NCBI GenBank assembly: GCA_951406725.2
Contig: OX597830.1
Coordinates: 77,004,001 to 77,068,000 of the forward strand
Direction of reading: 5' to 3'
Length of the DNA: 64,000 nucleotides
DNA from: Octopus vulgaris
Taxonomy: Eukaryota
The notes below the pieces were generated by a model that did not search any database, had not been told where the DNA came from, and was given only the letters and a program-made list of their open reading frames with translations. Every line of letters begins with the position of its first letter. Position 1 is the first letter of the stretch. The translations under genes and the position numbers were made by a program. Below, piece by piece: positions 1 through 64,000 of this stretch.

Positions 1-142
1 ATGTGTTTATAAGCCATTTAAGAAACACACAAAAATCATTAGATTAAACTTCAACATTTCAATTTAATTTACCCAAATATTTTCGTCGCTTTGAGACCGC
101 GACCTATTCACTGACAAAATTCCGTGCTGCATCTTGAATTTG

Positions 143-232
<90 letters not shown>

Positions 233-580
233 TTTGTCATCTGAAGTGTTAAGATTGTAATGCTACCTGTTATAGATATGTGCTTGCAACGAAAAAGTGA
301 TTAAGTTTCAAAATAAGTGGATGGCTAGTATGTGTGTACGTGTGTATCTGTGCACACACACACACACACACACACACATTTGTAGACGTTTGGTAGAACA
401 AACCGTATAAGCAGGAATCAATAGATCAATAGATGATCAAATATGTTCTGTTTATTAAGTTTGTAAATTTTGCCGAAATATGCGCGTGTATATATGTTTA
501 CGTATATACATATAAATGTCTGTATGTCCGTGTGTTTGTGTTAAGGTGCGTGTGTGTATCTGACTATCTTTCTCTCTCTC

Positions 581-636
<56 letters not shown>

Positions 637-818
637 TGTGTGTGTTTATACATATACATACATATATACACAGAAAAGCACATATTTGTATATATATACA
701 CACGGTTATACATACACACACACAAAAAACATACACAACGTACACACACATGTTCATGTACACACACACACAAAAGCATACACAACGTACACACACATGT
801 TCATGTACACACACATAC

Positions 819-855
<37 letters not shown>

Positions 856-1855
856 CACTTACATACACACACAACCATACAAACACATACTCACCCGCAC
901 GCACACGCACACACACACATACTCACCCCGTTAATACCCATGTTTAATGACTATAACATAACCTATACTTAACACTCTTGTCATTGTGATAAACAGATAG
1001 ATTACGGAATTTTAATGCCTCGTCGTATCATCTAGAATATTTTATTTCCCATTCTACGTACTCCACCGCCCAGCACCACGGAACACCACGCAACACCACA
1101 CTCCACCATCCCACAAAGCTCACACTTCTTTTAATCTGCTTACCAATTCTCTTTGTAATTCCTCTCTTCATTTTACATTCGTACAACTCATTGAACCGCG
1201 CCGAGCTGTTGAGTCAAAATCCTTTAATTTGTGAATGTAATAATGTACGCAATAGCTAATTAAGTTTACATTTTCTTTATTCATTTACTTGTTGAATTGT
1301 TTTATTTATTCTTTCTTATAATCAGTTATTTTATTTATTTGCTTATTCATCTATTAGTTTATGAGTTCTTTTAATTAGATTGTTTGTTATCTGAAGCGTT
1401 AAGTAAGACGAGAAATATAAATAAATAAACAAATAGAACTGAAGAGTTTGATGCGAAGTATACGATATATTCTTCACTGGTGTTATACTCTTAAGTTCTT
1501 TCTATGAGGATTCTTTAAAAATCTGTTTTCTGAAATAATGTTTGTCACGTCTGTGTTGCACAGAATTGTCTTGACTTGTACGAGAATATACGATGTGTAT
1601 GCGCGCGTATATGCACATATATAGAAGAGGAAGAGTTTGAATCACTGGTAGCCTAAATTAATAGGTATGCGTTGTGAGTGCTCCAATTAAAATCTACTAG
1701 GGTCCAAGTTGTGGCCACCGTCCAGTAGATATAATTTAAAGAAGAGGTAAACAAAATCAAGAAAGCAAAATCAAAATCATGCACTCACACACACACGCAC
1801 ATACAAGTGCAGGAGGTGGTCAAACTCTGCATAAGGAGTAGACAACCACCATATT

Positions 1856-1896
<41 letters not shown>

Positions 1897-1943
1897 ATAT
1901 ATGCATATATGTGTATATATATATGTATATGTATATCCAGATG

Positions 1944-1974
<31 letters not shown>

Positions 1975-1983
1975 ATATAGATA

Positions 1984-2027
<44 letters not shown>

Positions 2028-2149
2028 TATATATGTATATATATTTGTATATATATGTATATATATATATATATACATATATATACAAATATATATACAT
2101 AAATATGTACATATATATATACACACATATATATCTATATATACATACA

Positions 2150-2196
<47 letters not shown>

Positions 2197-2302
2197 TTCT
2201 ATATATGTCCCCTCCCACAATATTTCCGACCTCGTGCCTATCGCAGAAATTGTTGGCCTTGCGCGTGGTTTTTGTTAGTCCTTGTGGCCAATAAACGAAC
2301 GA

Positions 2303-2397
<95 letters not shown>

Positions 2398-2949
2398 GTG
2401 AGAGAGCAGTGCATGCCATCAAAGTGACACTGGGGTAAAATATACGAAGCCCAATATACCCATCATGACTACCCGTCTGATAAAGGTACACCAGGCACAT
2501 GCATCACAACCATATGTGTGCGACATGGTGATCTCATATCAAGATAAACAGCACATGACCTTGCAGGTTGGGCCCAGTTAGAATTTTCTTCAGGTTGAGT
2601 AGCCCATCCCGCTCAAAAGGTCCCTGAATAAGGGTTCTTTATGGATGTTGAAAGAACCACCCATGTTTCCAGAGGTGAATTATTCAAACCCCAAAGAATC
2701 CCTCTCAACACATGGCTATGATGCTCCCCCACTACTTCTGCTCGTGATCAGAGATGCACATATCGTCAGCCACTAAGGGACATGCTCAACTGGTTAAGGT
2801 CAAACAACTGACAAGCAAATCTGTGGTATTGAGCAGAATATTTGCTGTAGCCCATCTTTTATACCAAGACAAAACAATGTACATGATAACACTTCCAATC
2901 AGTTAAGATCAGAAGCCATGAGAGCCACTGCCTGGTACTGCATCAGGGC
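2398..2949. mobile_element. ~550-bp non-coding interspersed element embedded in (ATT)n, copy 1
   Basis: Complex sequence flanked on both sides by (ATT)n. A near-identical copy (about 19 differences counted by eye) lies at 59442-59968, also inside (ATT)n. Confidence 0.85.
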
Positions 2950-2962
2950 ATTATTATTATTA

Positions 2963-3042
<80 letters not shown>

Positions 3043-3224
3043 GTAACAAGCAGGTCTTTTATTTATTGGCTACGATAAAAATGAGGACAATAACGTGAAC
3101 ACACACAATGGCCAAATGTTAAACAGACTTGCTATTTGATACAACTTTGTATTTGAAATCTGTTTTTTCTTTTTTTACTTTTTATCAAACAGATAAGAAT
3201 GAAAGTAAAGACTGCTGATTAGAT

Positions 3225-3650
<426 letters not shown>

Positions 3651-3987
3651 TTTGACAGTTATTTTAATTATCCCATTTTAATGTTATCAGTTACTTGTCA
3701 TTGTTCATTTTTGTCTCATTAGACGAGAGGAGCCGCGTTGTCCAACCTTGCTACTATTATATACGGATACGTGTATACACACATTCATAATGCGCGTGTG
3801 CGTGTGTGTATGTATGTTCATGTATATATATGTATGCACGTAACCTTCTGTATTATGACTACTGTAAGAAAGACCTCTGTGTGTGTTCGATATAAACATG
3901 AACTATTCAAACAGCAATTTTGTCCAGAGGGTGTTGTTATAGGCTCAGTCCAACATCCTAATTGTCATCTGGGAGACTTATAAGAAT

Positions 3988-4397
3988 ACTCTTTTACTCT
4001 TTTACTTGTTTCAGTCCTTTGACTGCGGCCATGCTGGAGCACCACCTTTAGTCGAGCAAATCGACACCAGGACTTATTCTTTGTAAGCCTCGTACTTATT
4101 CTTTCGGTCTCTTTTGCCGAGCCGCTAAGTTACGGGGACGTAAACACACCAGCATCGGTTGTCAAGCGATTTTGGGGGGTACAAACACAGACACACAAGC
4201 ACACACATATGCATACATACATATACATATATATGACGGGCTTCTTTCAGTTTCCGTCTACCAAATCCACTCACAAGGCTTTGGTCGGCCCGAGGCTATA
4301 GTAGAAGACACTTGCCCAAAGTGCCACGCAGTGGGATTGAACCCGGAACCATGTGGTTGGCAAGCAAGCTACTTACCACACAGCCACTCCTGCGCCT
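3988..4397 (-). mobile_element. tRNA-derived SINE family S1 (head GGCGCAGGAGTGGCTGTGTGGTAAG), full length
   Basis: A-box TGGCTGTGTGG, B-box-like GGTTCAATCCC, CORE-like (C)TTGGGCAAGTGTCTT, internal microsatellite and (GTAAAAGA)n tail. About 10 copies in the window. Confidence 0.85.
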
Positions 4398-4419
4398 ATG
4401 TCGAACTATTTGTCGTTTT

Positions 4420-4745
4420 TGTTAGAGCGTCGTACTCACAAACTTGAGATAGTGAGTTCGATTTCCGGACCGGGCTGCGTGTTGTGTTCTTGAGCAAAAC
4501 ACTTTATTTCACGTGGCTCCAGTTCACTCAGCTGTGGAAAGGATTTGCGACGTCATAAGTGCCAAGCTGTATCGGTCTTTGCCTTTCCCTCGGATAACAT
4601 CGGTACCATGGAGAAGGGGTGCTGGTATGCATGGGCGACTGATAGTCCTCCATAAACAAGCTCACTCGGGCTTCTGTCTTGGAAAGTACATTTCTAGGTT
4701 CAATCCCATCGTCATTCCTGACCGAAGGGTGTCTTTACGCTTACC
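4420..4745 (+). mobile_element. tRNA-derived SINE family S3, diverged, with tail type B
   Basis: B-box GTTCGATTTC and central TGTGTTCTTGAGCAAAACACTTTATTTCACG. The 3' part matches the tail at 47418-47550 (minus). Confidence 0.7.
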
Positions 4746-5181
4746 CTTTATGTATGTACGCATTTTTATATGCTTGTATAGCTGAAAGAAGTTTAAAGAA
4801 ATATATGTATATATGTATGTACGTATATTTACATTGGTTTAACATTTTAGCACGAGGCCAGCAATCTTCGGAAAGGGGCTAACCGATAACATTGACCCCA
4901 CTACTCAACTTGTACTTATTTTATCGATCCCAAAATTATGAAAGGCAAAGCCGACCTCGCAGGAATTTCAGCTCATATTTTACTATACATATCCATCATT
5001 TTCTGTTAAAAGGACTTATAGACGAGTTTCATTTCTTCATTTCCCGGAAGAGAAGATTACATTGTTTTACACCATTATATTCCTTTGGAATAATACCAAT
5101 GATATCTTCGAAACATGTGTCGGAAGGAAAAGAATTTGAATAACACCTGTATTTAACTCCATATATTTATATATATATAGT

Positions 5182-5222
5182 GGAGGCACCACATGGCCCA
5201 GTGGTTAGGGCAGCGGACTCGC
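5182..5222 (+). mobile_element. Truncated head of tRNA-derived SINE family S2
   Basis: TGGCCCAGTGGTTAGGGCAGCGGACTCGC matches the heads at 15581 and 20516. Confidence 0.7.
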
Positions 5223-6293
5223 TATGATGCTATCTATGAAGCCTGACACCTAACCATAACCCTATTTTTAAAAGGACCCGAGAACATTTACTGGATTGCA
5301 GTGTGTTTCAAAGCTGGATGTGAGATTATGGATAGAATGATGTCTATTTGATCAGTTTTCATTTGGGGCTATAGAACATCAACAACAATATCAAAAACAT
5401 ATATATTAAGCAGCTTACAAGCAACGACATTAAAATAATAAAGCGACAGCGATAGCACCTTTACGTGGTCGCACAAATTGCTAGAAACAGCAGTCAAGAA
5501 TCTTTAAAACTGACTACCATCTAAAAAGTGTGGATATAAAAAATATCGGATAAGGAACCTCGGGTGACATCATACTTGAGAAAATAAGAGGAGATGGTCA
5601 CAGCTGGAATGGTATTCATCATTGATCTATCCAGTTAGGGTTAACCTGTGGTCTAAACCATTAAAAGCAACAGTGACAAATCGAAGACAATAACGATGAT
5701 ATACAGAGTGCGGTAAAAATTCTCACCCATTTACGTTTAATGTGAAAGGTGAATCTGGAAGATTGTTTTAGTCGCAACTTATGTGACTGAAAGGAACTGC
5801 CATCCAACCAGGTTAAGAAACATGTCGCTTACGTCGTTGATTATTATAATATATTTAGTTGACATTTAGATAGTTGTATGTATTATCATTGTTGCTCAAC
5901 ACATGTTCATATTAAGAGAGAATGAGGTTTAGATGAGGGAGAGGGGAAAGAGAAAGGTAGGGTGATGGTGGTGGTGGTGGTAGTGGTGGTGGTGGCACAA
6001 AAACAAATCTTAAGATATTTGATATCACATACGATAAGCTGAGTGGGTGGTCGCTGTCGTCAACGTCATGACGTAAGAAGCGAAATAAACATCTCGTATT
6101 TATATATACTCCTTTGATATGTGTGTGCATGTGTATGTGTGTGTGTATGCGTGCGTGCGTGTGTGCATATGTATTTCATAAATATTTATTGTCATATTCT
6201 TCTTGTGTGTGTGTGTGTGCGCATGTGTGCGTGTGTGCGTGCCTGCATATGTATTTCATAAATACTTATTGACATATTCTTCTTATGTGTGTG

Positions 6294-6361
<68 letters not shown>

Positions 6362-6442
6362 AGTGCGTGTGTGCGTGTGTGTATGTGTGTGTGCGTGCGC
6401 GCGTGTATAATTATGCGCGCATGTATATGCAGAAATAAACAT

Positions 6443-6628
6443 ATATTAATAGTTATCGCCAAGCTAACATGGCAGTCCAGAAAAATAGGACGAATGCTGC
6501 CGTTGATGAGGTTCACGAGATCATCGCACAAACCTAGCTAGAGGCGATGACCTCTTGGAGCTAATCAACGACAACATTCGTCCTATTTTTCTGGACTGCC
6601 ATGTTAGCTTGGCGATAACTATTAATAT
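6443..6628. repeat. 186-bp palindromic element (MITE-like hairpin)
   Basis: Arms of 85 bp. The outer 54 bp are perfectly complementary and the inner 31 bp carry 7 mismatches. 16-nt loop. Confidence 0.9.
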
Positions 6629-6720
6629 CCAGTATCGCTGCCGTAGTCTCCTTTAGAGAGAATTAGAAATAACGATATTTTTATAACATATATTAATTTA
6701 TACATTATATATATATATAG

Positions 6721-7035
6721 AGCGGGGGCTACTAATCCCAAGGTTCCGAGTTCGATTCCAGGCAGTGACCTGAATAATAAAATAATAATGATAACAACAA
6801 CAACAACAAAAACAACAACAGCAACAACAAAAGCAATAACAACAACAACAACATCAAAAATACTTTAGAATTGAGAACCCAGGTACGAAATTTCCCCTAA
6901 GACACCTGATGAAGGCTGAAAGGTATATCAGCCGAAACGTTGTGTTAACAACACAGAAGATGGGGACAAATATCCGTCGAATGTAACTAATGTAAATACT
7001 GTACATAAATCCTCATCTCTTAAATATAGAACTGT
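6721..7035 (+). mobile_element. SINE-like element: tRNA-like head, (AAT)/(CAA) linker, hammerhead-containing tail
   Basis: B-box GTTCGATTCC at 6750-6759 with the 5' end truncated at (TA)n. HHR at 6901-6946. Confidence 0.7.
6901..6946 (+). ncRNA. Minimal type I hammerhead ribozyme
   Basis: Stem I GACAC/GTGTT, core CTGATGA plus A, stem II GGCTGA/TCAGCC, GAAA, 1-bp stem III within palindromic AACGTT, GUU cleavage triplet. Confidence 0.8.
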
Positions 7036-7044
7036 ATTCGATAA

Positions 7045-7460
7045 AACAGTCCTTCCCGCTATGCAAATTAAATAAAATTTGGGATTTTTTTGCGTATTGT
7101 GAAAATGGCAACAAAAACAGGACAGTGAGAACGAAAAAGTAAAAACAAACGGTGAGGACTGTTAAACCAAGACGATGTGAAGTGGTGAACGCTGGAAAAA
7201 CGATATTTCAGAAAAGACAGGTAAATTCGAAACGCAGAGTGGATAAAACGGGGTACAACCGATGAAGGGATTGGGCTTTATGTTGCATGTCTCGTTTCTC
7301 TTTTTGTTTTTGTTTTTTTTTTGTTTTTTTCGTTGTTCGAAAAGAAGTTCGTTTTCTATGTTTCTGATTTTTATGTTCTCGTTTCTCATTCTGTCTACGT
7401 TTTATTTTTATGTCCTGTAGTCATATATGCATGTATATATACATATATATGTAGGTATGT
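7045..7460. mobile_element. Unclassified repeat with internal inversion (possibly Penelope-derived)
   Basis: 7047-7130 is the reverse complement of 35275-35360, while 7225-7460 is co-oriented with 35390-35600 and with the right arm of the 29763-30220 palindrome. Confidence 0.5.
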
Positions 7461-7705
7461 ACATATATGTATGTATATATACGGTGCTGAGAGGGACAAA
7501 CGCATATATGTGTGTGTGTCTATATATATATGCATATGTGTATGTATGTATCTGTGTGTGTATGTGTGTGTGTGTGTGTATACACCCTTCAACAAAGTAA
7601 CAGTCATGTGTACAACTTGAACAGACACATATCAGTACATAAACATACGCTCACATGTACATATACTTGTACACACATACAGACACGTCTACATACTTAT
7701 CTAAA

Positions 7706-8142
7706 TACTCTCTCCAACGCCGCCGGGAGGGCCACATCATTTGTGTGATGTGGAAAATATTCCATCAATATTGAATAAATAATGTTGGCATCAATTTTAA
7801 AATCCATCCAAGACTTGGCCCCCGTGCTATCCATCCACTACAAAATTTGAACTTCAGGACACATAACAACATTATGTCACAATTACTTTACCTCAACAGG
7901 TCCAGCTCTCTTTAATACCATACCAAAACAAGTCAAAACGGAAACGGATCTCATAAAATTCAAAAGTTCACCGAACAAATTTCTTCTAAACAGCCCGGAC
8001 CAAACTCTTATACCCGGATAAACAATTATAGCTCTTTGCTAGAATGGGCCATGGTGCCCCATATATGACTAAAAGACTTCACCAGGTGGTGCTCTTAAGT
8101 TAGATATAGCCTAGGCCTATACTGGCCGAAGCCTATCAAAGT

Positions 8143-8143
<1 letters not shown>
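7706..8143 (+). pseudogene. 5'-truncated CR1-like LINE, ORF2 C-terminus plus 3' UTR
   Basis: Manual translation gives YSLQRRREGHIICVMWKI*..HPRLGPR and, after a frameshift, TGPALFNTIPKQVK..KFKSSPNKFL..PDQ..PG. These match CR1-group ORF2 C-terminal motifs. Confidence 0.8.
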
Positions 8144-8174
<31 letters not shown>

Positions 8175-8242
8175 CACACATAGATATTTACATGTAAACA
8201 GATACAGTTACGCCCAAATAAATATATATTCTATACACATCT

Positions 8243-8310
<68 letters not shown>

Positions 8311-8314
<4 letters not shown>

Positions 8315-8504
8315 CTTCAAGGAATACCAGATAAGCCACCCATAATTGGATACAACTCACCCAACAAAAACTCACTACTTGAATGGAACATAAACAAAAC
8401 TTGACTTAAACAGGATTCAAATAATCCTATCAGGTGGTGCTATTAAGTTAGACATGGCCTGGACCAATCTTTGGTCGAAACATATCTAAGTTTATCTAAG
8501 TTTT
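8311..8504 (+). mobile_element. Second, shorter CR1-like LINE 3' end
   Basis: [18 protein letters not shown]. Shares CAGGTGGTGCT.TTAAGTTAGA with 8082-8105 and has an (ATCTAAGTTT)2 tail. Confidence 0.7.
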
Positions 8505-8514
8505 ATATATATAA

Positions 8515-9078
8515 TTCCTTCTTTCTCTCATTCTCTCTCTACTCTCACGTGACCTGCTGGTCAATCCTTGGCGCGCTCTGTTTCTTCCCCCCTCTTTAAT
8601 TCCTTCTCTTTCTTTCTCTTTCTCTCTCTACTCTCACGTGACCTGCTGATCAACTCGCCATTCCGCTGGTGACCGCTGCCGGTTCAACATTGTCTTCGTC
8701 CGCCGAAAAGGCATTTTTTCAAAACACGCCTGCTAGATAAGTTAAATTTGTCTAAAGTCGTAAGACACCTGCTGTTGTCCTGTTATTACCATTCTCGTTT
8801 TTAATTTAATTTTGTCTTTTGTATTTATATTCGTGTAGTTTCGTCTGTCTTTCTGTCCTTGTTTCGTTTACATTCGATCCTTTTTCCAAGAAATCTAATG
8901 CTCGCAGCTTAGTTTTTCATTGGGGCTGGCCGTTTCGGAGCAATATCAGAATTAATCAGCCGAAATTTGCTTTGATGATCCGGTTCCTGACTGAAGATTA
9001 AAGGCTTCGAATGACCCGTCCGTTTTTTGTGTCGTCTCTTTGTGTATTTCACGTTCTTGTCCCTTTTTATATATAATT

Positions 9079-9080
<2 letters not shown>
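8515..9080 (+). mobile_element. Unclassified interspersed repeat
   Basis: 8870-9070 matches 52100-52300 (TTCCAAGAAATCTAATGC..TGGGGCTGGCC..TTCGAATGACCCGTCC). Internal CTACTCTCACGTGACCTGCTG is duplicated. Confidence 0.65.
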
Positions 9081-9115
<35 letters not shown>

Positions 9116-9190
9116 TGTATATACACACACACATACGCATACATGCAAGCATAATATATGTACGTATGTATGTATACTTGTGTCTATGTA

Positions 9191-9362
9191 TTCTTTTATT
9201 CTTGTATTTGTTTCAGTCATCTAACTGTGGTCATGCTGGGGCACCGCTTTTAGTCGACCAAATTGACCCTAGGAATTATTCTTTGTAAGCCTAGTACTTA
9301 TTCTGTGTGGGTTTTTTTTGTCAGTTGTCAAGCGATAACAGGGAAACAAATGCAGGCACACA

Positions 9363-9422
<60 letters not shown>

Positions 9423-9606
9423 TGTATATTTATATACGACGGGCTTCTTTCAGTCTCCCTCTACCAAATCCACTCACATGGCTTTGGTCGACCCTAAGCT
9501 ATAGTAAAAGACATCTGCCCAAGTTGCCAAGCAGCGGGACTGAACCCGGAACTGTGATTGGAAAGCAAGTTTCATGTCACGCAGCCATGCAGCCACGCCT
9601 GCGCCT
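9191..9606 (-). mobile_element. SINE family S1
   Basis: Homologous to 3988-4397, with an expanded internal (TA)n. Confidence 0.8.
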
Positions 9607-9994
9607 ATGTATGTATGTATGTATGTATGTATGTATGTATGTATGTATGTATGTATGTATGTATGTATGTATATATATGCACACACTCATTATACAATTA
9701 TACTTACATAAAACATGCACACAGAAATATATACATACGAAAATTAAATAGGTGCATACATACATATATGCATGTATACATATATACACCCATATTGCCT
9801 CTCTTATTTATGAAATCATATAAAAGCCACAGATGGAAAAACTGGAACTGTATAGGTAGCTTTCCGGTGGAACGGCTCCTCGTTATATATCCCACACTCT
9901 GCCTCTGGTGCTATATGCTGTCACGTATGCGATAGCTCTTAAAGCATTCTGTACTCATTTACCTAGCTGTAATTACGAGTCAGCGAGGGTTCCA

Positions 9995-10760
9995 ATTTGT
10001 GGTCATTAGACCTGCTAGAAATAGCAGCTAAATCTCTCTACCATTTTAATAGTGTGAAAAGCGTATTTTACTATGTGGTTCCATAAGAGGTGATGGTCGT
10101 GGTTGAATTGTGTTTCTTTATATGCTGTGCTCGCTCAGATGCTTAGATGAAGACTCCAGCTACAAAAACAATAAAAGTAGTAGCAATAAGAACAACAAAC
10201 CATTCTGTGGAATTGCTGATGATGGATCCTGTATGTGGTCGCTCATTCTGTCAGAAATAGCAGTCAAATCTAATTCACATAACACACAGCACCTAGAGAA
10301 AAGGAAGGAGGAATGTATCCATGGTGGACGGAACGCTTTTGACCGCAAGTCTGCTCGATGTGTGTTGACCTGGGGCTAAATTGCAAAAGCAGCAGCAGCA
10401 ATTTAACTAAATATAAGCTAACGAAGGAGTCTCTGCATATTCATACGAACTTCTAAAATTAGCAGCCAAATGTCCTTAAAATCAGGCCAATCTGTCTTCA
10501 TAAAATGGAACAACACGTTAGGCAGACATCTTTGGATATAGAAAAGAACCCTAATAAACAAGATGGTCACGGAAGTAATGTCTAATGTCATAGGTTTCCG
10601 CTCGATCAGAGCAAACCTGGAATTAAACATCTACAACATAATGATCTTTTTGGTATCAATGTATGTAAACTCAGGGCGACCTCTCGGTCTGTTGGAAATA
10701 GTAGTCAAATCTCCTTTATATTAGCCCCCTACTGTCTTGACAAAGGAAACGTAATAAATA
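9995..10760 (+). repeat. Four head-to-tail diverged copies of an old ~200-bp repeat
   Basis: A motif like CTGCTAGAAATAGCAGCCAAAT recurs at ~10012, 10248, 10452 and 10690, with related 3' parts. Solo copies near 5465-5670 and 58230. Confidence 0.65.
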
Positions 10761-10914
10761 ACAAAAGAAATCGAATATATGGGTGGGGTGAGCTGGGGGT
10801 TTAGTCCTACTTTTACAAAAAGAAAACATGGATCTACATATACATGCACAAATATATGCAAACACAAACATATAGTGTATGCTCGCAGGTGCATACACAC
10901 AGTCATATATACAA

Positions 10915-11486
10915 ACATACATATATACATACATACATGCATACATACATACATACATACATACATACATACATACATACATACATACATACATGCATAC
11001 ATGCATACATACATACATACATACATACATACATACGTACATACGTACATACATACATACATGCATACATACATACATGCATACATACATACATACATGC
11101 ATACATACACGTACATACATATATGCATACATACATACATAGATACATACATACATACATACAAACATACATACATGCATACATACATACATGCATACGT
11201 GCATGCATACATACATACATACATACATACATACATACATACATACATACAAACATACATACATACATACATACATACATACAAACATACATACATACAT
11301 ACATACATACATACATACATACATACAAACATACATACATACATACATACATACATACATGCATACATACATGCATACGTGCATACATACATACATACAT
11401 ACATACATACATACATACATACATACATACATGCATACATGCATACATACATACATGCATACATGCATACATACATACATACATAC
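10915..11486. repeat. (TACA)n microsatellite, ~570 bp
   Basis: Directly visible. Confidence 0.95.
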
Positions 11487-11842
11487 AGTCCTAAATCAAC
11501 CCGAAATAAAGTACATAAATTCAGTTGAACGAAGAAGCTGATTAACTATGACTTTAGATATTGAATCTTAAAAGAACTTGATACTCTGCTCTGTATTTTC
11601 TATGCTGAGTTAATTTTCCGATAATTTAAATATACGCTTGACCAGAGAGGGAAGAATGGAAAAAATAAATAAATGAAAATGATATAACGGATGCTAAGCC
11701 ATTAGAGTTATTTCCCCTGAATCAGATATCTCATCGCAGGTTAAAAATTGCAAAACGTGACAAAAAGGCTAAGATTAAAAAACAAATTAAATGAACGTAT
11801 GAATAAAAGAACGAATTTTAATGAACAAGGTGTGAATGATAT

Positions 11843-12067
11843 AGCTGGCAGAAACGTCAGCACGCCGGCCGAAATGCGTAGCCGTATTTCGTCTACCGTT
11901 ACGTTCTGAGTTCAAATTCCGCTGAGGTCGACTTTGCCTTTCATCCTTTCGGGGTCGATGAATTAAGTACCAGTTACGCACTGGGATCGATGTAATCGAC
12001 TTAATCCGTTTGTCTGTCCTTGTTTGTCTCCTCTGTGTTTAGCCCCTTGTGGGCAGTAAAGAAATAG
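11843..12067 (+). mobile_element. tRNA-derived SINE family S4 (head GGCGGCGAGCTGGCAGAATCGTTAGC)
   Basis: B-box GAGTTCAAATTCC and conserved central GCCTTTCATCCTTTCGGGGTCGAT.AATTAAGTACC (resembles Nin/Deu-type SINE domains). More than 15 copies in the window. Confidence 0.85.
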
Positions 12068-12080
12068 ATATATATATATA

Positions 12081-12406
12081 TTCTCTTAGTCTTTTATTTT
12101 TTTCGGTCATTTGACTGCGGCAATGCTCGAGCACCTTAAATTCGAAGAAATCGACCCCAGATCTTATTCACTGGTTCACAGGGTGGGTTGGGGAACAAAC
12201 ACATACACAAAGACACGCATACACACACATACATATATAAATATATACGACGGGCTTCTTTTAGTTTCTCTCTACGAAATCCTCTCACAAGGCCTTGGTC
12301 GACTCAGGGCTACAGTAGAAGACTCTTGCCCAAGGTGCTTCACAGTGTGACTGAACCTAGAACCATGTGGTTGGGAAGCAAGCTTCTTACCACACAGCCA
12401 CGCCTG
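12081..12406 (-). mobile_element. SINE family S1, internally deleted
   Basis: Homology to 3988-4397. Confidence 0.75.
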
Positions 12407-12535
12407 ATATTTTCTTTAGTATTTCTATAATCGGCAACAGTTGCGAAGTAGATGTAACTTTTGTGGATAAAAATGTTTTTAAAAATATACGTATATACCA
12501 ATACCACGTAGATATACGCATTTATATATGAGTGT

Positions 12536-12568
<33 letters not shown>

Positions 12569-12578
12569 TGTCGGTGTG

Positions 12579-12619
<41 letters not shown>

Positions 12620-13329
12620 AAATATATATATGGGCATGTGTATACGCGTGTGTATGGATGTACACATACACACACGCATGCGTGCGCACGTACACACACA
12701 CACACATATCTACAAAATTAAGGATTAGAGTAGATAAAATCCAGGTTACATAGGTTTCGTAGAAAGCAGAACCTCGGAAGTAGTAATTACCCAAAAGAGG
12801 GATAATCCGCAAGCAACTTGTCGGGTCAAAGATCCCTTAGTCAAATGAAATTTACATTGTCCTCAAGGGATCACATGACGACAATGTCAACTCCATTCCC
12901 TAATTTTGGATTTCTTTTTTTTTTTTCTTTGTTCGCATATGCAGCAATCAAGTTGCTAACAGTGAACTATGAAAGCCGTCGGAAAACCGATTATAGCAGC
13001 GACTCCATTTAAGAATATCTGAAGAAGGAATTTTATTCCGAAATATCATCGGACTATGTTTAACTAAATATGAAATATCTTGTTTCAGCTTATTGAAGTT
13101 CGATATTCACATATAGTCAATAAACCACTATTGTTCCTGAAGTTTTTTTTAATACTTTCTATGGACTTCTCGAAGCTTACTAACTTCCTACACTTTGATT
13201 CTTGGATCATACCTTTACATACATACATACGTACATACATACATTCATACATACATACATGCATACATACAAACACTTACATACATACATACATACATAT
13301 ATACATACATACATACATACATTCATACA

Positions 13330-13409
<80 letters not shown>

Positions 13410-13413
<4 letters not shown>

Positions 13414-13901
13414 TTTTGCACAAAATAACAGAAATACCTAGCATCATTTACTATTATTAGTGTTGCTTAATATGTTTTGCTAAAATTGCTGTTTCTTTTC
13501 AGATATCATCAGGAAAAGGTAATTAAAATTCATTAAAATGACAGGTCTATCGGACTTTCAAAGAGGTCGAATTAATGGTGCTTTTATGGCAGGCGCTAGC
13601 GTAACGAAACAACCAAAATGTTTGGTGTATCAAGAAGTACTGTCCTGAAAGTAATCACAGCCTTTGAGAAAAAGGGAAAAACCTACTCGTCGAAACAAAA
13701 CTTTCAGATAGGGACCGTCGAACTCTTACGCGAATTGTTAGAAAGGATCACAAAAGTACAGAGCCCAAAATTACTGCAGAGCTTAATAATCACCTCGAGA
13801 ACACAATTTTCACAAAAACTATTTGCCGGGAGCTGCACAAAGCTGGATTTCACAGGAGTGCTGCAATCAGAAAACCACTACTTTCAAAAATAAACGTTGC
13901 A
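13410..13901 (+). pseudogene. Tc1-family transposon 5' half (left TIR plus transposase DNA-binding domain)
   Basis: ATG at 13538 gives MTGLSDFQRGRINGA..GASVTK / MFGVSRSTVLKV..KGKT / SDRDRRTLTRIVRK..ITAELN..RELHKAGF..AAIRKPLLS, with frameshifts. Begins in (TA)n. Confidence 0.9.
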
Positions 13902-14132
13902 TATGTGTGTGAGTGTGTGTGTGTGTGTGTATGTGTGTGTGTGTGTATGATTGTCTTTGTGTCCTTGGTCTGAAGATGAGCCTGTGTTATACACTTCGCT
14001 TGGATATTTAACTCTTCTGAGGCTCCACTCGCTATGGAACATATGTAGCCCAGATCTTATCAACTTCATCCCTTAACACTTGTATATGTATATATCATAC
14101 GAAGAATAGAAAACATTCAATACTTTCTTTTT

Positions 14133-14262
14133 TTCCTACAGCTGTTTCGATAAATCATACGAGAACATTGCTAAATGGACAATGTAAAGTGCATAAATAT
14201 TAGTTTTAGTTGTGAACTGATTTAAATTTAGTTAAATGAGTTAAAAATCATTTCATCGGGAA
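14133..14262 (-). ncRNA. Degenerate type I hammerhead with long stem II
   Basis: Minus strand reads TTCC-CGATGA, then ~106 nt partly self-pairing, then GAAACAGCTGTA-GGAA. Stem III has a palindromic loop and a GUA site. The core lacks one base. Confidence 0.5.
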
Positions 14263-14321
14263 TGTTTCTGAAATATGAAGGCAAAATCACTGATGCTGGT
14301 ATACATACGTACGAATCGAGG

Positions 14322-14593
14322 TAAAAAATGTTACAAGTAAAAAAGGTCACAGGAAAAATAGTCACGGTAATAAAGCCGCAGGAAAAAATGTCACAGGAGT
14401 TTGTCCAGGGTTGGGGAGGTCCGAGGGGGTTTTGTCTGGATCCTTTAAATGAATTGTGAATTTTTTTCCTGTGACTTTATTACCGGTCACCATAGATTAA
14501 TCGTGACTTTTTTCATGTGACTTTTTTTCCTCACCAAAATTTGTCACTTTATTACTGTGACTTTTTTTCCTACGATTTTATTACCGGTCACCG
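14322..14593. mobile_element. Foldback/MITE-like remnant with modular inverted sub-repeats
   Basis: Tandem GTCACAGGAAAAAA units on the left face TTTTTTCCTGTGAC units on the right. Confidence 0.6.
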
Positions 14594-15484
14594 TACATAC
14601 ATGCATGATTTCTAAATGTTCTTTATCTCCGTATTGTGAGTCTTCATGACGGTCAACGAGATGCTGGATGGTTTCGCGAGATTGCGATTGCATTTCATTT
14701 ACAGTGAATCTCTGCTGTGAGAACCCATGTCTAACAAGCGACAAAAACATGTACAGTACTTGTACTATCATGCAGAGAGCGAAAGAATATGATGATTTGG
14801 AATAGACTATTTCTCTGAAAGAAATGACTTTTTCAATTGTTTAAATCAAATCTTCTTTTATTAGGCACATCAGCATAAAAGGACAATATCCTGCAATCAT
14901 TGTTTTGTTTTGTTTTTTGGGGGTTTATTTTTGCTTTTTTTTTTTTTGGTAAACGCTCAGTCCCGAAATATTAAGTTCTACTTCTCCATAAGGTATATAC
15001 TCTTATCTAAATTTCCATACTTCACTCTTTAATCAGAATATGTTGGAAAAGTTTTTGCGAGTCCTAAATGTACATAATTCACAATAATTAAAGTACGTTA
15101 GGAAAGGAATGAGGGGTCCAAACTCACATGGCCCACTAATTAAATTATATTAGAAAATGAATAAAGTCAACAACCTCATATATTTCACAATATAATAAAA
15201 AATATCGTAAGAAAAGAGTGAAACCCTCAAACTCGCATGATTTATTCTAAGGAACAGAAGTTTAAACTTTCGAATGATCGTTGAGTCCGCTTCAAATATA
15301 ACTTATTTGTTGTTGTTGCTGCTGTTTATTTTGAACCCAGGTACCTGGTATTCAAGTCGTTCATTCTCTTATATATACGTATACATGAGAATTGGTCTGG
15401 GGTTTGAAAATCTGTATATGTATATATGCATGTACATAAATATGTGTGCATATTATGTATATATGTGTTTATGAATGTATGTGT

Positions 15485-15568
<84 letters not shown>

Positions 15569-15580
15569 ATATGTATACGT

Positions 15581-15895
15581 GGAAGCGCAATGGCCCAATG
15601 GTTAGAGCAACAGACTCGCGGTCGGAGGATCGCGGTTTCGATTCCCAGATTGGGTGTGTTTATTGAGCGAAAACACCTAAAGCTCCACGAAGTCCCGGCA
15701 GGGGTTGGTGGTGACCCCTGCTGTACTCTTTCGCCCCAACTTTCTCTCACTCTCTCTCTCTCTCTCTCCCTGTTCTTGAGTAACGCTGCGATGGACTGGC
15801 GTCCCATTGCAGGTCGGGGGAACACATACGCCACAGAAACCGGGAAACTGGGCCCATGAGCCTTGGTAGGTTTGAAAAGGGCTCATAAATAAAAA
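15581..15895 (+). mobile_element. tRNA-derived SINE family S2 (tRNA-Arg-like head, resembles octopus OR SINEs), tail type C
   Basis: A-box TGGCCCAATGG, B-box-like GGTTTCGATTCCC, GACTCGCGGTC anticodon-arm-like segment and A-rich tail. Confidence 0.85.
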
Positions 15896-18150
15896 ATATA
15901 TGCATGCAAGTGTATATATATTTTTAATATATACATCGTACGGACATACATGCCATTCTCATTTGTACTTATCATAGATGCATTAGGTTATATACCAACA
16001 AATTTGCACAAAACCTAGAAATACTCGCTTTCACAAAGAACATAAGGAACTGAAGCAGATTCTCCAACTCTAGTCTATTAGAGTCACAGTGAAGATTTGT
16101 AAGACAATGGGAAAATTCTCCATGTGAGATTCTTTTGTGAATAGATGCACACACTTAGGTGTATGCATCGATAGTTCAGTCAACACACCAACTCAGTCTC
16201 ATATTTGCAAACACGGGGAAATCTTTTAACTCAAAATGTCTTGCTTTGTGTAGCGAACGGCTTGAACTCTCTCAAGAACTTAAATTAAACTAAAGGAAAA
16301 AAACATACGTACATACATACATACATACATACATACATACATACATACATACCTACATACATACATACATACATACATAGACTGATGTTGCTTCTATCTT
16401 TTAAGTGGTCGTGTGCTCATGCAGTTTCGAAATGCAATGAATCAAAGTTTGGAAGCCTGTAAACAGTCCATAAAAAAGTTACTATCAATCACGACGCTAT
16501 TGTTCACCAAAATCATATCAAATAAAAGTAAATAAATAAATATATCACCATAGTTTATCAGAAGCAAAAATGAGATTCAAATGTTTTCAAATGACCAGGC
16601 GGCAAAGATCAAAAGACTACGATACGTATCCATTCCAGTGAAAGAGCCAGACACGCTTGGACGCCCTTTTCACTAAGTGGTCAGCTGACGATATACTGAC
16701 CGACTGCAAAGGAGACTTAATTGTGAAAAGTCTCTCTACTTGTTCGCTGCTTGCTAGCACACATCAACAGTATTTTCTCTCTGCCGCCTCGGAACCCCAC
16801 CAACTTCCTTCTGTTTTCTCCCTCACCTCCTCCCCCGCCGCCATCTCTATCAAACCCATCTAAACAAACACCCTTTTCTCCCTCCGCTCTATCATTCTCA
16901 TCCACATCCATCTAACCTGTTTCAACTCACACTCTTAGAACCTCTTTAAGAGTTTCCCCTTCTTCTCACTTATTTCTCATAAGCCAACACCATAACCACC
17001 ACTATCACAATTGCTACCACCACCACTACAATCGTCGACGCCGCCACCTACTCCACTTCGCTTCCTTATCAACTGATCCTTAACCGGATTTCATGGGTCT
17101 CTGTGATCAACAGGGAGCGTGGTTGTTACGGTTGGTGTTAAGTTTATTTTCTCTCCCTCTCCCTCTCTTTCTATATATATATATATTTGTATGTATGTAT
17201 GTATGTATGTATGTATGTATGTATGTATGTATGTATGTATATGTCTAGCCCTCTCTCATAGCCGTCATATCATGTTACCCGTTGCCTGTGAAAGATTTAT
17301 ATCAACTACCAAAACCCCTACACCTGTCCCCTAAAAACCCTTTACGTTCGACTAAATGGCTCCTCGCAATTTTTCGAAATAAATAAATAAATAAATATAC
17401 AAATAAATAACAGAAAGACTACACCAAGAAAATGCGTTTCAACGATAATGGTTTCTTTCGAACATAGGCACAAGGCCAAAATTTCGAGTTATTTTTTCTT
17501 CTTTTTTTCTTCTAAGGGGTGAGTGAGAGATTTCGACAGTTGAATTTTATCCACCCCGAAACAACAAAATATAAAGTGGAGCCTAGCTGGATTCGAACCT
17601 AGAGCGTAAAGGGACGAAACTAAATGCTATACGTTTATACTGGTACACTAATAACCCTTTCTACTAAAGATACAAGGCCTTAAAGTTTGTGAGAGGGGTG
17701 GATTAGAACGACCCTAGTGAATAAATAGGACTTAACTTGTTGACACCCAAAGGATAAAAGAGATAGTCGACCTTGGAGGAATTTGAACTCAGGACGCAAA
17801 AAGAGATACTTATTACGCACATTGACCATCTCGTAGCTAAGAATTCATAGACGATAGTATAATTTCTTAGATAAACTGCGGCATTTCTTTCGGTTATAAC
17901 CATTGTGAGTTCAAATTCCACCGAATTCAGCTTTCAATGAATTATCATTTAAAAATATTGTTATTTTATAAACATAGTTTTAGTAACCCGGTTATTATTA
18001 ACTGAATTGGGCTTGTTCTGAGGTAATTTGAATACGAAAAATTGTTACCAAATAATCGTGTGAGGTGTAGAAACATAGGTTGTGCTGCATTGATAAAGCC
18101 TATGAACTTCCATCTGCAAGTTATCATTGTTATTATATTATATTCACAAA

Positions 18151-18515
18151 GGCGGCGAGTTGGCTGAATCGTTAGCAACGCCGGGCGAAATGCATAGCCG
18201 TATTTTGTCTGCCGTTACGTTCTGAGTTCAAATTCCGCCGAGGTGGACTTTGCTTTTCCTCCTTTCGGGATCGATTAAATAAGAACCAGTTACGCACTGG
18301 GGTCGATATAATCGACTTAATCCATTTGTTTGTCCCCTCTGTGTGTAGGTATTTCGTCTGCCGCTAACTTCTGAGTTCAAATTCCGCCGAGGTCGACTTT
18401 GCTTTTCATCCTTTCGGGTCGATTAAATAAATACCAGTTACGCACTGGGGTCGATGTAATCGACTACCCCGTCGCCCAACTTTCAGACCTTATGCCCATT
18501 GTCGAAAGGACTATC
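18151..18515 (+). mobile_element. SINE family S4, dimeric
   Basis: The body is repeated twice (18200-18345 and 18349-18515). Confidence 0.85.
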
Positions 18516-18672
18516 ATAATATATTTATCCTAAGCTGAAAGGAGTTCCACGGGTCAACCCATGCCATTGCCTCTGGGAAATGGAATTAACAGGTAATAGC
18601 CGACAAGAAGCATATGAACTTATAAGAGAGCATTAAGTGACTTTTCCCCAAATTAAACTAAATGGACGGATA

Positions 18673-18900
18673 TACAGGGTTATTCAAAAGAATGAACCGA
18701 TTTCATTATGCAATAAGGAAAAGCAATAGAAAACTCCAGGTAACTCACAATCAACATTTATTTCCTCTCTTACAGGTTTTCAATGTGACCACCACGGGCA
18801 ATATCAATGCAGTAAAAGAATTCCTCCCAGACGCTCTTTGTGCTTGGCCAGCGAGATCTCCAGACCTAACCGTATGTGATATTTTCTTGAGGGTACATCG
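18673..18900 (+). mobile_element. Tc1/mariner-superfamily remnant
   Basis: TA|CAGGGTTATTCAAAAGAATG TIR-like end and catalytic-domain motif WPARSPDLTVCDIFL. Confidence 0.7.
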
Positions 18901-19009
18901 AAGGTGAGTGGTAGCAGTGGAACATAAACGCGATCTTTTACATATATGTGATCCGGACAACCCTACCCCACCGGACAAAGACTTCTCGGACTAAACCTCC
19001 TCGGGTTGG

Positions 19010-19250
19010 GGTGTTACGCTCACTAATGCGAGACTCTGATTTGAATTCCTGAACTGGGTAGTGCCTGGTGTTCTTGAGCAAAAATCTTCATGTCATGCTG
19101 GTCTTCGATCACATCAACAGCTGAAGTGTTGCAACCTGTACACTTGGTTCAGGCAGCGTCAATTTGATAGAAGGAGTGAACGAATGTACAGCACAAATAT
19201 TTGATCACTGTAAACAAATAATTTGTGCAGGTCTTTCGACTAAGGGCGAA
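19010..19250 (+). mobile_element. Old SINE (S3-type centre, different tail)
   Basis: GTGTTCTTGAGCAA central motif after a decayed B-box. Confidence 0.5.
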
Positions 19251-19300
19251 TTGAATTACATACATATGGATGGATGGATGGATGGATGGATGGATGGATG

Positions 19301-19911
19301 GACTGGTGTCAATTCCTTAACCTATGAGTAAAGGAAAAGCACTACAGTCCTAAGAGGAAGGGTACCACCTTCAAACCATCTGTCTTTCCTCACTGACACA
19401 GACACCATGCATTCTTGGTGTGAGCATCACCAGTGCATGTTCCCGTCACGTCTTTTTCTACACATAACATATTTCTTCCTTTTACATAATTTTCTTTCGG
19501 TTATAACACCCTTTTCTAATAGGTACGACACAGTAACCTCCTCTGTTCTTAGTGCTTCCACCACAGAAGCGAGGTTACCGGAGCTTGCTGCCATAATCAA
19601 ATAGTAAAATTTCTAACAGAACAGAGCGTTAAAAAGTGGTTTCAATATCTTTGTCAACACGCGCTTTCTTGCAGACAAAAGAGTTCTCTGTTCCGCTTCT
19701 TACTATGGAAACAGGCATGAATATGTCGATGGCTTACGATTGGCTAAAAGTACCAAATTTTTTAAAAATTAATTGCTAATAATTCTTTATTTCTTAATTT
19801 ATAGCGAAAATGATTTTCACGTCATTCATTAGCCTACATAAGCGTATCATTACTTTGAATATGACATCAATTCGAACAGAATTGGTGTTGGCAGCCAAAC
19901 CGAAAAGATCC
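19301..19911 (-). pseudogene. Merlin (IS1595-related) DNA transposon 5' portion
   Basis: ATG at 19594 gives MAASSGNLASVVEALRTEEVTVSYLLEKGVI..LCKGRNM, then after a frameshift HW*CSHQEC..SVRKDRWFEGGTLPLRTVVLFLYS*VKELT. This matches the Merlin N-terminal Zn-ribbon and S.R..WF motifs. Putative TIR GGATCTTTTCGGTTTG at 19911. Confidence 0.7.
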
Positions 19912-19932
19912 TCGAGCTGGTCAAGGGTATCA

Positions 19933-20515
19933 GAGTAGGGAAGATTCGAGACTAGAAGAGCTCCGAGAAACAGAAGCTAATATAGGAACTGGTCGGCAGT
20001 GAACGAGAGGCGGAGGTACGAGACTTACCAATTCTAGATAATAGAGCATTTTATATAAGCGTGTCGGTGGCGGGTAGCTGAGAGACGGAAGTAGAATACC
20101 AGAAATCTCCGAGGAACAGCGGCTAGTATAGTATCGGATAGGTCGAGGAAATCCGAGAAACAGGGGTACGGAACCAAATAATCTCCAAGTAAAATGGGGC
20201 ATTATTGCAGCAAGTCACTCGAGGGAAACTGTGAGACAGAGGTGTGGGACCAGGTAGCTCCAAGCAACAGAGGCTTTTATAGTAGTGAGTCAGTGGAGGG
20301 TGTCTGAGTGTTGGCGTTACGAGAACAGCAGCTACAAGAAAACGGACTATTTTAGCGAATTAGTCGAGGGTAGCTCAGTGACAGAAATACGCGATCAGCA
20401 AATTTCGATGAACAGAGGACATAGTATTGAATCGGTCTAGGGTTCCAGAAAAAAAGAGGTACAAGATCATCCAACTATGAGGAACAGAGGCCTTTTTAGA
20501 GCAGCGACAGAAAGT
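19933..20515. repeat. Diverged tandem array, 8 units of ~74 bp
   Basis: Unit starts at ~19933, 20007, 20082, 20157, 20233, 20306, 20378 and 20448. Consensus is roughly GAGACAGAGGTACGAGACCAG..CTCCGAGGAACAGAGGCTTTTATAG..AGTCGAGGGTAGCT. Confidence 0.8.
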
Positions 20516-20875
20516 GAAGGCGCAATGGCCCAATGGTTAGGGCAGCGGACTCGCAGTCGGAGGATCGCGGTTTCGATTCCCAGACCAGGCGTTGTGTTTG
20601 TTTATTGATCGAAAACCTTTAATGCTCCACGAGGCTCCGGCAGGGGGTGGTGGCCACCCCTGATGTACTCTTTTGCTCCAACTTTCTCTTACTCTTTCTT
20701 CCTGTTTCTTGTCCCCGACTTCCTACGCAAACGCTGAGCCTGGATGCGCATTCATCCATCCGGCGATGCTCTCGGTGTCGGGGGTTGACCTGCAAATACG
20801 AATAGCAAGGGGCCACATTTCGGACTTCTCCCACGAAGACCGCTTCGCTCAACAGCAACAGCAGCAGCGACAGAA
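20516..20875 (+). mobile_element. SINE family S2, tail type D
   Basis: Same head and body as 15581, then an unrelated 3' region ending in (CAG/CAA)n. Confidence 0.85.
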
Positions 20876-21661
20876 AAGATAAATTTTTTCAAAAACATAA
20901 CATGCAGATTTCAGGTTATATATGAAGTGGAATTTCAAATCAGGGCCCTCATAAACCTTTAGTTTTACATAAATTATCATATATTATGTTGGGAGGAAGC
21001 ATGTCCCGTCGGGATTTGCATGAAACTGATCCATTTGTGTGTTAGTGACCCGCTCAATGAGGTGTTACATTTAATGACTCCCATTAGCTTCTGTTGTCAT
21101 CTCCAGTGTCAAGTTATGTATTGGACGGGATTGGTACTCTAGTCACATACCATCACACACACACACACACATACATACACACATAAACACACACACATTC
21201 ACACACTCATATAAACAATTAACATACAAATATAGTTGTGCGAGTGTGCGTACATTTGGGTGTTTGTGTATAGAAATGCATACATATGTATATAGGTGTA
21301 TATGTATATAGATATAAATATATACATGTACATATACATACGCACACACGCACACACGCACACACAGAGTTATACGCACGCGCACTTATATATGCGAAAG
21401 CACATCCTCCAAACTATAAAACGGTAATAGTCATGCTGGTAGCAATGACTTTTTATTACTTTCCACTATCATAAGCAAACAATAAATATGTCACCTCATT
21501 GACTTCACACACACACACAAATGCACAAATATGTATGTACACGTGTATATATTTATGTATGGATGTGTCTGTGTGTGTGTACATATACGAACACTCACAC
21601 ATACATATATGTATATATATATATATATATATACATAAATAAGTGTACATACACGAACACT

Positions 21662-21724
<63 letters not shown>

Positions 21725-21974
21725 TAAATATACACACACAGAGGCATTATAAATCAAATATTAATAAAGTGTTAATAATAAAAATAATGATAATAGCTTG
21801 ATATGAGCCGCACCAGCCCCACACGTACATATTCACTCATACAACACACGCACGCGCACTTTATATCCCTCAGCTTTTCTACCTCACCCAATTTCACTCA
21901 TTCTTTATAAATTTTCTTTCACCATCACTTTTGTTCCCACTTAATCCTCATTGTTTACATATACATATATTTAT

Positions 21975-22762
21975 CGTTAAAATACATCTCGCTGATGCTC
22001 TGGAATGCAGCCGCAGTAATATTTCTAGGGTTATACAGGGTTTCGGGTCTTTCAACATCGGGCCCACTGTACAGTTGACTAAACAGAGGTGAAGCTCCAA
22101 GTTGTTTCCCAATAGCAGCAAACCACTGGTCGGGTTGAGTCGGCTTCTTCTACCACCCTCGAAGCATCTCGAACCGTTGCAGTGGAAGAAGTTTCGTGGG
22201 AATATGATTTTCACAAGCAGTCCTCAACAATCCCGCATGTAGAGACATCCTGTTTGTCGCAGATTGTCCGCAGACCCAAGGACAGACGACAGAGGATCCG
22301 CCGGTTGCCGAAACAGACACTCCGAGGATTTTCACCAGAGCCCGTCTACCGGGTTGTGGACCTAATACTACTCGCAGACCAAACCTGGGTGGCAGAACCG
22401 AAGTACGGCATATCTGACATCGTTGCCGCAACGCACAGCCTCCCAGTTGACAGAGGTGAAGCTCCCTAGCAGCAAACCACTGGTCAGTCCACTTTATCCA
22501 AAGACTCCTAGCAGCCTTTTGCATTTTCTGTAATGGAATTTGTACCCCAATCCTTCTATGACCTTTACATAATGGGTATTCGCAAAACCTTGGCAGCCTA
22601 CATCAATCTAATCGTCTCGATTTTTGCATTGCTCTACCAGCTTCATCATACAAACCAATTCCCATCTTAAGGCGCAGGCAATTCCAACATGATCGTCTGT
22701 TTGGTGGAATTTGAGAAAAGCTGAATGTCTGGTCGTAGTTTTGTTGGTACGATGTGATCAGG
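21975..22762 (-). pseudogene. Hero-clade-like non-LTR retrotransposon 3' end (restriction-like endonuclease domain plus 3' UTR)
   Basis: PDHIVPTKLRPDIQLFSNSTKQTIMLELPAP*, KLVEQCK, IDVGCQGFA and KAARSLWIKWTDQW. The 3' UTR GATGTTGAAAGACCCGAAAC resembles Hero elements. Confidence 0.75.
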
Positions 22763-22824
22763 ATCTATAACATCTCCACAAAATCCACTCTCAGCATAGG
22801 GACCGTATGCTTAAATATAATATA

Positions 22825-23209
22825 TCTCTCTCTATATAAACGGCAGTTTGTCTGTGCGTGTTTCTGTGTGTCTGTTTGCTTGTACCCTCACCCTGACCAC
22901 GGCTTTCAACCGATTCTGATGAAACTTGACACACACATAGCCCAATGTCATAATTCAAAACTAATGCAGCGAAAATTTTGAAAAGTTCCCCCAGTTCTGA
23001 AAAAAATCGATAAATTCGACATGGGGTCGAGAATCAGGAACACAAACCACAAACTTTGTAGGTGACGCAACTCCACCTTTTTTAACTATCAAAAAAAAAT
23101 TTACCATAATTTTTTCCGTTTTTCTTGCTATTTTTTGGCTATAACTCTCTAAAAATGCTTTATAGTTATTTCCCTTACAAACCTGAGCAACGCCGGGCGA
23201 TACTGCTAG
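22825..23209 (+). mobile_element. Non-autonomous Helitron A
   Basis: A|TC start, subterminal hairpin CCTGAGCAACGCCGGG, CTAG|T end, no TSD. Confidence 0.85.
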
Positions 23210-23515
23210 TACTATATATATGCATCGGTACAAATATGCATATACATATACAGACATCTCGAAAAGCGCGATCAGCCAAGGCAAAACTCGTGTTGACCCT
23301 CATTTTGGAAGTATTATATATTAAACAACAGTAAGTATCAGTAAACTACATCCGAGGTACTAAATTCTATATGAGATGATGACTGTAATGTGCATAAGAT
23401 ATATTTTTATATACTTTACAATCCTTACATTGGAATATATATATGTGTGTGTATATATATGTGTGTGTATATAACATTTTTAAGGATTTAAGGATTTATA
23501 TATATTTATATATAC

Positions 23516-23673
23516 GCGCAGGAGTGGCTGTGTGGCAAGAAGCTTGCTTGGCTCCGAGTTCCGTCCCACTGCGTGGCACCTTGGGCAAGTGTCAACTACT
23601 GTAGCCTCAGGCCGACCACCCTTGTAGAAGTATTAGGCTTACAAAGAATAAGTCCTGGAGTCGATTTGTCCGA
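23516..23673 (+). mobile_element. SINE family S1, deleted derivative
   Basis: Head homology to 3988-4397. Confidence 0.7.
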
Positions 23674-23892
23674 ATCAAGTAATATGTATATTGCTCTGAA
23701 GATCTTCTGCCCAGCATACTCGAAATGCAAACTTATATTATTATGTTTTGTAATATAAGTTGGGTGTAAAGTGAAATAATTGTACGCATTGTAAATTAAT
23801 TAATAAATTAATTTATATCCATTGAAACTCTCTATTTTGAAACTTATCAATTATATATGTATACATACATACATACATACATGCATATATAT

Positions 23893-24060
23893 ATAGGGAG
23901 AATTCACAAAAAAAAAAAAAAGACGAAGACAGGTTGTGTGGACAACAAACAGATGTTTAAGTATAACGCTCGGGAAGTAAAAAAGTCTTTAACGTTTCGA
24001 GCCTACGCTGTTCCACAGAAAGAAACAAGGAGAGAAAATAAAGAATGTGTTGTAGTGACT
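23893..24060 (-). mobile_element. Short Penelope-like terminal fragment with decayed hammerhead (23986-24023)
   Basis: Minus strand reads TCTTT-CTGTGGA-A-CAGC-GTAG-GCTC-GAAA-CG-TT-AAAGA. Stem I is intact and the core is mutated. Related copy at 36630-36760 (+). Confidence 0.6.
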
Positions 24061-24142
24061 AGGATATCCAGATTTGAACCCTCAACTTTAGGATCATGTA
24101 CTGATATACCTTAACTACTAGGGCATGTACCTTTACTACTAC

Positions 24143-24189
<47 letters not shown>

Positions 24190-24271
24190 TTACTACTACT
24201 ACCATAGCCAAAAAGTCCTATTGATATACCTTCCAAATACCCTTGCAGGCTCCCCACCCGAACAATACCTA

Positions 24272-24492
24272 TTTCTTTACTACCCACAATGGGTTAAATA
24301 CAGAGAGGATAAACAAGGACAGACAAACGGATTAAGTCGATTACATCGACCCAGTGCGTAACTGGTACTTAATTTATTGATCTCGAAAGGAGGAAAGGCA
24401 AAGTCGACCTCGGCGGAATTTGAACTCAGAACGTAACGGGAGACGAAATACGGCTACGCATTTCGCCCGGCGTGCTAACGTTTCTGCCAGCA
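24272..24492 (-). mobile_element. SINE family S4
   Basis: Reverse complement of 11843-12067. Confidence 0.85.
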
Positions 24493-24884
24493 CATACCGC
24501 AGTCTCCAGCACTAGCTGTAACAACACTAACAACCACCAGCTGCAACACTACACCACAGCCACCACCACAACCACTACAACTACCAGCACGTCTACGCGT
24601 CTACCAATATAATACCAAAACGTCTAAGTCACAAACACCCTTCAACCACGACTATCACAACCAATACCAATAACATCACCAACACCATCACCATCACCAT
24701 CACCATCTCCACAACCATTACCGTCACTACCATCATCACCCCCACCACCACACCACCCTGTTGCCACCTCCACCCCACAATTACCAATGATTCTAGGAGT
24801 GATAGAGACGAAGGAGTCATAAATCTGTCAGATCAAAGAAATACTTTTACTTGAACGCCTGCTGAGGACAAGAGAAGGAGACTC

Positions 24885-24921
<37 letters not shown>

Positions 24922-25320
24922 GATGTGTGCATGTGTGTATATGTGTGTGTGTATGTGTGTACGTGTGTTTGTGTGTGTGTACGAGTGCTTGGGTGTGTGT
25001 GTGTATATGAGTGTATGTGTGAGTCTGTATATCTATATGTTGTACGATTTTATGTATGTCTATATGTACGCGAGTGCATACGTGTTTCTGTATGTTCATG
25101 TACGTATGTGTGTGTGAGGGAGACACACACACACACACACACACACATACACACACACAGACAAACAGACTGACAGAGAGGGGCGAAAGTGTAGCGTGGA
25201 AGCGAGTGGTGGAGTGATAGAGTGAGAGTGTGTGATATTGAGGAAAAACTTAAGGAGCTGAGAGTGACACTAAGTGAAACCGAGGGAGTAAATCAAAGAG
25301 AAACAGACAGACAGACAGAC

Positions 25321-25370
<50 letters not shown>

Positions 25371-25442
25371 GTAGGGCAAGTATACCTCACATAGGTATAT
25401 ATATATAGAGAGATAGATAGATAGATTGATAGATAGATAAGT

Positions 25443-25497
<55 letters not shown>

Positions 25498-26515
25498 AAG
25501 CAATAAAGGGTTTAGCAACGAATTGCCTTACCACAGACCGAATTTAGAAATAGCAGTCAAAGAGTTATAGCTATTTCTTCTACTAAAAAAGGGAGATCTC
25601 AGTAAAAAACACAGCAATTGGAAGGCAGACACAAACAGGTAAGAGAGAATGAATTGACGGCATTTGAATGAATTGACGAAATTCGGTCTGTGGTAAGGCA
25701 ATTCGTTGCTAAACCCTTTATTGCTTAGTATTACTTAAATTTTCCTCGAATGAGGCTTTTACATGCCGAAGACTACTTGGTGTAATTGATAATTATTCCA
25801 AATTAATTAATTTCACCCTTCATTATTACGGATAACCATATTTTATCTCAGTAGATGACCATAGCATCTTGTTTTGGCTACACGCGGGTGGGAAGGGGCT
25901 GGTGACACAATCCTTTCATTCACACTTTGAGTTTGGTGATACTAGTTGCGGATTCTAGCTCGCTCTGATACTGAGTTGAGTTGGTGCCTTCTAGTATCTC
26001 AAAATTCAATATATAATCACTTATGATTATAGTATTCTACGCTGAAGAGAAAAGAAGTTTGGGTAACGTAGAATTATTTAATATTTAATTCTTATGCTTT
26101 CCTAAAAACTTGATTTCGAAACGTGCGTCCGTAGATAACTTAAAATTGTATGATAGATTGCCGTCAATTCATTCTCTCTTACCTGTTTGTGTCTGCCTTC
26201 CAATTGCTGTCTTTTTACTGAGATCTCCCTTTTTAGTAGAAGAAATAGCTATAACTCTTTGACTGCTATTTCTAAATTCGGTCTGTGGTAAGGCAATTCG
26301 TTGCTAAACCCTTTATTGCTTAGTATTACTTAAATTTTCCTCGAATGAGGCTTTTACATGCCGAAGACTACTTGGTGTAATTGATAATTATTCCAAATTA
26401 ATTAATTTCACCCTTCATTATTACGGATAACCATATTTTATCTCAGTAGATGACCATAGCATCTTGTTTTGGCTACACGCGGGTGGGAAGGGGCTGGTGA
26501 CACAATCCTTTCATT
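25498..26515 (+). mobile_element. Non-autonomous Penelope-like / retrozyme element (595-bp unit x1.4 plus inverted 5' segment)
   Basis: Direct repeats at 25679-25920 and 26274-26515. 25498-25662 is the reverse complement of 26159-26321. HHR at 26036-26135. (TA)n on both flanks. Confidence 0.9.
26036..26135 (+). ncRNA. Type I hammerhead ribozyme with 69-nt extended stem II
   Basis: Stem I TCTACG/CGTAGA, core CTGAAGA, stem II GAAA/TTTC plus AAGTTT/AAACTT plus GAATTA/TAATTC, GAAA, stem III AC/GT with loop GTGC, GUC cleavage site at 26129. Confidence 0.9.
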
Positions 26516-26547
<32 letters not shown>

Positions 26548-26548
26548 G

Positions 26549-26582
<34 letters not shown>

Positions 26583-26835
26583 AGGGGGAGACAGTCAAAG
26601 ATTCTATGTGTGTATGAGTGTGTGTATGTGTGTGAGTGTGTGTGTGTGTCTTTGTGTAACAGTGTGTTAGTGAGAATAGTGTTATGGGAGTGTATGTTTA
26701 AGAGAATGAGTGAGAGTGGCAGAGAGGGTGTAATGGCAATGAGGTTGTTAGTAAGGGTAAGAGTGAAAGTGACAGCGTGGGTGACAAACACAAAAATGAG
26801 AGATACAGGGTAGAGACGATGGGACGAGTGGCGTG

Positions 26836-27222
26836 GTAGAAGAAGAAGAAGAAGAAGAAGAAGAAGAAGGAGGAAGAGAAGGAGGAGGAGGAGAAGAAAT
26901 AAAAGGAGAAGGAGAAGAAGAAGAAGAAGAAGAGGATGAAGAAGAAAAAGAAGAAGAAAAAGAAATAGAAGAAGAAGAAGGAGGAAGAGGAGAAGAAGAA
27001 AAAGAAGAAGAAAAAGAAATAGAAGAAGAAGAAGGAGGAAGAGGAGAAGAAGAAGAAGAAGAGGAGGAAGAAGAAGAAGAAGGAGAAGGAGGAGAAGAAG
27101 GAGAAGAAGGAGAGGAAGAAGTAGAAGAAGAAGAAGAAGAAGAAGAAGGAGGAAGAGAAGGAGGAGGAGGAGAAGAAGTAAAAGGAGAAGGAGAAGGAGA
27201 AGGAGAAGAAAAAGAAGTAGAA

Positions 27223-27253
<31 letters not shown>

Positions 27254-27411
27254 GAGAAGGAGGAGAAGAAGGAGAAGAAGGAGAGGAAGAAGTAGAAGAA
27301 GAAGAAGAAGAAGGAGGAAGAGAAGGAGGAGGAGGAGAAGAAGTAAAAGGAGAAGGAGAAGGAGAAGAAGAAGAAAAAGAAGTAGAAGAAGAAGAAGGAG
27401 GAGGAGGAGAA

Positions 27412-27443
<32 letters not shown>

Positions 27444-27543
27444 AGGAGAAGAAGGAGAAGAAGAAGAAGAAGAAGAAGGAGGAGGAGAAGAAGAAGAAGA
27501 AGAAGAAGAAGAAGAAGAAGAAGAAGAAGAAGAAGAAGAAGAA
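26836..27543. repeat. (GAA/GGA)n polypurine tract with higher-order duplications
   Basis: About 700 bp of nearly pure purine. The block GTAGAAGAA..GGAGGAAGAGAAGGAGGAGGAGGAGAAGAA recurs at 26836, 27121 and 27292. Confidence 0.95.
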
Positions 27544-27831
27544 CTAAACACAAAAAGAAATAAAAAAAAGATGCTGACGGTGGAGGAGAAGGCGAGGAAA
27601 GTCTACGATTGATAATTAGTTTCTTAATTTTTACATTTTTAGTTGTTGACTTCCTTTGTTTTACTTCGTTTTGTTATTTTTTTTGCCAATTTATTATTTT
27701 ATTGGTTTCTGTACGTTGTTTTTTTGTACTATTTTAGTATATTGTTGTATTTGTGTTGTTGCTTTCGTTGTTGTTGTTGTTGTTGTTGTTATATGTGTGT
27801 GTGTGTTGGTTATCATTATATATTATGAAAC

Positions 27832-28012
27832 AGGTGGCGCCCAGACAGAATCATTAGCGCTCAGACCCAAATGCTTAGCAGCATTTCATCCGTCTTTACG
27901 CTTTGAATTTAAATTTCACCCGGTTGACTTTGCCCTTCATCCATTCGGAGGCGATGAAACAAACCCCACTTTGCCAAATTTCAGTCCATGTACCCATAGT
28001 AGAAAGGATTAT
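27832..28012 (+). mobile_element. SINE family S4, diverged
   Basis: GACTTTGCCCTTCATCCATTCGG central motif. Confidence 0.65.
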
Positions 28013-28034
28013 TACGCGCTATTTTAATTATTTT

Positions 28035-28250
28035 GGAGGCACGTGGCTTAGTGGTTAGGATGTCAGCATCATGATCGTAAGATTGTGGTTTCGACCGGGT
28101 GACGCATTGCTCCAGTCCACTCAGCTGGCAAAATTGAGTAACGCTGCGATGGACTGGTGTCCCGTCCAGCTGGGGAACACATACGCCATAGAAACCGGGA
28201 AACCGGGCCCATGAGCCTGGCTAGGCTTTAAAAGGGTGCATTTATTTATT
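28035..28250 (+). mobile_element. SINE family S3, tail type C (internally deleted)
   Basis: A-box TGGCTTAGTGG. Tail shared with 15780-15890. Confidence 0.85.
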
Positions 28251-28299
28251 TTCTTAGATAAATTTTTATTTCATTTTTTAAAATAAATTTTTAGTTTTT

Positions 28300-28552
28300 A
28301 AATAAATGCGCCCTTTTAAAGCCTAGCCAGGCTCATGGGCCCGGTTTCCTGCTTTCTATGGCGTACGTGTTCCTCAGCTGGACGGGACGTCAGTCCATCG
28401 CAGCGTTACCCATTTTTGCCAGCTGAGTGGACTGGAGCAACGTGAAATGAAGTGTTTTGCTCAAGAACACAATGCCTCGCCCGGTCCAGGAATCGAAACC
28501 ACAATCTTACGATCAAGATGCTGATACTCTAACCACTAATCCACGCGCCTCC
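28300..28552 (-). mobile_element. SINE family S3, tail type C (full length)
   Basis: Inverted partner of 28035-28250. Confidence 0.85.
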
Positions 28553-28906
28553 ACAATTTCATTATCATTATTTATTTATCATTTTATTTAACGCTTATTA
28601 ATTATATTTTAAAAATTCATTTTGCCTCATTTATTTATATTTCTCCTTGTTGTTTCCTAAAGACAATTTGTTTAATTCATTTTCTGTGTTTTCTGTTTTG
28701 TGTATTATTGGTTTATGTTGTATTAATGTGTGTTGCTAATTTCTAATGTGTGTGTGTGTGTGTGTGTTCTTGCTGATGGTTTATTTTGCGTGTTCACTAA
28801 TTTCTGTTGCTTTTTCTTTCTTTTTCGCATTCCCTTTTCTTTGCTATTTATGTTATAAACCCTATTTCCCTCTAAAGAAACCTAGCTAGCCACCTGTTCA
28901 GGCGCG

Positions 28907-28940
<34 letters not shown>

Positions 28941-29435
28941 ATCATTCGCATTCATATACACATATTTAAGAATACATACATGTACATATATGTTTATGCA
29001 GATATATGCGTGTCCGTCTAGCTGCTTGTCTACACGTCTGTCTATGTATGTATGTATGTATGTATGTATGTATATATGTTTGTATGTATGTATCTATCTA
29101 TCTATCTATCTATCTATCTAGATTAAGATGAATATGGTACTTAGTTGAGGCACCAGAATTTAGTATGGTATTAAAGGTGAAGTGAAGGCAGCATGTTCTT
29201 TGTCTATCTCCTTACCTTCTTGGAGATTTTAGGTAAAATTATACTAATGTGTCCATCTGTTTTAATTTAATTAAATTCTATGTATTCATGCAGCTGAGAA
29301 TTGCCCTACATTTAAATTGATGTAATGATTGCATTGTTCAATTAAATGGAGTTGCTTGAAACTACCGTACTGAATTACCTCTGGATATCTTTGTTGCTTA
29401 TTTTGATTTTATCTATCTATCTATCTCCCTCTTTA

Positions 29436-29472
<37 letters not shown>

Positions 29473-29493
29473 CTATATATCTCCCTCTTTATA

Positions 29494-29629
<136 letters not shown>

Positions 29630-29762
29630 ATACATACATACATGCATACATACATACATGCATACATACATACATATATAAAGAGGGAGATAGATAGATA
29701 TAGATCTGGGGAATACGGTGGCTGTGTCTGGAGAATACAGTGGACCTGGGGAATGCTGCGCC

Positions 29763-30220
29763 TACGTATATGTACATACTTACATATAAACGTATATACA
29801 TATGCATATGTGGGCATAGGCCGTCGCTGTACGTAAAATAACATGAAATACGAAAACATGAGATTCGAAATATGAATACATGGAAAATGAACTTTCTTTC
29901 CGAACAACGAAAGAAACCAATGGGAAACAAGACAAGCAACATAACGAACGACTCTTCATCAGTTGTCGGCTGTTTTTCTAATCCGTATTTCGAGCAGGAT
30001 TAGAAAAACAGCCGACAACTGATGAAGGGTCGTTTTTTTATGTTGCCGGTCTTGTTTTCCATTTGTTTCTTTCGTTGTACGCCAAAAAAAAGTTCATTTT
30101 CCATGTAATCGTATTTCGAATCTCATGTTTTCGTATTTTATGTTGTTTACGTTCTGTGACGTCCTTTGCCCACAGATGCATATGTATATACGAATATATA
30201 TAAGTATGTACATATACGTA
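29763..30220. repeat. ~460-bp imperfect palindrome
   Basis: Arms of ~222 bp with a 12-nt spacer at 29985-29996. The innermost 31 bp are perfect. Confidence 0.9.
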
Positions 30221-30294
30221 TGTATATATGTATATATATATTATTTATATTATTAAGTATGTATGTATGCATGTACGTATGTATGTGTATGTCA

Positions 30295-30845
30295 GGTCAC
30301 TTTCGAGTGCTACTGGTAACATGTAACCCAGTACAACCTGTTGCATGGTCGGGTCGTCCGCGACTAAACCGGCAACACCACCAAGCTTCCTTGGTGAGGA
30401 GGTTGTTTATTGGACACCCTGCGGGATAAAAATCAAAACCCGTCAAAGGGTGGAGGAACTCTTGAGAGTCAACGGCCATCCAATAAATGTCTTAAGGCTG
30501 TATCATGCGCGGGGACATAGAAATAATCGGACTGAATACCCGATCGCGCGGTTAAACCATTGGGAGTGAAGGACTCCTAGCCTTTGTTAGGGCATCCTTC
30601 TAGGAGAAGGTAACTCAGGTAACTGGGATAACTCTGACATAAAACCTGCAGCTCAGCGGTTACCGATGATATTGATTTGTTCTTCTTTTCGGATTATGGC
30701 TGCTGTTGCTTAGTGAGTGGGATTGACTCAGTGCACAGCCTTTCCGCACTTAAAAAAAATCTTCTTGCACAGGCATTGCAAGATAACAACATTGATTAAG
30801 CTTCATGCAATGGCCATACTCGATAACGAGGGGGCAGCCACCACG
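30295..30845 (+). mobile_element. Probable non-autonomous RTE-LINE derivative (5' UTR-like)
   Basis: GC-richer island inside (TATG)n. AGGGCATCCTTCTAGGAGAAGGTAACTC resembles a motif common in RTE 5' regions. Confidence 0.5.
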
Positions 30846-31084
30846 TATGTATGTATGTATGTACGTATGTATGTATGTATGTATGTATGTATGTATGTAT
30901 GTATGTATGTATGTATGTATGTATGTATGCATGCATGTGTGTATGTACGTATGTACATATATATTTATATATTTACGTATGATATATATGTCTGTCAACG
31001 ACCGTTTATGTCCCATCAGACTTATTCGCTTTTATGGCATTTTTATTACCTCCATCTTTTTTACAAGTACCCATTGCAAATGTA

Positions 31085-31121
<37 letters not shown>

Positions 31122-31179
31122 CCTCTCCCTCTTCTCATTGAACAAATACACACACATACATAAGCCCGTGCGTGTATGT

Positions 31180-32290
<1,111 letters not shown>

Positions 32291-32645
32291 TACAAATAGA
32301 GATATTCATACACTCAAAAATACATTCAAACACACACACATATATGCATACATACACATGCATAAACACATACATGCCTAAATGTGTTGAAACATACATG
32401 CGCATCTACATGTACTGACATGAATACACGCACAAACATAAACGTACATGCATACATAATTACGCACTCTTACGCATATCTACGTGCACGCAATAACCAC
32501 AGGCACGCTCATCTAAATATACATAGGCACATCCGAATATATACGCGTTTATATGGACGAATAACACACACTCACACTCTTACACATATACTTATTACGT
32601 GTGAATGAATACTTAAACACATATGTATGTATGTATGTATTACAC

Positions 32646-33066
32646 TTTACTTTCTTTTATTTGTTTCAGTCATGTGGCTGTGGCCATGCTGGAGCACCGC
32701 CTTTGGTCGAGCAAATCGACCCCAGGAATAATTCTTTGTAAGCCTAGTACTTATTCTATCGGTCTCTTTTGCAAAAACGCTAAGTTACGGGGACGTAAAC
32801 ACACCAGCATCGGTTGTCAGGCGATGTTGGGGGGACAAACACAGACACACAAACAGATACACACAAACAGATACACACACATACATACATATATATATAT
32901 ACATATATACGACGGGTTTCTTTCAGTTTCCGTCTACCAAATCCACTCACAAGGATTTGGTCGGACCGAGGCTGTAGTAGAAGACACTTGCCCAAGGTTC
33001 CACGCAGTGGGAATGAGCCATGTGGTTGGTAAGGAAGCTACTTACTACACAGCCACTCCTACGCCT
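32646..33066 (-). mobile_element. SINE family S1, full length
   Basis: Homology to 3988-4397. Confidence 0.85.
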
Positions 33067-33079
33067 ATGTATGTACATA

Positions 33080-33482
33080 TCTTTATATATAAAAGTAAGG
33101 TTGTGTGCTGTCTGTCTCCTACGATTTAGATTCCTAACTACTCCCACATTTTGCGGTGCAGTTTAACCAAAAGCGGGTATCTTATAGTCGTGATTCATAT
33201 CGAGCCCTTCTGGGTATTAGCGCGCGTCTACGATGAGTCTACGATTTAAAAAAAAATTTACCATCAATTTTTCCCATTTTTTAATGCATTTTGGGCATAT
33301 ATAAGGGAAGTAACTCTCTAAAAATTTATTATTAAATCTCAGAATGTAAAAAGCTACAGTAACACCCCCCCCCCCGATTTGTGGTTAGCCATATTGAGAT
33401 GGCTATTATACTTTACATCTCTAAAAATGCTTATATAGTTATTTCCCTTACAAACCCGAGCAACGCCGGGCGATACTGCTAG
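33080..33482 (+). mobile_element. Non-autonomous Helitron B
   Basis: A|TC start, CCCGAGCAACGCCGGG hairpin, CTAG|T end. The last ~65 bp are shared with Helitron A. Confidence 0.85.
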
Positions 33483-33775
33483 TTATCTATACGGGTGTGT
33501 GTGAATTCCTGTGACAAAGTACTAACTATATACAGTAACAAATGTTCTCCTTTCCTACTTACCGAATAAATCTTCAAGCACTTTACTTCTTTTGCTTGTT
33601 ACTTCAATATTAAAACGATGTATATGTTTTTTTATGTGCATCTGCACGTATAGATTATACAATGTGGGCGTTTCTGCTCATCGTTTTAAAACCACACACA
33701 CATCAGTAAATCCTAATGCAAAGCTATGGAAGAATAAAAATATAAAAATATAATGAGCTGCGGCTATGACACACA

Positions 33776-34650
<875 letters not shown>

Positions 34651-35209
34651 AACAGACGTATAAATACATGCCCCCCTCCCCCCATACAAACTATATATCG
34701 TACCATCTGCTCATCTATCGTACTTTATGTTTATATCGTTATATTACTGTGTATTTTATTTGTCTGTCATTTACTATCAGATATATCTCAACACTCTGCT
34801 CCCTTTTATTTCAATTTTATTGCCAGCTCCTTACTATCACCTCCAATCATTGCCCACTTCCGTTCGCCGCCGCCATTTTTTTCTTATTATTGCCCTGCTA
34901 TTCCTGCCCCTTCTCTCTCTCTCTCTCTCTCTCTCCCTTTATTTTATGTCATTCACACCCTTAAACATGTCTTCGCTGTTCAATGCTACGTTAACCAACA
35001 ATAAATCCAAAGTAATTGTCAACGGTATTTGTAACTTAAAATACAAATTGACAGTTATATAGCTAAAAGAATACTTAATGATTAGAATAGTGGCATCGAA
35101 CACGACTTGTACGTGGTCTCTTCACAGGCTAGAAGTATCAACCAAACACTATAATCATTCACCCACAATCTTGGTGTCTCCTCAAGGTGTCTCTTTTATT
35201 GTAGCTTGC

Positions 35210-35600
35210 TGACAATGTTTGTGTTACTGTTATTCTCCTTGTCCTGTCTTTTACTGTTTATATTTTGTACTATCTTTGCTGTCCTGTTTTTGTTACCATT
35301 TTTACCCCTCCGCAAAAAAATCGCAAATTTTATTTAATCTGCGTTTGCGGGAAGGACTGTTTCAACGAAGTCGTGTCTCGCTTTTACCTTCGTAACGCGG
35401 AGTAGATGAAACTATGGCGACTGGAGAAGGGGAATTTTCCTTGTGTTATTTGTCATGTACTCTATTTTTTCGTTGTTTAAGAAAAATGTCCAGTTCCTTG
35501 GTTTTGTGTTTATTTTTTGTTTCTCATTGTTTTGACGTACCCATATATGCGTGTATATATACATATAGATGTAGGTACGTACATATATGTATGTATATAT
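35210..35600 (+). mobile_element. Unclassified repeat related to 7045-7460
   Basis: Shares the segments described for 7045-7460. Confidence 0.5.
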
Positions 35601-35646
35601 GCATATATTGTATATATAGTATATATATACACACACATAGATGTAA

Positions 35647-35785
<139 letters not shown>

Positions 35786-35877
35786 TATGCAAGTATGTAT
35801 GTACCATCTTCACCATGATGTTTTTTCTTATTTCAAGCTTTAATTGATAGTTCAAGCAAATTACATACGAAAAGCGT

Positions 35878-36520
35878 TTACTCATCTAAATATATACCAC
35901 CAATTTCTTTTGTCTGTTGCCATCGTTGTGCCGGAAGCTTAATTCACCGCTACTTTATTGGCAAAAAAAACTTCCTGCACTTATTTTCAACCTCATCTAC
36001 ATTGTTGAGTCACAATCCGTGTAGAAAATGCGTCATGGCCGGAACAAAGCCATTGATTTCTCTTATTAGTATTACAAAAAATAGATTTGTTTTTCATCCC
36101 AGTTGAAATACAACGGCAAAAACGAGCATCTCGAGAATTTGTCAGCAGTTTTGTAACTGTTCACACATCGTCGGGCCTGGTTATTTGTGAGTTCATGGGG
36201 AACGTATCCCCAGTATCTGTTGAAAATGCTCAATTTATGACAATGTACGGCTACCTGTACTTGGTTACTGTTCACTCATTTCAAGCAACGCTTCATCTAA
36301 CACAACAGAATGTCTCGCAAACTTTTGTTTGTCTTGGAGGCTGGTGTCACCTTCCTTGAAACGTTCAATTTAGCTGTGTGCCATATTTTCATTAATAGTT
36401 CCTGGGCCTTCCACATTAGTAATTCTTTTCCACTAGTAAATGTGAAAAACGGAACAAGTGGGAGGGCAGCTGCAAAAGAAATTAATGGCAAGAATTGCAA
36501 TTTTTTTCTTCCACCATTCA
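35878..36520 (-). pseudogene. Mariner transposase remnant, internally deleted
   Basis: ERFKEGDTSLQDK, YVPHELT (WVPHEL motif), WDEKQIYF (GDEKW motif) and C-terminal [34 protein letters not shown]. Confidence 0.8.
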
Positions 36521-36815
36521 TTATCAAAACTGTAAAATAAAGAATAAACAATGCTTATATGTTGTATATGAAAATGCAGAATAAGCATTTCAGCAACCTT
36601 TAAACAAGCTGTATCAAATTAATAATATAACGTGGAGAGCGCAAGCTCGAAATGTCAAAACATTTCCGTTTTGTCTGAGCGTCAAACTAATATAGCTTGT
36701 TTTTTTGTCACCTGTCTGTGCCTCATGTTTTTGGACATTTGAACCATATATATGTACATATATATTAATACATACATATACACATACATACATACATACA
36801 TACACACACACACAT

Positions 36816-36884
<69 letters not shown>

Positions 36885-36986
36885 TAGATAAATAGTACAC
36901 CAAGGCAACAATATTTACTGGAAAATAGCAATTGATATAAATACGACGCTATTGTATAGCTTCACTGCGTATATACTAGTAACGAC

Positions 36987-37034
<48 letters not shown>

Positions 37035-37044
37035 TAGTAAAGAC

Positions 37045-37089
<45 letters not shown>

Positions 37090-37092
<3 letters not shown>

Positions 37093-37415
37093 GCAGGTGT
37101 GGCTGTGTGGTAAGTAGCTTGTTTACCAACCGCATGGTTTCGGGTAGGTGTCTTCTACTATAGCCTCGGGCCGACGAAAGCTTTGTGAGTAGATTTGGTA
37201 GACGGAGTCTAAAAGAAGCCCATCGTATATGCGTGTGTGTCTGTGTGTTTCTGTGTCTTTGTTTGTCCCACAACCATCGCCTGACAACCGATGTTAGTGT
37301 GTTTACGTCTCTGTAATTTAGCGGTTCGATAGAATAGGTACTAGCTTTACAAAGATAAAGGCGGTGCTCCAGCTTGGCCACAGTCAAATGACTGGAACAA
37401 GTAAAAGAAAAACAG
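37090..37415 (+). mobile_element. SINE family S1
   Basis: Homology to 3988-4397. Confidence 0.8.
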
Positions 37416-37422
37416 AATAATA

Positions 37423-37798
37423 TCTTGTTGCACTCCGTCGGTTACGACGATGAGGGTTCCAGTTGATCCGATCAACTGAACAGCCTGCTAGTGAAACTAA
37501 CGTGCAAGTGGCTGAGCACTCCAGAGACACGTGTAGCCTTAGCGTAGTTCTCGGGAAGATTCAGCGTAACACAGAGTGTGACAAGGCTGGCCCTTTGAAA
37601 TACAGGTACAACAGAAACAGGAAGAAAGAGTGAGAGAAAGTGGTGTTGAAAGAGTACAGCGGGGTTCATCTCACGCCAGAGCCTCGTACAGCTTGAAGAG
37701 TTTTCGCTCAATAAACACTCACAACCCCTGGTCTGGGAAACGAAACTGCGATAGTACGATCGCGAGTCCGCTGCCCTAACCATTGGGCCATTGCGCCT
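37423..37798 (-). mobile_element. SINE family S2, tail type A
   Basis: S2 head, with a tail ending GTCGTAACCGACGGAGTGCAACAAG. Confidence 0.85.
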
Positions 37799-39038
37799 AC
37801 ACACACACACACACACACACACACATATGAAAGAACAATTCAGTTTGAAAAGAAAAACACTTACAAGCAATACAACCTCAGTAACCACAATAACAACATC
37901 AATATCAATCACGAACTACAATCCTGTATTGCATTACACTCCTCACACACACACATATACACACAACCACACATGTGCGCGCATATACATACACACACAC
38001 ACATACATACACAATTTCAAACCAAAATCGACGTCTTAATCGATAGTAACAACAACAATAGCAGCTGCAACAAACCTCACCACCAAACTAACATGTGCAC
38101 GCGAGCACACACATGCACTCACGAACAAAGATATAAACACACACAAATATAAACATACACACACATCACATACACATGCACATATACACACTTGCATATA
38201 CACATACACACATTGTTCCAAAACAAAAACAAAGCGATATTATACTGTAAAACCAAAAATAATTACATTTACACCAACAACATTAATATAATGAAACAAA
38301 ACACTTTGTAAAAGAACATCAACAACAACAACAATATCAGTGACAGTAATAACAATAACAACAATATGATTGGGAAAATAACAACATAACTTATTTAAAA
38401 GAAAAGAACCATCGGAGAATAATAAAAACGAAAGGAATGTGTGTTAACATTGGAGCACAAAGGAGTGAGAAAAAGGAGGAGAGAGATGCGAGAGAGGGAG
38501 AACGACGGTGAGAAAAATAGAGAGAGAAAGAAGGGAGAATGAAAGGGAGAGAAAAAGAGAAGAGAGTGTGTGATAACAAGTGAGAGAGAGAGAGAGAAAG
38601 AGAGCGAGTAAATATAGAGAAAGTGAAAGAGAGAAGTGTATGGTAGAGCAAGAGGAGGGATGGAGAGCAGGAGGGAAAGGGGGAGACTGATAGGGGCAAA
38701 AGAGATGGTAAGTGAGAGGAGGTAAGAGAGACAGAGGTGATGAGAAAGAGGCGGTAAGGAAAAGAGAGAGAGTGATAGAGAGAAAAACGAAGAGAGAATG
38801 AAAGGGAGAGAAAGAGGGCGTGTAAATATACAGAAAATGGAAGAGATAAGGATAGGGTAGGGCAGGAGGAGGGAGGAAGAGCAGGAGGGAAAGGGGAAGA
38901 CTGTTAGGGGCGAGAGAGAGTGATAGTAAGTGAAGGGAGATGAGAGAGATAGAGCAGATGAGAAAGAGACGGTAAGGAAAAGAGAGGAGGTAAGAGAGAG
39001 GAGGTACGTGTGTTTTTGTGTGCGTGAGAGAGTGAGAT

Positions 39039-39074
<36 letters not shown>

Positions 39075-39499
39075 GCACAGGGAGACAGACAGACAGGTAG
39101 GGAGAGACAGACAGACAGGCAGCGAGGGAGAGAGAGAGAGAGACAGACAGACAGAGAGACAGGCAAACAATAAAAAAGCAAATAAGCGAGTTGTCATGCT
39201 ATCCAAACATCAATTTCATCGTATCACGTCAAAAAAAAAAAAAAAAGAAATGACAAAAAAAGAAACGAAAAAGAAAAAGATTTTAACAACAGTACAATCA
39301 GTAAAGAGAGATACCACTGGCTTCCCGTACCGACCGCCTCCCTGTTCATTTGTGAAGACTTTGCGAAGTGTTTCCAACAATTGTCAGAGGGAAAAACAGC
39401 TTGTTAGTCTTAAACCAGATCAACAACACAACAACAACAACAACAACAACAACAAAGTTTGTAACATTAACAATAATAACAACAGTAATGTTAGTTTCA

Positions 39500-39890
39500 A
39501 ATTTTTTGCTCAAGCCCAGCAATTTTGGGTAAGTCGATTAGATTGAAACCATTATGAAAGGATGAAAGGCAAAGTCGACGCTGGCGGCATTTGAACTCAG
39601 AACACAAAGACAAACCAAATGCCGTTAAGCATTTTGCCCGGCGTTGCTAACGATTCTACTTAATTCATTATTGCCCACAAGGGGCTAAACATAGGGGACA
39701 AACAAGGAGAGACAAACGGATTAAGTCGATTACATCGACCCCAGTGCGTAACTAGTACTTAATTTATTGACCCAAAAGGATGAAAGGCAAAGTTGACCTG
39801 GGCTGAATTTGAACTCAGAACGTAACGGCAGATGAAATACCGCTTAGGATTTCGCCCGGCGTGCTAACGTTTCTACCAGCTCGCCGCCTT
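39500..39890 (-). mobile_element. Two tandem S4 SINEs
   Basis: GGATGAAAGGCAAAGT.GAC at 39560 and 39778. Confidence 0.8.
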
Positions 39891-39922
39891 AACAGCAACT
39901 GTAATGCTGATTATTGTTATTA

Positions 39923-40105
39923 AGGCGGCAAACTGACACAATGCTAAGCGCCATTTTACTCTCAGTGTTCAACTCCCGTTCAGGAAGAGGTTGCATTTAT
40001 TCCTTTCGGGATCGATAACTTACGGACCAGTTGATCCCTGGGGTAGATGTAATCAACATACCCCTCCGCTGAAAATGCTGAACTTGTGCCGAGACTTGAA
40101 ACTCT
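39923..40105 (+). mobile_element. SINE family S4, diverged
   Basis: Central TTCCTTTCGGGATCGATAA motif. Confidence 0.6.
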
Positions 40106-40216
40106 TATTATGATTATTATTATTGATGTTGTGGGAGGTGCTGTTAATGATGATGATGTTATATGATTAGTCAATCTCGTAAACATTTCTACAAGATGCA
40201 TATACACGTATCTATA

Positions 40217-40328
40217 GGTACAGGAGTGGCTGTGTGGCTGTGTGGTAAGAAGTTTGCTTCCCAACCACATAGTTCCGGGTTCAGTCCCACAGTGTAGCAC
40301 ATTGGGCAAGTGTCTTCTACTATAGCCT
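40217..40328 (+). mobile_element. SINE family S1, 5' part
   Basis: Head homology to 3988-4397. Confidence 0.75.
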
Positions 40329-40516
40329 AGTACTAGGCTATAGTTAACTAAATTCTGACGAACAGAAACCATTGCGGTCAAGGTAGAGCAAGATTAAGAG
40401 ATAACACAGAAAGCATGGTGGGTATTGATTGTAATGTATCAGGAGGTGACCGCGTGTGTACCGTTGGCGATTTTTTTCCCTCCCTCCTCCCTTCTCTGGA
40501 TCTTTCTTTTTCCTAT

Positions 40517-40551
40517 GTTTCTGACGAAGAGCTCCGCTCGAAACGTAAAAC
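40517..40551 (+). ncRNA. Minimal type I hammerhead ribozyme in a ~250-bp Penelope-like terminal fragment (~40390-40640)
   Basis: GTTT-CTGACGA-A-GAGC-TCC-GCTC-GAAA-CG-TA-AAAC. Stems I and II are perfect, with a GUA site. Confidence 0.8.
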
Positions 40552-41611
40552 CCTCCTTCTTCCCTTCCTTCCTGAACATCCAATAATACTATATTTGTTC
40601 CACGTCCTCGCGTTGTTGTGTTTTCTCTTTGTGTTTTCATGTTTGGATTAACTTTATATGTATACATATATAGTTCCTTGCGTGTAAATAAATATCAAAA
40701 TGCCCTTTCTCAACCGGGATGCATATGACCCTTGGAGTTCACAACGGATTTTGTTGCAAAAATCTGTGCATTAAACTGGTGTATTTGAATTACCTCATTT
40801 TAGTGTTATTCTTGTGTGTTCACTTGTAATGAAAGAAAGTTGACTGATGAAGTCAATTATTTTTGCCGCCTTTGTTTTTTAACATATCAAAACATATCAA
40901 AAATCAAAAATGAAACTAGCAGAATCGCTAAACTATCAGCGTAAAATTTATTGGAAATACTTCCAGCTCTCAAACTTCCATGTTCAAATTACGCTGAAGT
41001 CATATTTTCCTTTCATTCCTCCTGGACAAATAAAATAAGCACCAGAGACTGATACTTTATTTTAAAAGGTGGGCGGGATGGGACTGCCTGATAGCTGGGG
41101 TAGGTGTTATAGATCAACCCCATTCTCTCAAAATTGCTGGCCTTGTGCCTAAATTAGAGACAATAATGAAGAAATAGAGAAGAGCGAGATAAGAATAATA
41201 ATTAATAAAAGTCGGTGCTCGTATTCCTTGTTCTTTCTCTTCGTTTTCTTTACTCTTGAAGTTTGGATTTAATTCACTTCTCATCCTCGAATGTCACTCT
41301 TGTGTAAACACATTGGTAGACAATGAGTGACATTGTAAAAATGAGACATTATTAGCTGGGTTTTTTTTTTTTTTGGATAAACACCTTCACACACATACAT
41401 GTATGTAGAATGTACACACAGGCACACACACATACATCTCCATCGGTGGATTTAATTTGCATATGTATACATGCTTCTGTCTTTAAACTTATAAGCCATC
41501 CGTTTGTGTGTGACATACTATCACTTTTTCACTCTCTCTATACATACATACATACATACATATGTATGTATGTATATATATATATTTATATATATTTACA
41601 CACACACACAG

Positions 41612-41644
<33 letters not shown>

Positions 41645-42195
41645 ATATTGGTGCATTAAATATGTGTTCATATCTTTAAACTAATTATGTTTAAGCGAGG
41701 TTACGCGCGTATGTATGTACGTATGTGTATGTGCATGCATGTATGGATGTATATGTGCGTATGTCTATGTGTTCCTATGTTTAAACAGTGATCCTTTGTA
41801 CACTAACTGACGTGTCTATTTATTTATGAAGCTTATTTGATTGAGTAAATAATCTATGCTATTCACGCTGTGTTTTGTGTTGTACGTGTGAGTGAATATA
41901 TTTTTGAATTTCTGACTGTTAAACTCTCGAAGAAGGCTCTTGGCCCAATTGCCGAATCTCTGTCTTGTATAAGGCTGCTTTCTTTATTTCTTTGTCTTTT
42001 AGGCGGCAGATTTATTTATTTGTGTATTTATTTATTTATTGATTGATTGATAGTTTGTTCTATAGGGAAGGGCTATGTCTATGGTGTTCGCAGATTCTCG
42101 GAAACGAAGCTCTTGTACATTACGAAAGGTTACAGGTAAAAAAAGAAAAAGAATTTTATGGAGAGGTTGAGAACTCCATAAGGTGGAATACATGA

Positions 42196-42478
42196 GTTCC
42201 TTCTCAAGCCATGCCTGGCTCATAAGGGCCGGTTTCCCGGTTTCCTTGGCGTATAGGTTCCCCACCTGGACGGGACGCCGGTCCGTCGCAGGTGAGCTGC
42301 AAGATGCAGGAGGAAAGTCGTGGCGAAAGTGTCAGCATAAAGTTTGCCATTACCTTTTGCCGACGCCGCGTGGAGCTTAGGTGCTTTCGCTCATAAACAC
42401 ACACATCGCCTGGTCTGAGATTCGAACCCGCGATCCCTCGACCGCGAGTCCGCTGCTCTAACCACTAGGTCATGTGCC
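42196..42478 (-). mobile_element. SINE family S2 variant, tail type C-like
   Basis: B-box GGTTCGAATCT and GAAACCGGGAAACCGGCCC tail. Confidence 0.85.
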
Positions 42479-42640
42479 GAATATATGAGTAGAAAGGGTT
42501 AGGTATGATCGTAAGTGAGAGACCTGACTGAGGTTCACAGCACGGATAATCAGAGATGAAAAGATTTGGGCTGCATGAAGTTTTCACGGGAAAAGCCAGT
42601 ACAAGGAACAAAGACCACAAGAGTAACGAAAAAGTTAGGA

Positions 42641-42671
<31 letters not shown>

Positions 42672-43959
42672 AGAGAAGAGAGAGAAGAGAGATTTTGGAA
42701 TGTATCGTGGAACGACTTTATTAAGTGATCCCCCTTTTAGACATGGACTTGTATATTCATTTCTACATGACCCAATAATACAAAAATTCCGAGTTCTTCA
42801 AAATGTGATATATTGGTGCCCTGTCTATTAATACGAAGACAAAACACGTTTTCCATCTGTGAGGAGAAACAATAGTTTATAAAGTTGCCTGACTTGTTGA
42901 AATGTCTAACATCTGGATCGATACATTGAAACACACTTATGATAAATAAATACACGGCAATCCATGTAAACTTTGTGTCTACAAATATATTCGTTACTTT
43001 ATCAAAATATACAATACCAACGAGGTATTGGGTTTTCTAAATTAAAGAATTCCAGGGATTAACTCTGTGTCTCCACGTTCTGAAATCAAATCGATCTGAG
43101 TCGATTTTACATCTTATTCAAAAAAAAAAAAGAAAAAATCGTATATAGGAACTGTTATTATAAAGTATCACGTTCTAACGATGCAGTACAGTATAATACA
43201 GCCAGATGTCACTTGCTGTAAATCAATTATTATCGAGGAAACTTAATTTATACAGAATTTCGAATAAATTTTGGACAGCTAAATTTTACCAATACCACCG
43301 GCGCTACCTACATAACCACAGCTATCAACATCACCATCACTATCAACACGAGCGCCAACACTGGCACTACAAACACCACCAGCGCTACCAACACCATCGC
43401 CACTGCCAACATAACCGCTACAAACACCAGTATTATAAGCACCGCCACCACCATTACTAAAACCATCACCGCTACCAACACCAACACCACCACCGCTATG
43501 AACACCACTACCACTATCAATACCACTACAAGCATCCCCATAAACACAAACATAACCTTTAAACTCACACCAGAAGTTGCGACTCCACCACTGCCACCAC
43601 CACCACCAGCTTCATCACCTCCAACACAACAATCATTACCACAGCCACCTCTACTCTCATATCGTGCAAATATTTGATGTATGACATGATGTCACTAAAT
43701 CCTCATTATTCAAGACCTGTCCATCTTGTTTGGTCACCCCTACTAAAAGGGATCTTTTTCCTACCTTCTCCCATTACCCTTCCCCCTTACTTAAACAATC
43801 TGATGACATTTTTAACAATTCTGATAATCGCGAAGAAGTCAGCGTTGAGGAACTTCGCTCGCTTGGCTTTAATATGAATTTTTAAATGTGCGTATGTATG
43901 TATATATGTATGTATATATGTATGTATGTTTGTATGTATGTATATATGTTTGTGTGTGC

Positions 43960-44010
<51 letters not shown>

Positions 44011-44112
44011 GCTTCTATGTGTGTATGAATTATGCATGTGTATGTATGTGTGTATGCATTTACGTATGTATATATGTATCTATCTACACACACATACATA
44101 CTAACACGCACA

Positions 44113-44193
<81 letters not shown>

Positions 44194-44614
44194 TATATAT
44201 ATATGCATATAAGCATGCACATTTACACATACATATAAATACACACAGGATGCATACAAGCATACGCACAAATACATAGTCTCTGTAAGTTTCCCGCTGG
44301 CATCAAGGGATTCGGGTACAGTGATCTTCGGCTAATTATCATCAGAAGCTAATCTCTTAATGCGTGACACCACCAGAGCTTTGTAAATAGGTAGAAAACA
44401 TTTCATACTGTGTTTGCAAAGCGGGTCAGCTCTAACTTTCTAATAATTAACAGCGTGTAAAGTCTATTTAATATGATATTTCTCAGTCAAACCTAAACTG
44501 CATTACTTTGAACTTGAATCCTGGAGTTGGGACATTTAAAATGCTGCTTAATCACTGAAATGACTGCGTATACGTTTGCTTACTACTAAAAATATTTGTT
44601 TAATCAAAGTATGA

Positions 44615-45185
44615 TGGTTGGCTCATCAGCATCTGGTCGAGCTTGCTGTGACATTTTAAGCCCATACACACCATTCATCTCGGTCCTGCTTTAGTTCAAG
44701 AATGGCTTCGAGGAGGCATCAAGAGTCTCGAGGAAATTTATCTACAGACATTATGTTCGGAAGATCTACTCGGGTACGATTACACTTTGGTGTCCATAGC
44801 AATAGCAATTCAGCTCCACAACACTACCACCGCTATCAATACCACTACCAGCATCCCCATAAACACAAACATAACCTTTAAACTCACACCAGAAGTTGCG
44901 ACTCCACCACCACCACCACCACCACCAGCTTCATCAGCTCCAACAAGCGACTTTCTCCTCATATTCATGGAAACAGGCAAGAAATCTCCATACAGCTGTT
45001 TTTTGGTGGGATGACTTCTCTAATATATTTTTGAAGCTGCTCTTAACATTCGGGTGGTAATTCCGTCTAGCTTGGATTCCAGGTTTTTGGTAAACAGCCA
45101 GGCTGTTGCTCCATATAAAAGGACTGACTCTACTCTTGCATAGAAAAACATGTTTTAAGGTTATCTGACAGGGCTGGTTGGAAGA
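44615..45185 (-). pseudogene. RTE/RTE-X-like LINE 3' fragment, interrupted at 44818-44945
   Basis: RVESVLLYGATAWLFTKNLESKLDGITTRMLRAA..HPTKKQLYGD, then ELLLLWTPK after the insertion. Confidence 0.8.
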
Positions 45186-45560
45186 TGTAAAACATAACGA
45201 AACGAAATTTAATTTGGAGAGCCAATGTTACAAATTGAAACATCTATATAAAAAAAAAAACTGAATTGAAAAAAGAATGAACAGCAATATTTGAATTCCT
45301 TTGTGATGTTCAGATTTGCTAGAACCACATTCACTTAACTTCTTACCTTACAATGAAGGCGCGCAACCTCGTCAATAGGGTGTTTAGCTCATGAAGGTAA
45401 TGACAAGGAGTCAATTCTTGGGCCGGACGGCTCGTTGAGTTCTTGAGCAAGGTACTTCATTTCACGTAGCTTCTGTCAATTCAGCTGTAAATGATTACCA
45501 TCCGACTGCTGAATATTTGCTGAATATTTCGGCTGTCAAATATCAGATGCTCTGCTAGAC

Positions 45561-45908
45561 CAAGGGTTCTCAACCACTATTTTTATCCAAGGACTACTTT
45601 GATTATTATTTTGTTTTGTTGGACCCCTTAGCATTTCGATGTTTAAAAACTAGTTTTATAGATACTTCTTTCAAAATTCCTATTTTGTTTTTCACACATT
45701 AACTTGGGTTGGTTGAACTGTGTAAAATGCTAGGGAAAGAAACCCAGCTGTTTCATGCTAAACATTACCAATACATACATCTAAAGCAATTTTTTTCAGG
45801 GACCCTTAAAATACTATTGTGGATCCCAATTTATTATTTTGTTACGTGGACCCCCACAAAATCTTATATGGATCCTCAGGAGCAATATGAACCGTAGCTG
45901 GAAAAATT
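45561..45908. mobile_element. Decayed hAT-like MITE
   Basis: CAAGGGTTCTCAACC end and repeated TGGACCCC subterminal motifs. The right TIR is degraded. Confidence 0.45.
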
Positions 45909-45938
45909 AATACTTGAATTGAGATCAAGAGCAACATA

Positions 45939-46300
45939 GGCGCTGGAGTGGCTGTGTGGTAAGTAACTTGCTTACCAACCACATAGTTCGGGGTTCAGTC
46001 CCATGGCGTGGCACCTTGGGGCAAGTGTATTCTACTATAGCCTCGGGCCGACCAAAGCCTTGTGAGTGGATTTGGTAGACGTATGTGTGTGTATATATTT
46101 GTGTCTGTGTTTGTCCCCCCCCAACATCATTTGACAACCGATGGTGGTGTGTTTACGTCGCCATAACTTAGCGGTTCGGCAAAACTGACCGATAGAATAA
46201 GTACTAGGCTTACAAAGAATAAGTCCTGGTGTCATTTTGCTCGACTAAAGGCGGTGCTCCAGCATGGCCACAGGCAAATGACTGAAACAGGTAAAAGAGA
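45939..46300 (+). mobile_element. SINE family S1
   Basis: Homology to 3988-4397. Confidence 0.85.
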
Positions 46301-47033
46301 GGAAAAGAGATGAAAAAGAAATAAACAAATAAACAAGAAAATCAGATGAAAAGAAGAAGAAGATGATGATGATGATGATGACGACGACGACGACGACAAG
46401 GTGGTAGTCGAGAAAGAGAAAGTGGAAGAAGAAGAAGAAGAAGAAGAAGAAGAAGAAGAAGAAGAAGAAGAAGAAGAAGAAGAAGAAGAAGGGTTCAAGA
46501 AGAAGAAAAGAAAATGATGGTGACGACGGCAAAGAAGAAGAACAGCAAAAATAATAACAATAAGGAGATGTGGTGGTGGTGATGGGCATGGCTGTAATGG
46601 TGCTGGGCATTTTAGTGACAGATGTTTGAAATAATAGAATAAAACGGAATGGAAAGAAAAACGAAAAATCAACAAAGACAACGACCAAACAAGAACAACT
46701 ATCACCAACAAATTCAACAACAACAACAGCAACAACAGCAATGACCATAACAATAACAACAAGGACAATAACCAGAATTCAAACAATAACCGAAATGGTG
46801 CCGCTGACAAATTTGCTCCGGTGTTGAAGTTTAATAAAGAGATCGGATTGTTTTCTGACATTTCCACGTAATCCCCATAGGAACTTGACAACACTGCTTC
46901 TTGTTTGTGCCTGATTGCTATTATTAGTATAGAGGGAGAGAGTTCCCATTGCAGAGGTAATGGAGTGATATCTAATGATTTGTAATAAGGAACCGAAGAT
47001 AGCAGAATCGTGAGCCGGATACAATGTTTATCT

Positions 47034-47079
<46 letters not shown>

Positions 47080-47103
47080 AAAATATATATATATTTTTTG
47101 GGC

Positions 47104-47273
47104 CCTTTACGTTCTGAGTTCAAATTCCGCCAACGTCTTCTTCACCTTTCATTCTTTCGGGGTCGATAAATTAAGTACCAGTTACGCACTGGGGTCGATG
47201 TAATCGACTTCATCCCTTTGTCTGTCCTTGTTTGTCCCCTCTGTGTTTAGCCCCTTGTGGGTAGTAAAGAAAT
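47104..47273 (+). mobile_element. SINE family S4, 5'-truncated
   Basis: Homology to 11895-12065. Lies between two copies of ACAATGTTTATCTGGTA. Confidence 0.8.
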
Positions 47274-47321
47274 GACAATGTTTATCTGGTATATATATAT
47301 ATATATACATACATACATACA

Positions 47322-47411
<90 letters not shown>

Positions 47412-47417
47412 TGCTGT

Positions 47418-47839
47418 GACCCCCTTCGGTCATGAATGACCATGGGATTGCACCTAGAAAGTTACCCACCGAGGCACAAGTCTGGGCAAGGTTGTTATCC
47501 AAGTCAAAGGCAAAGGCCGATGCAGCTTGGCACCAATGACGTCGCAGCTCATTTATTAACGTGCAGGTGGCTGAGCACTCCACAGACACGTATTCCCTTA
47601 ACGTAGTTCTCGGGGAGATTCAGCGTGACACAGAGTGTGACAAGGCTGGCCTTTTGAAATACAGGTACAACAGAACAAGAAGAAAGAGTGAGAGAAAGTT
47701 GTGGTGAAAGAGTACAGCAGGGTTCATCAACACCCACTGTCGGGGCCTCGTGGAGCTTCAGGTATTTTTGTTATAAACACTCACAATGCGATCCTAAGAC
47801 CGCGAGTCCGCTGCCCTAATCACTGGGCTAATGCACCTC

Positions 47840-47840
<1 letters not shown>
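47418..47840 (-). mobile_element. Chimeric SINE: S2 head, type A body, type B tail
   Basis: Matches 37500-37798 up to TGCACGTTA, then switches to the sequence seen at 4545-4730. Confidence 0.8.
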
Positions 47841-47892
<52 letters not shown>

Positions 47893-47894
47893 TT

Positions 47895-48242
47895 TAGCTC
47901 TTTACGTTCTGAGTTCAAATTCCGTCGAGATCAGCTTTGCCTGTCATTCTTTTGGGGGTCAATATAATAAATACCGGTCAAGAACTGGGGTCGATGTAAT
48001 CGACTAGCCTCTCCCCCACTGAAATTGCTGGCCTTGTGTCAACATTTCAAATCTAATGCTGCAGCTGGTCGAATCGTTAGCGCAGCATTTCTTCTCATTT
48101 TACGGTTTGAATTCCAATTCCGCCAAGGTCGACTTTACCTGTCATTCATTGGGGTTGATAAAGTAAACACCAATCACAGTCATGTTGATGTCATCGGCTT
48201 ATCGCCTTACCTAAAATTACTGGCTGGCTTTGTGCCAAAAAG
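47895..48242 (+). mobile_element. Two tandem diverged S4 SINEs
   Basis: Central motif present twice. Confidence 0.65.
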
Positions 48243-48847
48243 CTGAGTCTTTAGAGCAACGGAGGAAAGACTAAACGGCATTGGTATCGCCAACAAATGG
48301 TGGAGGCACAGACGCTTTGTTACAGAGTATGCCCCCATAAAACGGTTTAAAAATACCATTAAAAAACGCATCCTCAAATAAATAGTCAAAACAAACCAAC
48401 CAAGCAACCAACAAACAAACAAACTATTCAGCCAGCCAGCCAACCCGGTACAGACGTAATACATGCAGTTAACAGTAACTGTGTCCGCGATTTGGCCATG
48501 TTGGTGCTATTTCTCCTACAATTCCCATTTCACTTCTGTCTATCTGTCTGTCTAACTGTCAGACTCTCTTTCGTTCACCTTCTCTTTGACTCACTCTCTC
48601 TCTCGCTTTCTCTCTCTCAATGTCTTTCTTTCTGCTTCTCTCATCCCTCCCCTCTCTCTCCCCTCCTCTCTCTCTCTCTCTGTACATTCACATGTGCGTG
48701 TGTGTGTGTGTATGTGTTTCATTATTCGCATAATTCTTATAATTCCATACGGCTGCTTCCATTTTTACTCTCTTCCTATCTCTCTCACTTCGTTATATAC
48801 ATTCACACATACATACCAACATACATAATTACATCCATACATACACA

Positions 48848-48909
<62 letters not shown>

Positions 48910-48953
48910 TATATATATGTATAAATATATATGTATATAGATGCATGTATGCT

Positions 48954-48999
<46 letters not shown>

Positions 49000-49282
49000 T
49001 GTATATATATGTGTGTGTATGTATGTATGTAAGTATGTATGTATGTATGTATGTATGTATGTATGTATGTATGTATGTATGTATGTATGTATGTATGTAT
49101 GTATGTGTAAGCTCCCCACTGTGCATTCATCAGCTTTCTTCTCATGTCCTTGTTGGCTTGATGTGAAACATACCAACACATTAGTTTAATTACCAAACGT
49201 GGTCAGTCTCCGGACTGCACTAGTGACCTATGCACCGCTGGTTGTATTAGTAACTAATTAGGTATAAACCATCTTTTCTGAC

Positions 49283-49800
49283 CACCACCATCACCACCGT
49301 TATCACCACTATCAACATCACCAGCACCACTGTCAGCATCACCACCGTTACCGCTGTCACTGCGACCACTACCACTACTGTCACCATCACTACTATCACC
49401 AATACCACCACCACGACCTCCACCACCACCACCGCTACCACCACCTTTATCACTTCCATTAACACCCTCACCGCCGTCATCACTATGACTAACACATTCA
49501 TTATCATCATCGTCTCCATAACCACTTCTACCATCACCCCTCCATCACCATCATCACCACTACCACCACTACCACCATCACAACTACTATCACCATTACC
49601 ATCACCTCTCCATCACCATCACCACTACCACCATCACAACTACCATCACCTCTCCATCACCATCATCACCATTACCACCATCACAAGTACCATCATGGAA
49701 ACCATCATCACTACCACCAGCGGCGCAGCCGCCACCGCTGTCTCAGCCATTACTGCCGTCGCCGCCACCGCCATCATCTTCTCCACCGATACCACTCACT
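49283..49800. repeat. Degenerate (ACC/ATC)n low-complexity tract
   Basis: Directly visible. Confidence 0.9.
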
Positions 49801-50116
49801 AAAACCATCAGCGTGATCGTCACCAAGTCTTAAACCACACTGCAAACGCTTCATGAAGAACGTTGCAGTTATACCAAAATCACAGCATGAATGACACCGT
49901 ACCACACCACATATCTACTCAGCACTCCACACAATATGACTTCACCTCAACTGTACAATAAGATTTCTCTTGTGTAATTAAGCAATAGGCAAACACTTTA
50001 CAGCCATACTACAACCATACTCCAACCGTTATCATGTCATACCACACTCGTACGGTAGCGATATCATAATCGGCATCACATAATATGGGGTCATCGTCGT
50101 TTGGCGATGAAGATTC

Positions 50117-50358
50117 ATTTTTTTTTACTTGTTTCAGTCTTTTGACTGTGGCCATTCTGGAACTCCGCCTTTAGTCGAACAAATCGACCCCAGGACTTTC
50201 TTTGTAAGCCTAGTACTTATTCTATCGGTCTCTTTTGCCGAACCGCTAATTGACGGGGACGTAAACACACCAGCATCGGTCGTCAAGCGATGTTAGGAGG
50301 ATAAAACACAGACACACAAACATATACTCACACACACACACATACATACATACATACA

Positions 50359-50442
<84 letters not shown>

Positions 50443-50606
50443 CGACGAGCTTCTTTCAGTTTCTGTCTCCCAAATCAACTCACAAGGCTTTGGTCGGCCC
50501 GAGGCTATAGTAGAAGGCACTTGCCCAAGGTGCCACGCAGTGGGACTGAATCCGGAGCTATGTGGTGGGTAAGCAAGCTATTTACCACACAGCCACTCCT
50601 ACGCCT
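50117..50606 (-). mobile_element. SINE family S1 with expanded internal microsatellite
   Basis: Homology to 3988-4397. Confidence 0.85.
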
Positions 50607-51681
50607 ATGATTAACTGTTCCATTAACTGAATTATCTGCTCCTTAATTAACGTAATAAATAGAGTTATTGCATAATTTGGTCCTGGGTCCCATACACAGA
50701 GGCAAACAAGGGTTGGTAATAACTAATGGAATTCTCTTGGCCATAGGACTGTGTGTCCATAATAAATCCTACTAAAATATGTATAAATGCATATATACAT
50801 GCTACCTACAAACAAATCGACCAACCAGCCAACAAGCCTACCAACCAAACGATTACAAAAACGCGTCAAATAGTCATATCACTAATTCAATAATAATTCC
50901 ACCAAACCAACCAACCAACCGTTTCGCTAATCATTAACCGACCGACCGACCAGCCAACTAACCAACCAACAAACCAGCCAACCAACCAGTTAACCAGCCA
51001 ACCGACCGGCCAACTAACCAACTAACCAGCTCGCCGACCAGTCAACCTACCAACCAACTAACCAACCGACCAACTTACTAATCACCTCACCAGTCCCCCA
51101 ACCAGGGAACTAGCCATCTAACCAAACCACCAATACAGCAAAGCAGCCCTCACCTAACCTAGCAACCCTTTAACCGTCCATTCATGAACCCACTAACCCC
51201 ACTAACCAACACCAAACTGCACTGACTGCATTACTGACTCATTTCTCAAACGGGATCACTTTAAAGAGATTTTTAATCATTCAAGCTGCCATCATCTCAC
51301 CTCAACAATCCCAAAACTCCCACTCGTCAACACCCTCCCCCTCTGTGTCTGTCTGTCTTCTTATCTGTTTGTCTGTCTGTCAGTCTTTCTATCTGTCTCT
51401 GTCTATCTCTCTCTGTCTCTCTCTCACGCACACACACATCGGACCTTAGGTTTTATGGTCCAATGTTATTGCTGCTGTGGTCAAACAGAGAAAATGAAAA
51501 GCAGACAGAGTCAAACTTCAATCTCCTCCACTGCACCCTCAACGCCACCACTATAACAAACGCTTATCAGAATTCTCCCCACAAAAGTACATACACGCAT
51601 ACACGCACACACATACATACGTACCTACATACGTATACAGAAAAATCTACGTATTTGTCTATATGTAGGTGCATACATATA

Positions 51682-51715
<34 letters not shown>

Positions 51716-51738
51716 CATACATATATACATACATACAT

Positions 51739-51773
<35 letters not shown>

Positions 51774-51789
51774 TGGTTAATCCACATTA

Positions 51790-52003
51790 CCCTGTAAGGA
51801 TCATGGGGTAAGTTTCTTGGTCTCTCTTGTATATAAAACATTCCTCCCTGGACGGGACGCACCCTAGGATTATTCATTTTTATCATGGACTGGAGTAACG
51901 TGAAATGCAGTGTTTTGCTCAAGAACACAAAGCATCGCCCGGTCCAGGAATCGAAAATGCAATCTTACAATCATAAGCCCAACATCCTAACCACTAAGCC
52001 ATG
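51790..52003 (-). mobile_element. SINE family S3
   Basis: Homology to 28300-28552. Confidence 0.75.
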
Positions 52004-52489
52004 AGCCCCTACACACTTATATATATGTGTGTTTATATGCAATTCATGTACATGTGGACGTGTAACATTGTCCATTTTTTCCGTCCTTGTTTTTGTATAC
52101 ATTCGATGCTTTCTTCCAAGAAATCTAATGCCTTTAGCTTAGTTTTTCCTTGGGGCTGGCCAGATTGGAGCAATCTCAAGATTAATCAGCTGAAATTGCG
52201 AGGATAATCTGATTCCTGACTGAAGATAGAAAGCTTCGAATGACCCGTCCTTGTTTTCTTTGTATCGTCTATCTGGATATTTTGTTGTCCCTTTTTGTAT
52301 CACCTAGTTGTCCGGATGTTTTGCGTTCTTGTCCCATTTTGTATTATATATAAGTATATGTATATATACATATATATGTATGTATATATGTGTATGTATA
52401 TATATATATATATAAACAAATGAATGAGACGGAAAATGGAATACACGCGAACCTTTATTGGAAACATGCAAATGCTTTTGTACACCATT

Positions 52490-53430
52490 ATGTCAAACGC
52501 GATTTTGGTAGTGAATGTTATCCGACTCAATTTGCACCATATAGCTTCAAAAAAGAAATGAGATAAAGCAAGTCTTTATCAGGCGTTCAATAGCACTCAC
52601 AGGCTGTTCTGGGACTTTGACCAGCTGAAAAGCCTTGATAATCCATCCATGTCGTATACTATCAAAAGCATTCTGGTTGTCCAGCCGCACAACGGTTAAG
52701 TTACAAAGATTTTTGTTTGTTTTTTTATTTCCTGGACAATTTTGTTAATTTGTAGCTGCAGTATACAGCCCCACACCACCTTCTTTCCTCCAGTTTGCTC
52801 GGGCGTTATAATATTGATAGTACAATGATCCTGTAAAAACTGATTGAGGCACCCAGCGTATAATTTGTACATGATGTTCTGACTAGCTACTGACTAGTTC
52901 TGACTAGCTACTTTTCAAAATAAGGAGATTAGTTGCAGTTGATAACCATTGGACAGTTCTTATGCGCCCTTGATATTTTCTCCATTCAACCGCATAAAAT
53001 CTCTCTGATAAAAGAACAAATTCTTCAGCCAGGAACCTGCTATGAGTTTTGGGCCTGGTGATTTCCTGTTTGACATTTTCTGTAGAACTGTTTCCAGTAT
53101 TTCGCCCTCTATTTCACATTGCTTTTGCTGCATATGCTGGTAGTACTTCGGTTCTTTTAGCAATATACTTTGTTGAATTGGTCATTTGCTTCTTATACAG
53201 TTCTTTAGCGGCCTTCAACCCGATCTTTTCTGGAGTTATCTTTTACAGAGATTCAACCTTTCGCATTGAAGTTGATATAAACTTGGGATCTCTGGCAAAT
53301 AATTTATTGAGCATTTGCCGTTTATATACTGTATATTTATATATTAATTTTTCCGATGTAGATGTCAGTTGTTCTTTCAGATGGTTCAGTTTGGAGTTCC
53401 GGTTTTTGAATCCTGTATCACCAAATCACC
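52490..53430 (-). pseudogene. R4/Dong-like non-LTR reverse transcriptase fragment
   Basis: LNKLFARDPKF, KMSNRKSPGPKLIAGSWLKNL, SQNIMYKLYAGCLNQFLQDHC..ITPEQTGGKKVVWGC and RLDNQNAFDSIRHGWIIKAFQLVKVP (RT motif D..KAFDSV.H). Stops and frameshifts present. Confidence 0.85.
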
Positions 53431-53436
53431 CCTTTT

Positions 53437-53695
53437 GGAGGCGCGTGGCTTATAAGTTAGGGTGTTGGACTCATGATCGTAAGATTGTGGTTTCGATTCC
53501 TGGACGGGACGACGTGTTGTATTCTTGAGAAAAAACATTTCATTCACGTTGCTCCAGTCCACTCAACTGGCAAAAGTAAGTAACCCTGTGAAGGACCGGC
53601 ATCTCGTTCAACACGGAATATATACGCCTGGGAAACCGGGAAACCGGGAAAGCGACCTTTATGAGTCAGTATGATTCGGGAAGGAAACCTTTTTG
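53437..53695 (+). mobile_element. SINE family S3
   Basis: Homology to 28300-28552. Confidence 0.8.
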
Positions 53696-54931
53696 ACTTT
53701 AAATCACCTCTAGTTTTTTTTTCTTTCTGAAGCCCTCCTGGTATTGTACGAAATTCTTCTTTGCGTTACATTTCATAACGACAACGATATGTGAGGTACT
53801 TTTTCGCATACATGTAAATGCAATCAACATCGCCGCCATGACCAACACAACTATCGTAACAATCCCCCACCATCAACAATTACATTAACCTGATTATTTC
53901 AATTACCTCTTTACGCACACGCACACAGCTCTCCATCTACACAAACACATCATTCTTCTTAGGTACACAAGCACATACACGCGCACGCAGATGCACACAC
54001 ACACAGATGCACACACGTGTCCACGCAAGTGAACGCACTAAGAAGCGTGACCAACATTCTCACAATGACCACCACTGCAAACACCACGACCATCATCACC
54101 ACCCAGACACCCCAACCACTGTCGCAACCATCACCCCCGTCTCCCAGCCGCCACAACCACTGCCACATATACCACTCCCGCCACTGCCACCGACACCATC
54201 ATCACAACCACTAACACCACCACCACAACAACCCTCACCCCAACCATCCCAAGCAATTCCACCATCACCAAGAACACCACCAACACCACCACCACCAACA
54301 ACAACAACAACAACAACTTGATTACCAAATCTCCCTTTTTTTACACACACGCACAAAAGACCTATACACAAACACGTACACAACCCTCTATCGTACACAC
54401 TCTTACGCACACACACACACACGCACATACACACGCACATGCAACCTCTAGAAACAGTGTGACCACTACTTCTACCTCAGTTACTATGCAATAAATCATT
54501 TCCAGTCATTTTCCTCCTCCTCCTCTTCCTCATCCCCAAACTACCTCCGCTCTTTCTCTATTACCTTCACTTCTTTTACCTCCACCTCTCTTCTCCGCTC
54601 TCCCCCATCACCTCACGCGCATTGCCCTCTCTTACAATCTCGAAGAACACAGAAATCCCTGATCCGACAGATAAATACTACTGCGTGGATTCCATCATAA
54701 GCGAGAGGAAACTAAACAAAAGAAGGTTCATTGATTGTCACACTAAAGAGACATCTGGCAAATCACACACACACACACACATGCATGCACGCATGCACGC
54801 ACGCACGTACGCACGCACGCACAAATATTCCTAGCGAGCAAAGCAAACCTCATCCATCTATCTACCGGTAGCATGTACTTAGATTGATCAAGTGACAGAG
54901 GCAGACATAGATATAGAAATAAACGGAATTA

Positions 54932-55002
<71 letters not shown>

Positions 55003-55310
55003 GGACGGAGACAGAGAGACATAGAGAGATATATAGAGAGATATAGAGAGATATATATAGAGAGGCATAGAGAAAGGTAGAAAGAGAGAGGGTGTAAGAG
55101 TGAATGAGTATGAGAGAAGTCGAAAGAGAGAGAGAGAGAGAGAGAGAGGAAGAAAGAGACAGGGAGGAAGTGAGAAAGAGAGAGAGAGAGAGGAAGAAAG
55201 AGACAGGGCGGAAGAGAGAAAGAGAGAGAAAGAGAAGCACAGACATACGCACAAAAATTAGTTACTGCTTATTCATTGGAAATGTGATTCTATATAATTT
55301 TGTGTATGTT

Positions 55311-55346
<36 letters not shown>

Positions 55347-55367
55347 TGTCTGTCTGTCTGTATACAC

Positions 55368-55398
<31 letters not shown>

Positions 55399-55479
55399 CA
55401 CACACACATTTCACTTAAGTATTGCATGACTAACAACCTGGTGTGCAACTCGATACGCGTGTTTCAGAACAAAGTATTA

Positions 55480-55700
55480 GATGAGTATCAAGCGATGAGT
55501 TTCGATTCCTGGACAGGGCGACGAGTTGTGTTCTTGAGCAAAACAGTTCATTTCACGTTGCTCCAGTCCATTCTGCTGGCAAAAAATGAGTAATTTGCGA
55601 CGGACCGGTGTCCAGTCCAAGTAGGAAAAATGTACGCCATGGATACCGGGAAATCCGGCCCTTATCAGTCGACTTTACTCGAGAAGGTATCTTTGCTTTT
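55480..55700 (+). mobile_element. SINE family S3
   Basis: Homology to 53437-53695. Confidence 0.7.
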
Positions 55701-56115
55701 ACTTTTTTGTATGTAGCGTTTACACGTGTAAACATTCAAATATCGTCACTTTCTTTCGAAATGCATCTGCATTTCACAGAATTTTGGTCCTCCAAGGATG
55801 TGTTGGTGTAAAAGTGAACTTTTCATTTTGGGCTGCAAATTTTAGTTTGAAATGGTTGACTTCTATGCCGAAAGACATGTTGCTTATGTCTTAAGAATTT
55901 ATATGCTTCAAGAGATCATGGAATAATTCGTTCTTTTGGAACGGTGAAATTCGATGAAGATAAAGAAATAAATATTGATAGTAGCGTATAAATATTGGGT
56001 TTAGAAATTCCATTTTAATAGAATATGTCGAAAGCTACTCGTGACACAAGAACCCACATATTCCTTATACACAGAAGACTTTCCACCATTGACCTGAAAA
56101 AGATAGCATGTATAC

Positions 56116-56163
<48 letters not shown>

Positions 56164-56164
<1 letters not shown>

Positions 56165-57507
56165 TAGCAGCATAGCCCGGCGTTGCTCGAGTATGTAAGA
56201 AACTTTGTCGATAAGCAATGCTCTTTACCTTTTTACCCTTTTTTGTACTCATTGAACCGTTATTTTGTAAAATGAAGCCTAAAAGGCATTAAGGCATTCA
56301 AGGCACCGTTCCCTTGCATGCATGAAGAAGTAAGGGAAAATCTATGTGAACTTTCATGTAAAATTATCGCAGTAAAAATCGGTTTGCTATAAGTGTATGC
56401 CACATATGATGTAATTAACGTATTAGATGTATTAGTTGGTGTGTGTATTAGTATGGCACATCATATGTGATGTGATGTGTAAAGTCATGTGGTGTAGTGA
56501 GGAGAAGAGGGGGAGGGGGAGAAGAGGGGGAGAGAAGGGGAGGGGAAGAAGAGGGGGAGGAGAAGGGGGAGAGGAGAGGATGGGGGAGAAGGAAGGGGAT
56601 GAGGGGGATGAAGGAGGAAAGAGGGAGAGGGGGGAGAGAGAAGGGGAGAGAGGGAGTGAGGGAGCAGAGGGAAGGGGAAGAGGGAGGGAGAAAGAGGGAA
56701 GAAGGGAAGGGGAGTAGGGATATATATACACTAGCAGCATAGCCCGGCGTTGCTGGAGTATGTAAGAAACTTTGTCGATAAGCAATGCTCTCTACCTTTT
56801 TACCCTTTTTTGTACTCATTGAACCGTTATTTTGTAAAATGAAGCCTAAAAGGCATTAAGGCATTCAAGGCACCGTTCCCTTGCATGCATGAAGAAGTAG
56901 GGAAAATCTATGTGAACTTTCAAAAAATATCGCAGAAAAATCGGTTTGCTATGTGTGCCACATATGATGTAATTAACCGATTTTGTCCAGTAATAACGTA
57001 TCCTATTGGAATCAAAAGGGCCATATAGCTCCTTGGAGCAGACATGATGCTCGCTGTGAACTTCAAAAAAAAATCATGCCAATTTGTTAAAGATATTGTC
57101 GAAAATATGTCATCTTGAATTTGAACGCGATTTCCCAAAATGGCATGATTTTATCGATGTTTTCTGATGGTAAGGTATTGCATGGACAATTAACGTAAGA
57201 ATTAAGTTCCTTAGAGTAACATTAAGCTTCACCATGAGTTTGGTGAAAATCGATTACAAGTTGCGAAAACTACAACGGAAAATGTGTTGCATGTGATAAG
57301 CTTAGATTCTCAACCCCATGTCGAATTTATCGATTTTTTTCAGAACTGGGGGAACTTTTCAAAATTTTCGCTGCGTTAGTTTTGAATTATGACATTGGGC
57401 TATGTGTGTGTCAAGTTTCATTAGAATAGGTTGAAAGCCATGGTCAGGGTGAGGGTACAACCTGACAGACACACAGACAGACAAACTGCCTTTTATATAT
57501 ATAGAGA
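56164..57507 (-). mobile_element. Non-autonomous Helitron C with duplicated 3' end
   Basis: A|TC start at 57507. The 5' ~200 bp are shared with Helitron A. Hairpin plus CTAG termini occur at both 56731 and 56164. Confidence 0.85.
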
Positions 57508-58355
57508 TATTTATGTGTGTGTGCATATGTGTTTGATTGTATGTGTATGTGATTGTATAAGTGTGTGTGTGCGTGTATGTGCGTGCGTGTGTGTGTATGT
57601 GTGTGTTTTGAAATATGTTTTTCATTAAGGGCTTTTCGTATTTCCTCATCAGTAATGCGGAAAAGTGTTGGAACTAACGGTTCCGAGAAAATCGATGTTA
57701 TGCCTGCACAGTTCCAAATAATTCATGATAAACGTTAAAATTTTGTTGAGCACGTTAGGTGAAAGATATCTGACTATGGCTAATTACGATGTTTCTTGTA
57801 TGTGTGTGCGAATGTATGTTTATGCGCACACACACACACACACCAACACACACCAACACACACACACCAACACACACCAACACACACACACACCAACACA
57901 CACACACACACAAACACATCATACACACATGGATATGAAAGGCAAAGAAAGACAAATTGGGAGATAGATAGATAGATTTAGGGAGAGGGAAAGAGAGAGA
58001 GAGATGGGAAGGAAGAGAGGCAGAAGAAGGGATAGAGGAAGGGTGAGAGGAAGAGAGAGAGAGAAGGTGGAGGAAGAGAGAGGAAAACGTGGGTTGAAGA
58101 GGAGTGGGGAGAAGGTAAAGGTCATGAAATCATGACATCAGGTCAGCCATGGCGCTTCTGGTTTGGAAGATTAATGGTAGTAGAAACAAAGAAACCCGAT
58201 CGAACATTGGTGAGATCGAATGTCTGAGAAGTGCTAGAAATGACAGTCAAAATTCTTATAGGGTCAGTCTTGCTCGGAATTAGCTTCGCTTGGGTTTTCT
58301 AAAACACACACACATACATACATGCATATATATATATATATATATATATTAGATA

Positions 58356-58740
58356 GGCGTAGGAGTGGCTGTGTGGTAAGTAGCTTGCTTACCAACCACA
58401 TGATTCAGGGGTTCAGTCCCACTGCGAGGCACCTTGGGCAAGTGCCTTCTATTATAGCCTTGGGCCGACCAAAGCCTTGTGAGTGAGCTTGGTAGACGGA
58501 AACTGAAAGAAGCTCGTCGTATATATGTATATATGTATGTGTGTGTCTGTGTTAGTCCCCACAACATCGCTTGACAACAGATGCTGGTGTGTTTACGTCT
58601 CCGTAACTTAGCGGTTTGGCAAAAGAGACCAAAAGAATAAGTACTAGGCTTACAAAGAATAAGTCCTGGGGTCGATTTGCTCGACTAAAAGCGGTGCTCC
58701 AGCATGGCCACTGTCAAATGACTGAAACAAGTAAAAGAGT
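58356..58740 (+). mobile_element. SINE family S1, full length
   Basis: Homology to 3988-4397. Confidence 0.85.
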
Positions 58741-58819
58741 ATATATATATATATGTACATATGTGTGTGTGTGAGTGAGTGCGTGCGTGTGTGTATGTAT
58801 GCATATATAGAAAAAGAGG

Positions 58820-58880
<61 letters not shown>

Positions 58881-59266
58881 GGGGGAACAGACTGACAGTG
58901 TATATCTTGTGTGAACAGCTTCATGTACGATTGCTATTGTTGAACTTAGACCAATACACCTGGAACAATTCGACGCAGAGTTTCTAGGCAGCCACACCAC
59001 TGAAACGTACGTAGGGAACTTGTATCTATCATAACTTCTCATGCGTACCTTATAACATACATACATACATACATACATGAGTGCATTCACACACACAAAC
59101 ATGCAGGCATGCATTTATACACATACACAAACACACGACATAAATACGCTCTTATATATTTTAACACTGTTCAAAGTAAATTTTCTTAGATTGGGTGTAC
59201 CGAGATATATGCAGATTTATAACAGACTTGAGTTTTAAGGCACTTTACAATCATTCTCATAAATGT

Positions 59267-59322
<56 letters not shown>

Positions 59323-59363
59323 TTGTTGTTGCTGTTGTTGTTGTTGTTTTCCTTCTTCTTCTT

Positions 59364-59441
<78 letters not shown>

Positions 59442-59968
59442 GAGTGAGAGAGCAGTTCATGCCATCAAAGTGACACTGGGGTAAAATATACGAAGCCCAA
59501 TATACCCATCATGACTACCCGTCTGATAAGGGCATACCAGGCACATGCATCACAACCATATGTGCGCGGCATGGTGATCTCATATCAAGATAAACTGCAC
59601 ATGACCTTGCAGGTGGGGCCCAGTTAGAATTTGCTTCAGGTTGAGTAGCCCATCCCGCTCAAACGGTCCCTGAATAAGGGTTGTTTAAGGATGTTGAAAA
59701 ACCCACCCATGTCTCCAGAGGTGAATTATTCAAACCCCAAAGAATCCCTCTCAACACATGGCTATGATGCTCCCCCACTACTTCTGTTCGTGATCAGAGA
59801 TGCACATATCGTCAGCCACTAAGGGACATGCTCAACTGGTTAAAGTCAAACAACTGACAAGCAAATCTGTGGTATTGAGCAGAATATTTGCTGTAGCCCA
59901 TCTTTTATACCAAGACAGAACAATGTACATGATAACACTCCCAATCAGTTAAGATCAGAAGCCATGAG
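59442..59968. mobile_element. (ATT)n-embedded element, copy 2
   Basis: Matches 2398-2922 and lacks the last ~27 bp. (ATT)n on both sides. Confidence 0.85.
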
Positions 59969-60032
59969 ATTATTATTATTATTATTATTATCATCATTAT
60001 TATTATCATTATTATTATTAGTATTATTATCA

Positions 60033-60111
<79 letters not shown>

Positions 60112-60125
60112 CATCATCATCATCA

Positions 60126-60180
<55 letters not shown>

Positions 60181-60192
60181 CATTATTATTAC

Positions 60193-60264
<72 letters not shown>

Positions 60265-60270
60265 CATTAA

Positions 60271-61390
60271 CGCGGTGAGCTGGCAGAATCGTTACAACAC
60301 TGGACGAAATGCTTAACGGTTTTTCGCCCGTCGCTACGTTCTGAGTTGAAATTCTGACGACATCGACATTGCATTTCCTCCTTTCAGGGTCGGTAAAATA
60401 AGTACAATTTAGACAATGGGGTCGTTGTAAACAGCTCACAGCCTCCCCAAAATGGCTGCCCTTGTGGCAAAATTTGAAACTATTCTTCTTCTTATTATTA
60501 TATTAAGACGGTGAGCTGGCAGAATCGTCATCACACCGGGCAAAATGTTTAGCGGTATTTCGCTCGTCGCTACGTTCTGAGTTCAAATTCATCCGAGGTC
60601 GACTTTGCATTTCATCCTTTCGAGGTTGATAAATTAAGTACCAGTGAAGTACTGGGGTTGATGTGATCGATTTACTCCCTCCTCCCAAATTTCAGGCCTT
60701 GTGCCATCGTAGAAAGGATTATTACTAGTATTAATATTACCAGGCTGCGAGTTGGCAGAATATTTGCCAAGCCAGGCAAAATGGTTAGCGGAATTTCTTC
60801 AGTCTTTACATTCTGAGTTCAACTTCCTTCGGTGCCGACTTTATCTTTCATCCTTTAGGAGTCGTTAAAAATAATTACCCATTGAACCCTGGGGTCGATG
60901 AAATCGATTCACCCCTCCCCTGAAATTGCTGGCCTTCTACCAAAATTTGAAACCATTGTCCAGGTGACGAGCTGGAACAATGGTTAGCGGGTCCGGCAAA
61001 ATGTTTAGTGGCATTCCTTCTGAGTAACTACGTTCTGAGTTCAAATCACGCTTGGTCAACTTAGCCTTTCATCCTTCTGAGATCGATAAATTAAATACCA
61101 GTCAATAAAGGCCTTGTGCCAGTATTTGAAATAAAGTCGGTGAGCTGGTAAAACAATTAGAGCACCGGAAATATTTCGTACCAGCATTTTTTTCCCTAGT
61201 TTTTCTTGATCAGAGTTCAAATATCAACGATGTCAGGTATGTCTTCTATTATTTCGAGGTCGATAAAATAAAGTATCAGCCAAGAGCTGGATTTGAAGTA
61301 AACGACTAACAGTTCCCCTCCTGGTCTCGCACCAAAATTAGGGGGAAATAATGAATATTATTGGGAATGTGAACGGCACCGGGCAAAAAT
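60271..61390 (+). repeat. Head-to-tail array of five or more S4 SINEs
   Basis: Heads at ~60271, 60508, 60742, 60963 and 61136, with a remnant at ~61360. Confidence 0.8.
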
Positions 61391-61667
61391 CGATGATGAT
61401 GATGATGATGATGTTCATGATGATGATCATGATGATGATCATAATCAAGATCATGATCATGATCGTGGTGGTGGTGATGATGATGATGATGATGATGATG
61501 GTGATGGTGGTCGTCGTCGTGGTGATGATGATGATGATGATGATGATGACGATGACGACGATGACAATGATGATGATGAGGACAACGATGACGTTGATGA
61601 CAATGACGACGATGATAATGATGATGATGACGACGAGGATGATGGCAACGACGACGACGACGATGAC

Positions 61668-61701
<34 letters not shown>

Positions 61702-61760
61702 ACGATGACGATGATGACGATAATGACGACAGAGACAACGACTTCAACGATGACTACGAC
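61391..61760. repeat. (GAT/GAC)n trinucleotide tract
   Basis: Directly visible. Confidence 0.95.
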
Positions 61761-62739
61761 AAAGAAGAAAAAAGAATCAGTAGTAAGAGGAAGAGGAGGA
61801 TGTGGAGGAGGAGGAGGAGGTGGAAGAGATGCAGTCACATAAGCAGCAGTAGTAGTAGTAGTCGTATTAGTGAAGAGGGAAAAAAAGAGTAGCAACAGCA
61901 ACTATCACAATAATAACCAATCCAACAACAACAACCACAATAAAAAGCAACATCACCAACAGCTCCACCATCACTATTTCTACCATCACCACCACCACCG
62001 TCCCAACAACAACAACAGCAGCAGCAGCAGCAGCAGTGACAATAAAAAAAGAACAAGAACAACAGTAAGGTTACAAAGGTGCAGAAGAGTGCAGAAGGTG
62101 AAGAAAAAGAATAAAGAATAAAGTATAAAGAATAAAGAATAATAAAGAAAATAAACGAAGAAGAGAATGCAGAAAGAGTCGAGTAAAGAAAGACACAGTG
62201 AAGAAGACGATGTGTGTTGGCGCGCAACTGTGTCATTAATCACAGTGAAATTATGCTCACACTTCTCGTTGTCAAAGAGGCTGCACCTATTTTGGGGATA
62301 GTGTGATGGCCGGAGTTCCCGTGAGTGGACACCGTGTCAGCTTTATTGTCAAAGCGTGTCTACTTTATTGTCAAAGCTACTGGTGCAGCTCAGTAACCCA
62401 GCTAATGGGCACCAAACCTGATTTAAAGAGGAATAAATAAATGAAGGAATATAGAAATAGATAAATAAATAAATATAAAAATATAAAAATAAATAAATGA
62501 ATACATGACTGAATAAATAAATAAATAAATAAATAAATAACAATAGTAAAAAAAAAAGCCGGAAGACTAAAGATGAAAAACGAGTTGTTTGTGTGTGTGT
62601 GTAGGGATATGCATGTAAATATGTATGTCACTATGTATGTGTAGGTGGAGACGCGTGTGGATGTGCAGGTGTATCTTAATGTGTGCATGTCAGTTGTTTC
62701 AGATTTCATTCGTTCAATATGTTCGAGGACATGCATTAG

Positions 62740-62800
<61 letters not shown>

Positions 62801-62907
62801 GTATATATATATATATATGTATATATATGTATATATGTATATATGTATATATATATGTATAATATATATAGACTTCAAAATTTGATACTGATTAGAATAT
62901 CGAAAAT

Positions 62908-62950
62908 CCACCTGAAGATTGTCGGAGCAGACATGAAACATTTGTAGTGG
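62908..62950 (+). ncRNA. Type I hammerhead-like motif in a ~165-bp insert between (TA)n tracts (62870-63035)
   Basis: CCAC-CTGAAGA-T-TGTC-GGAGCA-GACA-T-GAAA-C-ATTT-G-TA-GTGG. Stems I and III are intact, with a U-U mismatch at the base of stem II. Confidence 0.65.
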
Positions 62951-63031
62951 CGGTTTATTTAATTTATATTAAAATTTTATGTATTGATTAAGTCTTTCCT
63001 TGTTTGGTTTTAAAATAGTGGTTTTGTCTCG

Positions 63032-63089
<58 letters not shown>

Positions 63090-63269
63090 ACATACGTACA
63101 TATATGCATAAAAGGAGTAAATATTCAGATGTAAGTATTCATAAAGATATTACTATTATTATTATCTGCAGTAAATATAATATATTGATAATAACATAGA
63201 TGGTTACAGGTATTAAATAGCATATGATAGCTATAAAATTAAAATTAGCACGAAGCATAAGGATGCACT

Positions 63270-63377
63270 TGTTTATAAATAGGAGTCAAAACCCCAGTAA
63301 ATCACCGTTAGCACTGAAAATAAGACAGAGATTTTGACAGAGGTTTTGATAGGGGTTTTGACTCCTATTTCTAAACA
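63270..63377. repeat. 26-bp inverted repeat (1 mismatch) with 56-nt spacer
   Basis: TGTTTATAAATAGGAGTCAAAACCCC / GGGGTTTTGACTCCTATTTCTAAACA. Confidence 0.8.
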
Positions 63378-63390
63378 GGTTAGATGCTCA

Positions 63391-63440
<50 letters not shown>

Positions 63441-63472
63441 AGCACGTTATGAAAATAAAACTGCTGAATAAC

Positions 63473-63509
<37 letters not shown>

Positions 63510-63511
<2 letters not shown>

Positions 63512-63677
63512 CTTTTCTACTACAGGCGCATTTTGGGGGAGGAGCCAGTCGATTAGATGGACTCCAGTACGTAACTGGTACTTAAATTAATCGATCCCGA
63601 ATGGATGAAAAGTAAAGTCGACCTCACGGTATATGAATTCTGAATGTAGCGGTGGATTCTGAAAGCTCGCCGCCTTA
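63510..63677 (-). mobile_element. SINE family S4, deleted
   Basis: GGATGAAAAGTAAAGTCGACC and head AGCTCGCCGCC. Confidence 0.7.
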
Positions 63678-63696
63678 TTTAATAACAATGATGATA

Positions 63697-63740
<44 letters not shown>

Positions 63741-63747
63741 AATAATG

Positions 63748-63778
<31 letters not shown>

Positions 63779-63929
63779 TGATGATGATGATGATGATAAT
63801 GATGATGATGATGATTTCATTTATTTGCCGGTAGGTTGAAATGATAACGTAATATAAATAAAATGTTAAATATTTTCTTGCGTGACTTTTGGCTCACCCT
63901 GTACACTACTTTTTACTTTTTTTGTCTTT

Positions 63930-63960
63930 TACGAGGTGTTCTGAAAAGTTCTTGGCTTTG
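63930..63960 (+). mobile_element. Possible mariner TIR
   Basis: TA|CGAGGTGTTCTGAAAAGTTCTTGGCTTT resembles mariner-type TIRs. The window ends shortly after. Confidence 0.4.
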
Positions 63961-64000
63961 TGTGATAGAAATTGTTGTGATTTACTTTTAAGACTGCATG

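Follow-up and report, generated by a model that had tools for sequence, protein, structure and literature searches.

A young hammerhead-bearing retrozyme family in Octopus vulgaris, probably copied from a monomeric RNA by a Penelope-type enzyme

The window that we analyzed, a stretch of 64,000 nucleotides from Octopus vulgaris (contig OX597830.1), contains a non-coding repeat in which a segment of 242 bases occurs twice, another segment is inverted, and TA repeats lie on both sides. What kind of element is this, and from what template was it copied? A sequence-only reading had taken it for a young retrozyme or non-autonomous Penelope-like element with an intact hammerhead ribozyme. We find that it belongs to a dispersed family whose other copies bear on both questions. 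Positions within the unit (q) are window positions minus 25920. The insertion has the following parts.

25446 to 25495, no strand: left (TA)n target tract
25493 to 25662, minus strand: arm 1, q239-406; its 3' end is the commonest end in the family, site S1, with one substitution near that end
25663 to 25678, no strand: junction insert of 16 bases, probably a scar of end-joining, in which 13 bases are copies of sequence in the adjacent arm
25679 to 26515, plus strand: arm 2, 837 bases, made of q354-595 and one whole unit
25679 to 25920, plus strand: overlap of 242 bases (first of its two copies), which is not an LTR
25921 to 26515, plus strand: full 595-nt unit, phase arbitrary, 35% GC, non-coding
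26036 to 26135, plus strand: motif of a type I hammerhead ribozyme, with cleavage predicted between 26129 and 26130
26049 to 26117, plus strand: 69-nt stem II, whose base pairs covary and which is 30-78 nt long in sister families
26230 to 26430 (about q310-510), plus strand: structured block that sister families A-D conserve; probable region of recognition and priming for the reverse transcriptase (RT)/endonuclease
26316 to 26337 (q396-417), plus strand: site S1, mode 26326, with 84 of the 136 outer 3' ends of the family
26421 to 26441 (q501-521), plus strand: site S2, modes 26429 and 26436, with 36 of the 136 outer 3' ends of the family
26516 to 26567, no strand: right (TA)n/(ATAG)n target tract

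The direct repeats, at 25679 to 25920 and 26274 to 26515, agree at 242 of 242 bases and have a spacing of 595. Their identity is as the sequence-only reading had it, but they are no more than the overlap of one arm of 1.4 units. The inverted copy that it had placed at 25498 to 25662 is also present, although the arm extends five bases further, to 25493; it matches q239-406 at 97.6% over 170 bases. The proposed 13-nt duplication was found at both 25647 and 25666 and belongs to the 16-base insert at the junction, which is resembled by templated inserts at other loci (L177, L220, and L024). The (TA)n on both flanks and the lack of a credible ORF were likewise borne out: the longest stop-to-stop frame in the insertion is 68 amino acids, and no ORF with RT and GIY-YIG domains lies within the window element or contiguous with it. 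The 3' end of arm 2, at q595, is atypical and is among the 16 of 136 ends outside S1 and S2. Folded as a circle, the 595-nt unit has a z score of -5.1. In the account that we prefer (below), the window copy would be a two-arm product, with one arm for each primed cDNA.

The window also contains a purine tract of the (AGA)n type (about 700 bases; 26838 to 27543); a dispersed 737-base repeat that begins in (ATT)n, with copies at 2307 to 3042 and 59353 to 60085 that are 92% identical; and a 267-base direct repeat (56153 to 56419 and 56720 to 56977; 95% identical, spacing 567) that begins at a TA tract and might be another tandem element. An abundant SINE-like repeat (3990 to 4400, 9190 to 9650, 32620 to 33090, 45935 to 46310, 50120 to 50610, and 58310 to 58770) is also common beside insertions of the family.

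The genome is 2.8 Gb in size and rich in microsatellites. When 40 of 1,794 candidates were scored, they gave at least 183 matches to the unit, with the best at 97 to 100%, and two exact markers had 228 and 386 matches genome-wide (0 for controls). The copies are tandem non-coding units with one hammerhead per unit and no LTR structure. The 595-nt unit is a young dispersed family of hundreds of copies. The analysis upholds the earlier claim of a young, mobile, non-coding, multicopy tandem family with a conserved type I hammerhead. Sister families have units of 601, about 602, and 562 nt, in addition to family C, and the structured block at about q310-510 is common to them. A degenerate 20-mer from this block had 6,266 matches, compared with 2 for a control. 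The two 3' ends of the family recur in families B, C, D, and A'. More divergent sister families with the conserved block, many of them fold-back two-arm stubs, are present at L334, L339, L346-L348, and L351-L353. The same insertion is found in local duplications at L158/L162 (C1:216.17-216.18 Mb) and L126/L128; one of these pairs lies beside an assembly gap.

Judged by testable features of its sequence, the 595-nt family is a new family within a known class, the animal non-LTR retrozymes (non-autonomous Penelope-like elements). A literature search of openly available main texts returned no published account of the family or of paired priming sites in a retrozyme. The unit had been thought longer than animal retrozymes; instead, it falls within the sizes given in the available texts of 10.64898/2026.07.22.740005 (51-972 bp) and PMC7229834 (150 to >1000 nt).

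Does the unit encode a ribozyme? The motif has the type I core (CUGANGA, GAAA, and UH) and a three-way junction with open stem I. Its anatomy agrees with the first description: a stem I of 6 bp, CUGAAGA and GAAA in the core, a stem II of 69 nt, a stem III of 2 bp with a GUGC loop, and a GUC site with the predicted cut after 26129. Among 23 aligned copies, which were hand-picked from three families, the core is invariant except for N7 and H17, and 9 of 32 base pairs have a compensatory change, which was reached by none of 500 shuffles. Stem III is invariant among these 23 copies and is therefore uninformative on covariation. The Rfam scan that had been suggested as a check found no hammerhead at E values up to 5, only microsatellite-driven miRNA matches; the likely reason for the miss is the long stem II. 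In folding, another suggested check, positions 26030 to 26140 in isolation fold weakly (z = -1.5). In the whole unit, stem II pairs with probabilities of 0.95-0.98. The corresponding values are 0.22-0.85 for stem I and 0.01 for stem III (in the monomer), and the active fold lies about 2 kcal/mol above the minimum. The strand of stem III is self-complementary (duplex, -8.8 kcal/mol), and older subfamilies have a perfect GUAC palindrome in the loop. Because stem III is weak and its loop is self-complementary, cleavage would probably occur as a dimer. Dimer cleavage has been described for this arrangement of stem III (PMC4209133). In other systems, 8 of 9 predicted Xenopus retrozyme dimers failed to cleave in vitro (10.64898/2026.07.22.740005), and a Penelope RT did not require hammerhead cleavage (PMC11167929).

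The length of stem II had been put forward as a special feature of the motif. The 69 nt of the window copy compare with 60 nt in family B, 52 in family C, 30 in family D, and up to 78 in variants; since the length differs among sister families, it is a variable periphery. We rejected the long stem II as a novelty for this reason and because unrelated hammerheads with stems II of 39 to 68 nt are present in the fetched loci. The available text of PMC3088659 has nothing on very long stems II. Both the length of the 595-nt unit and its long stem II are unexceptional. We also considered whether stem I might pair with a look-alike inside stem II, which folding did not favor.

The genome seems rich in hammerhead motifs. 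An unrelated tandem family (L192:485-1070) has a spacing of 491, a stem II of 68 nt, and a longer stem III, and more unrelated type I motifs have stems II of 14 to 54 nt (L038:38-123, L034, L053, L042, and L064:2309). Within the 595-nt family, L228 has A-to-G changes on both strands of stem I in every covering unit, giving two G-U pairs, which could reflect an RNA-level change before insertion.

How were the copies inserted? The fetched loci were merged to 93, of which we kept 92; one duplicated locus was removed, as were arms that had been duplicated in a segmental duplication. The sample was partly picked by best score, which favors long arms. Across these 92 loci there are 136 outer 3' ends: 84 at S1, 36 at S2, which is about 100 nt from S1, and 16 elsewhere. 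TA repeats adjoin 127 of the 136, and the ends have 1-4 bases of TA microhomology. The 5' ends are scattered round the unit. Copies that always had fixed ends were to have been read as a plain pLTR fragment; the 3' ends are fixed and the 5' ends are not, the unit wraps seamlessly, and no ORF is attached, so the mobile-element reading stands.

Most single-arm loci (40 of 48) end at S1. The 44 two-arm loci comprise 29 that pair S1 with S2, 4 with S1 on both arms, none with S2 on both arms, and 11 with another end. By our own arithmetic, about 16 of the 33 fully canonical loci would be mixed pairs if ends were drawn independently, compared with the 29 observed. Because one arm ends at each site in 29 of the 44 inverted insertions, the inverted arm is likely a second primed cDNA and not the result of a template switch. 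A template switch had been the original explanation for the inversion in the window; however, arm 1 carries the commonest 3' end of the family, so it was likely primed as a cDNA of its own and then joined head to head. Microhomology and templated inserts are marks of end-joining. Among the arm-to-arm junctions (47 rows, including two duplicates), 11 are blunt, 21 share 1 to 6 bases, and 14 have inserts, several of which are copied from adjacent sequence. Candidate target-site duplications are present in 8 of 44 single-arm loci, and these are mostly low complexity; TA tracts obscure such calls. Tandem copies, an inverted arm, an optional tail, and a microsatellite target are the signature of Penelope-like elements (PMC8557442), and the insertions have this structure, as the sequence-only reading had maintained. 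The end pattern also agrees with an RT that starts at two internal sites and extends both strands (PMC11167929).

Copying beyond one unit, which had also been proposed, is likely: of 145 arms, 66 are longer than 600 nt and 13 are longer than 1,195 nt, and the longest is 3,119 nt. The unit follows on from itself up to five times with no intervening sequence. We compared variants at sites covered at least 2 times in a locus, skipping homopolymer zones, and considered variants to be common if they were found in at least 4 loci. In 119 of 122 cases, all units of the locus that covered the site carried the common variant, and in 75 of 77 cases both arms did; 59 well-covered loci had 25 haplotypes. 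Subfamily A' repeats this uniformity (22 of 23, from nine loci). Private variants were present in all units in 13 cases, in some units in 5, and in a single unit in 78, and one rare variant was in some, not all, units of a locus. Array-wide fixation of a new variant needs repeated copying of one unit, and we therefore infer a monomer stage. The partly shared variants imply either mixed multimers among the templates or local conversion; the five private variants and one rare variant that some units of a locus carry and others lack count against a uniform monomer circle. Passages through the predicted cut are nearly all seamless (8 differences in 2,998 bases of the core, stem I, and stem III), which favors a ligated circle over jumps. 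The variants suggest that the template was likely a monomer, and likely a circle, that was copied repeatedly.

The unit is contained in 20 of 24 listed public runs, under six organism labels; none of the runs is on record as RNA. In run X1, which is only guessed to be RNA, one contig of 626 bases has ends that overlap by 30 and gives a closed loop of 596 nt spanning the cut site; tandem DNA or a multimeric transcript would produce this loop equally well. Contigs for the unit were fragmented in runs X5, X6, and X13. Unit-bearing runs X13, X14, and X17-X20 are labelled as five other organisms, and the version in X13 has a GUAC loop and a stem II that is longer by 7 bases.

Some arms begin at the predicted cut. 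In a survival test of 72 arms, 5 stopped at q208-214, compared with 1.4 expected (P = 0.013, uncorrected); the excess is weak once other peaks, such as a similar one at q579-585, are taken into account. Genome-wide, all 7 matches for arms starting at q211 were true junctions; these represent 5 events, of which 2 were new and 3 had been seen before the pattern was chosen. At q210, 3 of 5 matches were junctions and 2 were substitutions. About 0.6 junctions would be expected per position. At one locus (L289), both arms begin at the cut, and two of the cut-site junctions are imprecise rejoinings. Junctions at the cut imply that some templates were linear, and we take these breakpoints as moderate evidence for germ-line cutting by the ribozyme and for a share of linear templates of a few percent. 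A control position for 5' ends was discarded because it was confounded by a letter of the 601-nt subfamily: all 42 matches (30 fetched) had the same letter, and none had the other two letters.

Which protein might act on these RNAs? Of 148 GIY-YIG matches, 16 lie within an open frame of 781 amino acids with an RT domain (just under the Pfam cutoff), a CX4CXXC linker, and a GIY-YIG domain; this layout is of the Neptune/Nematis type according to PMC8557442. The ORF-bearing Penelope-like family in this genome inserts in (TA)n and also has two ends, separated by about 30 nt; at L051, each of the inverted arms carries a different one of these ends. Young copies of this family (L051-L054, L061, and L062; e.g., L052:2206-4551) have an intact 781-aa RT/GIY-YIG frame, are 97.6-99.5% identical, and have a tail of about 30 nt and, near the 3' end, a hammerhead-like motif with a U3-A8 core variant.

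The suggested genome-wide search found the many tandem copies, but it did not find an autonomous GIY-YIG/RT partner that shares sequence with them. In particular, no DNA was shared between the unit and an autonomous element in 32 GIY-YIG loci (150 scored of 6,136 candidates), and no ORF-linked copy was found by a GIY-YIG scan with 12 extended loci or by searches with the conserved-block profile, the sister families, and the degenerate motif. Among sister-family loci, none was seen to be contiguous with an ORF. Flank sequences that are common to different loci of the 92 are other repeats, beyond the TA tract. Apparent ORF links in L056, L038, and L325/L355 were rejected as neighboring insertions across TA tracts. 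At L355 (C1:1257500-1267400), a two-arm stub is followed by (TA)8 and then by a decayed Penelope-like 5' region and ORF fragment, which we read as a nested insertion.

The account that we prefer, and consider probable from the pattern of copies, is that this is a non-autonomous Penelope-like element (an animal non-LTR retrozyme) that targets (TA)n and is reverse-transcribed from a ribozyme-excised, likely circular monomer RNA. Tandem copies would be transcribed, the hammerhead would cut once per unit, probably as a dimer, and the monomers would be ligated. A Penelope-type RT/GIY-YIG protein would then bind the conserved block, nick (TA)n, and prime one strand at S1 and often the opposite strand at S2. 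The cDNAs would each travel a variable distance round the template, and their two ends would be joined head to head by end-joining. The same element could instead have been copied from a linear template, either a mostly uncut multimer or cut monomers joined by RT jumps, with circles absent or a by-product. This would account for the junctions that coincide with the cut, including the two imprecise rejoinings, and for the variants in only some units of a locus; stem III hardly forms in the monomer, and unprocessed RNA is the main in vitro substrate of the anole element (PMC11167929). Yet linear copying alone only shortens arrays and passes on mixed ones, whereas 119 of 122 common variants are fixed per locus, and the seamless passages through the cut (8 differences in 2,998 bases) also speak against it. 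We consider a linear template unlikely, while giving it appreciable weight.

We give far less weight to the idea that the copies are truncated terminal repeats (pLTRs) of a not-yet-found autonomous Penelope-like element. The insertion signature is the same as that of Penelope-like elements, and one stub does lie beside a decayed Penelope ORF fragment, but the two are separated by (TA)8, no sister-family locus is contiguous with an ORF, the flanks of the 92 loci share only other repeats beyond the TA tract, and the unit wraps up to five times with nothing in between. Slightly less probable still is satellite-like growth, in which about one unit was inserted and the array then expanded in place through DNA-level duplication or conversion. 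The fully shared variants and the partly shared ones could both result from conversion, and this route was proposed in 10.64898/2026.07.22.740005; against it, the 3' end of every arm is primed and the 5' end is free, the haplotype is common to both arms in 75 of 77 cases, and 78 private single-unit variants are unconverted.

More broadly, the copies may represent a large clade of ribozyme-made RNA circles (more than 6,000 matches to a motif that they share), with the Penelope mechanism directly legible in the insertions: one enzyme complex would use two fixed sites, some 100 nt from each other, to prime the two target strands and would roll round the monomer circle, the cDNAs would be end-joined, and rare linear templates would leave fossils of in vivo cleavage. 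We see the prospects of this broader proposal as evenly balanced. If true, it would supply the missing evidence that retrozyme circles are templates for transposition, and it would define the RNA signal that recruits the Penelope enzyme.

A circular-template model for retrozymes is already published (PMC7229834, PMC4209133, PMC7761336, 10.64898/2026.07.22.740005). Circles as templates with Penelope enzymes as helpers were proposed in PMC7229834 and PMC4209133, with phylogenetic support only in 10.64898/2026.07.22.740005, and PMC8557442 and PMC11167929 raise the question of how tandem and inverted insertions arise in Penelope-like elements and how these elements use the hammerhead. Very young and present in high copy number, the 595-nt family has a conserved recognition block and mapped sites of priming, and the genome also encodes intact candidate enzymes, which makes both questions testable with short RNAs. 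The element class is already known; the value of the family is that the mechanism can be read from its copies.

Like the animal non-LTR retrozymes (PMC7229834; 10.64898/2026.07.22.740005), the 595-nt family has a non-coding tandem unit in the same size range, with one type I hammerhead each and low GC, and it co-occurs with Penelope-like elements. For retrozymes, the available texts do not describe fixed 3' ends in pairs, targeting of (TA)n, arms joined head to head, uniform haplotypes, or junctions at the cut site. Metazoan retrozymes have no conserved motif pointing to a helper, according to the accessible part of PMC7761336, whereas here a 200-nt block is conserved across at least 4 families; stem II is also far longer than the canonical 4 bp. 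The non-autonomous Chlamys elements, such as MRC1 (PMC8557442), are similarly multicopy, with head-to-tail insertions and pLTR-like overlaps. However, their 3' end resembles an autonomous family, and they are mostly without hammerheads, while the 595-nt family has a hammerhead and no such partner was found. Endonuclease-positive Penelope-like elements of the Neptune and Poseidon types (PMC8557442, PMC11167929, PMC4209133) share the partial tandems, the inverted truncated arm, the optional tail at one end, and the microsatellite targets, as well as a hammerhead upstream of two RT start sites and extension of both target strands. The 595-nt family differs from them in having no ORF, a tail of about 100 nt instead of 30-40, 1-4 bases of TA microhomology at its ends, and a canonical rather than a minimal hammerhead.
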